The position numbers were made by a program, and so were the translations under genes. Shown here in pieces: positions 1-64,000 of a stretch of DNA of 64,000 nt. The notes beneath the pieces were generated by a model that had not been told where the DNA came from, ran no database searches, and saw only the letters and a program-made list of their open reading frames with translations. How positions within the stretch are numbered: the first letter of the stretch is position 1; the number at the start of each line of letters is the position of its first letter. Location of the stretch: the NCBI GenBank assembly GCA_951406725.2, contig OX597814.1, positions 78,864,001 to 78,928,000 on the forward strand, read 5' to 3'. The stretch comes from Octopus vulgaris (taxonomy: Eukaryota).

Positions 1-1584
1 CAGTTAAACATTATCTCCTGACCAATGGTTGACATTACTGAGATTTTGCTCTACTGTAAACGTTTAGAGCAGCTGGAAGCAATCATGACTTCAAAGTGCT
101 GAAGCAAATATTTATATAGCTGGATGCCCTTCCCGTTGCCAACCTTCACCTGTTTCCAAGCAAGGTAATATTTCTCCATGATCTCACGTGATTTTACAGA
201 AGATAGGAAACAAAGGACACCGCTTGCCTTATGGTGACACCTGCTGACAACTATCATGTGAAGTCAAGGGGAAAAGACAGTAATGCACACATGCAGGCAC
301 ACACATTCATATACATGTAAAAAGCACCTCTGTAAAGTGGCTGGTGTTAGGAATGGCATCTAACTATAGAAAGCTTACTAAAACAGTTAACTGCAGCCTG
401 GTGTAACTCTCTGGCTTCCCAACTCCTGTAAAACTGTCCAACCCATCCCAGTATGGAAAATGGATGTTAAATGATGATGATGATGATATGGAAGGGCATC
501 TAGCTGTAGAAACAATGCCAAAACAGACAATACAGGTATGATGCAGTCCTTGACTCAGTGGATCCTTGTCGAACAGTTCAACCCATACCAACATGGAACA
601 GGGATGTTAAATGATGATGATGATGATGATGATAAATATAAAATAGGCTTCTTTCTGCTTCAGGTTGGCCAGGGGTTTCGGTATAAGACACTTGCTCAAA
701 ATACCAGACAGTGGGACTGCACCAGAAACCATATGGTTAGGAAGCAAACTTTTTGCCGCAAAACCAAATCTGCACTTTGTCACTCTTTACTCCAACATCA
801 CTCCAAAAGTTGATTTCTTTCTCCCTGTCACTCACCTCTTTCACCTGAATATCAATATCAAATACCTCCAGTTACTCAGTCACAAAGTCATTCTTCCCCT
901 TTTATTCAAATACAGCTGCTTTCTCCTTCACTCCTGAAAGTTTTCCACACTACTTTTTTCTTAACCCACACTCTTCTTAGCTCTCATCCCCACCTCATAC
1001 AGTGAGTGTAAGTGATCGTGCAAGAAACTGGATGTAATTGCAAACCTCAACTCTTAACATCAACTACTTCTATCATCTTCATGCATCTTTACTTGGTCTC
1101 TTTCTCAACTCTGAACCCAATTACTACTAAGCCCTCCGCACCACTGAACTTATCAGAGAAAGAATGCAACCTGTTATTCATGCAGAAAATGAACTCACCT
1201 TACAAACTAGAAGATTCTTCTGCATGCTATCATTCAAATCATGAAGGATTCATCAGTGCGTCACCCATCTGATAAGCTTTCCTGCCTCCCATTTGCTCAA
1301 GGCAAATTCTACTAAAAGTACGCAAGGGATCAGGTCATAATCTTAGACAGGGCAACCAGTGAGGCTTTTGAGTATGAATATGTATCTCTTATGTTATCTC
1401 CTCCTAGGGACTTGAAGGAGAGGGGTGATATGAGAATGATTGAGAATCTGAAGTTCCAGACCATCTAGTTTGCATTATTTTAGTTTTGATTTTATAGTTT
1501 TCTATTTCAGAATCACCAAATTATTTATGCTGTAGCTGTTGTCGTTGTTGTTGTTTTTCTTTTAATTATTATTATCATTATTAT

Positions 1585-1800
1585 GAAAGTGGTGAGTGGG
1601 CAGAATTGTTAACATCCCTGGCAAAATGCTTAGTAATATTTTATCTGTCTTTACTTTCTGAGTTCAAATTCTGCTGGGGTCGACTTTGTCTTTCAACCTT
1701 TTGGGGGTCAATAAAATAAGTACCATTTGAACACTGGGGTCGATATAATCAATGCACTCCTTGCCCCCAAATTGCTGGCCTTGCGCCAAAATTTGAAACC
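1585..1800 (+). mobile_element. tRNA-derived SINE family B (Meta-domain-like core), copy; the family is very abundant in the window
   Basis: Head GGCGGTGAGCTGGCAGAA...GAGTTCAAATTC, core GCCTTTCATCCTTTCGGGGTCGATAAAATAAGTACCA (resembles the MetaSINE central domain), (ATT)n tail. Other copies near 1870(+), 2068-2349(-, internal triplication), 7650, 7880, 8391(+), 10536(-), 12638(-), 27987(-), 39855, 39945, 40205, 40700(-), 48058(-), 58520(+), 58640(-). Confidence 0.85.
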
Positions 1801-2350
1801 ATTTTATTATCATTATTATTATTATTATTATTATTATTAATATTATTATTATTATTATTATTACTATTATGGCAGATCAATAGTATATTGGACAAAATGC
1901 TTAGTGACATTTTCTTCAGGTTCTTTACATTCTGAGTTGAAATGTTGTGAGGTCAGCTTTGACAGTCATCCTTCTGGTGTTCAATAAAATAAAGTAATAC
2001 TGAAGTACTGGATTGATGTTATCACTTCCTTCAAAATTATGCAGTAATAATAATAGTAATAATAATAATCCTTTCTGCTAAAGGCACAAGGCCTGATATT
2101 TGGAGGAGGGGCTAGTCAATTATATCAACTCCAGTGCATAACTGTTACTTATTTCATCGACCCTAGTACGTAACTAGTACTTATTTCATTGATCTCAGAA
2201 TGTAACTGGTACTTATTTCATTGACCCCCCCAAAAGGATGAAAGGCAAAGTCAACCTCGGTGGAATTTGAACTCAGAACATAAAGATGGATGAAATGCTA
2301 CTAAGCATTTTGCCTGGCATGCTAATGATTCTGCCAGCTCATCGCCTTAA

Positions 2351-2405
<55 letters not shown>

Positions 2406-2925
2406 TTATCATTTTAAATCACAACAGAAAATTAATTGCTTTTTAAAAACGAGAAGCAGTACTCAACTTCAGTTTCACATTTCCAGAATATCTTACAAAG
2501 TATTATATTTCTCTTTAACAATTAAAAAGAAAACTAACAAAAAATAAAATCAAACAAAACAAAAAAAAGCATAATTCTTCATGTATGGAGGTTAGACTAA
2601 ACAATTTTATCATTCAGAAAGCATCTCAACATATGCATGTGCACACACTCACTCGCTCACACGCATACATGCACGCACACATGTAAATACATAAAAACTA
2701 CAAATATTGCTATTGATATTAGTGTGTTTTTGAGAAGATCATATTATCAGTTTATTAATAAAGCAGACACACAGTTACTCACTTACTTCTTATTATAGTT
2801 GAACAAGGATTAGCGTATCAGCTGAAATGCATTATAATATTTGGTCCAGCTCTACAGGTTCTGATTTTAAGTCACATCAAGATCAATTTGCTCAATGTGC
2901 ATGTTTGTGTGTGTGCATGTTTGTT

Positions 2926-3024
<99 letters not shown>

Positions 3025-3031
3025 ATATCTA

Positions 3032-3069
<38 letters not shown>

Positions 3070-4292
3070 CATCAGCATCATTTATCATCTGTTTTCCATG
3101 CTGGCATGGGTTAGATGGTTTGAGTGGAATTGGTGAGCTGGGGAATTGCATACCAGGCTCCAGTCTGTTTTGGCTTGGTTTCTACAGCTGGATGACCTTC
3201 CTAACACCAATCACTCCATAGAGTGTACTGAGTGCCTATTATGTGACACTAGCGTAGGTGTCACTGATACTGGCCCCGGCTACACTTAGCATGACATATC
3301 TTCTCAAGTACAGCAAATCACTTAAAGTCTCAGTCACTTGTCATTACTTCTGGGATATATATATACATGTGACCACCATGTGACCAACCAGGCAATCAGA
3401 TGTTGCTACACATCAGTGGTCACAATGCACTTTGCATTGTTTTAGCCTTCAAATGACACCATCCTGCTGGCTAAGAGAGCAGGGCCAACAGAAGAAAGAG
3501 TGAGAGGAAGTTGTGGCGAAAGAGTACAGCAGGAATCACCACCACCCCCTGCCAGAGCATCATGGAGCTTTAGGTGTTTTCGTCTAATAAACACTCACAA
3601 CGCCTGGTCTGGGAATCAAAACCGCAAGTGAAATTGTAGTCATGGCCAGTGCTGGTGACATGTAAAAGGTATCCACTACACTCTTGGAGTGGTTGGTGTT
3701 AGGAAGTGTGTCCACTTGTAGAAATGAAACCAAATCAGACTGGAACCAAGTACAGCTCTCAAGGCTTATCAGTTCCACTCAAACCATCTAACCAATGCCA
3801 GCATGGAAAGCAGGTACTAAATGATGATGATGATATCTATATATATATCTATATATATAAATAATCATAATCATCATTTAATATCCATGTTCCATGCTGG
3901 CATGGATTAGGTAGTCTGACAGGATCCAATGGGCTGAAGTGTCTTTTTTGGTATAGTTTCTATGGCTGGATGCCAGTCCTAATGTCAACTACTTTACACC
4001 ATGTACTAGGCGTCTTTTCTTTGTGCTATCAGCACTAGCTGGACCATCATGCTGTTTGCAAGACTATGAGCCCCAAGTATGAGAGAAGGGGCCAGGGCAG
4101 AAGAGATTTCATGATGTAAAGAAGCTACATAACTACTCACATTTCAGAAGAGAGGGTGGGGGTTGATTGGGTGGAGCTAGAAAGCAAGGAGGAGATTAGG
4201 AGAGTGTATGAAGCTAACAATTTCACCTCAGGGAATTTTAAAAATATAATTAAGGAACTTAAGAAATTATTCAATAAAATGAATCAAATATA

Positions 4293-4700
4293 GGCGCAGG
4301 AGTGGCTGTGTGGTAAGTAGCTTGCTTACCAACCACAAGGTTCTGGGTTCAGTCTCACTGCGTGGCATCTTGGGCAAGTGTCTTCTACTATAGCCTCGGG
4401 CCGACCAAAGCCTTGTGAGTGGATTTGGTAGACGGAAACTGAAAGAAGCCTGTTGTATATATGTATATATGTATATGCGTGTGTGTGTTTGTGTGTCTGT
4501 GTTTGTCCCCCTAGCATTGCTTGACAACCGATGCTGGTGTGTTTATGTCCCCGTTACTTAGCGGTTTGGCAAAAGAGACCGATAGAATAAGTACTGGGCT
4601 TACAAAAGAATAAGTCCCGGGGTCGAGTTGCTCGATTAAAGGCGGTGCTCCAGCATGGCCGCAGTGAAATGACTGAAACAAGTAAAAGAGTAAAGAGTAA
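4293..4700 (+). mobile_element. tRNA-derived SINE family A, near full-length copy
   Basis: A-box TGGCTGTGTGG and B-box-like GGTTCAGTC head, body CCAAAGCCTTGTGAGTGGATTTGGTAGACGGAAACTGAAAGAAGCC, internal (TA)/(TG) tract, AGTAAAAG tail. Other copies near 7020-7410(-), 17540-17725(-), 23519(+), 23960-24622(-, interrupted), 27503(+), 33655-34052(-), 36690-37352(-), 45144-45551(+), 52120-52513(-), 59938-60190(+), 63438-63862(+). Confidence 0.9.
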
Positions 4701-5079
4701 ATATGTAATCTTGTTTTCTATCATTGCATTATCCATTACTATATAGTGAGTATGGAAATGTCAATAACCATATGTTCTTCTCAAGCAAACATTTGCAACA
4801 TCATAAACAAAATATAAATTATACAGTAGTTTAGACTGAAAAAGTTTGCGGTGAAACTAAAACCATTAGATTCATTATTGCACTGATGCTCTTTTCATTT
4901 CATGTGTGTGTGTGTGTGTTGTGAATGTGTCTATTTTTGTATCAGTAAATATAGAGTATGTTGTTTGTCACTATGTGAAGCACTTTGGGCAGGTGTCTTC
5001 TACTGTTGCTCTCAGCTGACCAAAGCCTTGTGGATTTGGTAGATGGAAACTGAAAGAAGCCTTTATCAGGTCACTTGTG

Positions 5080-5270
5080 CGGTCTCTTATGAGTAATACT
5101 AGTAAAATGGAATCCAGTACAACCTGTTGTATGGTCAGGTCATCAGCGACTAAACCAACATCCCCACAAAGTTTGCCTGGTAAAGAGGATTGCTGGATAC
5201 CGAGCAGGACTAAAAATAAGACAAGTCAAAAGGACAGAATGAACCTAGTGTAGGTTCAATGACTATCTAA
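5080..5270 (-). mobile_element. Non-autonomous fragment homologous to the RTE LINE 5' UTR
   Basis: Reverse complement GGTTTAGTCGCTGATGACCTGACCATACAACAGGTTGTACTGGATT aligns by eye to 55417-55465 (GGTTTAGTCACCAACGACCTGACCATGGGACAGGTTGTACTGGATT), upstream of the RTE endonuclease ORF. Confidence 0.65.
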
Positions 5271-8200
5271 CAAAAGAATGGAACCTCCAAAATTCCGGGT
5301 TGGTATCTGGAATGCTGGAAGACCACTGGGAGTGAGGTACACCTCAGCATTTATTAAAGTACATCTATAGCAGGTCATTCTGATATAAAACTGGAAATGC
5401 AGCGAATGGTATTCGACATTTTGGGGATCTTTTGCTTGCATTGACCCATATTGGCACTGGATATCTTGCCCTTGTGTGTTTCTGGATCATGTCAGTAGGG
5501 TAGAGAGAGTTCTGAGGTGTTGTGTAAGCCTTATTGGACCATAAATTTTAGGCTGCACAATTGTGAGTTAGGTTACTTTCTGATGCCAGCGTGAGTTAGA
5601 AGGTTTTGTGGTGAGCATGGAAGTTGCAGACACAAGCTTGGGTGAAGCCAACCATGGGTGCAATAGCCTTCTGTCCAGGAATTACTGACATTTTGCATGG
5701 GTAATGGTCAGTGATAGTCTTCTTTGATAACGAGTGGACAGCTATCATATAAATGTGTGTGTATGCATGTGTGTATGTATTACTGTCTCATGTGATAGTT
5801 GTAAATGAGTCACTGTCATGCAAGCAGGGTCCTTTGCTTCTGATATTCTGTGACAAACAAGATTGGCCGTAGAGACAAGTCTGCTTGGAAACAGGCAAAT
5901 TTTCTACAGCCAGATGCCTTTCTGTTGCTAATCGTTATCTTAACAAATTTTGTCTGATCCATGCAAGCATGGGAAAGTGGACATATGATGATGAAGTTTT
6001 GTTGTTTTCAGTAGTTTAATGATCACTATTGTGACATTATCATTTATATATCATTATATACATTGTATTGTTTCAATATATAAACTTAATATAGTGTGTG
6101 TGTGTGTGTATACATAGAAGACAAATAAGCTAAAAGACTCAGTAGTAGATCATAGATATAGAGAATTCTAGTTGGCATGCATGACATTAGGGAGGAACAA
6201 ATATAGACTTATATAAATGACAACTGAGTGTTCTTGTTAGATAATCTGCTGAAGGCTACTGAACAGAGATGTGTGGCTAGTTCAAGGTTCAGGCCAAAGA
6301 GAAGGTGACATGGTGGGAAAACAACATGGTAAAAGCTAAGAGACAGGTTTGGTAAGTCTGAAATGATGGTGGAAGCAGAAGTGCTTGCATGTAAAAGTTG
6401 TCATTTCAGCTTGAGATCATCTGAGTGGAAAAAAAAAAAATGGTGTCATTGTGTCTTGTAGCTCTGCTCTTGAAACAAGGGAATAAAAGCTCTTTTGCTT
6501 GTAAAGCAGGAAAGGGTTAAGTGTCAAGAAGAGCATCCGACAGTAGAAAAACTACTTCCTCAAAATAAGTAACAGTCCAACATAGGCCAGCATAGAAAAT
6601 CAGACACAGAACGAATAAAGACACACACACACACATGCATATAAACATTACACACACTGATACCTATATTAATGCATGTTCATTCAAGCATTATGATATG
6701 AATAAAAAAACAGATGCACAGACATACAATTACACACACGTACATACATCAGTTAAAGGTGTGCTGACAGTACAGAGATGGCAGTCACAGATAAAACTTT
6801 AGTTAATGAGTAAATTCCAATTACTAACAGTTTATATAGAAGTCATGGCAATATCAAATATCACGTCTGATTAGTGTCAAAATGGCTAATTAATTTGTAA
6901 AACACACCTGAACACTGATCAAGTGCTGCAGTAGTTAACCTGTCTTGACTTGAATGAGGTTAGATGCAAATGTCATTATTACTAACACACACACACACAC
7001 AAATATTCCTACTATTTCTATCTTTTATTGTTTACTTATTTTGGTCATAAGACTGTGGCCATGCTGGGGCACTGCCTTGAAGAATTTTTAGTCGAATGAA
7101 TTGATCCCAGTATTTATTCTTTTGTTAAGCCTGTTACTTATTCTATTGGTCTTTTTTGCTGAACTGCTAAGCAATGGGGATGTAAACACACCAACACTAG
7201 TTGTCAAATGGTGATGAGGGACAAACACAGACACAAACACACACAGATGGGCTTCTTTCAGTTTCCATCTACCAAATCTACTCATGAGGCTTTGGCCATC
7301 CAGAAGCCAACCAAAGAAGACACCTACCCAAAGTGCCATGCAGCAGGACTGAACCTGGGACCATAGGGCTGGGAGCCAAGCTTCTTACCACACAGCCATA
7401 CCTGTGCCTATTACTATTAGTAATATTATTTCATTAATATTACTAACAATGAGTCAATTGCTCAGCCTTTCAGTAAGAATGGTAAATGTTATTTTAATCT
7501 GGGGGAAGACAATGTAAGATAATATCAACTCTCCAGTACTTGATGTTCAAAGATATTCTGCCAATCTACATGCCCACACAAAATAATGCAAAAATATATC
7601 CTCCCTAAACACACATGAATTGTTTGTATGTTGTAAGCCATTATTGTTAAGCAGCAAGCTGGCAGAATTGTTAGCACGCTGGAAAAAATGTTCTGTGGCA
7701 TTTTGTCCATCTTTACGATCTGAGTTCAAATTCTGCCATGGTTGACTTTGCCTTTCATCCTTTCAGGGTTGATGAAATAAGTACCACTTACACACTGAGG
7801 TCAAATTAATCAACTAGCCCTCTCCCTAAAAATTCCAGGCCTTGTGCCTTTAATAGAAAGGATTATTATTATTGTCGTTAAGGCAGCCCGCTGGCAGAAT
7901 CATTATCATGCCGAGCAGAATGCTTAGAAGAATTTTGCCTGTCTTCATATTCTGAGTTCAAATACTGGTGAGGTCAACTTTAGCTTTCATTCTTTAGGGG
8001 TCAATAAAATAAGTACTAGTTGAGCACTGGGGTTGATGTAATTGACTTGTCCCCTCCCCTGTAATTGCTGGCCTTGTGCCAAAATTTCAAATCATTATAA
8101 TTATTATCATTATTCATTCAAGCTCTTTATGTTATGAGTTTAAATTGTGCCAAAATTTATGAGTGATGTGTTCAAACCATGATGAGGTCAAGATTGTATT

Positions 8201-8906
8201 TAATCCTGGGATCAAAAAATAGAGTACCAGTCAAAAACTAGTGTTGATTCAATCAACTATACACATTTCCTACATTTGAAGCCTTGTGCTACCACAAGAA
8301 ATCCTTATTACCGATGCAGAACCATGGTCAATGAGGTGTGGCTATTGCAGATAATTATTATTATGAGTGGTTATTATAACTGTTATTAGTAAGGCAGCAA
8401 GCTGGCAGAATTGTTTGCATCTCAGAAAAAAAATGCTTAGCATTATTTCTTCTGACCCATTATGTTCAGAGTTCAAATTCCACAAAGATTGACTATGCCT
8501 TTTGTCCTTTCAAGGTTGATAAAGTAAGTACCAGTTGAGCACTGAGATGAGGTAATCAACCATCTCCTTCCTTTTTAATTGCTGACCATATGCCAAAATA
8601 TGAAACCATTATCTTTATTATAATGTCAAAACATTAGAGTGCCAGGTCAAATGCCCCTTGGTAGTTAGTTTGGTCTCTCTACTTCTTGCCAGTATTTATT
8701 CTATTTTTAAAGCTGCAGGTATCAATAAAATGAATACCATTTTCACATGGGTATTCACTAAACCATGCTCTACTCTTATTTAGACATTTTCAATACTTCA
8801 TGCTAATGGAAGAAAACATTACAAATAGTACCGCGGGGTTACCAAACCCAATATTATTGGATTAATTTACACTTCACATCCTAGCATTTGTTAATTCTCT
8901 CTATAC

Positions 8907-9134
8907 CAATGATTCTCAACCAGGGTCCACATAAGAATTTGCTAAAATTTATTTGCAATAAATTGGCTATTCTTCTACAAAGCACAAAATATTTCAATTT
9001 TTTTTATACAATTCCAAATATTTAATCATAAAATATAATGGCATTTTTTAAAAACATTAAATGGCTATGGGCACCTAGTAGAATAAAATAAGAATCAAAG
9101 GGGTCCATTGGTAAAAAATGGTTGAGAACCACTG
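8907..9134. mobile_element. hAT (Charlie-like) MITE, copy 1
   Basis: TIRs CAATGATTCTCAACC / GGTTGAGAACCACTG; 8-bp TSD CTCTATAC (8899-8906) / GTCTATAC (9135-9142); internal sequence shared with 31380-31618. Confidence 0.85.
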
Positions 9135-9825
9135 GTCTATACCTTTATTTAACTGAAACTATCATGTTTGTCTGTTGGAGACATGAGCACCATCTGGTCA
9201 TCTTTAAGGATGACTGATGACTTGTGACTTGCTTGGTGACTTGTTTAAAGTGAAGAAGACTTGGGCATTGTCAACCTCACTGTCTTATCTGTGACCATCT
9301 TCAATCCAGTGGGAAGACCTGGTCCAGATAACTAGGGATGGAGACAGATGCAGTGGACAATCAAGATGTCTTACTTGCCTCGTCTTGCTCTCTGCATTCT
9401 ACAATGCATTGCTGAAGCCACTTTTCCCTCTGATGAACTAAGATGGTTTCTTCTGCAGAGTCTGCTGGATCCAGTCTTCACATGCATAGGTAGGCAAGCC
9501 CTGATATGCTAATTAACCCGTAGCTGGGATACTGACAGGTGCTACTACTCCAGGTCAGAGTAGACATGGGAACAACAGTGGCTAAGAGGAGGTTCCACAC
9601 TTCTCAGAAACTATACCAGTTGGAGTTTTGTTGATATTTTTTTCTTCTTTTCCAGACGTGAAGATGTTTTGCATTGGAAGTGGCAAGAATCTTAAGCAAC
9701 AGTAAATATATTTATGGAAACAACAATCAAAATAAACTACATACCAAATCAGTCCAACAACTACATTTATGAAATATGTCTCAGAAGTCATTTATTGATT
9801 TTCTTCAACTTGTGAAAAACAAACA

Positions 9826-9870
9826 ACTTACCTGAAAAAAAAAAGAAAGATATAAAAGATTTAATAAAAA
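9826..9870 (-). other. Candidate recursive splice site (ratchet point): 3' splice site immediately followed by a 5' splice site
   Basis: Minus strand reads TCTTTTATATCTTTCTTTTTTTTTTCAG|GTAAGT, junction between 9832 and 9831; no other AG for about 105 nt upstream. Confidence 0.5.
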
Positions 9871-10699
9871 TAACAACAAAAACACAAACAAACAAAAACA
9901 AACAAATACACAAACAAGAAATAATAAAAAGAGAAAATATCTTGCTGAAAATCTATCTTTATGGTTGAGAAATAAATGCAGAAATACAGAGTGGAAAAGA
10001 AAATTTTAAACGAAGAAATAAACATCAGTAAAAATAAAATGAAAAATAAAAACAAGACTATATGATATAAATTTACTTAGGAAACTGATGAAAAAGATAT
10101 GAATGAATATTAAATCACGTTTATCATAATATGTATTCTCCCCAACCAATACATATTCTGTTGAATGAATAGGATCTGAGGTTAACTGGCCAGTTAAAAT
10201 TAACCTTACTAAATCTAAAGCTGTAGTTATAATTTGTAGTCATGGCTAGTGACTACATCAATGGTATGATGACATGAAGTAGTCTCAGTGTAAGATATTG
10301 ATCTCTTACAAATGTCACTGTAGTCAACATTGCACCCTTTGTCTGTCTACATATATGCATATGTATGCCAGTATTTAGTGTGTGTAAAACCAAATTAGCT
10401 TAATGTTCTTCTTGCAGAAGATACAACCAGGAAAATTCCCAATGTTGTTCTCTGACAAAATAATATAAAATAGTCATCATACACAAACACACAAAATAAT
10501 AATAATAATAATAATAATAATGATAATAATAATACTCCTTTCTACTATAGGTACAAGGTTTGAAATTTTATAGAAGGGGACTAATCAATTACATTGGCCC
10601 CAGTGATTCACTAGTACTTAATTTATCAATCCCAAAAGAATGCAAGGCCAAGTCAACCTCGGTGGAATTCAGTCAGTTCATGCCTTAATAATAATAATA

Positions 10700-11060
10700 A
10701 ATGACATAACAATAATAGACAAGGAAAAGCAATGTTGCTTACTAATAGACCCATCATGTTCATTCGATTCCATGATTGTAAAGAAAGAGGATGAAAAATT
10801 AAGAAAATATAATCCCTTAAAATTTGAAATTGCAAGAATTTGGAATAGAAAAACTGTAGCGGTTGGGCTTGTAATAATTGGTGCACTGAAAACTCTAAGC
10901 ACAGATATACAGAAATGGTTGAAGATTGGAATACAATGTCCTGTAGAGCTTCTACAGAAAGTTTGCCTCTTAGGAGAGTTTTAAGCACTTGAAAAACTAT
11001 TGAAAGCTTGTGGATACCTTGAGTTACAGGCAGTAACCCACTACCTACATAAATTCTACC
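10700..11060 (+). mobile_element. Dong/R4-clade non-LTR retrotransposon, 3' fragment (restriction-like endonuclease C-terminus plus 3' UTR)
   Basis: ORF 10640-10984 contains DITIIDKEKQCCLLID...KEDEKLRKY..LKFEIARIW...VIIGAL...LLQKVCLLG, typical of the RLE end; flanked by (AAT)n, the known Dong target. Confidence 0.8.
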
Positions 11061-11091
<31 letters not shown>

Positions 11092-11110
11092 TAATAATAA
11101 TAATAATAAT

Positions 11111-12190
11111 AGATATTCTTACTGATAAATGGCAAGAAAAACCTATCAACAGCAAATACCCAAAGAGAGCTAATAATGCCAATGTTGACAAAGCCCTCAC
11201 ATATCAATGGTTAGTGTCTTCTGGTTTAAAATCAGAAACAGAAGGGTATATCAAGGCAGCCAGTTCTTTACTATGTTGGCCTGGTAACTCCTACAAGGAG
11301 CTATCAGGCCAACATATTAAAGAACAGCAGTAGCCCAACATATTGTGTATGTAAACAACAAAATGAAACCATTGATCATGTCTCCATGTGCAGCCTTTTT
11401 GTGACTACAGAGTATCTCAAAAGGCATGATAGAGCAGCACAGTATATTCACTGGGTAATTTGCAAAAACCTGGACCTGCCCCATCATAAAAACTGGTGGG
11501 AACACAAACCACCCCCAGTGTTGGAAAATGATCACATCTCACTCCTCTGGAACTTCACCATTCAAACTAACAAAAAGATAGATGCGAATAGGCCAGACAT
11601 TATATTGAAAGACTTCAGACAAAAATCATGCCGTCTCATTGATATGACTGTCTCAGTCGACATAAATGCATCTGTCAAGACCTACCAAAAACTGAGCAAG
11701 TATAAAGATCTAGAAATAGAAATTGGTAAAATGTGGAACCTCACGACTAAAACAATGTGTTGTCATGGGGGCCCTAGAAATGATAGCAAAAGGGGCTGAT
11801 TGTTACCTAGCTCAGATACCAAGAAATCCCAAAATGGAAGAAATTAAAAAAATAGGGCTAATGGGAATTGCCTATATCCTATGTAAAATATTGTCTATGT
11901 AACCCCCAAGATATTTCAATCTGTAGACAGTGTCAAAATACTTTTAAATGTACATAACAGCAAACACCTTTCACTGTCACCTCAACATCAGGCTATCATC
12001 TTATAATCAAATTACTTTTAAAACAATCTTCTAATTTATTTATGATTGACAGACATTCCCTAGAACAATACTCTGTTCAAAACTAAATATATGGTACACT
12101 AGTCATAACACCAACTTGAACTTCTAACTTTTTTCTTGAGTTCTCTGGGTGAGACTTGGAGTCAACTTGTACAAATACAAAACAAATGCC
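11111..12190 (+). mobile_element. Dong/R4-clade non-LTR retrotransposon, second family, 5'-truncated (zinc knuckle, RHD, RLE, 3' UTR)
   Basis: Translation WQEKP...QWLVSSGLKSETEGYIKAA...CVCKQQNETIDHV.MC...YLKRHD...NRPDIILKD...LIDMTV...KLSKYKDLEIEIGKMW (ORF 11386-11799, frameshifted); bounded by (AAT)n on both sides. Confidence 0.88.
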
Positions 12191-12212
12191 AAATAATAAT
12201 AACAATAATCAC

Positions 12213-12256
<44 letters not shown>

Positions 12257-12263
12257 TAATAAT

Positions 12264-12633
12264 ATGAGCACTCAGAGAGCACAAACTTCTGCCTAGACAA
12301 CACTAGCATTCTCTCAACGATTAGCCAGAGATGATTTTTAAAATGAGAATATCTGAAATATACTCAACTGCTCTCAGAAAAGAGAATACTAAATATGAAC
12401 CCGACAGCTCTCAAAAATTTAATAAAAAAAGCAGGAAAAATAATCCAGAATCCTAGCCCAGTACTGGATCAGTCCCCAAATCTAAGCAGTTTGTACCAGT
12501 CACAAGGCCAAACATCCCTGAAAGTTTCATCCAAACCCATCCAGCAGTTCTTTGAGATATCTTGTCCATGGACAAACAAAGAAACAAACAAGACTGTAAA
12601 CAATACCTCCACCTTCACTAAAGCGCAGAGGTA
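12264..12633 (+). mobile_element. Non-autonomous element of DINE-1/Helentron-like architecture
   Basis: 5' GAGCACTCAGAGAGC..ACTTCTGCC, internal AAAGTTTCATCC..ATCCAGCAG, (ACAA)n tract and 3' hairpin TACCTC...GAGGTA; classification is by architecture only. Confidence 0.45.
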
Positions 12634-13564
12634 ATAATCCTTTCTACTATATGCACAAGGCGGGAAATTTGCAGGAGAGTTGTGTGGTCAAGTTGATTAC
12701 ATTGATCCCAGTGCTCAACTGGTACTTATTTTATTGACCTTGAAAGGACAAAAGGCAAAGTCAACTTCAGTGGAATTTGAACCTAAAACATAAAAACCAG
12801 AAGAAATGTAGACCATCATACTAACAATTCTAACCAGCTTGCCACCTTAGTAACAACGGCAGCAATAATAATAATAATAAATATATTACAAAACAATAAA
12901 ATACAAGTGTCAGACATAGAATTACTAACAAAACAATAAATAAGTAAATAAATCTAATTTGAATTTTTGTTCCCTGGGTGAAACTTGTGCTTTTTAAGCA
13001 ATCAGATTCTAATCTACAGTTCAGTTTGCAGAATTGATTTGAAAACAATATGACATTGTTGGCATATGTGAGATGGCCAATTATATAATGCTATATAATA
13101 AGACAATACGCTAAAAGGTTAAGAGACACATTAAGGTGTCACAAGAAATAGTTTAAAGTTTGCAAGTGGTCATATATGTCAATGAATTGCCAGACATCAT
13201 TATGTATGCATGTATCTAAATGTATATCATCATGGATGTATAGATGTATATATGCATGAGTGTGAATATGTCTGTGATTAAGTTTATCACCATAGGTGCC
13301 TATATGTATTAGAATGTCTGTATGTACCAGTAAGTGGATATCGTCGTGTGTGTGTGTGTGTAAATTATAGCTAGAGTGCTAGCTACAATGTTTTGTGTGA
13401 TTTGTTTCAACTCTTTGCAATCTGAGTTCAAATCCTGTCAAGATCAAAGCTGCTTTTAATCCTTTTGTGGTTGATAAATAAACTACCAGTTCATTACTGA
13501 GTTCATTACCAGTTCATTATCCTCCTCCTCCTCTAATTTTTCTCAGTCTGGAAGAAACTGCCTC

Positions 13565-14093
13565 AGTTCAAACATGGAGATGGATGGGTTCTACCAAGTT
13601 TAAGTTTCACTAGGTGTTGATAGCCTAAGGAATCCAGAATCTAATGTATTTTTCTATCGATACAGATGTGAAAGCATTTATTTATAAGTACATGTGTATA
13701 TATCATCATCATCATTTACCGTCCATTCTCCATGCTGGCATGGGTTGGACAGTTCAACAGGCGCTGGCGAGCTGCCTGGCCTAATTTGTCTATTTTGGCA
13801 TAGTTTCTAAGGCTGAAACAGACAAAATGGAGCCTGGGAAGCTCTCCAGCTGGTCAACCCCTGTCAAACCATCCAACTCATGCCAGTATCGAGAACGGAT
13901 GTTAAATAATAGTGAGGATACATCATATGTACTTATAAATAAATGATTAGACATCTGTATTGATAGAAAACCTTAGATTCTGGATTCCCTGGGCTATCAC
14001 CATCTAGTAAAACTGCAAGGACACCACCATGACATGTAGTTAGTCTTGGATATTTTAAATTTGGTGGAAGCTATCTATCTCTAGGTCTGAACT
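13565..14093. repeat. Old inverted (fold-back) duplication, ~250-bp arms including a SINE C tail and unique flank
   Basis: GGAATCCAGAATCTAA (13630) pairs with TTAGATTCTGGATTCC (13973); CATTTATTTATAAGTACAT pairs with ATGTACTTATAAATAAATG; centre near 13810. Confidence 0.85.
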
Positions 14094-14107
14094 CAGCCAG
14101 TTTGTGT

Positions 14108-14139
<32 letters not shown>

Positions 14140-14379
14140 TATGTATGCATGTATTCAAGCATTAAGTATCAGTATGTATGCATGTAAGGTGTTTCAGTAT
14201 TCATTGAAATGTAGTGGGCTCATGGAAATAGTATAGAGCATCAAATTCAATGCTCAACAACATTTAATTCTCTGTGAACCTTTCTTAAGAATATAAATGG
14301 TACTGGAATATGAAGCATGGCTGTATGGTTAGGAAGTTTGCTTCACAACTACTTGGTTTCAGGTTCATCTCACAACATG

Positions 14380-14737
14380 TTACCCAAAATTACAGCTCCC
14401 AAAATTACTGCAGAGCTTAATGACCACCTCAAGAACCCAGTTTCCACAAAAAACATTTATCTGGCCACCACAGTCCCCAGGTCTCAATATTATTGAGCAT
14501 TTATGGTGCATTTTAGTAAAGCAAGTAAGGAGTCAATATCCTCCACCATCATCACTACAAGAACTGGAGACCGTTTTAGCTGAAGAATGGACAAAATTCC
14601 TTTGGAAACAATTCAAACTTTGTACGAGTCCATATCTTGTAGAATTCAAGCTGTAATTACTGCCAAAGGCAGTCCTACCCCATATTAAAATAAATGTGTT
14701 TGAAATTTTAAGGTGTTTCCATTATTTTGTCCAATCC

Positions 14738-14740
<3 letters not shown>
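14380..14740 (+). mobile_element. Tc1-family transposon 3' fragment with terminal inverted repeat
   Basis: ORF 14420: WPPQSPGLNIIEHLW...LQELETVLAEEW (Tc1 SPDLNPIE-like motif), frameshifted into RIQAVITAKGSPTPY*; ends ...TTTTGTCCAATCCCTG|TA. Confidence 0.85.
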
Positions 14741-14791
<51 letters not shown>

Positions 14792-15470
14792 AAATAAATA
14801 TGAATGAACTAAGAGAAGTAACCCAGTTGCAAGGGGCATAATTGGGACAACAAATATAAGTAAAGGTTGCATTCATTTACGTGTTTGTATGTATTCACTC
14901 ATCTATCACACAGATAGTCACATGTACATGAATGTGCTTGTTTTTTTGTTTCCATTGCTTCAATGAATAATGAATGATATTAGATGTTACAAGCACTAAT
15001 TTGTGATGGAAAAGAATTACAGCCCCACTGATACCACCGGAACCACATATTTTTCACTTTCTAGATGACTGCATTACCTATGAAGTACCTGCCATCTTTA
15101 TCACTCATACTAGATATCTTAAATTGTTTCTGTTAGCAGGTAATTTATTAATTAGAGAATGCTTTCAGCCTATAGAATTTCAGGGATTTCTTTTCTTGTT
15201 CATAGAATCTCAGTATTTCCAAATGCACATACCATATATGTCTGAGTTATGGCATGACTTTAAGCAAAGCATTTTAATACATATACATATTTGGGAGTAT
15301 TAATTTTGTAGGGAACAAAAGATACTCATTTTAATTCCTGAGAGAATGGTTAAGACTTTAGGCATGATGAATAGTAATTTGCTTCCAATATCATTTATGT
15401 CACAGATTTACTTTCCAATCCCAAATAGCTCAGAATGAATCTATGATATACGTATTTATATATATATATA

Positions 15471-16322
15471 CAGGGTGGTGTGAATTACACAAAAGAGAAA
15501 ATAACACTGACATCTCATTTGAACAGATATATTTACCAAACTTACATAAAAACATTTGGAAATACTAAAGAATAAATCTATACAATAAAATCACAATTAG
15601 CCTCAACCATGGCCTCCAGATGACTTTGGAATCCTCTGCAACTCTTTTGGACGGTCTCCTTGTTTAACTTGGTGAATGCTGCCATAATCCTTGCCTTCAG
15701 TTCATCTTTGGTGTTACAAGGAGATTTGTTGGTCTCTCACTCAAATGTCCCCACACATAATAATCAAGGGGGTTGCAGTCTTGGAAGTTAGGTGGCCAGA
15801 TGTTAGGGGTGATGTGGTCGCCGAAATTGTCTGACAGCCATGACTGGGTTTTCCTGTTTGTGTGGCATAGTGCAGACTCCTGTTGCCAGACATAGGGTCT
15901 TCCAGTAGCCACCCTCTTGACCCAGGGCAGCACTACCTCCTCCAGGCACTTGATGTAGGCCTCTGTGTTGAGTCTGAAGTTGTGTGGGAAGATGAATGGG
16001 GCATAACATCACCATCACTAGGGATCACTCCAAATGCCATGATGTTGACTGGATGTTTGATTTTTATCTTTCTTGGTCCATGTCCTCAGATTGACAACCA
16101 AACACTCTTAAATTCTCAAATGTTCATATTGGAGCTTCTGGCATGAATGCCAAGCAGTACTGCATGTCGTTTCCAAATTTCTGGCAGAGTGAATTGTGTG
16201 TTGGTGTTGGTTTCGTCACAGTTGCTGCCCAACAGACCCTACTATAGTGTAGTCGACAAAATTGAAATCAAACAATGTTCATGTGCAAAATTAAAAATGG
16301 CAACAATTTACCCATCACACTG
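15471..16322 (-). mobile_element. Internally deleted Tc1/mariner-superfamily element (DD37D/maT-like) with transposase pseudogene
   Basis: ORF 15697-15933: RPYVWQQESALCH..RKTQSWL....ITPNIWPPNFQDCNPLDYYVWG; degenerate TIRs CAGGGTGGTG / CATCACACTG flanked by TA. Confidence 0.8.
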
Positions 16323-16440
16323 TATATATATATTTAAAGCTATGTATGTATGCATGTTTGTATATGTAGTAGTAGTAAATGATGCACTAATCAGCATATG
16401 ATGTGCAATCTGAAGTGTATAGAAAGGTTATTTTCAAATT

Positions 16441-16660
16441 TTGGTCAATACAATCTAATCATACAAATGAAACAAGTCTTTTCTCTCTCTCAATGTAAAC
16501 ACTTCAAGAATAAATAAATAAATTAAAAGGATTGGTCATAATCCGTCTACAGAAAGAAACAGAATACTGCTAATTATAATCATAATATATAATCACTTCA
16601 CTAAGTCAGTCAATCTGATTTGCATAATACTGCTTTCAATGATGACAAACTGTATTTTAA
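16441..16660. repeat. Diverged duplicated unique element, copy 1
   Basis: Collinear with 19410-19670: CAATCTAATCA.ACAAATGAAA, GTCTACAGAAAGAAAC, TACTGCTAATTATA, ACTTCACTA.GTCAGTCA.TCTGATTTGCAT.ATACTGCTTTCA. Confidence 0.9.
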
Positions 16661-18872
16661 TCCTCAAAAATTTCAAAAATTCACCCTATATCCTATATGT
16701 GAAGTTAGGCCTATGTTATATGCTTCAATACACTGCAAATGTTTCAATGTCATCATCATCATCCTTTAATGTTCGTTTTCCATACTGGCATGGGTTGGAT
16801 AGTTTTACAGTTGCTGGCAAACCAGAAGACTGCACCAGGCTTCACTGTCTGTTTAGGTATGGTTTTTATGGCTGGATGCCCTTCCAAATGCCAACAACAT
16901 TACAGAGCAGACTGAGTGCATTTTACATGGCACAAAACTGCTGAGGTCTGTTTTGGCATGGTTGTTATCGTTAGATGCCCTTCCTAATGCCAACCACCTC
17001 ACAGAGTTGCCTGGGAGCTTTTTATGTGGTACCAGCAGCAGTGGCAAGTCTAATATGTCAGCATGTCTTTTATGCCATCAAATATGGTACTTAAATAGTA
17101 TATAATGCTGATATGTAATGTAAAGTACATCTACACAAATTTTAGCCATCACACTAGGGTAATCGATGTGGACAATATGTTGAAAACATGCATTAGATAA
17201 AAACAAATATCTTTGTTCCTCTCCTTGTGGATAGAAAAAGTGGGATTGGTCTGATTAATTTCAACTTTAATTGTTCGCAGAGTGGAATATACTTTAAAGT
17301 TATTTATAGTGATTACCATTGTTTTAGTGCCCACTTTTCCAGGCTTGCATGGAGCAGATGGAATTCATTCTGGAAGCAAATATTCAAAAGCCATATGCCC
17401 TTCCAGTTGCCAGCCCTCATATGCTTCTAAGCAAGGTGATATTTACCCCATGGCTGGACATATCTTCATGAAAGACTTGAAACAGGGTATGTTCATTTAT
17501 GACAACACTCATTTATGACTATCAAGCAATATCAAGACAAAGGGACACAAACACACACACATATATGATGGGCTTCTTTCAGTTACCATCTACCAAATCC
17601 ATTCACAGGGCTTTGGTTAGCCTAAGGCTATAGTAGAAGACACTTGCCTAAGGTGTCACACAGTGGGACTGAATCCAGAACCACATGATTAGAAAGTAGA
17701 CTTCTTAATCTCATAGCCATGCCTAATGTTATTTATAGTCATAATATATTAAAATTTTACTAATTAAGTTAGTTATAACTTTAACTGAAAAGGAAAAGAG
17801 ACATTTGTTTACATTGGTCCTAGTGAAAAAGTGTGCACATCATGATGATGTGATGACTGAAATTTGTATAATCATTTCTATACAGAATTGATATCCTAAA
17901 ACCAAGGTGCCACATAATAAGCACTGGTGTTGGTGCCACATAAAAAGCACTGGTGATTGTACCATGTAATATGCACCCAGTGCACTCTGTAAAATGGGTG
18001 GCATTAGGAAGAGCATCCAGCTGCAGAAAACAAGCTAAAACAGAGTCTGGAACCTGGAACAGCCCCTAGCCTTGCTAGCTCCTGTCAAACCATCCAACCC
18101 ATGCCAGCATGGAGAACGGAGGCTAAATGTTGTTGATACCTTATTACATTTCTGATATTATATATGTGTATACACTATAAAGTGGTTGACATTAGGAATG
18201 GCAACCAACCGTAGAAACCAAGCCAAATCAGATTGGAACCAGCTCACCAGCTCTGGTCAAACCGTCCAACCCATGCCAGCATGGAAAACAGACATTAAAG
18301 AACGAAGATAATGATGATGATACATACAGATGGTAACTCTCTTTCACTTGATGATGAGAATTCAGTTTGATTATCTGTTCCTGAATCAATGTGTAAGTGG
18401 CTGGCTGAGTATTCCATAGTTATGCATCCCCTTAAAAAATTCTAAGGCAAAGTAAATGTGACACAGTATATGACAATGTTATATCTTTTGAATAACCAGT
18501 ATAATCCACCTGACTGGATCCTATACACTTTCTGTCTGTCTACTCTGTTTGATTTACAAAGATTGGGATCAACTTGAGGTTATAGAAAATGACATTTGGT
18601 CAAGATGTTAAGTGGTGAGTTTGAATCCAGTACCTCATTGTTGCAAAGTAGATCTTTACATCTTAACCATACAGTCATACTGAACCTACTTGCACACACA
18701 AAACACACATGCACACAGTACACACACACACAAAACACACAATGGAATTAAAAAGTGAGACAGGGAGCCTGAACCCATCTAGAAAAATAGTAAATCCAGT
18801 TAAGAACTGGAACTGTGATGATTCATCCAACCCATGCTAGCATAGAAAAGCAGACATAAAATGATCTCTCTT

Positions 18873-18923
<51 letters not shown>

Positions 18924-19409
18924 GTATGTGAGTATGCTATGTATCATTTAGTGTGTATGCATATAACACTTGATAAGTGAGTAAAAGGCAGAAGCAGAAT
19001 TCACAAATATAATTTTAGTTAATAATTTATTTGCTATGGTATAAAAAAAAACCCAAAAAAACTCTGGTATGCAATGGTGGTGGTGGTGTTGGTAGTAGTA
19101 GCAGTATGAAAAGTAATAATATATTGCTATAGTAATTATTTTCATAATTAGCTGGAATTTAGATATCACCAAAAGTAATTATTTTTTAGTCGTTATTTTT
19201 GCATGAAAGAGATAACGTTAACATTAATATTATCACAGTTGAAGGTTCCAAAATAATTTCAGAATTTTTTCTTTTATTTGGCTATACTAAATAAACAAAT
19301 AGAAGCAGTGACCTCACTATTTTTCAAAATAAGTAGAATTACGAATAACATACATAGAAAATTCTGTAATGCAAAAGAGCATCCCGATTTTCCTTCTTGA
19401 TAATTTCCA

Positions 19410-19469
19410 TTGGTCAATGTAGTGATGTGCAATCTAATCACACAAATGAAAGAAAAGGCTTCACTTTTC

Positions 19470-19505
<36 letters not shown>

Positions 19506-19670
19506 GCATGCACGCATGCACTAAATAATTAAAATAGAATTAGTCTTCCTAATCTGTCTACAGAAAGAAACACAGTTTACTGCTAATTATAGTTATAATA
19601 TATAATAACTTCACTATGTCAGTCAGTCTGATTTGCATGATACTGCTTTCACTAATGACAAATTATTTAA
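19410..19670. repeat. Diverged duplicated unique element, copy 2 (with (CT)n expansion)
   Basis: Direct-orientation paralogue of 16441-16660; octamer ATTTGCAT at 19631-19638. Confidence 0.9.
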
Positions 19671-21599
19671 TGGCACATAAGACTCACTTTAGCTTTGAAG
19701 GAAGTATGAACATCATAACATCAAATTACAATACAAATGCAAAGTTTTGTGCTGAATTAAGAAAAATATCATTTCAATGCAGCCTATTCCAAGACCAGAC
19801 TGTATTCAAAAAAAGAAGAGGACAACAATAGAATAAATGAAACAGTTCCTGATTTTACAATGTTGCTTACAATGCTTACAACTGTAAATTGTTCCAAACC
19901 TGGAGTAACTTTTTACTCAGGTGAATTGGATCACACTATTTTTAAAAATCATTGCCCGATTATCATCAATTCATAGCTTATCAATATTTATGCCAACTGA
20001 TCTAATGGCTGGTTTCTCTTCAGTCTCAAACTAAAATAATACATACACATACATACAAACATACATACACATGCATACATATATATACACATACACACAC
20101 ATATATACGCTGACATACACATATATATACACATACATACATATACACACACACTCACACATAAATACACACATACATACATACCTACATAAATTACACT
20201 TGTATAAGCAAAAGCATAATTTCAAATTATGTGCACACACACACACACACACACAAAATGCATACAAACCTCAGATACATACAAGCTTCACAGATTAAAC
20301 CGAGAGTGACTAGAAGTATTGGGGATATATGTTCATTATCTGATACAATCTCCTGAAATGTTCTAAAGGTTGACACTTAAAATAAATAGCACCATAAACA
20401 AGATCAGTTAAAATGCCACCAAAATCTGTTTAGCCTCAGTAGAATGTCTTAGGGTAGGTGCAAATGAGAAACCAATACAAAATGGAAAGATAATATCCAT
20501 AGATAAATCAGAACACACTCGGGCATTTCAGAGTCTTGGCTGAAATATCTTTGATAGCTAAGAAAAGGTTAACCAAATTTGTGAACCTTGCGATCAAATT
20601 ACACTGATGACCTTTGTTTCTTTACTAGTATTCATTACATTCAAGGTCTTTTGCAAAGGGGGTTTTCCATTTTATATTTTAGAAATAAAACCTTATCTCA
20701 AATTCTTGGGATCTTAAGGTTAGTGCGTGATGTTTGCTTTTAAACAATATCAAACCAAGCACAGGAGTTTTAGCTTTCAATTTGATAGAAGATAAAGACT
20801 TTTGTATAGTCTGTTGCCAAACATTTTGTTTCCTTGTAGCAATGTGAGATCTGAAGTTTTAAAATAAATAAGCTACTTTTATCAACTTATTGTAAACACT
20901 AGCATGAAATATATTATGCCAAGAGGTAGATAAAATATAGTACAGTGTAGTGAATAAAACTATTGAAACCCTGCACATGAATGAAGGTCTTTGTGTTCAG
21001 TTTTAATCAAAATAAAATTGTAATGTACCTGAAGAAAATCAGAGAAACTAATAATTAGAATGTAGTATTGAGAGAAACAAAAGAGAGCGTTGTTTTCAAT
21101 GATGTACACTTCATGATGAGAAAGGATGATGAAATATTTGGCTGATATTGTGCAATGTAAAGATTTTATTGAAAAGTGTTTTGGAGGTTTTCATTTATAG
21201 ACTTTCAGTTGGTGTGTAAAAGATGAACAAAATGTGTATGTCAAGGACTGAGCAATGAGGGGGGAATATCTTCAGCATAGTACTGTGGCTACAGGTGATA
21301 GATATACATCAGGGAGAGTGAGTAAGAGAGGGAGAAGGATATAGTGAAGGATAGGGAGAAAAAGAAGGCTGAGTTAATTCTGATGTACATTAATACTGAT
21401 AGGGTGTTGCTGCTTTAAATACAATTTGAATTTTCTTATACTCAGTGACACAAGATAATCTGGTGAAGGAAGATATGGAAGCTAGTTATGAATGTATTAA
21501 AGGTTTATAGAAATTCTAAAACCTGGAATAAAAAAGTTTCAAAGTAGACCAAACAAAAGAAATGTTTAGTTATCAGAAAAGAAGATAAGATTCTACTGC

Positions 21600-22205
21600 T
21601 ATCTGGGAAGTAGTCAATGTGTAACCTATGGTGGGAGAGACGGACATGCAATTTTAGTGAGAATAAATGGCAGAGCACAGAAATACTGAGAGAAAAATTG
21701 GGTATAGTAGTGTGCAAAAGAGAGGTTGAGACAGGTGATTCATATGGAAGATGGTAGTTTGGTAAAGGAGAAGCCAAGTAACCCAAGTGAAAGGAAGACT
21801 GGGTAGAACAAGAGAGAACTCTTGGAAGATTATTTCAGGAGGTTGATTGAACCTCACAGAAGAGAAGACAAGGGATCACAAGTGGTGAGATGTTGTTCTG
21901 GAGAAAACCTGTTTAAGACGGTGAGCTGGCAGAAACGTTAGTATGCCGGGCGAAATGCTTAGCAGTATTTTGTCTGCCACTACGTTCTGAGTTCAAATTC
22001 CGCCGAGGTCAACTTTGCCTTTCATCCTTTCAGGGTCGATTAAATAAGTACCATTTATGCACTGGAGTTCATATAATCGACTTAATCCCTTTGCCTATCC
22101 TTGTTTGTCCCCTCTATGTTTAGCCCCTTGTGGGAAATAAGGAAATAAGAAAACCTGTTTAACCAATACAAGCATGGAAAAATAGACAAAAATGATGATA
22201 GTGAT
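21600..22205 (+). mobile_element. Degenerate RTE LINE 3' end interrupted by a SINE B (21917-22147)
   Basis: RTE-like tail ...CAAGCATGGAAAAATAGAC...GATGAT; the SINE is flanked by a 15-bp TSD AGAAAACCTGTTTAA (21902-21916, 22148-22162). Confidence 0.65.
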
Positions 22206-22217
22206 TTATATTTTAGA

Positions 22218-22447
22218 TCATCATCATCATCATCATCATCGTTTAGCGTCCGTTTTCCATGCTAGCATGGGTTGGACGGGTCAACTGGGGTCTGTGAAGC
22301 TGTAAGGCTTCGTCAGGCCCAGTCAGATCTGGCAGTGTTTCTACGGCTGGATGCCCTTCCTAACGCCAACCACTCCGCGAGTGTAGTGGGTGTTTTTTAC
22401 GTGCCACCTGCACAGGTGCCAGACAGAGCTGGCGAACGGCCACGAAT
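22218..22447 (-). mobile_element. SINE/non-autonomous family C (RTE-type 3' tail, (GAT)n end), young copy
   Basis: Motifs GGATGCCCTTCCTAACGCCAACCAC and TTTTCCATGCTAGCATGGGTTGGACGG with (CAT)n; CpGs retained. Other copies near 315-632(+), 3068(-), 3635(+), 16750(-), 17905(+), 18175(+), 23710(+), 35050(+), 36290(-), 41783(-), 48800(+), 63305(-). Confidence 0.85.
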
Positions 22448-22999
22448 GGAGTTCAAATATTTTCAACAACAGTTTCTCCTATTGTTGTGCCAGTAACTTT
22501 GGTATCTCTCATGAACTTTATCTATTGTAAGCTTTGAGTTCAATACTGCAGGCAAACAAAAAGCACATCAATTATATAGTGCCTCAGGTGATGAATGGTA
22601 ATAACAATAGAGTGTTGAACAAAGTACTTTGCAGTATTTAGTTATGTCCTTTAACATTTAGTGTTCAAATCCTGCCAATGTTGATAAAATATGTGCCAAA
22701 GTTAGAAATCAATTATACAGAATGTCTGGCACCTACAGCAGTGATGTGCACCACTCACCATGTTGATACTCGTCTGAAGGAATGGTTGGGTATTGGTAAT
22801 GTTTTGGTAATAATCTTCATACCATTTGTGGTAACACCCTGACAGCTGAATAGTGCTGGAAACAGTACAGAGTTGTTGGTGTAAGCTAATTAGTGATTAT
22901 CAGTTACTTTTAACATAAATAAACAGAACCAGAATAGCTAAAAGGAATGAACAGTTGAACATTAGTATAAAGAAAAGAAAAAAAAAAAGAAAAATGAGG

Positions 23000-23105
<106 letters not shown>

Positions 23106-23671
23106 TCTATTATTAGTAAGAGTTATTTACTATTTCTGAAGTGTTTTCTTTTAGAATAACTCTTTTGTAAAGATTATTTTTTAAATAAATAGCTAGAAAT
23201 ATAACTGTCTATTTATTTTCATAAACAAAATAACTGAGCAAAGATATAATGTATAATGTTTACAAAAAAACTTGTGAATTTTAATGATCTATGAGACATT
23301 CCTTACAATGCTGCTGAAATCACAAGACATTTTGTCCAATTGTTTAAATGTGTCAACTCTAATTTTTGTAAAAACTTCAAAAACAGAAAATCAGTAGCAA
23401 AGTAACATGCAATAAAATAACAAGCTCACACACACACATACACACACATACACACACGTGTATGTATGTTATGTTTCCATTTTCAAGATTTTTGGAAAAA
23501 GAATTTTCCATACTTTATAGGAGCAAGCATGGCTGTGTGGTTAAGAAGCTTGCTTTCCAGTCATGTAGTCCCACTGTGTGGAACCTTGGGTAAGTGTCTT
23601 TTACTATAGCCCTAGGCCAATCAAAACCTTGTAAGTGGGTGTGATAGACAGAAACTAAAAGAAGCCTGTCA

Positions 23672-23712
<41 letters not shown>

Positions 23713-24189
23713 GCACATAAAAAGTACCATCTGAATGTGGTCGATGCCAGTGTCGCCTAACTGGTTCTCTTGACAGCGGCACATAAAAAGCACTCATTAC
23801 ACTCTCGGAGTGGTTGGCATTAGGAAAGGCATCTAGCTTTAGAAATCTTGCCAGATCAGACTGGAGCCTGGTGCAGCCTACTGGCTGACAGTTTTCAGTC
23901 AAACTGTCCCATAACAGTATGGAAAATGGATGTTAAACGATGATGATGATGATGATAAATTCTTTTATTCTTTTACTTGTTTCAGTCAGTTGACTGTAGG
24001 CATGCTGGAGCACCACCTTGAAGGGTTTTAGTCAAACAAATTGACTCCAGGACTTTTTTTCTCAAAGCCTAGTGCTTATTGTATCAGTCTCTTTTGCCGA
24101 ACTGCTAAGTTTCAGGGGACGTAAACACACCAACACCGGTTGTCAAGCAGTGTGGGAGGAGAAACACAGACACAAAGACACACATAAAT

Positions 24190-24249
<60 letters not shown>

Positions 24250-24272
24250 GTAGTTAAATCTATGTCCGGTCA

Positions 24273-24336
24273 TAGAGTGACCAATGGTTTCGCATCCACA
24301 AAGGGCTTCACCCCATGGACGTCTCGTCAAACTCTA
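24273..24336 (-). ncRNA. Type I hammerhead ribozyme motif (C3U core variant) in a ~135-bp insert in (TA)n
   Basis: Minus strand: UAGAGU-UUGACGA-[G A CGUCCAU GGGGUGAAGCCCUUU GUGGAUG C]-GAAAC-CAUUG-GUC^-ACUCUA. Stem I is 6 bp perfect, stem II is paired, stem III is a near-palindrome (ACC AUU GGU). Confidence 0.75.
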
Positions 24337-25656
24337 AAGTGGAACACAAATGTAACTCTTCACCCCTGGGAGGCAGGAATCCATTATATATATATATATA
24401 TACAAACATACATACATATATCACCATCATTGTTTAATGTCTGTCTTCCATGCTGCTAGCATGCGTGCCAGCTTCTTTCAGTTTCCATCTACCAAATCCA
24501 TTCACAAGGCTTTGGCTGGTCTGAGGTGATAGTAGTAGACACTCGCTAAGGTGCCACACAGTGGGACTGAACCATGGGGTTGGGAAGCAAGCTTCTTACC
24601 ACACAGTCATGCCTATGCCTATAAATCTCCTGTGCTGTCATGACCAGGATATGAACCTGGGTTGCCACATATATATGTATATATATATATAGGATTGTGT
24701 GTGTATTTTTGTGTTGTGTTTGTTCCCTACCATGGCTTGACAACCAATGTCCAATGTTGGTTTTTTAAGTGCCTAATTTCTAGATAAACATGTAAGCCTG
24801 AAGTTTGAACTCAGACAACTTATTTCTTATATAGGATTTTAATATTTCAAACACATTTTTAAACAGTTTCCAAGAAACTTCATAAGATGTTGAATTTGGC
24901 CTATAAAAAATATGTATCAGTTGAACATTGGGGTCAATGTAATTGAGTTACCTCTCTCATCAAAATGCTGACCTTGTATCAATATTCTTATTCCATATGA
25001 AGCAATATTCTTATTCCCTATGAAGAATCATATATGTGACAACCAAATGGCTGGTTGTTCCTGTCTTGTTACTAGCACTGTACAGTGTCTGTCTATGGGC
25101 CAGTTATTTAACTCTCAATATTCCATTCTACATAGTTGTAAATAAGTCTCATTTGAATTGGTAATCAGTTAAAAACTTAGGAAAATTTACTAATGCTTCA
25201 TTGGTTTGTTATGGAAACTCAACTTTTACTATGGGTTTGGATAAAAGTAATAGAGACCTTACTTGTCTGAAGCATGATTTAATAATGATTACCACCCATT
25301 AACCAATTTTTTTTATACAGAAAAGTAAAGTAATTAACTGAATTGTCTGACAACAGGCAAATTATCTGAGGAATTTATTCACTGTGTTACAATTCTGTAA
25401 TTCTTAAGACTAGCACAGCAGATAAAAGCACTGGAATTTCAGAGAAATAGCACATACACAACAATATACATCTATAACTTCAATAACAATTTAGCTTCAT
25501 TTACACAGCTAATAACTTCAAGAAAGATATGAATATTATAATGTTCAGCTTACTCTTATTATAAAAAAATCTCTGGCAGCATGCTCACATAATAAACACT
25601 TATCATAATTTGAAAAAATAAAACAGCCATTGTATGGTATATATTAAGAGATAAGG

Positions 25657-25712
<56 letters not shown>

Positions 25713-28219
25713 TACAATTATTCTTGATAGCTGTCAAATTACAAAACACCAACTCTACTCAAGGCACACAGGAAAAAAAAAATCAACTTCTACAATTCAT
25801 CTTCATTCACATAAATGCAATTCTTAACCCTCTTTAGTAGTAATTATGATGGATTCTATCAGATTTTATAGCTTTGGGAATGTAAAAATTAAACCCATCT
25901 GTTAATTAGAAAATTGTTATACTATCTTGTTACGATTGCTTACCAGCATTTACTATTTCAACGAAGGAAAACAAGCTATGCAATCCACTTTATTATACAT
26001 ACTGGTAGTAGTGTGACAAAAACAGAAGATCATCAGGATAATTGTTTTTCCACAGTCCTGTCTCTCTCTGATTTAAGCTCAAAACATGCATGAAATAACT
26101 TGGTTCTTTATACTTCTGGAAGAAAGAAACCAAGACAAATAAGCATCAGTCATGTGCTAAAGTTGATATATATATCCCTTCTTCCTTACAGATTTGTAGG
26201 TTTGTGTCAATAAAAGAGATTATTTTTAATTCTCTTGTAGTAATTTCCTCAAGCCACTGGGCTGTTCTACTTGGAATGTATTTCATCTAAATACTGACAC
26301 GCAATTTATTACTGACTGATTGTTCACTATGTCAGATGTTCTTGCATATCATATTTTACGTTTCTTGAAGTGGAGCTGCTTGCCATCTACTTCAAAATGC
26401 TAAGACATTTCTTGTTCTTTTCCCTTTCTCATATTCCCAGTGGTTCCACTGTCAACAGAGTGTTAAATTTTGACACTAGACTCTAATGGCTTTTTAACTC
26501 TATAGCTTTTTGACCCTTGTAATCAACACTACAAAAAAAGAAAGAAAAAAGATTCAATGATATTTGCTGGATATTTCGAATACTTTTTTCATTTTTTTAA
26601 ATGCCTTTTTTTAAAAATTTTTACTAAAAGGCATTTAAAAAATATAATTTTCTTCTCTCTCCTTTACTTATGTGAAACATTTGTTTGCAATAACCTTTCC
26701 CCCACCAGTAAGAAGCTGGAGATATATGAATGCATCTCGAGCATGGCCATCACTGAATGGCTGAAACCAGTAAAAGAACAATATAAAATAGATAAGAGAA
26801 ATTCTTTTTTAGAAATGGAAACATAAAAGAGAAAACAAGAAGAAGATTTAATAGTTCATGAGACAATGAGGGAGTTTATATGGATTGCATGACTTCCTAG
26901 AAGTAGAAGTCAAATCTCCCACAAATTATACCCTACCATCTTAGATAAAAAGAGGGATGCTATGGATAATGAATTCCTTGATATTCAATGTTCAAGAGAA
27001 GGATGGGATGAAAGGTCTTGGATGAAGCGCAGGTCTATTCTGTTAGGGACTAAACAATAACAACAAAGGAAACCTATGATACATAGAGCTAATTCATTTA
27101 TATTAGTGGTACTTAGACTGTTGTAGTTGAGTACCTTTCATAGAATAGTGTTAAACAATGCCCCTCATTTTCATCTTTTAATGTCCAGTGGCAGATAATT
27201 TTAACCAAACAGAAATTATGCTAATCCATGGATAACTTCTCTGGCCGGACAGTGCTACCAAAGATGTGTGCAGAATGACAAAACCATTCTGTATGCACCA
27301 GTGCAGTGTCCAAGTACTGCTATCTTGTGGAGTTATATCAAACAGCTGTTATTGTGTGTAGGATGAATCTATCACCACTTTTTAGATGAGGACTTATATA
27401 ATGTAACCATATGAGACCTTCTTTCATCATTTGTCTTGTTTCTGCTCACTGATAACACAATATCCCATTCATATATGAATCCCAAGAAAAAATAATTTGG
27501 AAAGGTGCAGGCAAAGCTCTGTGGTAAGAAGCTTCCCACCTATGTGGTTCTGGGTTCAGTCTTACTGCGTGGCACCTTGGGTAAATGTCTTCTGCTATAG
27601 TCTCAGGCTGATCAAAGCCTTGTGAGTGGATTTGGTAGATGGAAACCCATTACTAGATTTCTATATATAGCTAATATAGAACATCCACTGATTGCATTAC
27701 CCAAATGGAAGAGAGTAGTGAGAGCCCAATGACAATGCTTTCTTATTTAAAAGGTAGGCCAGTGATTCTGAGGGGTTGAAAAGGAATCAAGACCATCAAC
27801 TGTAGTAACTGATTGGTACTTTATTTTACCAACCTTGAAAGGATGAAAGGCAAAGTAGTTGACCAGGGTGAGATTTAAACCTAGAATGTAAAGAACATGA
27901 AGAAATGCTACAAAGCATTTTGTTTGACAATTCTGCTAGTGCATCACCCTAAAATAATAATAATATTGATGATGATGATGATGATAATCCTTTCTAGAAT
28001 AGGCCCAAGGCCTGAAATCCTGGGGAAGAGGGCTAATACATTACATTGACCCAGTATGAAGCTGGTACTGATTTTATTAACTCCAAAAGGATGAAAGGTA
28101 AAGTCAACCTTGACAGAATTTGAACTCAGAATGTAAAGACAGACGAAATGCTACTAAGTATTTTGTCTGCCATGCAAACAATTCCGCTGCTGTCACCGCC
28201 GCTGCCACCACCAACACTG

Positions 28220-28258
<39 letters not shown>

Positions 28259-29166
28259 ATAATAATAATAATAATAATCATTGTGCCATCAGCATATCCC
28301 TGTGATGCTATGTCATTGTCCTGGAAAGATGATGGTGGTGAGGACACTTTCTGCAAGGGAAACATCAGAGATAATATCCTTTGTAAAGAATGTTTGCAGA
28401 AAAGAAGTCTAGCATTTGCTGTTTTGTTCTATTAATCTTTTACTATTATACTGAGCAAGAACTAGATACTATTGTGCAAAGAACAAAAAAAAAAAACAAA
28501 AACAACAACCCACCCAGCAATTAACAACGTTGTGTTAATGACTTTATTGAATCTCTCAAGTATTTCTATATACTTATTGTCTAACTGGAGGAGAGTCGTA
28601 AATCATCTTAGTTTAATGCTGATATGAAAGAGGGAGGAAGAGAGATTGAGAGAAAGTGAGAAACAGACAAAGCAAGCGAGTGGTAGGGACAAGAGCATGT
28701 CTTTAGCTGAGAGATTTCATGAAGTGATTGCTCTTTAAGACACCAGCTTGGAAAGAACAACCATTTCTTTTTGCCATATGTTAAAAAAAAGACATTAAAG
28801 AAAAACAAAAATGTAAAACATACTAACACCAAATAAATTTAATGCTTATAGACATGAATGCATGCATACACACACACACACACACACATACACCATACTT
28901 ATATACACATACACACACGAACCATGATTACACATACACATTACATAAAGATGCATACATATACATGCTAATTCATAGACATATACACACATTTACAAAT
29001 GCATGTATGCACACAATTACCCCACCCTACACACACACACATGCACATATATATATACATCCTCATATATAAACATCTACAAAAATGTGCAAATACACAT
29101 ACATTTACAAAAATCTGTATATGCACAAACACACACAACCACACATTCAAATATAGACACATTTAA

Positions 29167-29204
<38 letters not shown>

Positions 29205-29688
29205 GCAAATACATATGTATATCAACAAATGCTTGTCTACATGTACTTTAATTCACACAAACATACACATGCAGACACATCTACAAACATATCAATGGAC
29301 ATACATACATACAATCATATAAAACATCCACCCACATGCCTATGAATACTTATGTCAAAATAAATACACATGGCTACAAATATATGTGTGCACATACACA
29401 CATACATACATAAATGCATGCATGCATACATACATACACACACACATACATACACACATACATACATACATACACATACATACATACATACATACATACA
29501 TATCCTTATTGTACACACATACACACATTGGGTAAGAAGAAAACAAAAGATTATCAGAAAGTGATTAGGCTAATGTGCTGACCACAGATGAGACTAAAAT
29601 TAAGATGAACTTTGGGAATAAGAGGCAAAGATTTCAAAGATGCTCTTTGGAAAAAAATCTATTGAAGATTCTCTTATCACCATTACTC

Positions 29689-29738
<50 letters not shown>

Positions 29739-30172
29739 CATTGTTATTGTAATCACCATCATCATCGTTATTGTAATCATCATCATTATTATTACTATTA
29801 TTATGGTAATCCTCATTATTATTATTATGCTTTGACATAAATAAACGAACAAGCTTCCTTATAAAGAAAAAAAAAATTTTTAACTGGGGTGATAAATGAC
29901 TTTCTAGATAGCTGCAAAAATGTAAACATGCTAGAATATTCAATAAATTTTTCAATATTAAGATGTAGTGTAAATGAAGAAAACTATAATCTCGCTCTTT
30001 CTCTCACACACTCACTTTCTTTCTCTCTTTCTCCACTTCAATCCAAAATCTCTGCACCACATCACACACGCACACACACACATTAGCAAGATAAAGGCTG
30101 CATATAATATATATCAATATTTATAAAAATATGGCAAGGCACAGAGAAATATGAAAGTGATAAACTGACCAA

Positions 30173-30231
30173 TCTCTCATTAATTTTCTCCATCAGGTGA
30201 AGCTGGCCTGATGAACAAAATTGATGAGAGA
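30173..30231. other. 59-nt imperfect hairpin in unique sequence
   Basis: TCTCTCATTAATTTT-CTC-CATCAGG-TGAAGCTGG-CCTGATG-AAC-AAAATTGATGAGAGA: 15-bp plus 7-bp stems, one G.U on the + strand. Confidence 0.7.
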
Positions 30232-31379
30232 ATGAATGAATGAATACATAAACTCAAGAGAATGGGGAGTTGCAGCTAGTAGAGCTGGATGTCAGGCCAA
30301 TGGCTGATGCAGAAAGGCTAGTTTGCATTTTGTTTGTGATGGGAAAGACATTACGCCTACATAGATAAGTCCAGTTCCCACTTCCACAGCATGAAGTGAG
30401 GGCACTTGGTAAATAATGAGTGTGCTATTAGCTTGAAAGCAAGTCAGAGCTGCATTGGAATACATAGCTGCTCAAGTAACACCCACATTGGGGTACCACT
30501 CATATGTAAGTGGATAATACTGTTAATGTGCACACAAACATCCTAAACTGCGTCCAAAGTGTATCTAGTTGACAGATTGACAAAGATACATTCACCAATA
30601 TAATATAACCATTAGGTTGTTGAAGTCTGTCTCTGATCTACCACTACTACAAAAGCCACTGTTCCTCTGGACACTCTCAAATTAGGCTCAATTCATTGAC
30701 CACTGTCATCTCTCATTTCATTCACTGTGTCTGACCTCACAACTCCATGCTAAACACAATGCCCAGTTTTACCTTCATAGAAATTGCTTCCTACTATTGT
30801 TTTCCTTTTTGTAAACATTTATGGCCATCAGTATTTGATTACATCCTCAGAACTTTAATACTAATCTTGAGAAAGTTGACTTCCAAAGGAGAATCAATCC
30901 ATCACAGAAATTCTGAGAAACAAAAATGAAATATTCTGCTTCTTATTTGTACAAACCGTTGTTGATATATCTGTTTTCCTCATAGAAATGTGAAAGCTGA
31001 TAATCAAACAATGGCATTGAGAGAAAACAATTTGGCCTCCAACTGGACTGTCTTGAAAAATTGTTAACCAATCTGATAGCAAGACGAATATTATTAACAA
31101 AGAACTGCTGGGAAAAGTTAATACAATATTTATCACTAACATTATTAAATGCATTACTGTAGTAATATGTTAGACAAATTGATGATGAATGATTCTTGAA
31201 TATATCTTTTCAGATAGGATATGAATACGAGAGTGACAAACCAATTGACCTCTGCAACAATACTGGATATAATCAGGACAATGAAAATGAAGATGAAATA
31301 GACAATTATCCCTTCAGCAGCAATATATTTAAGGGATAGACCTAATGGTACACATAACAACAGTGGATATTATCTAAAT

Positions 31380-31618
31380 CAGTAGTTCTCAACCAGGGTC
31401 TATATGACCCTTGGGGGTCCATATAAGATTTTGCTGCTAAAATTTATGTGCAATAAATTGGTTATACTTCCACAATACACAAAATATTTCAATTTTTTAA
31501 TACAATTCCTAATATTTGATTTTTAAAATAAAATTGGTATTTTTTTAGACTTCAAATAGATATAAGGGTCCAGATGAGTAAAATAAGAATCAAAGGTAAA
31601 AATGGCTGAGAACTACTG
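31380..31618. mobile_element. hAT (Charlie-like) MITE, copy 2
   Basis: TIRs CAGTAGTTCTCAACC / GGCTGAGAACTACTG; degenerate 8-bp TSD ATCTAAAT / ATCTAGAA (NTCTAGAN-type target). Confidence 0.85.
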
Positions 31619-31760
31619 ATCTAGAATATGAGCTAGTGACTCTTGTAACAGAATATTTGTTATGAAAAGTTCCGTTTATATGATATTTAAGTGAAATGAC
31701 GTTAAGTAAAAAAAGCAAAAGACCTTGCACAGCTTCATCCACTTTCTATCTTATAGACTT

Positions 31761-31822
<62 letters not shown>

Positions 31823-33603
31823 AGAGACAAACAAACCGACAGACAGGTTGTGAAGGATCTACTTTTATATTTAGGGAAGTGGTTTACAGTGTACATAATT
31901 TTAGCAACAGATTAAATTCAAATTTTGTGTCAAAATCTGATCAAAGTTAACTTTGACCTTCTTTCACTGAGGATCAATAAAATATTTTGCATTTCTACTT
32001 CATGCTAGTTGATTTGATTGACTGTTTCCTTTACCAGTAGGGAACAGATTTATCAAAAGACTTCAGTATCTACATTTAAAAATCAACAATCTACAAAGTA
32101 TGTTTGTCTAGAAGCATTTCTCAACATGAATTTTTCCAAAATTTTCATACATCTCCAAAATCAGCTCAAAATAATGCATGTAGAATCCCTCTCCCATCAA
32201 AGTCAGAAGCCCCTCCTGGGGTATAATAGGGAGGATTCAAGAAAAGAGATATTGAAAGACTGATTGATAGTTGCAATGGAGTGGTAGTAGAAGAGTGACA
32301 GCATGAGATACAGAAAAAGTTATTCGATGACATCAAATAGTATTTTCTTATTTTTCTCTCTTTCTGTTTTCTCTCTCACACAAAAAAAAAACACAAAGGA
32401 TTTTACATACAGCTTCAACATTGGAACACAGTAGTTGTTACATTTTCTCATTTAAAAATCACATTTTCAAAAGGTTCATTTGCAATTTCAAATACAATGG
32501 AATGTAGGAAATAATTTATTCTTTGTTTCACATTTAAATTTGTTTATTGTTTTAAGTATTCAGGTATTATGCTCTATGACTTCCACTGTTAATTTTTATA
32601 GTGTTTGAAATAAATAAATAAATGTGTGTGTGTGTGTATACAAATATAATTGCATACAAAATGAAATGCATAAAAAAACTTACTGAAAGTTAAGCCATGT
32701 AGTATAGCAAAAAAACCCCCAAAAAACACACAAATAAACAAAGAAAATTGTTTACACATATTTGGTAACCGAGCAACAAGGAGTACCTTAACTAGCTTAA
32801 CGTATTTGTAGAGAGCATTGCAGTGAGACAACAGCATTGTTTCAATTCCCACTTGGAACAATTTCACTTCACTTTCACAATTAACACATATGGGGAAGGT
32901 GGCATAAGTTCCCATTTGATTCTACTAAAAATTACAGAGATTGTGGCCACTAACACAAAAATAATAATAATAAAAAGTCATTATTAATTCTTGATAAGGT
33001 CAATTAATCATGCAATCAATAACTTTTAATCTCATGCTAGAGTGACAGGCAGAATATGTGTAATCAGAATTATACATCAGCTAGTGTTGTTTAGTGCTGT
33101 TAACTTCCACTTCAGATGCAGAAATCTGAGTTGTGACACTCATGCATTTTCCTTAAACATTAGTCCAACCGACTTAAGGTGTGGAGAGAATAAATAATAG
33201 TTGTGGTGCTCAGGTCTTTCCTAAAATGTATAAACATTTCTAAACTACATGAAACAGTAGAAACTAGGAAATTAAATTGGGTTGTCAACTTGTTATGTCA
33301 GGATTTTAGTCTCTTACTCTACATTATTTGCTGCTTGATGAAGTACATGTGTTGTGTTGCTAATGTTTTTTGGCTAGTGGCACTAGACTAATGGTAGTAG
33401 GCAATGTTCTGGAAGTTGTTTCCACACACTTTATTTTTATTTCATATTCTACTTTGTGCATGTGTGTCAGAGTGTATGATGAAGTGTATTTATTTTATAG
33501 CAAATGTTTTGTCTTAAATAGTAAGCAGTATGACCCAATATAACAATATGGTTTTCATGAGCCATTGTGAAAGCCTATACAAACACACAATCTATGAGGC
33601 TTA

Positions 33604-34202
33604 AAGGGAGTGCTGAAAAGTTCCTGGTTATGGGTAAAAGAAAATACAGGAAAATCATTTACTCTTTCACTTGTTTCAGTCATTTGCCTGTGGCCATGCT
33701 GGAGCACCGCCTTTAGTCGAGCAAATCGATCCCAGAACTTATTCTTTGTAAGCCTAGTACTTATTCTATCCGTCTCTTTTGCCGAACCGCTAAGTTACGG
33801 GGACATAAACACACCAGCATTGATTGTCAAGCGATGTTGGGGAGAAACAAATACAGACACACAAACATATATATATACATATATACGATGGGCTTCTTTC
33901 AGTTTCTATCTACCAAATTCACTCACAAGGCTTTGGTTGGCCTGAGGCTATAGTAGAAGACACTTACCCAAGGTGCCACGCAGTGGGACTGAACCCAGAA
34001 CCATGTGGTTCATAAGCAAGCTACTTACCACATAGCCACTCCTATGCCTATCATATTTAAGTATGATTTTATTAAAAGTACCCACTTCTCAGATTCACAC
34101 ACTTCAGTTTTTCTAAGTCTTGTAAAAGAACTCAGAAGTTTGGGCCAAAAACCAGGTCTTTTGTGATAACCTTAAAGCCCAAAACTTTTCAACACCCCCT
34201 TT
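33604..34202. mobile_element. Mariner-type MITE interrupted by a SINE A (33655-34052, minus)
   Basis: TIRs AAGGGAGTGCTGAAAAGTTCCTGG / CCCAAAACTTTTCAACACCCCCTT flanked by TA. Confidence 0.75.
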
Positions 34203-34774
34203 TATGTGCATGCATGTGTGTTTGTGGGTGTGCCAATACACAGACACGCACACACTTTTATATTTACATGCATATATGTGTACACATACACACACATGCA
34301 CACACACACATGAACAAATAATATAATTATACAATTAGCACAATGTTTGTTCAAGGTTCTGAACAAGTCACAACATTTTCATTGATTTAAATCTTGAACA
34401 TAACTCTGTTTTCCTTAGTATGAAAATAGATGTAAAAGCACATACCATGCATACCCTGTATAAAGAGATGGTAATTATTGCACTGAAGTTAGCAAGAGAA
34501 TAGATATTTTTTAGTTAACTTTTATGACCAACTTTGTGATATATTACAACAGTTCTTTTTGATATTTAAGATTATTTGAAGGGAAAGTTGGTAATGTGTT
34601 TATTGACTATTTGTTGGCCAGCTCTATTTCAGCAGACAATTGGCATGTTAGTAACTAATTCTGTGGACACTTCATTTTGCTACCTTAAATATTTCCTAGC
34701 TCACCAGTGATAGTAGGAGAATTTTTTCCAAGTCAGACTTGAAGAAATCAAATTCCAAAACATAAGTGTACATA

Positions 34775-35000
34775 TGTGACAGCGAGCTAGTGTGTTGTGA
34801 CAAAAGTTAGACATAAGAGGAATTAAATGCGGTGTGCAAGAGAGAAGACTGCACTGGTTTGGTCATGTGACCAGGAAGACATGGGATGAGATACTGAAGG
34901 GTGATCTCAGGACACTAAACCATATGGGAGAGATGACAAAGGATTGAGATATCTGACACACTGCTGTACTGAAGAAGACTTGTCTTCCAAAGCAGATGTG
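34775..35000 (+). mobile_element. RTE LINE 3' coding remnant
   Basis: Translates to KLDIRGIKCGVQERRLHWFGHV...RKTWDEILKGDLRTL. Similar remnants near 41200-41600(-) and 48470-48690(+). Confidence 0.7.
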
Positions 35001-36016
35001 TTAATGCCGCTTCCCCTGCTGAAGAGGATTGGTCTGCAAGAGCCCTGAGCCAGCATCATGTAAAAATCATCTGTGTCAGCATCAAGTAAAGGGCATCTGT
35101 ACTAGTTCTATATGATGGCTCCCATGCTGGCACTACATAAAAGGTACCCATGCAACTGCCATGTAAAAAGCACTGAGCACACATTGTAAAGTGGTTGGTT
35201 TTAGGTAGGGCATCCAACCATAGAAACCATGCCAAATCAGACTGGAACCTGGTGTAGCTCTCTGGCTTGCCAACTCTGGTCACACTGTCCAACCAATGCC
35301 AGCAAGGAAAACACATTAAAGGATTATGATGATGATGATGAAGTATATAAGTTTTACAGTTAATAATTCCACAAACCAAAAAAACAATTGGTCGTTTAAC
35401 AGACAAGGCACTGATCTCATACAGGACTGGATGGTCATTTAAAAAGCTTGGTGATCTTTAGCTAAAGTAAACTGAAGCACAGTTCAGTATATTTAGTAGG
35501 CACTAAGATAGTTGCATGGTAAAGTGTTTGCTTCCTAACCACATGGTTCTGGGCTCAGTTCTACTGTGTGGCACTTTGAGCTGGTCTCTTCAATAGCATC
35601 AGGCCAACCAAAGCTTTGTGAGTGGACTTGATAGATGGAACCTGAAAGAAGAACATCATGTGTGTGTGTGTGTGTGTGTGTGCATGTACATTTGTGCTTC
35701 CTTGTCTTGACATCAGCTGATAGTTGTAAGTAATTATCACCATCACACAAGTAGAGCCATTCAACAACAATATTCTGTAAAAAAATATGGGGAAATATTA
35801 TCTTGCTTGGAAGCAGGTAAGGATTGGTGATTGGAAGGGCATCTGGCTGTAGAAAATTTGCTTCAATAAACTCCATCCAACCCATGCATGTATGGAAAAA
35901 TAGATGTTAAAATGATAATGATGAGTATTACTCCTCTACAGGTCAAACAAACTTGGAGTTCAATACTTCATACATGTAGTCATATAACTAATCACTCCAT
36001 AATTGCCCACAGGCAT

Positions 36017-36081
36017 ATGGCGTAGTGGTTAAAAGCATGGGCTGCTAACCCCAAGATTCTGAGTTTGATTCCAGGCACTGA

Positions 36082-36135
<54 letters not shown>

Positions 36136-36202
36136 TGATGATGATGATGATGATGATGATAATAATATCAAAAAATACTTTAGGAATGAGAACCCAGGTT
36201 GA
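36017..36202 (+). mobile_element. tRNA-derived SINE family E with internal (AAT)n/(GAT)n
   Basis: A-box TGGCGTAGTGG, B-box GAGTTTGATTCC, followed by microsatellite and a non-tRNA tail. Confidence 0.65.
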
Positions 36203-36964
36203 AGGATGGAGGGTATATCAGCCAAAATTGTGTTATCTGTCAAAATGTAAATAATGTATATAATTAATCTGTTGAGTACCTATATCATTACATCAACATT
36301 TAACAACCATTTTCCATGCTGGTATGAGTTGGACAGCTTGACAGAAACTGCCAAAGCCAGGAGCTGCACCAGGTTCCTTAGTCTGTTTTGGCTTGGTTTC
36401 TACAGCTGGATGCCCTTCCTTATGCCAACCACTTAACAGAGTGTACCAGGTGCTTTTTACATGGCATCAGACCCACACCAATGCTTTTTACATGGCACCT
36501 TGGTTTTAGGATCTACCTTACAATCATTGTATCTGACTTAGATTATCAATCTGCTATTATGGATCTCAATAGGAGAACAACAGTCTTGATAAGACCTCAT
36601 TAAATCTCTACATGTTTTTGTGGTTGTTGCTTAACCCACAGATCAACCCTGATCAAGCAGACCTGTTATTTTGAGATATCTTTTATCATTTACTTCTTAC
36701 AGTCATTAGACTGTAGCCATGCTAGGACACCACCTTGAGGGGTTTTAGTCAAACAAATTGACCCTAAAGTCTTTTTTTAACCCCGGTACTTACTCTATTG
36801 GTCTCTTTTGTCGAACTGCTAAGTTATGGGGATGTAAGCACACTAGCACTGTGTGTCAAGTGGTGGTGGGGGTACAAGCATATACACAGATATATATATA
36901 TGTGTATATATATACATACACACACATACACATACACATATACGATGGGTTTCTTTCAGTTTCT

Positions 36965-37195
36965 TATTTCTTTATTGTCCACATGGTGCTAAACATAGAG
37001 GGGACAAACAAGGAAAGACAAAGGGATTAAGTCGATTACACTGACTCCAGTGTGTAACTGGTACTTAATTTATCGACCCTGAAGGGATGGACAGCAAAGT
37101 CGATCTCGGCGGAATTTGAACTCAGAACATAATGGCAGACGAAATATCGCTAAGCATTTCTCCTGGCGTGCTAATGTTTCTGCCAGCTCGCTACC
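36965..37195 (-). mobile_element. SINE B nested inside SINE A
   Basis: 15-bp TSD TTTCTTTCAGTTTCT at 36950-36964 and 37196-37210. Confidence 0.9.
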
Positions 37196-37923
37196 TTTCT
37201 TTCAGTTTCTGCCAACCAAATATACCCACAAAGCTTTGGTTAACCCAAGGCTATAGTAGAAGGCACTTGCCCAAAGTGCCTGAAGTGTGACTGAACCAGG
37301 AACCATGTGGTTGGGAAGCAAGCTTCTAACCATACAGCCATACCTGTGCCTATATGTTGAATTACACTATCCAATATGCCATTTCTTTATTGAAGATATG
37401 AAATATGTAATATGTGGGAAATTTAGCTGCTATTTCTAGACAGTTGAGTGACTATGCAGAAGCTTCCTGATCAAAATACTAAACTAAGTTATGTATATTG
37501 AATTTGATTAAATTTTCTAAGTCCAAACTCAGTTACTTCTAGCCTTTGCCAAAGTGTGAAATATTTGGTAATATAATTCTAAGATTTAAGAATAAAGGGT
37601 GTAGCTTTTGTTGTTTAACCCTGAGTCAGGTCTGGCCAAAGAGACCAAGGATCAAAAGTAATCACAACCTTGCTGACTTAAAAGACAGCAAGATTGTGAT
37701 TTGATGGAGATTTAGCTGTAATTTCTACAGACTTCTTTGTTGGCTCAGCGCAGGAGATATATTTGTTTAAAGGAACAATAAAGGTTCTGTTGCTAGGTGA
37801 CTGGGCCAGTTTATATATATGTTAGGAATAATAACTTAGCATGGAATTAATGGAAGTAACTTCAATAATTTATTTGATTTACTTCAATTCAGATACTGCT
37901 GCAATTGTTGTTGTTCAGCCTGA

Positions 37924-37958
<35 letters not shown>

Positions 37959-40121
37959 ACAACAACAACAACAATAATCACAATAATAATCACAATAATC
38001 ATGATGATGATGGTGGTAGTAGTAATAATAGTGGTGGTGGTGGTGGTGATGGTGGCACTGACAGTGGGTTAAGAACATTGATTGCACAAAATGTAATTCT
38101 TTTGTTCTGCAATACTAGGTTCAATGCTGTTGGAATTTTTCTAATTGTTAAACAATAGTTGATAGGAATTTTCAACACGTCCTCCACCACCAATCCCCAC
38201 CTCAACCCAACCCCCCACCAAACACCCTCTGCCACTGCTGTCCATTAAGTGTAAGATAGCAAGTTTCTAAGATAATGAAGTAATGCATGCATGTGTGTAT
38301 GTGCTTGTATATGTATGTATAAATGTGTGTGTGTTTATATGTACATATATATATATATGCACATATGTGTGTAATGACAGAAAAAGAGTGTTATAAATAC
38401 AGATATTTCACACATGGTTGGCTGTTCTCATAGATTACCCAATGCATAACTTTCCATCATCACCATTTGCTGCTCCCTCTCGAAATAAAGCATGAAGAAG
38501 ATTAAGCTATCAAACAAAAAGTTAGCGAATGAAAGAAATTTCTCGATAAATGAACCGTACAATCTATTGTGCAATAGATAATCTCATAACCATATCTCAA
38601 TACCCAAGATATCGCTTAAAAAAATAATTTAAATAAATAAATTAATTAACCCCCCCTCCAAAAAAAACACTCAAAATTATTGTTTGTATATATATGTGTG
38701 TATGTGCGTGCGTTGATATATATGTATTTTCAAATGCCAAAAATCCATGTAAAAATAACTTGACAATATACAAACAATAATAAGCCAAGTGGAAGCAATG
38801 AAGAGAATGGTAAATCTCCAAGATATTCATACATTCATACAGTGATATAGCAAAATGAATAGCATTCTCGCCACCACCAACACCAATGCCACCCCTGCTC
38901 TCCCTCACAACCCTCATCATAATGCTACATCCATCCACCCGCTACTTCCCCACCCACCAAAATGCTGCTGCCGCCAAATGCCTGCTTTACTCAATGCAAA
39001 CTGTACTGATGCTAATAACATGGACCGAGTTGAAGCTGAAAGCCGATAACTTGTCGGCAACACCGACTTGCAGATGTCAGTAACAGCAAGATTTATGGCT
39101 ATTAACAATTCCATCCACGAATTCGAGAATGTGCAGTGTGCAGACATTGTCTCTGTGGCAGTGTCTTTGATTGCTTCTGCTGAGAATAGAATAGAATAGT
39201 GTTCTCTGGATGAGATGACAGGAATGCAATGGTTGTGGTGATGGTGTTGGTGGTGGAAGTGAGAGAAAAGAGGATGAGGAAAAAATATTCAAAAATAAAA
39301 AAAAAGGAAAAAAAATTTTTTATATCTTTCAGAGGAAGAAGTAAAGAAAACAGAGGGATATTTGGGTGGAAGGGTGAGATGGAGAGTGAGTGAGTATTGG
39401 TCATATAGATAGACTGTATTGGTCGAACAGTAAGCCTTCCAACAATAATCTAAACAATATTAGCAGCAAAAATGAGCTGAGGGGAGCATCCTCAATGAGT
39501 ATTCCCCTGCTAGAAATAGCAACCTAACTCCCTTTAAGTCACACCTCGACATCCTAAACAAAAAGGAAAAGACACACTGGCTATTACACTAGAGATGAAA
39601 CAAATGATCAGATGGTCACAATTGGAATGCCATGGATCACAGGTCTGCTCAATGAGTGCTAATAACCTGTGGCTAAATAACAACAGGAAGAAAAAATAAC
39701 AACTGTAGAACTGTAATACAGTTGTCATGAAAATACATTACATCAAATTTATTTTGAAACCAGTAACACCACCACAATGATGATAATGGAGGCTAGTGTG
39801 AAGAAAACGTGATCTTGACAATGATGTCATCATCTTAATATTATTGAATTCTGAGGAGGTAAGCTGGCTGAATCGTTAGCACACTGGATGAAATGATCAA
39901 TAGCATTTTGCCTATCTTCACGCTCTGAGTTCAAATAATAATAATGGCTTTCAATTTTGGCACAAAGCCAACCATTTCGGGGGGAGGGCATAAGTTGATC
40001 ACATTGAACCCATCCACTGAAATGATGAAAAGCGAAGTCAATCTCGGCAGAATTTGAACTCAGAATATAAACACAGATGAAATGCTGCCAAGCATTTTGC
40101 CCACTGCCTCTTAATAAAAAC

Positions 40122-40205
<84 letters not shown>

Positions 40206-40450
40206 CCTTTCTACTAGAGGCACAAGGCCTGAAATTTGGGGGCAGGGAACTAGTCAATTACATTGACCCTGGTGTTTCACTGGTACTTAATTAAATTATT
40301 ATTGACCCCCAAAAGGATGAAAGGCAAAGTTGACCTTGGCAGAATTTGAACTTAGAATGTAGGGGCAGATGAAATACCACTAAGCTTTTCCCCTGGTGTG
40401 CTAATGATTCTGCCAGCTCACTGCCATAATAATAATAATAATAATAATAA

Positions 40451-40667
40451 TTAAAAAAATATTCAGACAAATATATAACAAAAACACCAGGACTTACAAA
40501 TACATATAACATACAGAAAATTGCACTACAAGGCACTGCACACATTCTACGCAGAACACTTTCCATACAATAACCATCAGAGCATCACAACAAATCACAG
40601 CACATACCCAAGGCACACAGAGCTGCGCTCGGTAGTGAAGTGAAAGCACGCTATAAAAATAAAACTA

Positions 40668-40671
<4 letters not shown>
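40451..40671 (+). mobile_element. Dong/R4-clade LINE 3' end, third family
   Basis: Translates KYSDKYITKTPGLTNTYNIQKIALQGTAHILRRTLSIQ*; embedded in (AAT)n; CpG-rich 3' UTR. Confidence 0.8.
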
Positions 40672-40699
<28 letters not shown>

Positions 40700-42859
40700 C
40701 CCTTTCTACTATAGGCACAAGCCTGACATTTTTTGGGGGAAGAGACAAGTCAATTACATTGACCCCAGTGCTCATGTGATACTTATTTTATTGACCTTGA
40801 AAGAGGTAAAAGTCAACATCAACCTCAACTGCATTTGAGCTCTGAATGTGAAGACGACTGCAATACTGCTAAGTATTTTGTCCAGGATGCTAACAATTTT
40901 GTCAGTTCTTTGCCTTACTAATAATTATAATAATAAATTCTAACACAGACACAAGGCCAGAAACTTGAGCAGAGGGAAACAGTTATTTCAACCCCAGTTT
41001 TCAACTGGAAGGTTAAAAGGTGAAGTTGACCTTAATCTGATTTAAAACCAAACATTCGAGGCTGTAACTAAATACTAAACATCTTTAAAATCATCATCAC
41101 CATCTTCTTTCAATTGTTGCTATGCTTTCATGGTTTGGATGGAATTGCTCCAGAATGATGCTTTGCCACTCATTTATCAATTCATTTGTGAAGATCAATA
41201 TCAAGAGATTAGCTTCCCTCACTTTTTCCTAAATCCTCCTCTTCTCTAGGTTGCTTCCAAATGAATTTCCTATTACTTCTTTAACTCATCAGTTATCCTT
41301 CATGAGCAGCACATGTTCATAACAGCATGGTTTTCTCTCTTCACTCAGTCATTTCCTTTTATTACCCAGTTTTTCTTTGTTCATTTGTGCTTCATCGTTC
41401 ATGCATTCTAACATTGCACATCCAGCAGGGCATACTTGCTTAATTCCTTTCTAGTTTTGCAAATCTTGTATAATCTATGTTCATATTTTGCCACTATGCA
41501 ATATCACACTTTGAGGACAAGCATTGTACATTCTGCTCTTCAACCAAAGGTAATAACACCCTTGTTCCATGTACAGTTAACAAATTCCTGAATTTTTTCC
41601 ATCCTGATCTTACCCTGACTACAATACTTTGATTAGGTTACGTAGATAACAGACACTGTCAAATAATTTTAAAGGTTTTCTGGAATTTGATAAAATTAAT
41701 TTCATTGATGTTCATACTGCTAACTAATCATATGCCTCAGCTACATAAACTGTCCTATACGCAATCTCACTGCATCTCTTGTCATCATCATCATTTAATG
41801 TCTGTTTTCTATGCTGGCATGGGTTGGATGGTCTAATTGAAGATGGTTAGCTGGAGAGCTGCCCAGGCCTCATATCTGTTTTGACATGGTTTCTATAGCT
41901 GGATGATCTTCCTAACATCAACCACTTCACACAGTGTACTGGGTGTTTTAGACAGCACCGACATGGGTGCTTTTTACATGATACTGGCACCTAAAGCCTG
42001 CAAGATTAGGAATGCTCAGCTGAAGAGGGATGCAGGGGACATGCCTGCATGCAAGGATGACCATGTATTTACTTAGCTAGATGTGTCTTCTTAAGCACAG
42101 CAAACTGCCAGAAGTCTCAGTCCCTTGCTATCCCTTCTGTGAGGCCCAACATCTGAAGATCATTTCTCACCACTTCTTGTGCTCCTATAATTTTCAGTGA
42201 GTACACAGTACAGAAATCCTGCTTACATCTTTTCTGCATATCAAGCATGCATCTTCCCAACTTCTAAAGATGGCAGTAGAATTCACTATTTTAACTTCTA
42301 TTAAATTCCATTCACATCAGGGATACACTTTAGCTATATGGATAAGGTCACCTGTATGTAGGAGTTCCAACAGACAGCCTGTCTTGAACTCTCCTGTTAT
42401 GGCCTGGGGAAGTATGATAATTAAGATGGTTCTGAGAGCCAAGCAAACATGAACATCAACATACATGCTGAATTCATTACTGAATTTGCTAACTCACCAG
42501 TTCCCCAGTATATAGCTTCAGCTGCTCTCACAAGTACACTGGCTTTCTAGAACAGGCTCTGAGAAGATTTTGGAAAATGTAAAAAGATTGCATATGAGTT
42601 TCTAGATGAAAAACACTAGCATTTTCAATTGATGTAATCAGTCATCTAAATTTGAACTGCAGAGTAAGAACAGTGTTTCCCTCAAAAGATTTGAAACAGT
42701 TTCTGCACTTTCCTATATGATATGGTACTGCATAGACATTGTTTGAATCATATTTACATTCATTTCAAAGGAAGTGAGGATTTCTTTAATGTAAGAGGAA
42801 AAAAAAAAAAAAACTCTAATCCCTTCTTTTGTCATTCATTTCTGTATTGTAACAGAATC

Positions 42860-43260
42860 ATTACTGAATTGGGCTTTTGACTTCGAAAAATTTCAACAGG
42901 ATGTTAAGAACAACATGGATGTGTTGAGCATAATGGTAATTTACCAAAGCACAAGGGGAAATTGGGTTATTGAAAGAATCATTCGAAATTGCTTTCATGA
43001 TATAACTAAAGAAGAAGACTGCATTCTCACATTTATAAATTAGTGAATAAGAAGAAAAAAATCAAGAAAATGCCTAGTAACATATAAATGGGACTTATTG
43101 ACTTCAAAACAAATTCATTATTGGAAATGAAATTTGATGAGCTTCCATAATTTCCAGATGGTGTTGACATTTATGACAATCATTATACACTGTGAACATT
43201 TTTCAGAACTAAGATAATTTGCCCAGAGTTACATCTGTCATTTTGGAATGATGTACAAAC
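42860..43260 (+). mobile_element. Highly degenerate hAT (SPIN/GTF2IRD2-like) transposase C-terminal remnant
   Basis: Stop-interrupted translation KMPSNI*MGLIDFKTNSLLEMKFDELP...FSELR*FAQSYICHFG resembles the hATC dimerisation region. Confidence 0.45.
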
Positions 43261-45629
43261 ATTTTCATTCATGAAATTAATAAAAAATAAGAGAAAGTTG
43301 TGATTTCCTTCAATCATTTACATTCCATTTTCCCATGCTGGCATGGGTTGGATATGGATTTGTGGCAGGATTTTCTGGACAGATCACCAACCCTTAGCTC
43401 TTTTTCAAGTATCATATCTTTTTTACTTCATAAGTCTTCAAAAGCACAGAACAGCAAATTGAAATGTCAAAAAGGAATGTAAGCATCATAACACTTTTTG
43501 TCAAGCAACTACAAGCATGGACTATCAACCTTCATGATAGGCTTCCTAGTTTTCAACTGTGAAGTTACCAACTTCACTTGCATAGCACTTGCTGTAGTAG
43601 AAGACACTTACTCAAGGTGCTGCACAATATGACCAAACTCAAGACCCTGTATGTGGTTGTAAATCAAAACCTATGATTGACTAATTCCAATGATTTAATA
43701 ACACTTATGCCATTTTTGTATTAAACAAATATATTAAATAAAAATGCTAAATATATCTTCCAATCTCAAGAAGAAGTACCTCCTTGAAGAATTTTTGTCA
43801 AAGAAATTAACCCTAGTACTTTTCTTTTAAGCATGGTACTTATTCTCTCAGTCTCAGTTATCAAGTAGTGGTGGAGACAAACACACACACACATACAGAG
43901 GCTTCTTTCAGTTTCTGTCTAACAAATCCACTCACAAGACATTAGCTGATCTGAGGCTATATTAGAAGATATTTTCTCCAAGATGTTGCTCAATGGGACT
44001 GAATATGGAACCATATCTATATTAATATATTTTGTACATGAGTTGAATGGTGTGGAGAGGCGCTAGATTGAATACAATGCATGACAAAGCTGTTGCACAG
44101 AAAGCAAAATGGTGTCCACTGTTGGGTTAAGAGGATAAAACTACATATCTTGGTTCTGCATTATATCTTTTGAGGAGTGCAAGTGGTTAAAAATTAATCT
44201 TACTTTTCCAAATCTTATATGATTAATCTATACTTCTTCCACCTCAAAGTGCTTTTTTTTCATTTGGAATGCATTAATAATTCACATGGTACCTGTTAAA
44301 GTATCCTAGTTTTTATCTGCTTCAAAACTAGTGGACCACTGCTTAGTAAAAAAATGCACACAAAGAAAACAAAAATAAGTTAACGAAGATAGGAGTAAGA
44401 AAAGATATCAATAAAAAGTCTATAAAAACAAAGTTAGATGATTAACTGAATTCTTTCATCTATGAATAAATAAGAATGAAGAAGGAATCAACAAATTAAT
44501 AAAGTCTTAAGAGAAAGTTTTGAAAACTCATAGAAAGAAAGTAGAAAACAAAACCAATTTAATCTGGTCTCAATAACTGAAAAAGAAAAAAAAAACATTC
44601 CTTTCCCATGATGCTTCTCAAAATGATTTCAGCAAATGAAAATGGCTGTAGGGAATGAAATATTCACTTCTTACTAACTTTTCTCTCCCTCCCCATCTCT
44701 CTCTCTCATACACACACACCAACTAAATTAATAATGTCATTATTAAAAATGCCAACACAGAAGTGGAAAGTATTACCACCTGAATAATCAGAAGAGAGAA
44801 GATGACAAGAGAATTCATAGCAAACACAAGGATAACGCAAGCAATTTCTATTTACATATATAATCTTGCCCAGTCATGATTCCAATCAGATGCTTAATAT
44901 TAAGTCTGTGTATGGAAGAAGCACCAGAGTATTGTATAGTTTGCTCTCCTGTTATTTGTTAATAACCTTTAACATGGGGAGACATACTGAATTAGTGGAT
45001 AAATTGTTGGACTTTTAGTTAAAGAATTGTAAAACTCTGGACCATTAAATAGCATTGCTACTGATCTAAGCTGCAGTTTTAGAAAGGCACAAACAGAACA
45101 TGTAGAAGTTTACCTTGCCACTGGGAAATTAGAAGGGAAAAAGAGGCACAGGTATGGCTGTGTGGTAAGAAGCTTGCTTCTCAACCACATGGTTCTGGGT
45201 TCAGTCTCACTGTGTGGCACCTTGGGCAAGTGTCTTCTGCTATAGCCTCAGGCCAACCAAAGCCTTGGTAGTGGATTTGGAAGATGGAAACTGAAAGAAG
45301 CCTATCATCTATATACATGTGTGTGTGTATATTTTTGTTCTTCACCACTGCCTGACAACTGGTGTTGGTCTGTTTACATTCCGATAACTTAGTGGTTCAG
45401 CAAAAGACTCTGACAGAATAAGTACCAGGCTTCAAAAAATAAATAAAATATAATAAGGACTGAAGTCGGTTCATTTGATTAAAGACCCTTCAAGGTGGTG
45501 CCCCAGCATGGCCACAGTCAAATGACTGAAACAAGTAAAAGATAAAAAAAGAATGGTAAAAATGAAAATCTTGCAATAACATAAAGTGACTTTGGAAAGG
45601 AGCATGAGTCAGTTGCATTGATTCTGGTG

Positions 45630-45682
<53 letters not shown>

Positions 45683-45683
<1 letters not shown>

Positions 45684-46252
45684 TTTGGAGATGATGTACA
45701 GGTATTATATATTAGAAGAAATAAGGTACTCAGAAATCTGGAATATTTCCAGAAATATTTCCAGATTTTTATTAATAAAAATCTATAAATATAAAACCAT
45801 CCAGATTTCTGAGTACCTTATTTCTTCTAATATATAATACCTGTACATCATCTCCAAACCTTCTAATATATATATTTATGTCTCCACACTATCCATTTGT
45901 AATAACAAAATATGAACTCCTATCAGAATCTACATACCATGGACAAGAAGCATTTTTACCCATTTTACACAGCATTTTCCTTGGATGATGAAACTGCAAC
46001 TGTAATATCCTACATATATTTTTATTGTTATTTTTATTCTCTTATTTCCTTTTATACTTCTTACACCCATCCTTTTCCAAAATAACTCCTTATATTGAAC
46101 TCTACTATTTCCCTCTAGTTAACTCTCTCATATCGTCTGTGATGAAGGGATATCCCAATATCTCAGAAACAGCTGTAAGACTACCTTTCTATTTATGTCC
46201 TATAAATTCCACACAGCCTTGGCTTTGTTGTCTCATTTTATTTATATATATT

Positions 46253-46260
<8 letters not shown>
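45683..46260 (+). mobile_element. Penelope-like element end with inverted 60-bp repeat and hammerhead relic, inserted at (TA)n
   Basis: Perfect IR 45683-45742 / 45800-45859; hammerhead-like GTCT-GTGATGA-AGGGATAT..ATATCTCA-GAAAC-AGCT-GTA-AGAC at 46135-46181; 3' tail shared with 53113-53300. Confidence 0.7.
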
Positions 46261-46285
<25 letters not shown>

Positions 46286-46289
46286 CACA

Positions 46290-46985
46290 CAAAGTATGGG
46301 GGTTTGGTTCATAAGTGATCTAAACGATTATGTACACTAACTAGGTAAGTGGTGTAATGGATTACTGGGGGTCCAAGGTCATAGCTAAGATGGTAGTTAT
46401 GGAAGCATTGCAGATTTCTGATGCAGTGGATATGTAATCGTTAAACAGGACAGCAAACATTAAGGCAAGGCAAACATCTCAAGTCATATACAATATTATT
46501 ATAGGAAGAAATTCAAAATCTTATGTCTGTTTCTGGGATAGCCCCGAGTATGGGATATTCTGTCATCAGAGACAAATAGGGAAAATGAGAATGGTATATA
46601 TTAATAAGATGATGATATAGAAGAAGGGAGTAAAAGAATAAAAGAAGAAAAAAGAAGCATAAAAGTTCATAGATCAACTTCCCAAAGTTATAGCAATCAG
46701 AGCATGAGCCATTAGATGCAATCCTGTAATAATATATCCTATGAACTTTTGTGCTTTGTTTTTCTTATTTCTTTGCATCTCCTTATTCTTTTACTCCCTT
46801 CCTCTATGGTCTTATCTTATTAATATATACCATTCTTATTTTTCATATTTGTCTCTGATGACGGAATATCCCATACTCAGGGATATTTCAGAAACAGCTG
46901 TAAGATTTTGAATTTCCTCCTATAATAATATTGTAAACGACTTGAGATGTTTGCCTTGCTTTAATGTTTGCTGTGCTGTTTAACA

Positions 46986-46988
<3 letters not shown>
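46290..46988. mobile_element. Penelope-like fold-back element (arms ~46436-46672 and ~46739-46988)
   Basis: Long imperfect inverted repeat; each arm carries a hammerhead motif (46519-46573 minus, degenerate; 46851-46906 plus); abuts (TA)n. Confidence 0.75.
46851..46906 (+). ncRNA. Minimal type I hammerhead ribozyme motif, canonical CUGAUGA/GAAA core
   Basis: GUCU-CUGAUGA-C-GGAAUAUCCC-AUACUCA-GGGAUAUUUC-A-GAAAC-AGCU-GUA^-AGAU; 10-bp stem II; palindromic stem III ACAGCUGU; predicted cleavage after 46902. Confidence 0.8.
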
Positions 46989-47021
<33 letters not shown>

Positions 47022-49069
47022 GTATTTATCTTACCTACATGAGTGGTATAGTGAAAAGCAGAATTTGACCATAGAAAATAGATGCAAAAAAAAAACAAAA
47101 CAAAAAAAAAACAAAGAAGAAATTCCACAAACCAATTAATTTTGTTCCCTACTTTTCTGCTAAAACAAAAGTAATACAATGATTGTAAGGGAAGAGTTAA
47201 ATTAATTGTATTGACTGTAGTATATGTCTGGGGTAGACGAAAACATCATAACACACTGTAACATCACATGGACACAGCATCCTATACAACATCACATCAC
47301 ATTAATTTTCCACATGCTAGTGTATTACCACCATATTACATTAGCACAGCAACAAGGCACATAACTTGCATTATCATGCTACTCACCACCATCAAGACAT
47401 CATAATACTACTACATCACCATAGAATCATATTAGTACACGAACATGCCAAGTGAATCTATATGCAGTCGCTTAGGTGGTAGAAATACAAGTAAAATCTT
47501 TCTTAAATCATACTCTGATAAAGAAAGACATATTAGATAACGCACTCTTTTGGTGTAGAGTGCCTATCAAATTATCCTACGTTTGTTGGATCAAAGCTGA
47601 CCTGGGGCTAAGCAACAACAATATCCAGCATTTGAATTGTATATCTTCATACAATATAAGAGCACAGTCACCATCTTGTGAAATGATAGATTTATCATTT
47701 CACAAGAAGAAGGATCATTGCCAGCTCTAGGTAGTACTGTATAGCAAACTCTCCACTGGCCACCATGTCAAAGGTGCAGAAGAGAAAATTGTAAAAAAAA
47801 ATTTCTGAGGAAATGCCTTGCTTTCTGTCACAATAGCCACTGCCAGTTGTCTGTTATGGCCTACAATTTCAAGGCCAAGTGACAAACCATTCATCTGTCT
47901 GCCTCTTCTTCTAGCAGTAATGAGCAGAAATTCCTTTGCAGCTGCCATGGGTGGGTCTGCCTCTGCTACACTGACTCATCAGCTACCAGTAAACCTGCAG
48001 TCAATCTGGACAGTTTTTTTCATTAAACTTCATTTGCAAAACCAATCCCTGATAATATTGGTTTCAGATTTTGGTACAAGGCCAGCAGGTTTGGGAGGAG
48101 AGCTAAGTTAATTAAATCAACCCCAGTGTTCAACTGGTACTTATTTTATTGATGTCTCTGAAAGGATGAAAAGTAAAGTTGACCTCTGCAGAATTTAACT
48201 CAGAACATAAAGATGGCCAAAATGCCACCAAGCACTTTGTTTGGCATATTAACACATCTCACTACCATATCACAGCATACATCCTAAACCACATTTAAAA
48301 CAAAACTATTTGCCACATACATAAACAGCCTTTGCTCAACAACACACTATAGCCACTGGTGAACCAGAACAATTAACTCATCCCATGTCCCTTATACTAT
48401 ACACTACTATACTATATTGTTTTGAGCTTGCTGTGTATCAAGCACCCTTTCAGAAAATCATGTGGATATGTAATGTTAGAGTGCATGAATGACAGAGTAC
48501 AAATGAGCTAGAAGCAAAACTAGATATAAGAGGGATCCAATGTAGAGAGCACAGACAAATGAAACATTTAGAAGATAATAATTAAGTAGAGATAAGTGAT
48601 CGATATATCAATGTGGAAAGAACCATGGAAGAGAAAGACCAAGGAAGGTATAGGTAGGAGTGATGGAAATTGATCTCAGAGAGCTGTACCTCATGAAGAA
48701 AATAACAAAGGACTGCAACAAGTGACAAGATACTGATGTATTTTCTTACAGAAGAGAAAAAAAAAGAAAACTTTCACACCTATTTTCCATGCCAGCATTG
48801 ATGAGATAGTGGTTACACATGCATCCATGCCAGCACCACATAGTAGCTCCTGGCACCACCTAAAAACGCCAATGTCAGTGCCACGTAAAAAGTACCCAGG
48901 ACACTCTGTAAAGTGGTTGGCATTAGGAAAGGCATCTGGCTGTAGAAACCAAACCAAATCAGGCTGGAATTTGGTGCAGGTCGCCTGCATGCCAGCTCTG
49001 GTCAAACCATCCAACCAATGCCAGCATGGAAAACAAACATCAAACAATAATGATGATGATGAATGATTG

Positions 49070-49270
49070 ATGCTGTTGTTGCTTAGCCACAGGTCAGCCA
49101 CAGAGCAGATGTCTAACTAAAAGGGATTCCAGCTGAGGCCATCTTCTGTTTTTTTGCATATCTATGACTATATTCCGCACTGTACTTTTATTTTGTTTTT
49201 AACAATTAGACTGTGATTTGAAGGAAATTTGGCTGCTACTTCTAGTGAGTTGAGTAACAGTGGTCGCTCC
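49070..49270 (+). mobile_element. Degenerate interspersed repeat family F
   Basis: Shared motifs GTTGTT..TTAGCC.CAGGTCAGCC, CAAAGG.ATTCCA.C..TGACCAT, GATTTGGCTGCTATTTCTAG. Copies near 26900(-), 36620, 37400, 37605, 39470(-), 47460(-), 50310 and a triple cluster at 51360-51930. Confidence 0.65.
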
Positions 49271-49633
49271 CACACTGAGGTTTCACCATTCTCATCACAA
49301 ACATTAAGATGCTGATTATGACAAAAGTGGTGATACTGATTATGACAATTGAGAATACTGTTGTTCCTTGTTACTGCTGCTGATGAGGTTGACATAACTT
49401 CCTTTAGCTGAATACTTGCCATACATTATATTTTAATGGTGAATTTTTTTTTAAGAAAGCTTTCCTTAGCCAAAATCCAACAAGTTCCCAGAAGAAGAAA
49501 AACTATGAATGTGTATGAAAGAGAGTAAGTGAGATGAAGAAAGAAAGCATGTGTTTGTGTGTATGCATGCGTGTACAACAGTATTCTGCCAAGTTCTGTA
49601 GCATTTAAGCAGACACTATCACTCACTCACTCT

Positions 49634-49695
<62 letters not shown>

Positions 49696-52539
49696 GACAC
49701 AAATACATGCTGATCTTGGCATAGCAGCAATTTCCTGGATTCACTCAGTTGTGGAAGATAATGAAGGTGTTAGCTATTGCATAGAATAACAGAAACTTTC
49801 CAAGAAATTATCAAGTTGTGCTGTCATGTCTATTTGCTGTGATGGATAGAGGAACAGAATTTTTGCTCATACAGGAATAAGAATAGAAGATTCAGTTAGC
49901 TTAGCTGTTTTGTATTGGTGTGTTTCTTAGATATCAGTTATGGAATATATGCATTCATATGTGTATGTATATATGAGTTATTTTCCTGCCATAACCAAAG
50001 TGTAGCTGATATTTTAATGTGCATATTGCATATCCATTTATGAATTCAGTTGCTATCCTTCTTGTTTGCTTCCTTTCTTCCTTCTTCAAGTCATCTATAA
50101 ATTGGCAATGGAAAGACAGCTTAAGCAGCATCAAACCAGGCAGATAATTAGATTTCTTGTGACTAAGCTAGAGGCCAACATTGGCAGAGAAGACAGGGAA
50201 AGTCATTTGAGTTACTACCAGTATAGCACTGGTAATTATCTTATTGAACTTGTAAGGATAAAAGGCAAGGTTAACAGTGGTGGATTTGAACACAAAATGT
50301 AGAGGGAATCTACAAGTTAGTTCTGATCAAGCATCTTTATGGTCAAAGATGTTCTAATTGTGACCATCCCATCCTACCGTTCAATTTTTTCAGACTTGTC
50401 CTCCTTTTTTGAAGACAATAGAGTATATGAGAAAGATTTGGTTCATATTTCTAGCAGGTGAAGCAACAAAGTAACACATTTATTGTGCCACTGGTTCTGT
50501 GGGTGAGTTGTCCAGCAAGAAAATAGCTACATTGGTGATTGGTTAAAAAAACAGACAAAAAAAGGAAACAAAATCAGAAGCCTAACAACAACAATAACAA
50601 ATAAAAGATAGCTAATTAAGGTATGATGTCATGAACAACAGAAAATATGATTCATGATGCACAGGAAGAGGATGGCTGGTCATTTAGTAATAAAGAAGAG
50701 AAGTTTACTGATGAATTCCAAATTTGTGACTTGAGTTAATCCAAGAATGTGGCAAAATGAAACTCTTGAATCATCATCATTTTCAGTTGTAAGATGTTTG
50801 TATTAACAAGGCTTGAATGTGCTAATGAGCTTGTTGTTTAATTTGTTGCAGGAATATTCAGCAATTAGATTACTATATCCAATGTCATGATTTGCTAAAA
50901 TATTAACTACATGATTGAAAAAATCTGTCCAATCAAAACTTTGCATGGAACTGACTTCAATGACAATTTAATATTTTGACATGCTTATTTCTGAATCTAA
51001 CCTTCACTAGCTACTTAGACAGATAAAGTATTGAGAGACAGCATAGGGACATCATGGGAGACAGCCAACAGAGACAGTAGACATCAGTAGAGCCAAAAGG
51101 ATAATGAGGCAATGAGCAGTCAGAGGCAATGAGCAGTCAGAGAGCAGGAGACATTACAAGTCAGTGGCCCAGCAAGCAGTTAATCACAATGAATGATCAG
51201 TGACAACAACACAAAGACCAGCAGCTAACTTTTTGACTGCTGCTACAACCACATCAATCCAAACTCTATCAATATTTTGTCTTTCATAATAATGACAACA
51301 TTTGCTTTTTGTTTCCAGAAAGATTAGATATTTTGTTTATCAAAAATCTCAACAGATATCAGTGTTCTTCTTCACTCAAACGCCCAGACTGCTCTGACTG
51401 AGAATACCTATGATCAAAGGACTTTCAATCATGACCTTACCACCTTTTTTGTTTTTCAGACATAGTGTATCTAAGATTATCTTCTACCATATCCTTCTTT
51501 TCTTTTAGGTCAGCACGGTATGATCCAAAGAAGATTTGGCAGCCATTTCCAGCAGGTTGAGTGATCACATAGAAGCTTCTTTATTAGCTTACATTCTTCC
51601 AGCTTGTTGTTTAGCTCTAGGCTAATCCTGATTAAGGAAGATTTCAAAGAAATTCTTGCCTTGGCCAATATGATTTTTACTTAGATAGTGACACTTCCTT
51701 TCCAAAACATTAGGATGTAACTTAAAGTTTGTTTTTGCTATGTATAACAGGCTAAGCTATCTCATTGGTTTTCACCTTTTTAGGCTGCTTTCTTGTTTCA
51801 CCTCCAGGTCATTTCTGGTTTAAAGACACAGAAGGTCAAAGGCATTCTAACCATGACAATGCTACCTTTTCATAGACCAAGAACGACACTGTCCAGTGTC
51901 AATTATTTTTCAAATGAAGATTTGACTGCTACAAGATGAATAACTTTCAATGACTTTTAATATGGCAATTTTGCATCATTTTCATCTGAAAGTCACATAT
52001 CTCAAGTTTTATTTAAACTTTCTTGGTTTAATCTCAATACTCTAACACTGAGCCTCTAACACTAACATATTTTTAATCAGATCTCATAGCTATTACAGCA
52101 AATACATCGGAAGCTATCTTCTTTTACTTGTGTTTTAGTTATCAGACTGCTGCCATGCTGGGGCACTGCCTTGAACATTTTTAAGTTGAATGAATCAGCC
52201 CTAGTAGATATTTTAAAAGTCTGGTACTTATTTTATTGATCTCTTTTGCTAAACTAAGTTATGGGAATGTAAACACACCAACACTGGTTGTCCAGCGGTA
52301 GTGGGAGACAAACACACAAAGACACACACACATACACACACACACACATGATGGGCTTCTTTCAGTTTCCATCTACCAAATCCATCCACAATGCTTTGGT
52401 TGGCCTGAGGCTATAGTAGAAGACACTTGTCCAAGGTGCTATAGAGTGGGACTGAACCTAGTGCAGTGTGGTTTGGAAGCAAGCTTCTTACCACACAGTC
52501 ACACATGTACCTATGGAAGTACAATAAACAACTTTGAGA

Positions 52540-52800
52540 AAATGCTTAAATTTTTCAGTTCAAAACAGAGTCCATAAAAAGGTAATAGTGCTGGATTAAA
52601 TATGCAGCATTTAGTTTCTTCCATCAAACTCTCCTACATCAACTTTGACCTTTCTGAAACAATCAAATATGCATAACTACTATTCTGAAGAAGAGTGCAG
52701 GCTCAAAATGTTAAAAATTTATTCCATTTTTCCTGAACATCAACGTGTTTGTTGTTCTTTCACCCCGTATTTGTACTTCCTTTATTTTTGTATCATTCAT
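52540..52800 (+). mobile_element. Penelope-like 3' remnant with CpG-decayed minimal hammerhead (52682-52714)
   Basis: CTGAAGA-A-GAGT-GCAG-GCTC-AAAATGTT reverts to CUGAAGA...GCUC-GAAACGUU with two CpG transitions; upstream IFQFKT...GLN-like reading resembles the Penelope ORF end. Confidence 0.5.
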
Positions 52801-52817
52801 TCATACATGCATGAATG

Positions 52818-52852
<35 letters not shown>

Positions 52853-53112
52853 TTGACATCATAAGAATTATATAAGTTAGAAAGAATAGGAACTAATTCT
52901 TGTATGGATTATCTAGAAGCACACACATAAAGCTATAGATAATAACATGTAAATATTGAATAGAAAACCCCATTTGGATCGAAAAAGTCAAGGCTGACTT
53001 CAAAATTTTCAATCCAAAAAGGAGTTTTCAAACCAATATTAACATGCTATTATCTAAAGCTTTTTGTGTGCGCTTTGAGGCATTCCAAAAAGGAATATAT
53101 ATACATATATAT

Positions 53113-53300
53113 AGCGAGAAGTTGAGGTTATAAGAGATAATGGTGTCATTGAGACCCAAAGGTGTCAGGTAATGCTGAATAACTCCAATGAAGGGATATT
53201 ATTAATTAATATCCTAGAAACAGCTGTAAGACCTTCTATCTATAAATGCTCTAATATCTATACAGCCTTGTTTTTTTTTTTTATCTCATTACACAAAAAA
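53113..53300 (+). mobile_element. Penelope-like pLTR fragment between (TA)n tracts, hammerhead relic at 53183-53232
   Basis: CT-CCAATGA-AGGGATATTA..TAATATCCTA-GAAAC-AGCT-GTA-AGAC; same family as 46135-46260. Confidence 0.7.
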
Positions 53301-53307
53301 TGCATAC

Positions 53308-53356
<49 letters not shown>

Positions 53357-55329
53357 CATGTGAAAGTGCTCAGACATACAAACACATGTTTGTTCATTTG
53401 GCTATTCCACGAGCCTGAGGAGACAGGCTCCATTAGGGGCCTGCAAAACTTTAAGTAGCACAGAATCCAAATCAAATTGTTTTGAATAATACATGTAACT
53501 CATAATAAATGTGTTGAGTGCCCTTTCTTTCATTTTTCCACTCACTCACTCACTCATACATATGATGTGTGTATGTGTATAGAACTCTTTGGCTACAGTC
53601 AGAGATTTTTAGATTAGGCTCAATGGCAGATGTGTTCTTGACTTCTTTCTTATCATCATGAATTACAACAGTGACAATGTGATCCTTGTCATTGCTGTCA
53701 TCATCAATATAGTGATGAATATAGCTGCTATTGTTGATGATGATGATGCTAATTAAGATAGATATAATGATGTGTAAAAGAGCTTACAACTGCTTACATG
53801 CAACTTTACAGCTGCGAGTGTGTAAGAATGTTGTTGCAGTTGTTGGAGATGATACCACAAATGATGATGATGATATACTAGAGATGTTGATGCTGAGAAG
53901 AACATTGGACCCACCACATACAAGCGTGACATTTCGAACACAAACATTAACAAATAATAAATACTATAAATACTGTTAAAGGCCCTCTGGGCATCATTGA
54001 AGGAGCAAGCTAGCAAACAAACTGGTATTCATTGCCAGGTGGTGGAGGTGGTGGTGGTGGTAGTGGAGAGAGGTAGCACTGGTGTGTGTATAAGGTAGAT
54101 GAGGGTGGAGACCATTACTCCCACACCCTGCTCAAGCTGTAACAGCTGACACAATGGGAGCCAGAGAGAGATGAAGGAGAGACAATGATGACTGTGAATA
54201 TGCTGTAGCTGGTGGTGGTGGTGGTGGTGGTTGTGGCAGTGGTGGCAATGATGTATTCTAAATAGATTATTATATCATCTTGTGAATAAGGAATCCCATG
54301 GGGTTGCCATTTAAAACACACCAAAGTGTAAACAAACATGAACATGTACGATGGCTCAGAATCAGCATAAGTATTAGAAACAATGTTATTGCTACAATAA
54401 ATTCTGGCAAGAGACCTACACACACACACACACACACACAGATCACAGCCAGAAATCACACCATCCTGAACTGTTGCTGAGCCATTACCAGACTCAAGTA
54501 TGGCCCACAGGAAATACTGCAATGGTGTAGATGCCTTTACCCACATATTCTGCATTAACTCATTAGCAACTGAAATATTCTACCTGTTTTATGTTCAGAC
54601 TGGCCAGATATGGCCTTTCACACTTAATGATTTTGAAAATTTAACAATATGTATAACTAATTGGATAAAGATACACACACACACTACACACATACACATA
54701 CATGATAACTGGGCAGAGATAGCAACTCCTATTTGCTCACCAGCAGTGTCTTGTGTCAGAGGTGAAGTTACTTAGCAATCAAATGGAATAAACCAACAAA
54801 CTGCAAGCAAGTACAGAAGGAAAGAAGTAATTAAATTCTGTAAGAATTAACAGCGAGGTAAACACTGATGAGAGCTGAATCTCACTATTAGACTAATTCA
54901 AATCTCAAGAGATCCATTCATGAAATAACTTATATATATATATATGAAAATTGACAAAACCAGGAACTTCCAAGGCCTCAGGCTTTATTTTGGAGATTTC
55001 CTTCTAGGTAGATTACCAACCAAGCTTAAAGAGCTTCTATCTGTCCACAAGGTATGCTATCCCATTCCAGACACCAAACCAATAGAAGTCTGTAGCAAGT
55101 ATGTTGTGAGGGAAAGAACCTTTCTAAACAAGAACAAAAAAAGGACAAAGCAAAGTGTGAGTATGAGGATTGTGGGGTTGATCGTGTCATTCTCATTTAA
55201 TTGTATATATTTCAATTGTTTATTCATACGTTTCATCTCATTTGATCCCCTGACCCCAATGTTTGTTTTGTCTGTCCTCGCATCATTCCCTCTTTTTTTC
55301 AACCTCATGGTTAATAAAGAAATTGACTG

Positions 55330-56460
55330 TTCAGAAGTTCATCCGCCCTTTGACAGGTCTCATTTTTCATCCCACAGGGTGTCCAACAACACCCTCCTTG
55401 CCAAGCAAGCCTGGTGGGGTTTAGTCACCAACGACCTGACCATGGGACAGGTTGTACTGGATTACATCTTACCAGCAGCACTCAAGAGCTTCTTGGGCCA
55501 ATAAGTGGGGGTAGTGCAGTGCAGGCTAAACCCACTGAAAATTATTCATCTGCACAGGTACTTCCTGTACTCCAAATCTTAGTAAAATCATTCAATTGGT
55601 TGGTTGGCAGAAACCTAAAAATGCACTTGTAACTTACTCTAAAATGTCTCAAACAGATTCAGTAAATGGCAAAAAAGGCTTGGGAATGTCAGGGGAACAG
55701 GTCTGGCTCGGCAGGTGTCCCAGTGTATCACAGGCTGAACCCGGTCATCATCCTGCCACTGTGGTCAAACATTCTTCAAGAAAAAGTAAAAATAAACATC
55801 CTTTGAATTTTGGTTGTTTGAATGTGCACACACTTCTTGATGATAATTTTAACAAGAGTCCAGAAAGGTGTACTGCACTTATTGCAGGTGAGTTCAAGAA
55901 ATATTCCCTTTATATAGTTGAGCTCTCTGAAACTTGTTTCTCTGGTAAAGGTCAAGTAAATGAACCTACTTATGGACATACTGTCTTTTGGAGAGGCCTA
56001 CCTAAGGGTCAGCGTAGAGAATCTGGTGCTCGGTTTGCTCTCAAGAATACATTAGTATCCTCCATTGCAGGGCTTCCAAGTGGTATATCTGAATGGATCA
56101 TGTCATGCTGCATTAAACTGACAAAAGGTAGGTTTCTTACTGTTGTCAGTATTTATGCACCAACAATGTCCCATTCTGATGAAACTGTAGGACAGTTTTA
56201 TGATGATCTAGCACAATTATTGAGGAAAGTACCAATTTCTGACAAGCTGGTCATATTGGGAGATTTCAATGCAAGAGTTGGAAAGGACTGTTTCATGGCT
56301 TCTTTTAGGTTGACATGAGATTGGAAAATGTAATAAAAATTGAGTAGCTCTATTGACATTTCATACTGAGAATAATCTGGTTGTCACCAACACTCTGTTT
56401 AAGCAGAAAAATAAATATAAAACCACCTGGATGCACCTAAGATCTAAGCACTGGCAACTC
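55330..56460 (+). mobile_element. RTE-clade LINE 5' portion: 5' UTR plus apurinic-endonuclease domain pseudogene
   Basis: ORF 55596-56318: GCLNVHTLLD...RCTALIAGEFKKYSLYIVELSET...SIYAPT...FYDDL...VILGDFNARVGKD, continuing after a frameshift as NNLVVTNTLFKQKNKYKTTWMHLRSKHW. Confidence 0.92.
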
Positions 56461-56624
56461 AAAATAGGTAGTAAGAGAACTTCATAATTATTCATAAGTT
56501 CATAAAAAATCATGATTGTAGAGAAGCATATATACAGAAAGAATTTGTAGACAGTATTTGATGGGAGAAAGCATGTATTGCTTAGTCAAAACTCCATCAG
56601 AAATCATATTTGAGTATTTATACA

Positions 56625-56990
56625 GAATTTTAAATAGGAGTGGATCTGTTGACTAATCTAGGCTGTTTATTTGTAAGTTTCTGCATCATTTGGTCCAGTT
56701 GGCCGCAGTATACTTTGGCCGTGATTGAAGAGCCAGGTTTAATGAAATCGTAATGGATCATACCTGTGCCAGACCACCAAACACACACCATCAGCTTCTT
56801 TTGATGAATTTTGCTTTTCGGACTGTTTTGGTGGCTTGTCTTTGTCCAACCATTGTGCTGAATGCTTACAGTTGTTGTAACCCACTTATCCAACTTGTTC
56901 AATTTACCAAATTGAACTAGGTGAGTCAATATTGTTTGCTTGCTAATTATACACAAACTGACCCTTTTCTGAACACAGCTGTAATTGTTC
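56625..56990 (-). mobile_element. Mariner (DD34D) transposase fragment, internally deleted
   Basis: ORF 56630-56992: TILTHLVQFGKLNKLDKWV...KIHQKKLMVCVWWSGTGMIHYDFIKPGSSITAKVYCGQLDQM..KL..KQPRLVNR. Confidence 0.88.
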
Positions 56991-58363
56991 AAGGGGTAGT
57001 AACTCTGTTCACAGAATGGCTGTCTTTTGTATCAGGTTTTTTTTTTTTTGTGCCCCCAAACTAAGATTGTAGTTTTGCTTCTATTAATAAAGAAGCTAGG
57101 TGCTTCTGGTCAGCAGGTCTGATGAGTTATCTATATTGCCAAGTGCAATTGTAGACATGAAACCAATGGAAACGTTCTGACCAACCATAACCAAGGACTC
57201 AACTACTTAATGTATATACATATAGCTGATTTCTTTCTTGTGCAACTTCGGTTTTTGTAAAACATGTATTGATGTGCTGCATTTCATTTTTTCATGCACT
57301 AATTTTATTTTTCAAATAAACTGTAGCTCAGTTGGCATATTATGATTTGGACAGAATGGAGATTTGTTTTTTATATCAAAATAACTTGATAAAAAAAGTT
57401 ATAATTAATAAAAAAATATAATAGAATAAAAGACCACGAATTGTGTTGCTTAATAATTAATGGTAATAAAAATTGCACTTCATAGCCTCAGTGATATATG
57501 AGATATAAAACAAGATAATCAATCAATCAAGCAAACCAACTGTCAAAAACAGAGGCACCTACTGTGTTTTTTTATGTTTGGATATGTTATACAGAGGGAA
57601 TGATAGACAATAGGTTCATTCTGATTTCATTGTATTACAAAACAAAAGGATGGGAAAATAAGAGAGCAGAGATTCCATTCATTTAGTTACTTTGTCTCTT
57701 TCAAACTTTAACTTGGAAACAAATGAAAAAAATAATTAAAAAATGAAAATTCCTATCCAATATGAAGAGAAGGAGATTATTTGTTTAATATTTTTTCTTC
57801 TTTATTTTGATTAATGGCCAATAGAATCAGCTGCATTGCTGCTATAAAATAGCTCTTCAAAACTCTTTTCAAGTCATAAATCTTAAACCTAATATCCCTA
57901 CCTACATCATTGTTTTAATATATGGTAATAACTGAAAAGCTACTTCATGTACAAGACAAAAACAAAACTAAAGAAAAAGAAAAGATAGCTTCTAGTCATT
58001 CCACCTGCAAACTATTACATACATATATACATGTGGGCATGTGTGTACTAAGATTACTTTCCATAACATATATATGTAAAATATATATGTATTTGATACA
58101 TACATATATATATATATATGCATGTGTGTATACATATATATATATATAGGTATGTGTATAAATGCATACATACACACACATATATATATATCTATATAAT
58201 TATAATGTATTATATATCTATATATTTAATGTAAAAGAGACAGGGAGTAGGAAAGAGGGAAGAAGGCAGAGTACGAAAAGAGGAATGTAAATAGTTTATC
58301 ATAAGTAAATGTATATCACATTTTCACTCCCTTCTCTCACTTAGCTCCCCACCTTTTCTCTCA

Positions 58364-58406
<43 letters not shown>

Positions 58407-59123
58407 AAAGACACTTGAAAATAAAATCACGCTATTTCCTGAATGAGCTCCATAATATATTCTATGTTATCTGCAGACGGCTATTTTTCTATAAGACATT
58501 TACAAAAATATTTGGACTTTTATCCTTTTGAGGGCAATAAAATAAATATCAGTCAATGCAACCGACTTACTCCCCACCCCCGAACTTGCTGGCACTGTGC
58601 CAAAATTTGAAACCAATATTTGGACTCAAATTGCTTGGTATTGGCTTGAAAATTTGGCACAAGGCCAGCAAGGTTGGGGGAGGGGTAAGTCCTTTACATT
58701 GACCCCAGACCTCAATAGGTACTTATTTTATCAACCCCAAAAGAATGACTTCAGTGGACCTTGAACACAGAAATGCTAAGATGGATGAAATGCCGCTAAG
58801 CATTCTGCTTGGTGGGCTAACGATTCAGCCAGCTTGTCATCCTGAGGAACTGCTTAATATTAGTGGCTGACTCCCATTTTGCTGTTTCTCTTGTGTATAG
58901 ATTCTATATTGTACAAAGGTATCTGGTACGTAGGGCACAAATAGACCCCACCATTTCCTGAATGCATTTTTCTTGAAGTTGTAATTTATGCATCCCTTCT
59001 TTATGATTCTGAATCAAAGAGGGAGATTGGGATAAATCATTTCAAATCTAGGTGGTTGTTGATGCTATTGAACAATTTATATCTAACTCCTCATGAAATA
59101 AATCTAACATAAGAATGTCATTG

Positions 59124-59160
59124 ACATACCTGGAGGGAAAAAAAAAATTAAATACATGAA
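59124..59160 (-). other. Candidate recursive splice site (ratchet point)
   Basis: Minus strand reads TATTTAATTTTTTTTTTCCCTCCAG|GTATGT, junction between 59130 and 59129; branch-like TTTAAT upstream of the U tract. Confidence 0.45.
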
Positions 59161-60084
59161 TAGCAGCTGTTCAGTGTACTATTTACTAGATGGATAGTAA
59201 ATCTGATAGACTTACCACCAAAGGTAGGTTCAATGTCTATCTGCCTGTCTCTCTCTCTATATATATATCACTGAATCAAGGTATCAACCAGATTACTGGA
59301 TATATACACCACTTGAAAATAAATATCAAGCTGGATTGATAATGTATTTTAAAAATACTTTTTAAAAAACACACAATGCAAGTTGAAAATTATAGAGTGG
59401 AATCAAATGCAAAACCTAAAGCAAAATATGAACATTAGTATTCCTTTTTATTTTGTATATCAGTATTTTAGGTTTAAGAGAAACGATGTGATTGAACTAG
59501 CTCCATTTTACACAGGTTCTGCAGTAATAAAGCAGTTATTTTTTCAGATGCTATTATTGTTAAGAACTACATGTGCAGGTTTGTAATATTAAATCTGCCA
59601 ATCAACACCACAGAGGTCACATCTGTTGATGGATGGTTGAGGTTTATTAATAAAGATAGTTTCTTTAATCCTTAAATTTCCAATATTCTATTCTGTAATT
59701 TTGATAGATTGTAATATCCTGGTTGTTACATTTGCTAAGACTTTAACATTCCTTCTTTGGCATCTTCTGGAAGTGCATCAACCCATCCCTAACTCCTGTA
59801 GTTCCCAATTCTTCATTTTACAAAACAATTGGTCTAAAGACATAGCATAACTTTACATAGAGAAAGTTTTTATTATTAGCTCTCTGATCCATGTAAGCCT
59901 AGAAAAGTGAATATTACATAATATTGAAGATGAGCGTCACTTTGTGGTAAGAAACTTACTTCCCAACCACATGGCTCCAGATTCAGTCTCACTGTGTGGC
60001 ATCTTGGGTATCTTCTGCTGTAGCCTCAGGCTGACCAAAGCTTTGTGAGTGGATTTGATAGACAGAAACTGAAAGAAGCTTCTC

Positions 60085-60132
<48 letters not shown>

Positions 60133-60557
60133 ATAAGTGTGAGTATGTATCTGTGTTTGTCCCCCCATGACAACCAGTGCTGTGTGTTTACATATATACA
60201 TGTGTGTATATATATATATATATATATAAACATATGTGTATATATATACGTATATGTATAGATGTATATGTTTATATGTGTATATGTATATATGTTTATA
60301 TGTGTGTATATATATATATGTGTATATGTATATATGTTTATATGTGTATATATGTATATATGTTTATACATATATATATACATGTGTATATATATTACAT
60401 TTAAACTTGTTTTTACCACTTTATTGGCTCCCTGCTAATCCCTTACACATAGGAAGTGTTTTCATTATAATTGTAAAGTATTTATTCTTCTCTGTCTGTC
60501 TGTCTCTCAATACACACATATCTTCCATTAGTAGAAGATACAATTATCTTCTACAAT

Positions 60558-60950
60558 GGATGGATGGAAGCACTCTGTCGGTTACAACGACGAGGGTTCC
60601 GGTTGATCCGAATCAACGGAACAGCCTGCTCATGAAATTAACGTGTAAGTGGCTGAGCACTCCACAGACACGTGTACCCATAATGTAGTTCTCGGGGATA
60701 TTCAGCGTGATACAGAGAGTGACAAGGCCGGCCCTTTTGAAATACAGGTACAACAGAAACAGGAAGAAAGAGTGAGAGAAAGTTGTGGTGAAAGAGTACA
60801 GCAGGGATCACCACCATCCCCTGCTGGAGCCTCGTGAAGCTTTAGGTGTTTTCACTCAATAAACACTCACAACGCCCGTTCTGGGAATCGAAACCGCGAT
60901 CCTATGACCGCGAGTCCGCTGCCCTAACCACTGGGCCATTGCGCCTCCAC
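60558..60950 (-). mobile_element. tRNA-derived SINE family D, young full-length copy
   Basis: Minus-strand head GGCGCAATGGCCCAGTGGTTAGGGCAGCGGACTCGCGGTC...GGTTTCGATTCCC; 12-bp TSD ATCTTCTACAAT (60546-60557, 60951-60962). Partial relatives near 3370-3625 and 18325-18500. Confidence 0.9.
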
Positions 60951-61158
60951 ATCTTCTACAATAACCTTGGGTTGACCAAAGCTTCATGAGTGGATCTGGT
61001 AGACAGAGATTGGAAAGTAAAATACATGGTCATCTTTGTGTACAGACATATCCCTTGCATCCTTCTTCAGCTGAGCATTCCTAATCTTGTGGGCTCGTGA
61101 GTGCTGGTGCCCCGTAAAAAGCACTCATGTCAGTGCCACTTATACTGGATTTCAGAAT

Positions 61159-61726
61159 GTCTGTTGGCTATTTTTTCTTTCTCACTAGACCGCTGGTGGC
61201 GAAATAATTTCTATTGAATTTTTTGCTACCCTGATATTGATTAATTAATGATTTTTTGGCTAATTCTGAACTTATATCAGCAGTTTATATTTGCTGCTGA
61301 TAAGTTGGCGCGATGACGGTAGATTTTGAAAATTTAGAGTATATATTCCCAAGGCATCGATGCTGTTGCCTTGTGGACTATTTATTCCTCCTGGCTTCTT
61401 TGCCGATGAGATGGGCCAGTGGTAAATTGACTTGATTAAATTTAATTTAATTTAATTAAGCTGGTTTGCCAAAAAGTACGTCGAAACTATGCATAGTCCA
61501 AAGATTTTAAGGGTAAATGATTTTAATTTTCCTTTGATTTCTGAATTACTACTATTTAGCGGTTTGAGTATTGCTGCTCGTTTTAGTGAGTTGAATGGCC
61601 TATTAAGGCCATTCCTTAATATTATTGTTGAATGTACATTATATAGTCTGTTGGCTATTTTTTCTTTCTCACTAGACCGCTGGTGGCGAAATAATTTCTA
61701 TTGAATTTTTTGCTACCCTGATATTG

Positions 61727-61728
<2 letters not shown>
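61159..61728 (+). mobile_element. Retrozyme/Penelope-pLTR-like non-coding unit: 487-bp monomer with 83-bp direct terminal repeat and internal hammerhead
   Basis: 61159-61241 is identical to 61646-61728; hammerhead at 61397-61504; several internal hairpins; CpG-rich; ends at (TA)n. Confidence 0.75.
61397..61504 (+). ncRNA. Type I hammerhead ribozyme motif (U4C core variant, extended stem II)
   Basis: UCUUUG-CCGAUGA-[GAUG...UGGUAAA...CUUGAUUAAAUU..AAUUUAAUUAAG...UUUGCCA...CGUC]-GAAAC-UAUGCAUA-GUC^-CAAAGA; stem I is 6 bp perfect; palindromic stem III ACUAUGCAUAGU; predicted cleavage after 61498. Confidence 0.8.
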
Positions 61729-61754
<26 letters not shown>

Positions 61755-61757
<3 letters not shown>

Positions 61758-62190
61758 AGTTCAGCAAAATTTAGATTCAAATGAATATGGTACTTAAGTT
61801 AGATGCACCAGAATTTTGTATGGTGTTATCCATATAAATCCATGGGGTGATTATAATCAAAATAAGCAACAAGAATATCTTCGGTAATTTGGTATGATTG
61901 TTTCACGCTACATCATTTTATTAAACATTGTAAGTATTACAACAGTTTTAAAATGTTGAGCAATCATCAGTCATTTATAGAGGTTTTCTATTAATACATA
62001 TTTTCATATTAATTTTCATATTATTGAAAATTAAAATGAAAATATGTATTAATGGAAAACCTCTATAAATGACTGATGATTGCTCAACATTTTAAAACTG
62101 TTGTAATACTTACAATGTTTAATAAAATGATCTAGCGTGAAACAATCGTACCAAATTACTGAAGATATTCTTGTTGCTTATTTTGATTTT
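61755..62190. mobile_element. Penelope-like fold-back element between (TA)n tracts; 153-bp inverted arms, each with a hammerhead motif
   Basis: Arms 61855-62007 / 62036-62188 (4 mismatches by eye). Plus-strand motif CUGAUGA (62073-62079), long stem II, GAAAC-AAUC-GUA (62139-62150); mirror motif at 61890-61973 on the minus strand. Confidence 0.72.
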
Positions 62191-62220
62191 ATATATATAT
62201 ATACACACACACACACATAC

Positions 62221-62990
62221 AGTTCTAGGTAAATTCCATCAGGTAAATTTCACCATAGGTAAATTCCACCATAGTATATTCCACCATGGTAAATTCCACC
62301 CACTAATAATCACTGTGGTCAGTTTCTCTAGACTGTGGGTCAAAACCGATATTATTTAATCTGTCTATCTCTCAAGTCTTGAGATAGAGAGAGAGAGAGA
62401 GAGAGAGTCTCAAGGCGAGATAGAAAATAATCTTTATAATCTACTTGAATGAGATGGGATCACTTTAATGTACTCCCATTCAAGCAAGAATCTATGAAAA
62501 AGTCTCATCACAAAATTTCAAAAATAATATAATTAAGGATAAGGAAAGAAAAGATTAAATTTTAGCACACATTTTATTATAACAATAGAATAAAAATAAC
62601 AGTGAATACATTGTGAAGTAGAGTTGGGATAAGAAAGTTTAATTTACTTAAAAAGAAATTTCTTAAGACAAACTGTATGCAATACTCCTTAAAAATTGCA
62701 GAGGATTTTCATTTTGATATTCCTGAACTAGCTTATTCAGTCATGCATTAATAATTTGATAGGTCTTTTTTTTTTGTTGTTGAGTCTCCATGTCGAATGT
62801 GTGCAATTTTTGTCTGGCTTAATCCCTCCTCAGATTTAAGGGCAGTGCATAGTCTCCACAAATTTGGATGTGTGGATGTTAGTAATGAATGCAAAGCATT
62901 GTGGGACCCTTCTAAATAATGATTTTATAATGATAATAATAATAATTTCAGCTATGATGAAATTTACTATGGTGGAATTTACCTGTCACC
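62221..62990. mobile_element. Non-autonomous DNA transposon with subterminal ~15-bp tandem repeats (Mutator/fold-back-like)
   Basis: Left end has about 5 units of GGTAAATTCCACCAT; right end has inverted ATGGTGGAATTTACC units; possible degenerate 9-bp TSD CACACATAC / CACACAAAT. Confidence 0.6.
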
Positions 62991-64000
62991 CACACAAATA
63001 TATACACATATATTTACATAAATGTAGATTTAGATATGTACCTACATACATACATACACACACACACATACATACATACACACATGCATGCATCCTTATA
63101 CATATACACTTGTATGTCATTGGTACTATTGTTTCATCCTTAATTAAAGCTGATGAATAAGCATAAAAAATATTAAGGGCCAATACAATCAGCTTGAAGG
63201 TGCTGCTACAGAATGGCCAAAGTAGAATAACTGAAACTAATAAAAGAGTGAAAGAACACCAACACAGATTTATAAAGGTACACATTTGCACATTGATAAA
63301 TATATCATCATCCTCATTTAATGTCTGTTTTCCATGAGGGCATGGGTTAGGCGGTTTGACTGGAGCTGGTAAGCCGGGAGCTGCATGAGGCTATACATAA
63401 AAAACATCCATACTTATAAATGAAACTTATTTAAATCGGTGCAGGCGTGGCTGTGTGGTAAGAAGCTTACTTCCTAACCACATGGTTCTGGGTTCAATCG
63501 CACCGTGTGGCACTTTGCGCATGTGGCTTCTACTATGGCCTCAGGCTAACCAAAGTCCTGTGAGTGGATTTGGTAGATGGAAACTGAAAAACGCCTGTCA
63601 TATATGCATATATATAAATATATATGTGTGTGTGTGAATGTCTCTATGTCTGTATTTGTCCCCCTATCGTTGCTTGACGACCAATGTTGGCATGTTTACA
63701 TTCCTTATAACTTAGTGGTTCAGCAGAAGAGACAGATAGAATAAGTACTAGGCTGACAAAGAATAAGTCCTAGGGTCGATTTGTTTAACTAAAATCCTTT
63801 AAGGTGGTGCTCCAGCATGGCTGCAGTCAAATGACTGAAACAAGTAGAAGAATAAAAGAAATGTATTTTGATAGTCACACCTTATACACATATTCATATA
63901 CGTATTCACATATACTCACCCCAACAATACACATGCAAAATTATGATATATCAAGATTCATTGGCATCACATTCTATATGCATTTAAATTACTGCTGAAA

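What the first reader, a model, noticed from the sequence alone, without database searches (positions are those of the whole stretch)
24250..24385. ~135-bp CpG-rich mini-element that is little more than a hammerhead ribozyme, on the minus strand
Seen: an insert inside the (TA)n of a SINE A copy. The minus strand folds into a complete type I hammerhead (24336 to 24273): 6-bp stem I, UUGACGA, G-C-closed long stem II, GAAAC, near-palindromic stem III, GUC cleavage triplet. It is unrelated in sequence to the other hammerhead families here. The C3U change replaces the C3-G8 tertiary pair with U.G, which is expected to slow cleavage. Inference: it lies on the strand of the putative host intron, so attenuation may have allowed it to persist.
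Basis: partly seen in the sequence, partly recalled or inferred. Interest (0 to 1): 0.72.

Follow-up and report, generated by a model that had tools for sequence, protein, structure and literature searches.

The report
Decayed Penelope retroelement hammerhead tail
This short insert is the broken-off tail of a Penelope-type jumping gene, one of hundreds of ageing copies in this genome, and the odd letter in its self-cutting RNA motif is likely ordinary decay rather than a tuned-down ribozyme.

Summary
The minus-strand type I hammerhead is real and placed as described, with U at position 3. It is not a stand-alone mini-element. The genome holds at least 104 copies by a strict pattern, and 1,068 candidates by DNA search. 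Copies share the 3' end and stop at scattered 5' points. Long ones run into a reverse transcriptase plus GIY-YIG gene with the motifs of Hydra-clade Penelope-like elements. The family majority is C3. U3 occurs in 10 of 99 other copies, the same rate as C-to-T at a control stem C (5 of 55), and in all five sequence clusters. So C3U is most likely recurrent neutral decay. The lone copy is predicted to fold poorly as a monomer with C3 or U3. No host exon was found, so the intron-attenuation idea has no support. This scan has already reported hammerheads as Penelope/Hydra ends on other DNA. One side finding: the parent family's endonuclease has 129-157 residues between its GIY and YIG tyrosines, against 10-24 in 70 of 71 scored homologues. 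Verdict: an ordinary decayed copy of an apparently undescribed family in a known clade.

The parts
24241..24387 (-). 5'-truncated 3' end (pseudo-LTR piece) of a Hydra-type Penelope-like retrotransposon; both edges merge with (TA)n
   Evidence: Copies share this 3' end and extend 5' by variable lengths into the RT-EN gene; 9 family bases run on into the left (TA)n and 1-2 bases match at the 5' junction
24273..24336 (-). Type I hammerhead ribozyme motif
   Evidence: Sequence, descriptor scan and shuffles, family alignment
24331..24336 (-). Stem I, 5' strand (UAGAGU)
   Evidence: Pair probabilities 0.94-0.98 for five pairs and 0.49 for the core-proximal pair
24324..24330 (-). Core box UUGACGA; position 3 (24330) is U where the family has C
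   Evidence: C in 39 of 46 other copies and in 85 of 100 listed pattern matches
24292..24323 (-). Stem II: G10.1-C11.1 closing pair, one bulged base at 24322, then an 11-bp helix
   Evidence: Pairs hold in 73-97% of 77 copies; the bulged base is the most variable site of the motif
24280..24291 (-). GAAA box and near-palindromic stem III (ACCAUUGGU): 3 bp as a monomer, 8 bp in a swapped dimer
   Evidence: Monomer pair probability 0.01-0.03; dimer energetics
24273..24279 (-). C17 (24279), predicted cut between 24279 and 24278, and stem I 3' strand ACUCUA
   Evidence: Sequence; cleavage untested
24342..24357 (-). Arm of a predicted stem I extension that pairs with 24252-24267
   Evidence: Predicted for this copy and for the family majority; 83-85% of cells paired, no excess covariation
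23956..24240 (+). Left half of the host SINE and its (CA)n/(TA)n tract
   Evidence: 72-81% identical to other window copies
24388..24625 (+). Right (TA)n, a ~50-bp unrelated fragment, and the right half of the host SINE (24469-24625)
   Evidence: sequence

Best explanation
This insert is the 5'-truncated 3' end of a Hydra-type Penelope-like retrotransposon sitting in the TA tract of a SINE, and its C3U change is likely one of several neutral mutations gained after insertion. Shown: the family links this 3' end to an RT plus C-terminal GIY-YIG gene; copies are 5'-truncated, often paired with an inverted copy, and mostly end either close behind the ribozyme or about 50-66 nt further on; the family has C3. 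Inferred: the element's endonuclease nicked AT-rich DNA, and reverse transcription began at the nearer of two internal start sites and stopped after about 145 nt. Inferred: in the source elements the hammerhead cut weakly, as a dimer or with protein help. Inferred: this lone copy is now inert DNA and needs no attenuation to persist.
For: Family: 1,068 candidates, 45 matches listed at 81-100% identity; 104 strict pattern matches against 0 for the reversed control. Extents measured from the 3' end range from 96 to 1,362 nt in 47 copies. One locus (L034) carries an RWQ motif, DKT, the RT4 motif, CxCX5C, the YIG half of the endonuclease and this hammerhead in order. Seven inverted pairs lie within 2.5 kb. 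3' ends: 27 short, 13 long, 6 intermediate of 46, as for the PLE tail (PMC8557442 passages; PMC11167929 passages). Decay: copies average 12% from the majority and this one 7%, with 9 differences in 136 nt; 10 of 46 keep all 12 core bases. C3-to-T is 4 of 45 against 85 of 804 at non-CpG C (P = 1.0), and 10 of 99 against 5 of 55 at a stem I C (Fisher P = 1.0). U3 falls in all five clusters (4/29, 2/17, 2/5, 1/9, 2/17). U3 carriers share 1.0 derived changes per pair against 1.36 for all pairs, and 0 of 5 have the compensating A8. The active monomer fold is about 0.2% of the ensemble for both C3 and U3, and a swapped dimer is about 10 kcal/mol better than two active monomers.
Against: No RT tree with reference PLE clades was built, so clade placement rests on motifs and on 60% identity over 120 RT residues to in-genome Hydra-1_Obim-like copies. 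No intact full-length copy of this family was found among those fetched, so the gene is read from several broken copies. Non-CpG core sites are mutated less than non-core sites (26/444 against 401/3532). I read this as subfamily variation plus search bias, but weak selection on some copies is not excluded. Stem covariation does not exceed shuffles, so the fold is supported only by retained pairing and by comparison across families. The predicted active dimer is still 1.4-4 kcal/mol above the best co-fold. Expression and host-gene context are unknown.
Confidence: 0.88

Rival explanations
1. One reading: the copy lies sense in a host intron, an active ribozyme there would cut pre-mRNA, and C3U was selected or was needed for the insertion to survive.
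For: U3 hits a core base that pairs with G8 (PMC3884650 passages); C3G and G8C single mutants abolish a PLE hammerhead (PMC11167929 passage). Xenopus retrozymes are under-represented in introns (bioRxiv 10.64898/2026.07.22.740005, passages). C3U is this copy's only core lesion, and its four other CpGs survive.
Against: U3 frequency equals the neutral rate genome-wide. The C3 monomer is predicted to be no better folded. A metazoan PLE minimal hammerhead showed no detectable monomer cleavage in vitro (PMC4209133, parts 1-2 of 4 read), and another needed protein (PMC11167929 passage). No second family copy lies in the 64 kb. No host exon was found: 181 peptide scans gave only transposon domains at E <= 0.001.
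Confidence: 0.05
2. The 136-mer is a non-autonomous ribozyme mini-element (retrozyme or SINE-like) with its own fixed ends, copied as a unit.
For: Many copies are short: 11 of 47 measure 123-145 nt. The unit is predicted to fold back on itself through an extended stem I.
Against: 5' ends form a continuum up to 1.36 kb with no shared boundary; the search query itself favours this length. No short direct tandem was seen: pairs within 2.5 kb are 7 inverted and 1 same-strand pair 2.4 kb apart. The upstream sequence is the RT-EN gene.
Confidence: 0.04
3. A U3 subfamily amplified with an altered core, like the U3-A8 variant in Schistosoma PLEs.
For: 11 of 100 listed matches have U3; natural U3-A8 PLE hammerheads exist (PMC4209133).
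Against: U3 copies are spread over all five clusters, share no excess derived changes, and lack A8.
Confidence: 0.03

Closest known systems
Hydra clade of endonuclease-bearing Penelope-like elements, especially Hydra-1_Obim of Octopus bimaculoides (Craig et al. 2021, PMC8557442; sections 11-12, passages, supplement parts 2 and 52 read)
   Same: RT followed by C-terminal GIY-YIG; DKT, RWx, CxCX5C, CxxC and CxH motifs; TA targeting; type I hammerhead in the 3' end with an ACCA-N-UGGU stem III; 5' truncation, inverted 5' copies and a tail.
   Different: A separate family. Stems I and II are unrelated to those listed for Hydra-1_Obim (compared by eye). Copies whose hammerhead matches that listing almost letter for letter exist separately in this genome (L089, L095/L105) and are about 60% identical in RT. 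The GIY-to-YIG spacer is 129-157 aa against 27 aa. The long tail is about 50-66 nt past the motif's end against the 30-40 bp quoted for other PLEs.
PLE hammerheads of metazoans (Cervera and de la Pena 2014, PMC4209133; parts 1-2 of 4 read)
   Same: Type I, long stem II with G10.1-C11.1, short palindromic stem III suited to dimers, mostly found as single motifs from truncated PLEs.
   Different: 6-bp stem I with a predicted long extension, and the bulge falls after the closing pair. This copy has an uncompensated U3-G8 where the Schistosoma variant has U3-A8.
Poseidon PAc element of Anolis (Frangieh et al. 2024, PMC11167929; passages read)
   Same: Two classes of 3' end; AT-rich targets; hammerhead in the pLTR.
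   Different: Different clade. Its finding that hammerhead cleavage is protein-assisted and dispensable for insertion in vitro is carried over here by analogy only.
Metazoan non-LTR retrozymes (PMC7229834, search listing only; bioRxiv 10.64898/2026.07.22.740005, passages)
   Same: Type I hammerhead, PLE-related.
   Different: Retrozymes are non-coding tandem units. This is a single truncated end of a coding element.

Membership tests
Hydra-clade PLE | RT followed by a C-terminal GIY-YIG endonuclease | tested here: met
   Order RT, linker, EN, hammerhead in L034, L037, L048; Pfam gave no hit on four fragments, so the call rests on tblastn to the intact in-genome element and on motifs
Hydra-clade PLE | CxCX5C linker motif | tested here: met
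   CSCRVYNDC and variants in L031, L036, L037, L040, L053, L066
Hydra-clade PLE | DKT in place of DKG | tested here: met
   FSDKTKN in L034; one copy only
Hydra-clade PLE | RWK motif | tested here: inconclusive
   MRWQA in the one decayed copy read there (L034), aligned to MRWKA of the intact in-genome Hydra element
Hydra-clade PLE | No CCHH in the EN; CxxC and CxH beside the conserved E and N | tested here: met
   CKLC..E and LN...CIH in L022, L030, L036; no shared cysteine pair seen between the GIY and YIG motifs (by eye)
Hydra-clade PLE | Insertion into (TA)n | tested here: met
   This copy and many others end in TA or related microsatellites; not counted against a background
Hydra-clade PLE | Canonical hammerhead in the 3' repeat | tested here: met
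   Family majority CUGACGA...GAAA...GUC; C3 lies 155-209 nt after the gene's stop in 3 of 5 long copies checked
Hydra-clade PLE | RT phylogeny within Hydra; absence of IFD and Naiad CxC domain | not tested
   No reference PLE set was available in the script box; identity only
PLE insertion structure | 5' truncation, inverted 5' copy, optional tail | tested here: met
Type I hammerhead ribozyme | Three stems around the core, open at stem I, NUH site | tested here: met
Type I hammerhead ribozyme | C3-G8 (or compensated) core pair | tested here: not met
   This copy has U3-G8; the family majority meets it
Type I hammerhead ribozyme | Stem covariation among homologues | tested here: inconclusive
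   86% of cells paired against 33-42% for slid controls, but no measure exceeds shuffles
Type I hammerhead ribozyme | Self-cleavage | not testable with these tools
   Needs an in vitro assay
Non-LTR retrozyme | Non-coding unit of fixed length in direct tandem arrays | tested here: not met
   Variable 5' ends into a coding gene; no short direct tandems among 47 copies

The most novel reading that the evidence does not exclude
The parent element spread to hundreds of copies using a GIY-YIG endonuclease split by a 110-140-residue Ser/Thr/Asn/Asp-rich insert between its GIY and YIG strands, the longest such spacer among the homologues I scored. This would make it a Penelope-like element whose nuclease core stays active with a large, probably disordered loop. 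The alternative is that the insert disabled the enzyme and a sister Hydra family moved the element in trans.
Probability: 0.45. Interest if true: 0.35.

Novelty: new member of a known kind. Interest (0 to 1): 0.16.

Why it matters
For the finding as posed, little. It is one decayed copy among hundreds, and it shows that a single core change in a genomic hammerhead should be compared with the family's neutral rate before selection is invoked. The family is still useful. Old, dispersed, and with a countable core, it allows a clean test of whether sense-intronic hammerheads are purged or disabled once a gene annotation is at hand. The long insert in its endonuclease is a small structural curiosity for people who study how Penelope-like elements move.

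Tried and rejected
Rfam, whole window and local, and on five family copies: no hammerhead model matched.

Covariation: 46-copy alignment, covariation score 0.150 against 0.153 for shuffles; 77 ungapped stem II copies, no pair with P below 0.125. Apparent compensations between clusters, such as U-A, C-G and U-G at one pair, were not significant.

Host gene: splice-site scan; Pfam on 11, 20 and 150 open stretches (the filter listed 296 and not all were scanned); PDB on 2; ESM Atlas on 1; protein database on 2. Nothing but transposon domains. This does not exclude a long intron or small exons.

Expression: no RNA holder listed. Summed contig depths are far above single-copy depth over the 3' end but are not copy numbers.

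U3 subfamily and fixed-length mini-element: rejected.

Papers on C3-G8 exchanges and on dimeric PLE hammerheads were not held; a search for C3U with G8A found none.

Dropped rows: overlapping loci and one segmental duplicate (L032 of L031) before the 46-copy counts; 4 of 104 matches were not listed; 80 of the 100 listed were fetched, and 77 copies with a 32-nt stem II entered; 79 of 150 homologues lacked a scorable motif pair.

Full report
Observation. A descriptor scan of both strands finds this motif and one other hammerhead, on the plus strand at 46855. Thirty shuffled windows gave 0-2 loose hits each and one hit in all with stem I of 6 bp or more. The strand folds at z = -2.36. Rfam does not recognise it or five relatives. 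The insert splits a SINE whose halves are 6-50 nt apart in six of seven other window pairs. A contig from a public run matches 24279-24376 exactly, so U3 is real sequence, though that run may be the assembly's source.

It is the end of a larger element. The genome is 2.8 Gb in 227 contigs. A DNA search gave 1,068 candidates and 45 listed matches at 81-100% identity. A strict two-box pattern gave 104 matches against 0 for the reversed control. Copies share the 3' end and reach 96 to 1,362 nt upstream of it with no common 5' boundary (47 copies). Seven head-to-head inverted pairs lie within 2.5 kb. Of 46 copies, 27 end within 20 nt of the motif's end, 13 carry 50-66 nt more, and 6 fall between. 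This copy has the short end: 9 family bases run into the left (TA)n, and 1-2 bases match at the 5' junction. Truncation, inverted 5' copies and an optional tail are the described signature of Penelope-like elements (PMC8557442, passages). In an Anolis element the tail is the distance between two internal RT start sites (PMC11167929, passages).

Which element. [quoted passage not shown] Locus L034 carries RWQ, DKT, the MGAYDS RT motif, CxCX5C, the YIG half and this hammerhead in order; other copies show CKLC..E and LN...CIH. These are the features given for the Hydra clade (PMC8557442 section 11). The supplement lists one mollusc member, Hydra-1_Obim, with the same ACCA-N-UGGU stem III but different stems I and II (compared by eye). 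Copies matching that listed hammerhead occur separately in this genome and are 60% identical to this family over 120 RT residues. So the genome is octopus-like by inference, and this is a sister family. A third, young Hydra family with intact 717-residue frames is also present. I built no tree, and Pfam had no hit on four fragments.

The C3U change. The family majority is C3 (39 of 46). After dropping a segmental duplicate, C3-to-T is 4 of 45 against 85 of 804 at other non-CpG cytosines (P = 1.0). Genome-wide, the pattern with position 3 left open shows T in 11 of 100 listed matches, this copy included. The control with a stem I cytosine left open shows T in 5 of 55 (tallied by eye; Fisher P = 1.0). 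U3 appears in all five stem II clusters. The five U3 carriers in the first sample share fewer derived changes than average pairs, and none has A8. Copies average 12% from the majority, this one 7%, and only 10 of 46 keep all 12 core bases. Against my reading, non-CpG core sites are hit less often than non-core sites (5.9% against 11.4%). Subfamily variation in stem II and search bias can explain that, but I did not separate them.

Structure and likely activity. Pairing is kept in 86% of cells against 33-42% for slid controls, but nothing exceeds the shuffle control. The larger stem II set agrees. That is what neutral decay from a few source elements would give. The hammerhead fold is about 0.2% of the predicted monomer ensemble for both C3 and U3, because the 3-bp stem III loses to a fold that pairs the core with the cleavage site. 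A strand-swapped dimer gains about 10 kcal/mol over two active monomers but stays 1.4-4 kcal/mol above the best co-fold (tertiary contacts are not modelled). Published PLE hammerheads behave this way: no detectable monomer cleavage and weak dimer cleavage in one case (PMC4209133), and protein-assisted cleavage dispensable for insertion in another (PMC11167929). No second family copy lies in the window. That U3-G8 slows cleavage is recalled; the papers were not held.

Host intron. I found no exon on either strand by splice scan, Pfam, PDB, Atlas or protein search. The strand of any host transcript is therefore unknown, and the attenuation idea rests on an unverified premise.

Side finding. In this family the tyrosines of the GIY and YIG motifs are 131 and 155 residues apart in two stop-free copies, and 129 and 157 apart in two in-frame copies with stops. 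In 8 of 11 further measurements the spacer is 344-471 nt; the other three are 777-1,197 nt, and some of these loci repeat those. The young in-genome family has 18 residues and the Hydra-1_Obim-like copies 27. Among 150 homologues returned, 71 could be scored: 70 have 10-24 and one has 77; the top hit carries the same kind of insert but ends before the YIG motif. One paper search (listings plus the Craig et al. text) and two look-ups of earlier findings showed no description of it. Craig et al. mention large insertions only for Terminon endonucleases. Most of that paper's supplement (2 of 59 parts read, plus search passages) and the bioRxiv supplements were not seen. Whether the split enzyme worked in cis is untested.

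Earlier notes. I had reached the Hydra reading before seeing them. Other reports from this scan describe hammerheads here and in similar genomes as ends of Penelope/Hydra elements. None matched this sequence or window.

Verdict. Real motif, ordinary origin: a decayed end of an apparently undescribed family in a known clade. Interest 0.16.

Noticed in passing
L066:1516-2250 (-), L036:1489-2067 (-): The parent family's GIY-YIG has 129-157 residues between the two motif tyrosines, filled by a Ser/Thr/Asn/Asp-rich insert that is stop-free in two copies; homologues have 10-24, one has 77.
   Followed up: partly
L101:2385-4535 (-), L102: A young Hydra family with intact 717-residue frames and partial tandems. 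Its 3' end reads, by eye, as a hammerhead with a CCGAAGA core (U4C) that my CUGA/UUGA scan missed.
   Followed up: partly
L089, L095/L105, L086/L104: Decayed copies of a Hydra-1_Obim-like family; the hammerheads of L089 and L095/L105 nearly match the published listing.
   Followed up: partly
window 46851-46907 (+): A second type I hammerhead with an intact CUGAUGA core, 10-bp stem II and palindromic stem III, from an unrelated family.
   Followed up: no
window 24419-24470: A ~50-bp fragment between the right (TA)n and the SINE's right half that looks, by eye, like the end of another common repeat; so the same microsatellite may have taken two insertions.
   Followed up: no
window 55539-56315 (+), 56633-57031 (-), 14333-14653 (+): Remnants of a LINE-type endonuclease and of mariner/Tc1-type transposases (Pfam PF03372, PF01359, PF13358).
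   Followed up: no
L024/L025 (L031/L032): Two near-identical copies about 204 kb apart on one contig, with identical flanks: a recent segmental duplication or an assembly duplicate.
   Followed up: no
window 45689-45855: A long, near-perfect inverted repeat (picked up as a sub-threshold MIR7994 match), probably a MITE-like element.
   Followed up: no

Follow-up and report, generated by a model that had tools for sequence, protein, structure and literature searches.

An ORF-less hammerhead family in the Octopus vulgaris genome carries the insertion footprint of Penelope elements

The window, by which we mean the whole 64,000-nt stretch of Octopus vulgaris contig OX597814.1 analysed here, contains on its plus strand a full 487-bp non-coding unit with 34% GC (61159-61645; unit position 1 is 61159). 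The only stop-to-stop frames that overlap it are two of 81-82 aa, and its earlier description as lacking a meaningful ORF stands. The exact direct repeat reported before is also there: 61159-61241 equals 61646-61728 (100% over 83 nt, period 487). The upstream copy of this redundancy (61159-61241) is the 5′-truncated end of a single arm. The downstream copy (61646-61728) is a "tail" that runs from one 3′-end site, site A, to a second, site B, and terminates at site B (unit 83-87). Site A is AT-rich and lies at 61622-61645 (unit ~464-487); it was read through in the window copy and is not its end. We infer that reverse transcription of the window copy started at site B and that its insertion target was the (AT)14 microsatellite at 61727-61754, the TA-repeat terminus already assigned to the unit, which is shared with an unrelated adjoining element. 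Neither an inverted arm nor a target duplication was seen with the window copy at 61159.

The monomer is predicted to be strongly structured, its fold having a z of -6.2 against 100 shuffles. Three hairpins singled out in the preliminary description were located (61276/61294, 61350/61367 and 61593/61607). Two are conserved: ATCAGCAG/CTGCTGAT at 61276-61301, and a hairpin at 61593-61614 immediately 5′ of site A. The third, at 61350-61373, holds a motif that is kept across subfamilies (unit 210-216) and is mutated in the window copy. All three are on the plus strand.

The copy had been called young on the strength of its retained CpGs. The CpGs are indeed kept, at 11 per monomer, but its own subfamily has a mean pairwise divergence of ~6% and the youngest subfamily is another one. 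Eleven rare differences set the window copy apart from its subfamily majority, two of them inside the redundancy, and both of these are present in both repeats. The two repeats differ at 0 of 83 sites, which would have a chance of ~0.025 if the other nine changes post-date insertion; rare changes in both repeats without a single difference between them point to a variant template, or to later conversion. Two private changes at 61271-61275 add complementarity to the opposite arm of the hairpin at 61276-61301 and resemble templated (quasi-palindrome) correction. The window's allele at unit 113/117 has one match genome-wide, that is, no sibling copy shares it.

Several other repeats lie nearby. 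At 61756-62195 a second, unrelated hammerhead element adjoins the window copy. It consists of head-to-head arms (61852-62018 and 62025-62191, 96% inverted) with a tail of ~96 nt on the left arm only, which likewise terminates at the (AT)14. Matches to its core pattern number 1,469, some copies share more than 1 kb of upstream sequence, and no attached ORF was seen in 30 loci. The second element and the window family may share a helper, since both have tails near 100 nt. A SINE-like dispersed repeat is present in three copies that are 78-83% alike (59934-60126, 60951-61015 and 63445-63641), and a 15-bp tandem repeat of ~5 copies is found at 62226-62300. A 259-aa frame at 55539-56318 is, by eye, what we take to be a LINE apurinic-endonuclease fragment.

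The unit's type I hammerhead spans 61397-61504 on the plus strand, and the parts first proposed for it were all verified. Stem I pairs 61397-61402 with 61499-61504 and is followed by the core CCGATGA (61403-61409; CCGAUGA in RNA, a U4C variant), a long stem II (61410-61482), GAAA, and a palindromic stem III (61486-61497). The predicted cut falls between 61498 and 61499. Rfam gave no hammerhead match at E≤10, likely due to the long stem II, so the ribozyme call is based on motif and covariation. Among 21 representatives, 96% of stem I-III cells are paired and 9 of 12 pairs have changed on both sides; none of 500 shuffles was as high, and in slid controls the share of paired cells is 26-38%. A shuffle control may be surpassed by sequences that are simply related, but the contrast with the slid alignments, together with how many compensations arose separately, speaks for selection on the predicted hammerhead fold. 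Stem III occurs in four versions across the family, each palindromic. The predicted cost of the active fold over the minimum rises from 0.6 kcal/mol for the 108-nt motif to 5.3 when 30 nt of flank are included and 9.8 for the whole 570 nt, which suggests that flanking RNA competes with the active hammerhead fold.

The core change has a history of its own. In the tree, C4 arose at the base of the window's cluster and was kept through two later clusters, and U4 came back in two descendant lineages. This reversion is mutationally easy, as C4 lies within a CpG. U4C is a natural hammerhead variant of a viroid, with considerably lowered activity in vitro according to the passages available from PMC3088659, and the viroid hammerhead cited there has the identical core change. 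In contrast to the viroid case, the Octopus family carries U4C through three successive genomic subfamilies before those reversions.

The unit belongs to a large family. We estimate roughly 1,500 hammerhead cores in the 2.8-Gb genome; searches for exact stem III patterns found 1,052 and 470 matches that do not overlap, against 0 and 13 for the reversed patterns, and of 86 matches inspected, all those listed lay within family sequence. A DNA search with the unit, in which 40 of 2,563 candidates were scored, returned top candidates 83-96% identical. Sorting 58 distinct full units gave 14 clusters, which are 70-95% identical to the window unit and form a ladder-like tree, with unit lengths of 459-496 bp across subfamilies. 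The cluster of the window copy is of intermediate age. Loci of the youngest cluster are 96-100% identical to their nearest neighbour, except for one basal member at 83%. GC is 33-37% in five units, and all five predicted circular folds are 61-66% paired, with z from -4 to -11 on only 12 shuffles each. Units also occur in tandem, with 30 direct core pairs 480-505 bp apart and arms of up to seven units; the window copy itself has one hammerhead only.

The unit is present in assembled contigs of three presumed-RNA runs and one unlabelled run, and such contigs are uninformative on expression or circles. Rare variants summed over seven subfamilies show no A>G excess that would mark RNA editing (A>G 90, T>C 136, about equal per covered base). 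The upstream regions of 20 U2 genes gave no significant profile match to the unit. The spacing ATCAG...AAAATT loosely resembles unit 117-178, a likeness noticed post hoc, and no clear peak of 5′ ends is seen at 179.

How the family inserts can be read from its ends. We mapped the first 100 of 946 internal-motif matches to 83 arms, after six duplicate rows were dropped and with one arm counted twice. The 3′ ends are concentrated at two places, 48 at site A (unit ~464-487) and 28 at site B (unit ~80-105), with 7 elsewhere; the two sites are both AT-rich and ~90-100 nt apart. The 5′ ends are scattered. A larger, non-random set, which includes top matches and dimer matches, comprises 210 distinct insertions of well over 1,000. 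In it, 91 are simple head-to-head insertions: 75 join an A end to a B end, 13 B to another end, 2 A to another end, 1 B to B, and none A to A. Exactly one B end is thus present in 88 of 91 (p 5e-23 against independent ends). TA repeats follow 240 of 300 3′ ends. Genome-wide copies had been expected to have circularly permuted ends or tandem arrays; the arrays were found, but the 3′ ends are fixed at two sites.

These one-tail, head-to-head, TA-flanked ends are the Penelope "tail" footprint. Penelope elements have a tail at one end only in the portions of PMC8557442 and PMC3846280 at hand, and the family has, besides its single tail, fixed 3′ ends, 5′ truncation, an inverted 5′ copy and a (TA)n or AT-rich target. 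It departs from the Penelope pattern in tail length, ~90-100 nt where 30-40 bp is the rule. Three young autonomous Penelope families of the same genome, each with RT and GIY-YIG (L131, L133 and L277), likewise have two 3′ ends and TA flanks, with tails of 31-39 nt. In Poseidon, according to the available text of PMC11167929, the tails arise because the RT can start at two internal sites and both strands are nicked. Head-to-head copies may also form by another route, self-priming on an antisense template (PMC3846280, in part).

Is the unit simply the end of a longer Penelope element? The alternative raised at the outset was a partial tandem Penelope pLTR. Its architecture, pLTR and tail, is borne out, while the expected ORF is missing; the retrozyme and pLTR readings are compatible with each other. 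A stricter version, that each unit is just a pLTR stump left by an autonomous Penelope whose ORF-bearing copies lie outside our sample, is favoured by the complete Penelope end architecture, by the inspection of ~210 of well over 1,000 insertions and by a partial Penelope sample (the best 150 scored, in a genome that holds more families). A tblastn search with ORFs from six Penelope loci matched in 7 of 144 loci, some at the same place, and in 1 of 20 more. At three of these loci, read base by base, the Penelope pieces are separate neighbours in microsatellites; at three others the piece is opposite in orientation or runs off separately, and L025 and L259 were assessed from coordinates alone. 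Where checked, no RT/GIY-YIG ORF is continuous with the unit. Long arms always pass into another unit instead (28 of 191 passes complete a full turn), and subfamilies only 70% alike still keep a unit length of 460-496 bp. On this evidence we regard the stump explanation as very improbable.

A helper that could act on the unit in trans was sought among the Penelope sequences. No match to the unit was found in the three young Penelope families or in nested ORF pieces, and comparison of the unit with 20 GIY-YIG loci, 39 ORF-downstream regions and 30 further loci revealed no sequence likeness beyond nested insertions. Intact ORFs are numerous in two of the three families (up to 781 and 775 aa). 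L131 has an upstream ORF of 359 aa, and L133 carries a hammerhead-like core, CCGAAGA, of the CCGA type as read by eye. A youngest-subfamily insertion, L241, is split between unit 166 and 170 by ~3-3.5 kb with an inverted tail. The gap was considered as an ORF and rejected, the sequence being host DNA; the split is possibly a rearrangement during or after insertion.

Our preferred reading, which we hold with somewhat better than even confidence, is that this ORF-less hammerhead family is pasted into (TA)n by a borrowed Penelope-type RT/GIY-YIG enzyme, probably from circular monomer RNA, and that the window copy is a single-arm, 5′-truncated insertion. Tandem loci would be transcribed, and the hammerhead would cut out monomers that are then ligated into circles. 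The enzyme would nick both target strands, prime one at site A and the other at site B, and circle the template, being about equally likely to fall off at any point. For the window copy, synthesis would have begun at site B and broken off 570 nt later. The more specific form of this model is put forward tentatively, at slightly less than even confidence: the RNA ring made by the ribozyme would be reverse-transcribed in rolling-circle fashion by a Penelope enzyme, with priming of the two strands at two different fixed sites ~90-100 nt apart on one template.

Arm lengths and haplotypes bear on the template. In the youngest haplotype, 56 arms contain 1, 2, 3, 4, 6 and 7 cores in 34, 10, 7, 3, 1 and 1 cases, and the lengths fit a geometric distribution with a continuation of 0.44 (p 0.49). 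Insertions as a whole range from less than 0.5 to ~9 units; one, L242, has ~6.8 and 2.6 units head to head. The retrozyme interpretation had leaned on the 1.17-mer at the window as the signature of one turn round a circle. That argument fails, as 1.17 is merely where copying stopped, while the interpretation itself is upheld for a dispersed, ORF-less, tandem-forming hammerhead family with a Penelope footprint. In the youngest cluster, of the variants that every unit of an insertion carries, 47 are diagnostic, being found at other loci as well, and six are private to a locus; five of these six are on both arms. Among partial variants, 37 are private and in one unit, four are private and in some units, and 28 are also seen at other loci, nearly all of them changes in T-run length. 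Single-unit changes prevail in the window's older cluster, with 122 private and 61 recurring at other loci; the recurring ones may reflect recurrent mutation or junction misalignment. Together, the lengths and the single haplotype within each insertion fit a monomer template that was copied over and over. Its simplest form would be a circle, and the data favour a circle or a re-copied monomer.

The tandems might instead be DNA-level products of single insertions, through slippage or unequal crossing-over. Private variants are shared by some units only at L207 (two of five and four of five units) and L242 (two of ten), which fits later local conversion or expansion. Multimeric arms nevertheless retain exact A and B ends, 5′ truncation and head-to-head joins, and in several young insertions both arms are multimeric. 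DNA-level growth is to our mind extremely improbable as the source of the tandems.

A linear template deserves more weight. In this scheme the same Penelope-mobilised family is copied from an uncut read-through multimer, or from a monomer re-copied by jumps, and the hammerhead serves transcript processing or dimerisation. Uncut RNA is the main substrate of the Poseidon enzyme in vitro in the available sections of PMC11167929, and 8 of 9 Xenopus retrozyme dimers were without cleavage in the accessible text of a preprint (bioRxiv 10.64898/2026.07.22.740005); both count against the circle. Most arms are short, the 34 of 56 with one core. At L227 the template switched inside one multimeric arm from unit 198 to unit 60, at a short microhomology, so template jumps do occur. 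Fifteen of 155 5′ ends gather at unit 230-241, along the 5′ margin of stem I (p 0.002 uncorrected for 41 bins), and this cluster may represent pausing or a transcription start, the latter fitting a linear RNA. On the other hand, geometric arms reach seven units, and no longer source array was found among 100 of the 121 youngest-haplotype sites listed. Private variants are common to all units and both arms. Of the family's 205 complete hammerheads, 204 have an unscarred, intact cut junction, in a count biased to intact cores. We judge a linear template unlikely overall.

The circular reading has weaknesses of its own: the absent peak of 5′ ends at the cut site, the long tail, the lack of a helper match among the Penelope families examined, the low activity reported for U4C in vitro, and the recurring single-unit variants of the window's older cluster. 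Only 1 of 83 5′ ends lies within 2 nt of the cut site, with no sharp peak at unit 341. Stops at unit 341-375 occurred in 22 of 101 passes, comparable to two other hairpins (11 of 36 and 5 of 24).

On every testable feature of its sequence the family belongs to the animal non-LTR retrozymes, or non-autonomous Penelope elements, and cleavage and a circle are predicted for it. For metazoan non-LTR retrozymes, the text available from Cervera and de la Pena 2020 (PMC7229834) demonstrates circRNA and cleavage and proposes Penelope as mobiliser. Like those elements, the Octopus family has a unit of a few hundred bp with low GC (below 45%), no ORF, one type I hammerhead per unit with a palindromic stem III, tandem units, and a self-paired predicted circle. 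The Octopus unit measures 459-496 bp, whereas theirs, in the portion at hand, are 150-450 bp; it also differs in its very long stem II, U4C in several subfamilies, and mostly single or head-to-head insertions. The main text of PMC7229834 makes no mention of octopus. A search of titles and abstract openings found no description of a cephalopod retrozyme; paper supplements, which were beyond its scope, may list the host.

Vertebrate retrozymes are derived from PLE pLTRs in the available text of Li, Clavereau and Pollet (the preprint cited above). The Octopus family resembles them in forming monomers, dimers and multimers, in a length within their 51-972 bp, and in co-occurring with Penelope. In Xenopus 24 of 57 families match known elements there, nearly all PLE pLTRs, whereas the Octopus unit has no match to the autonomous families examined. 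That text samples no mollusc, favours DNA-level array growth, and leaves insertion ends out of its analysis. With EN+ Penelope-like elements and the Poseidon PAc (available parts of PMC8557442, PMC3846280 and PMC11167929) the family shares 5′ truncation, partial tandems, an inverted 5′ copy, a one-end tail, an AT-rich or (TA)n target, a hammerhead near the 3′ end, and two internal RT starts. It differs from them in having no RT/GIY-YIG ORF, a tail of ~90-100 nt rather than 30-40, and arms of up to seven units.

This kind of element is already known; distinctive here are the long tail and long stem II, the spell of U4C in the core, and the absence of a parent match among the autonomous families examined. 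The one-tail-per-insertion rule bears on the mechanism of Penelope integration. The family predicts two sites of priming, one on each strand, multimer lengths in geometric proportion, and a single haplotype per event, and these predictions are addressable with the intact Penelope ORFs of the same genome. The return of animal retrozyme circles to the genome is a proposal in the Discussion of PMC7229834, and the preprint, in its available text, describes the evidence on the life cycle as limited. If the rolling-circle reading is true, the Octopus family would provide genomic evidence for the proposed integration step of retrozymes, and a weakened U4C core would have been tolerated through several generations of master elements.
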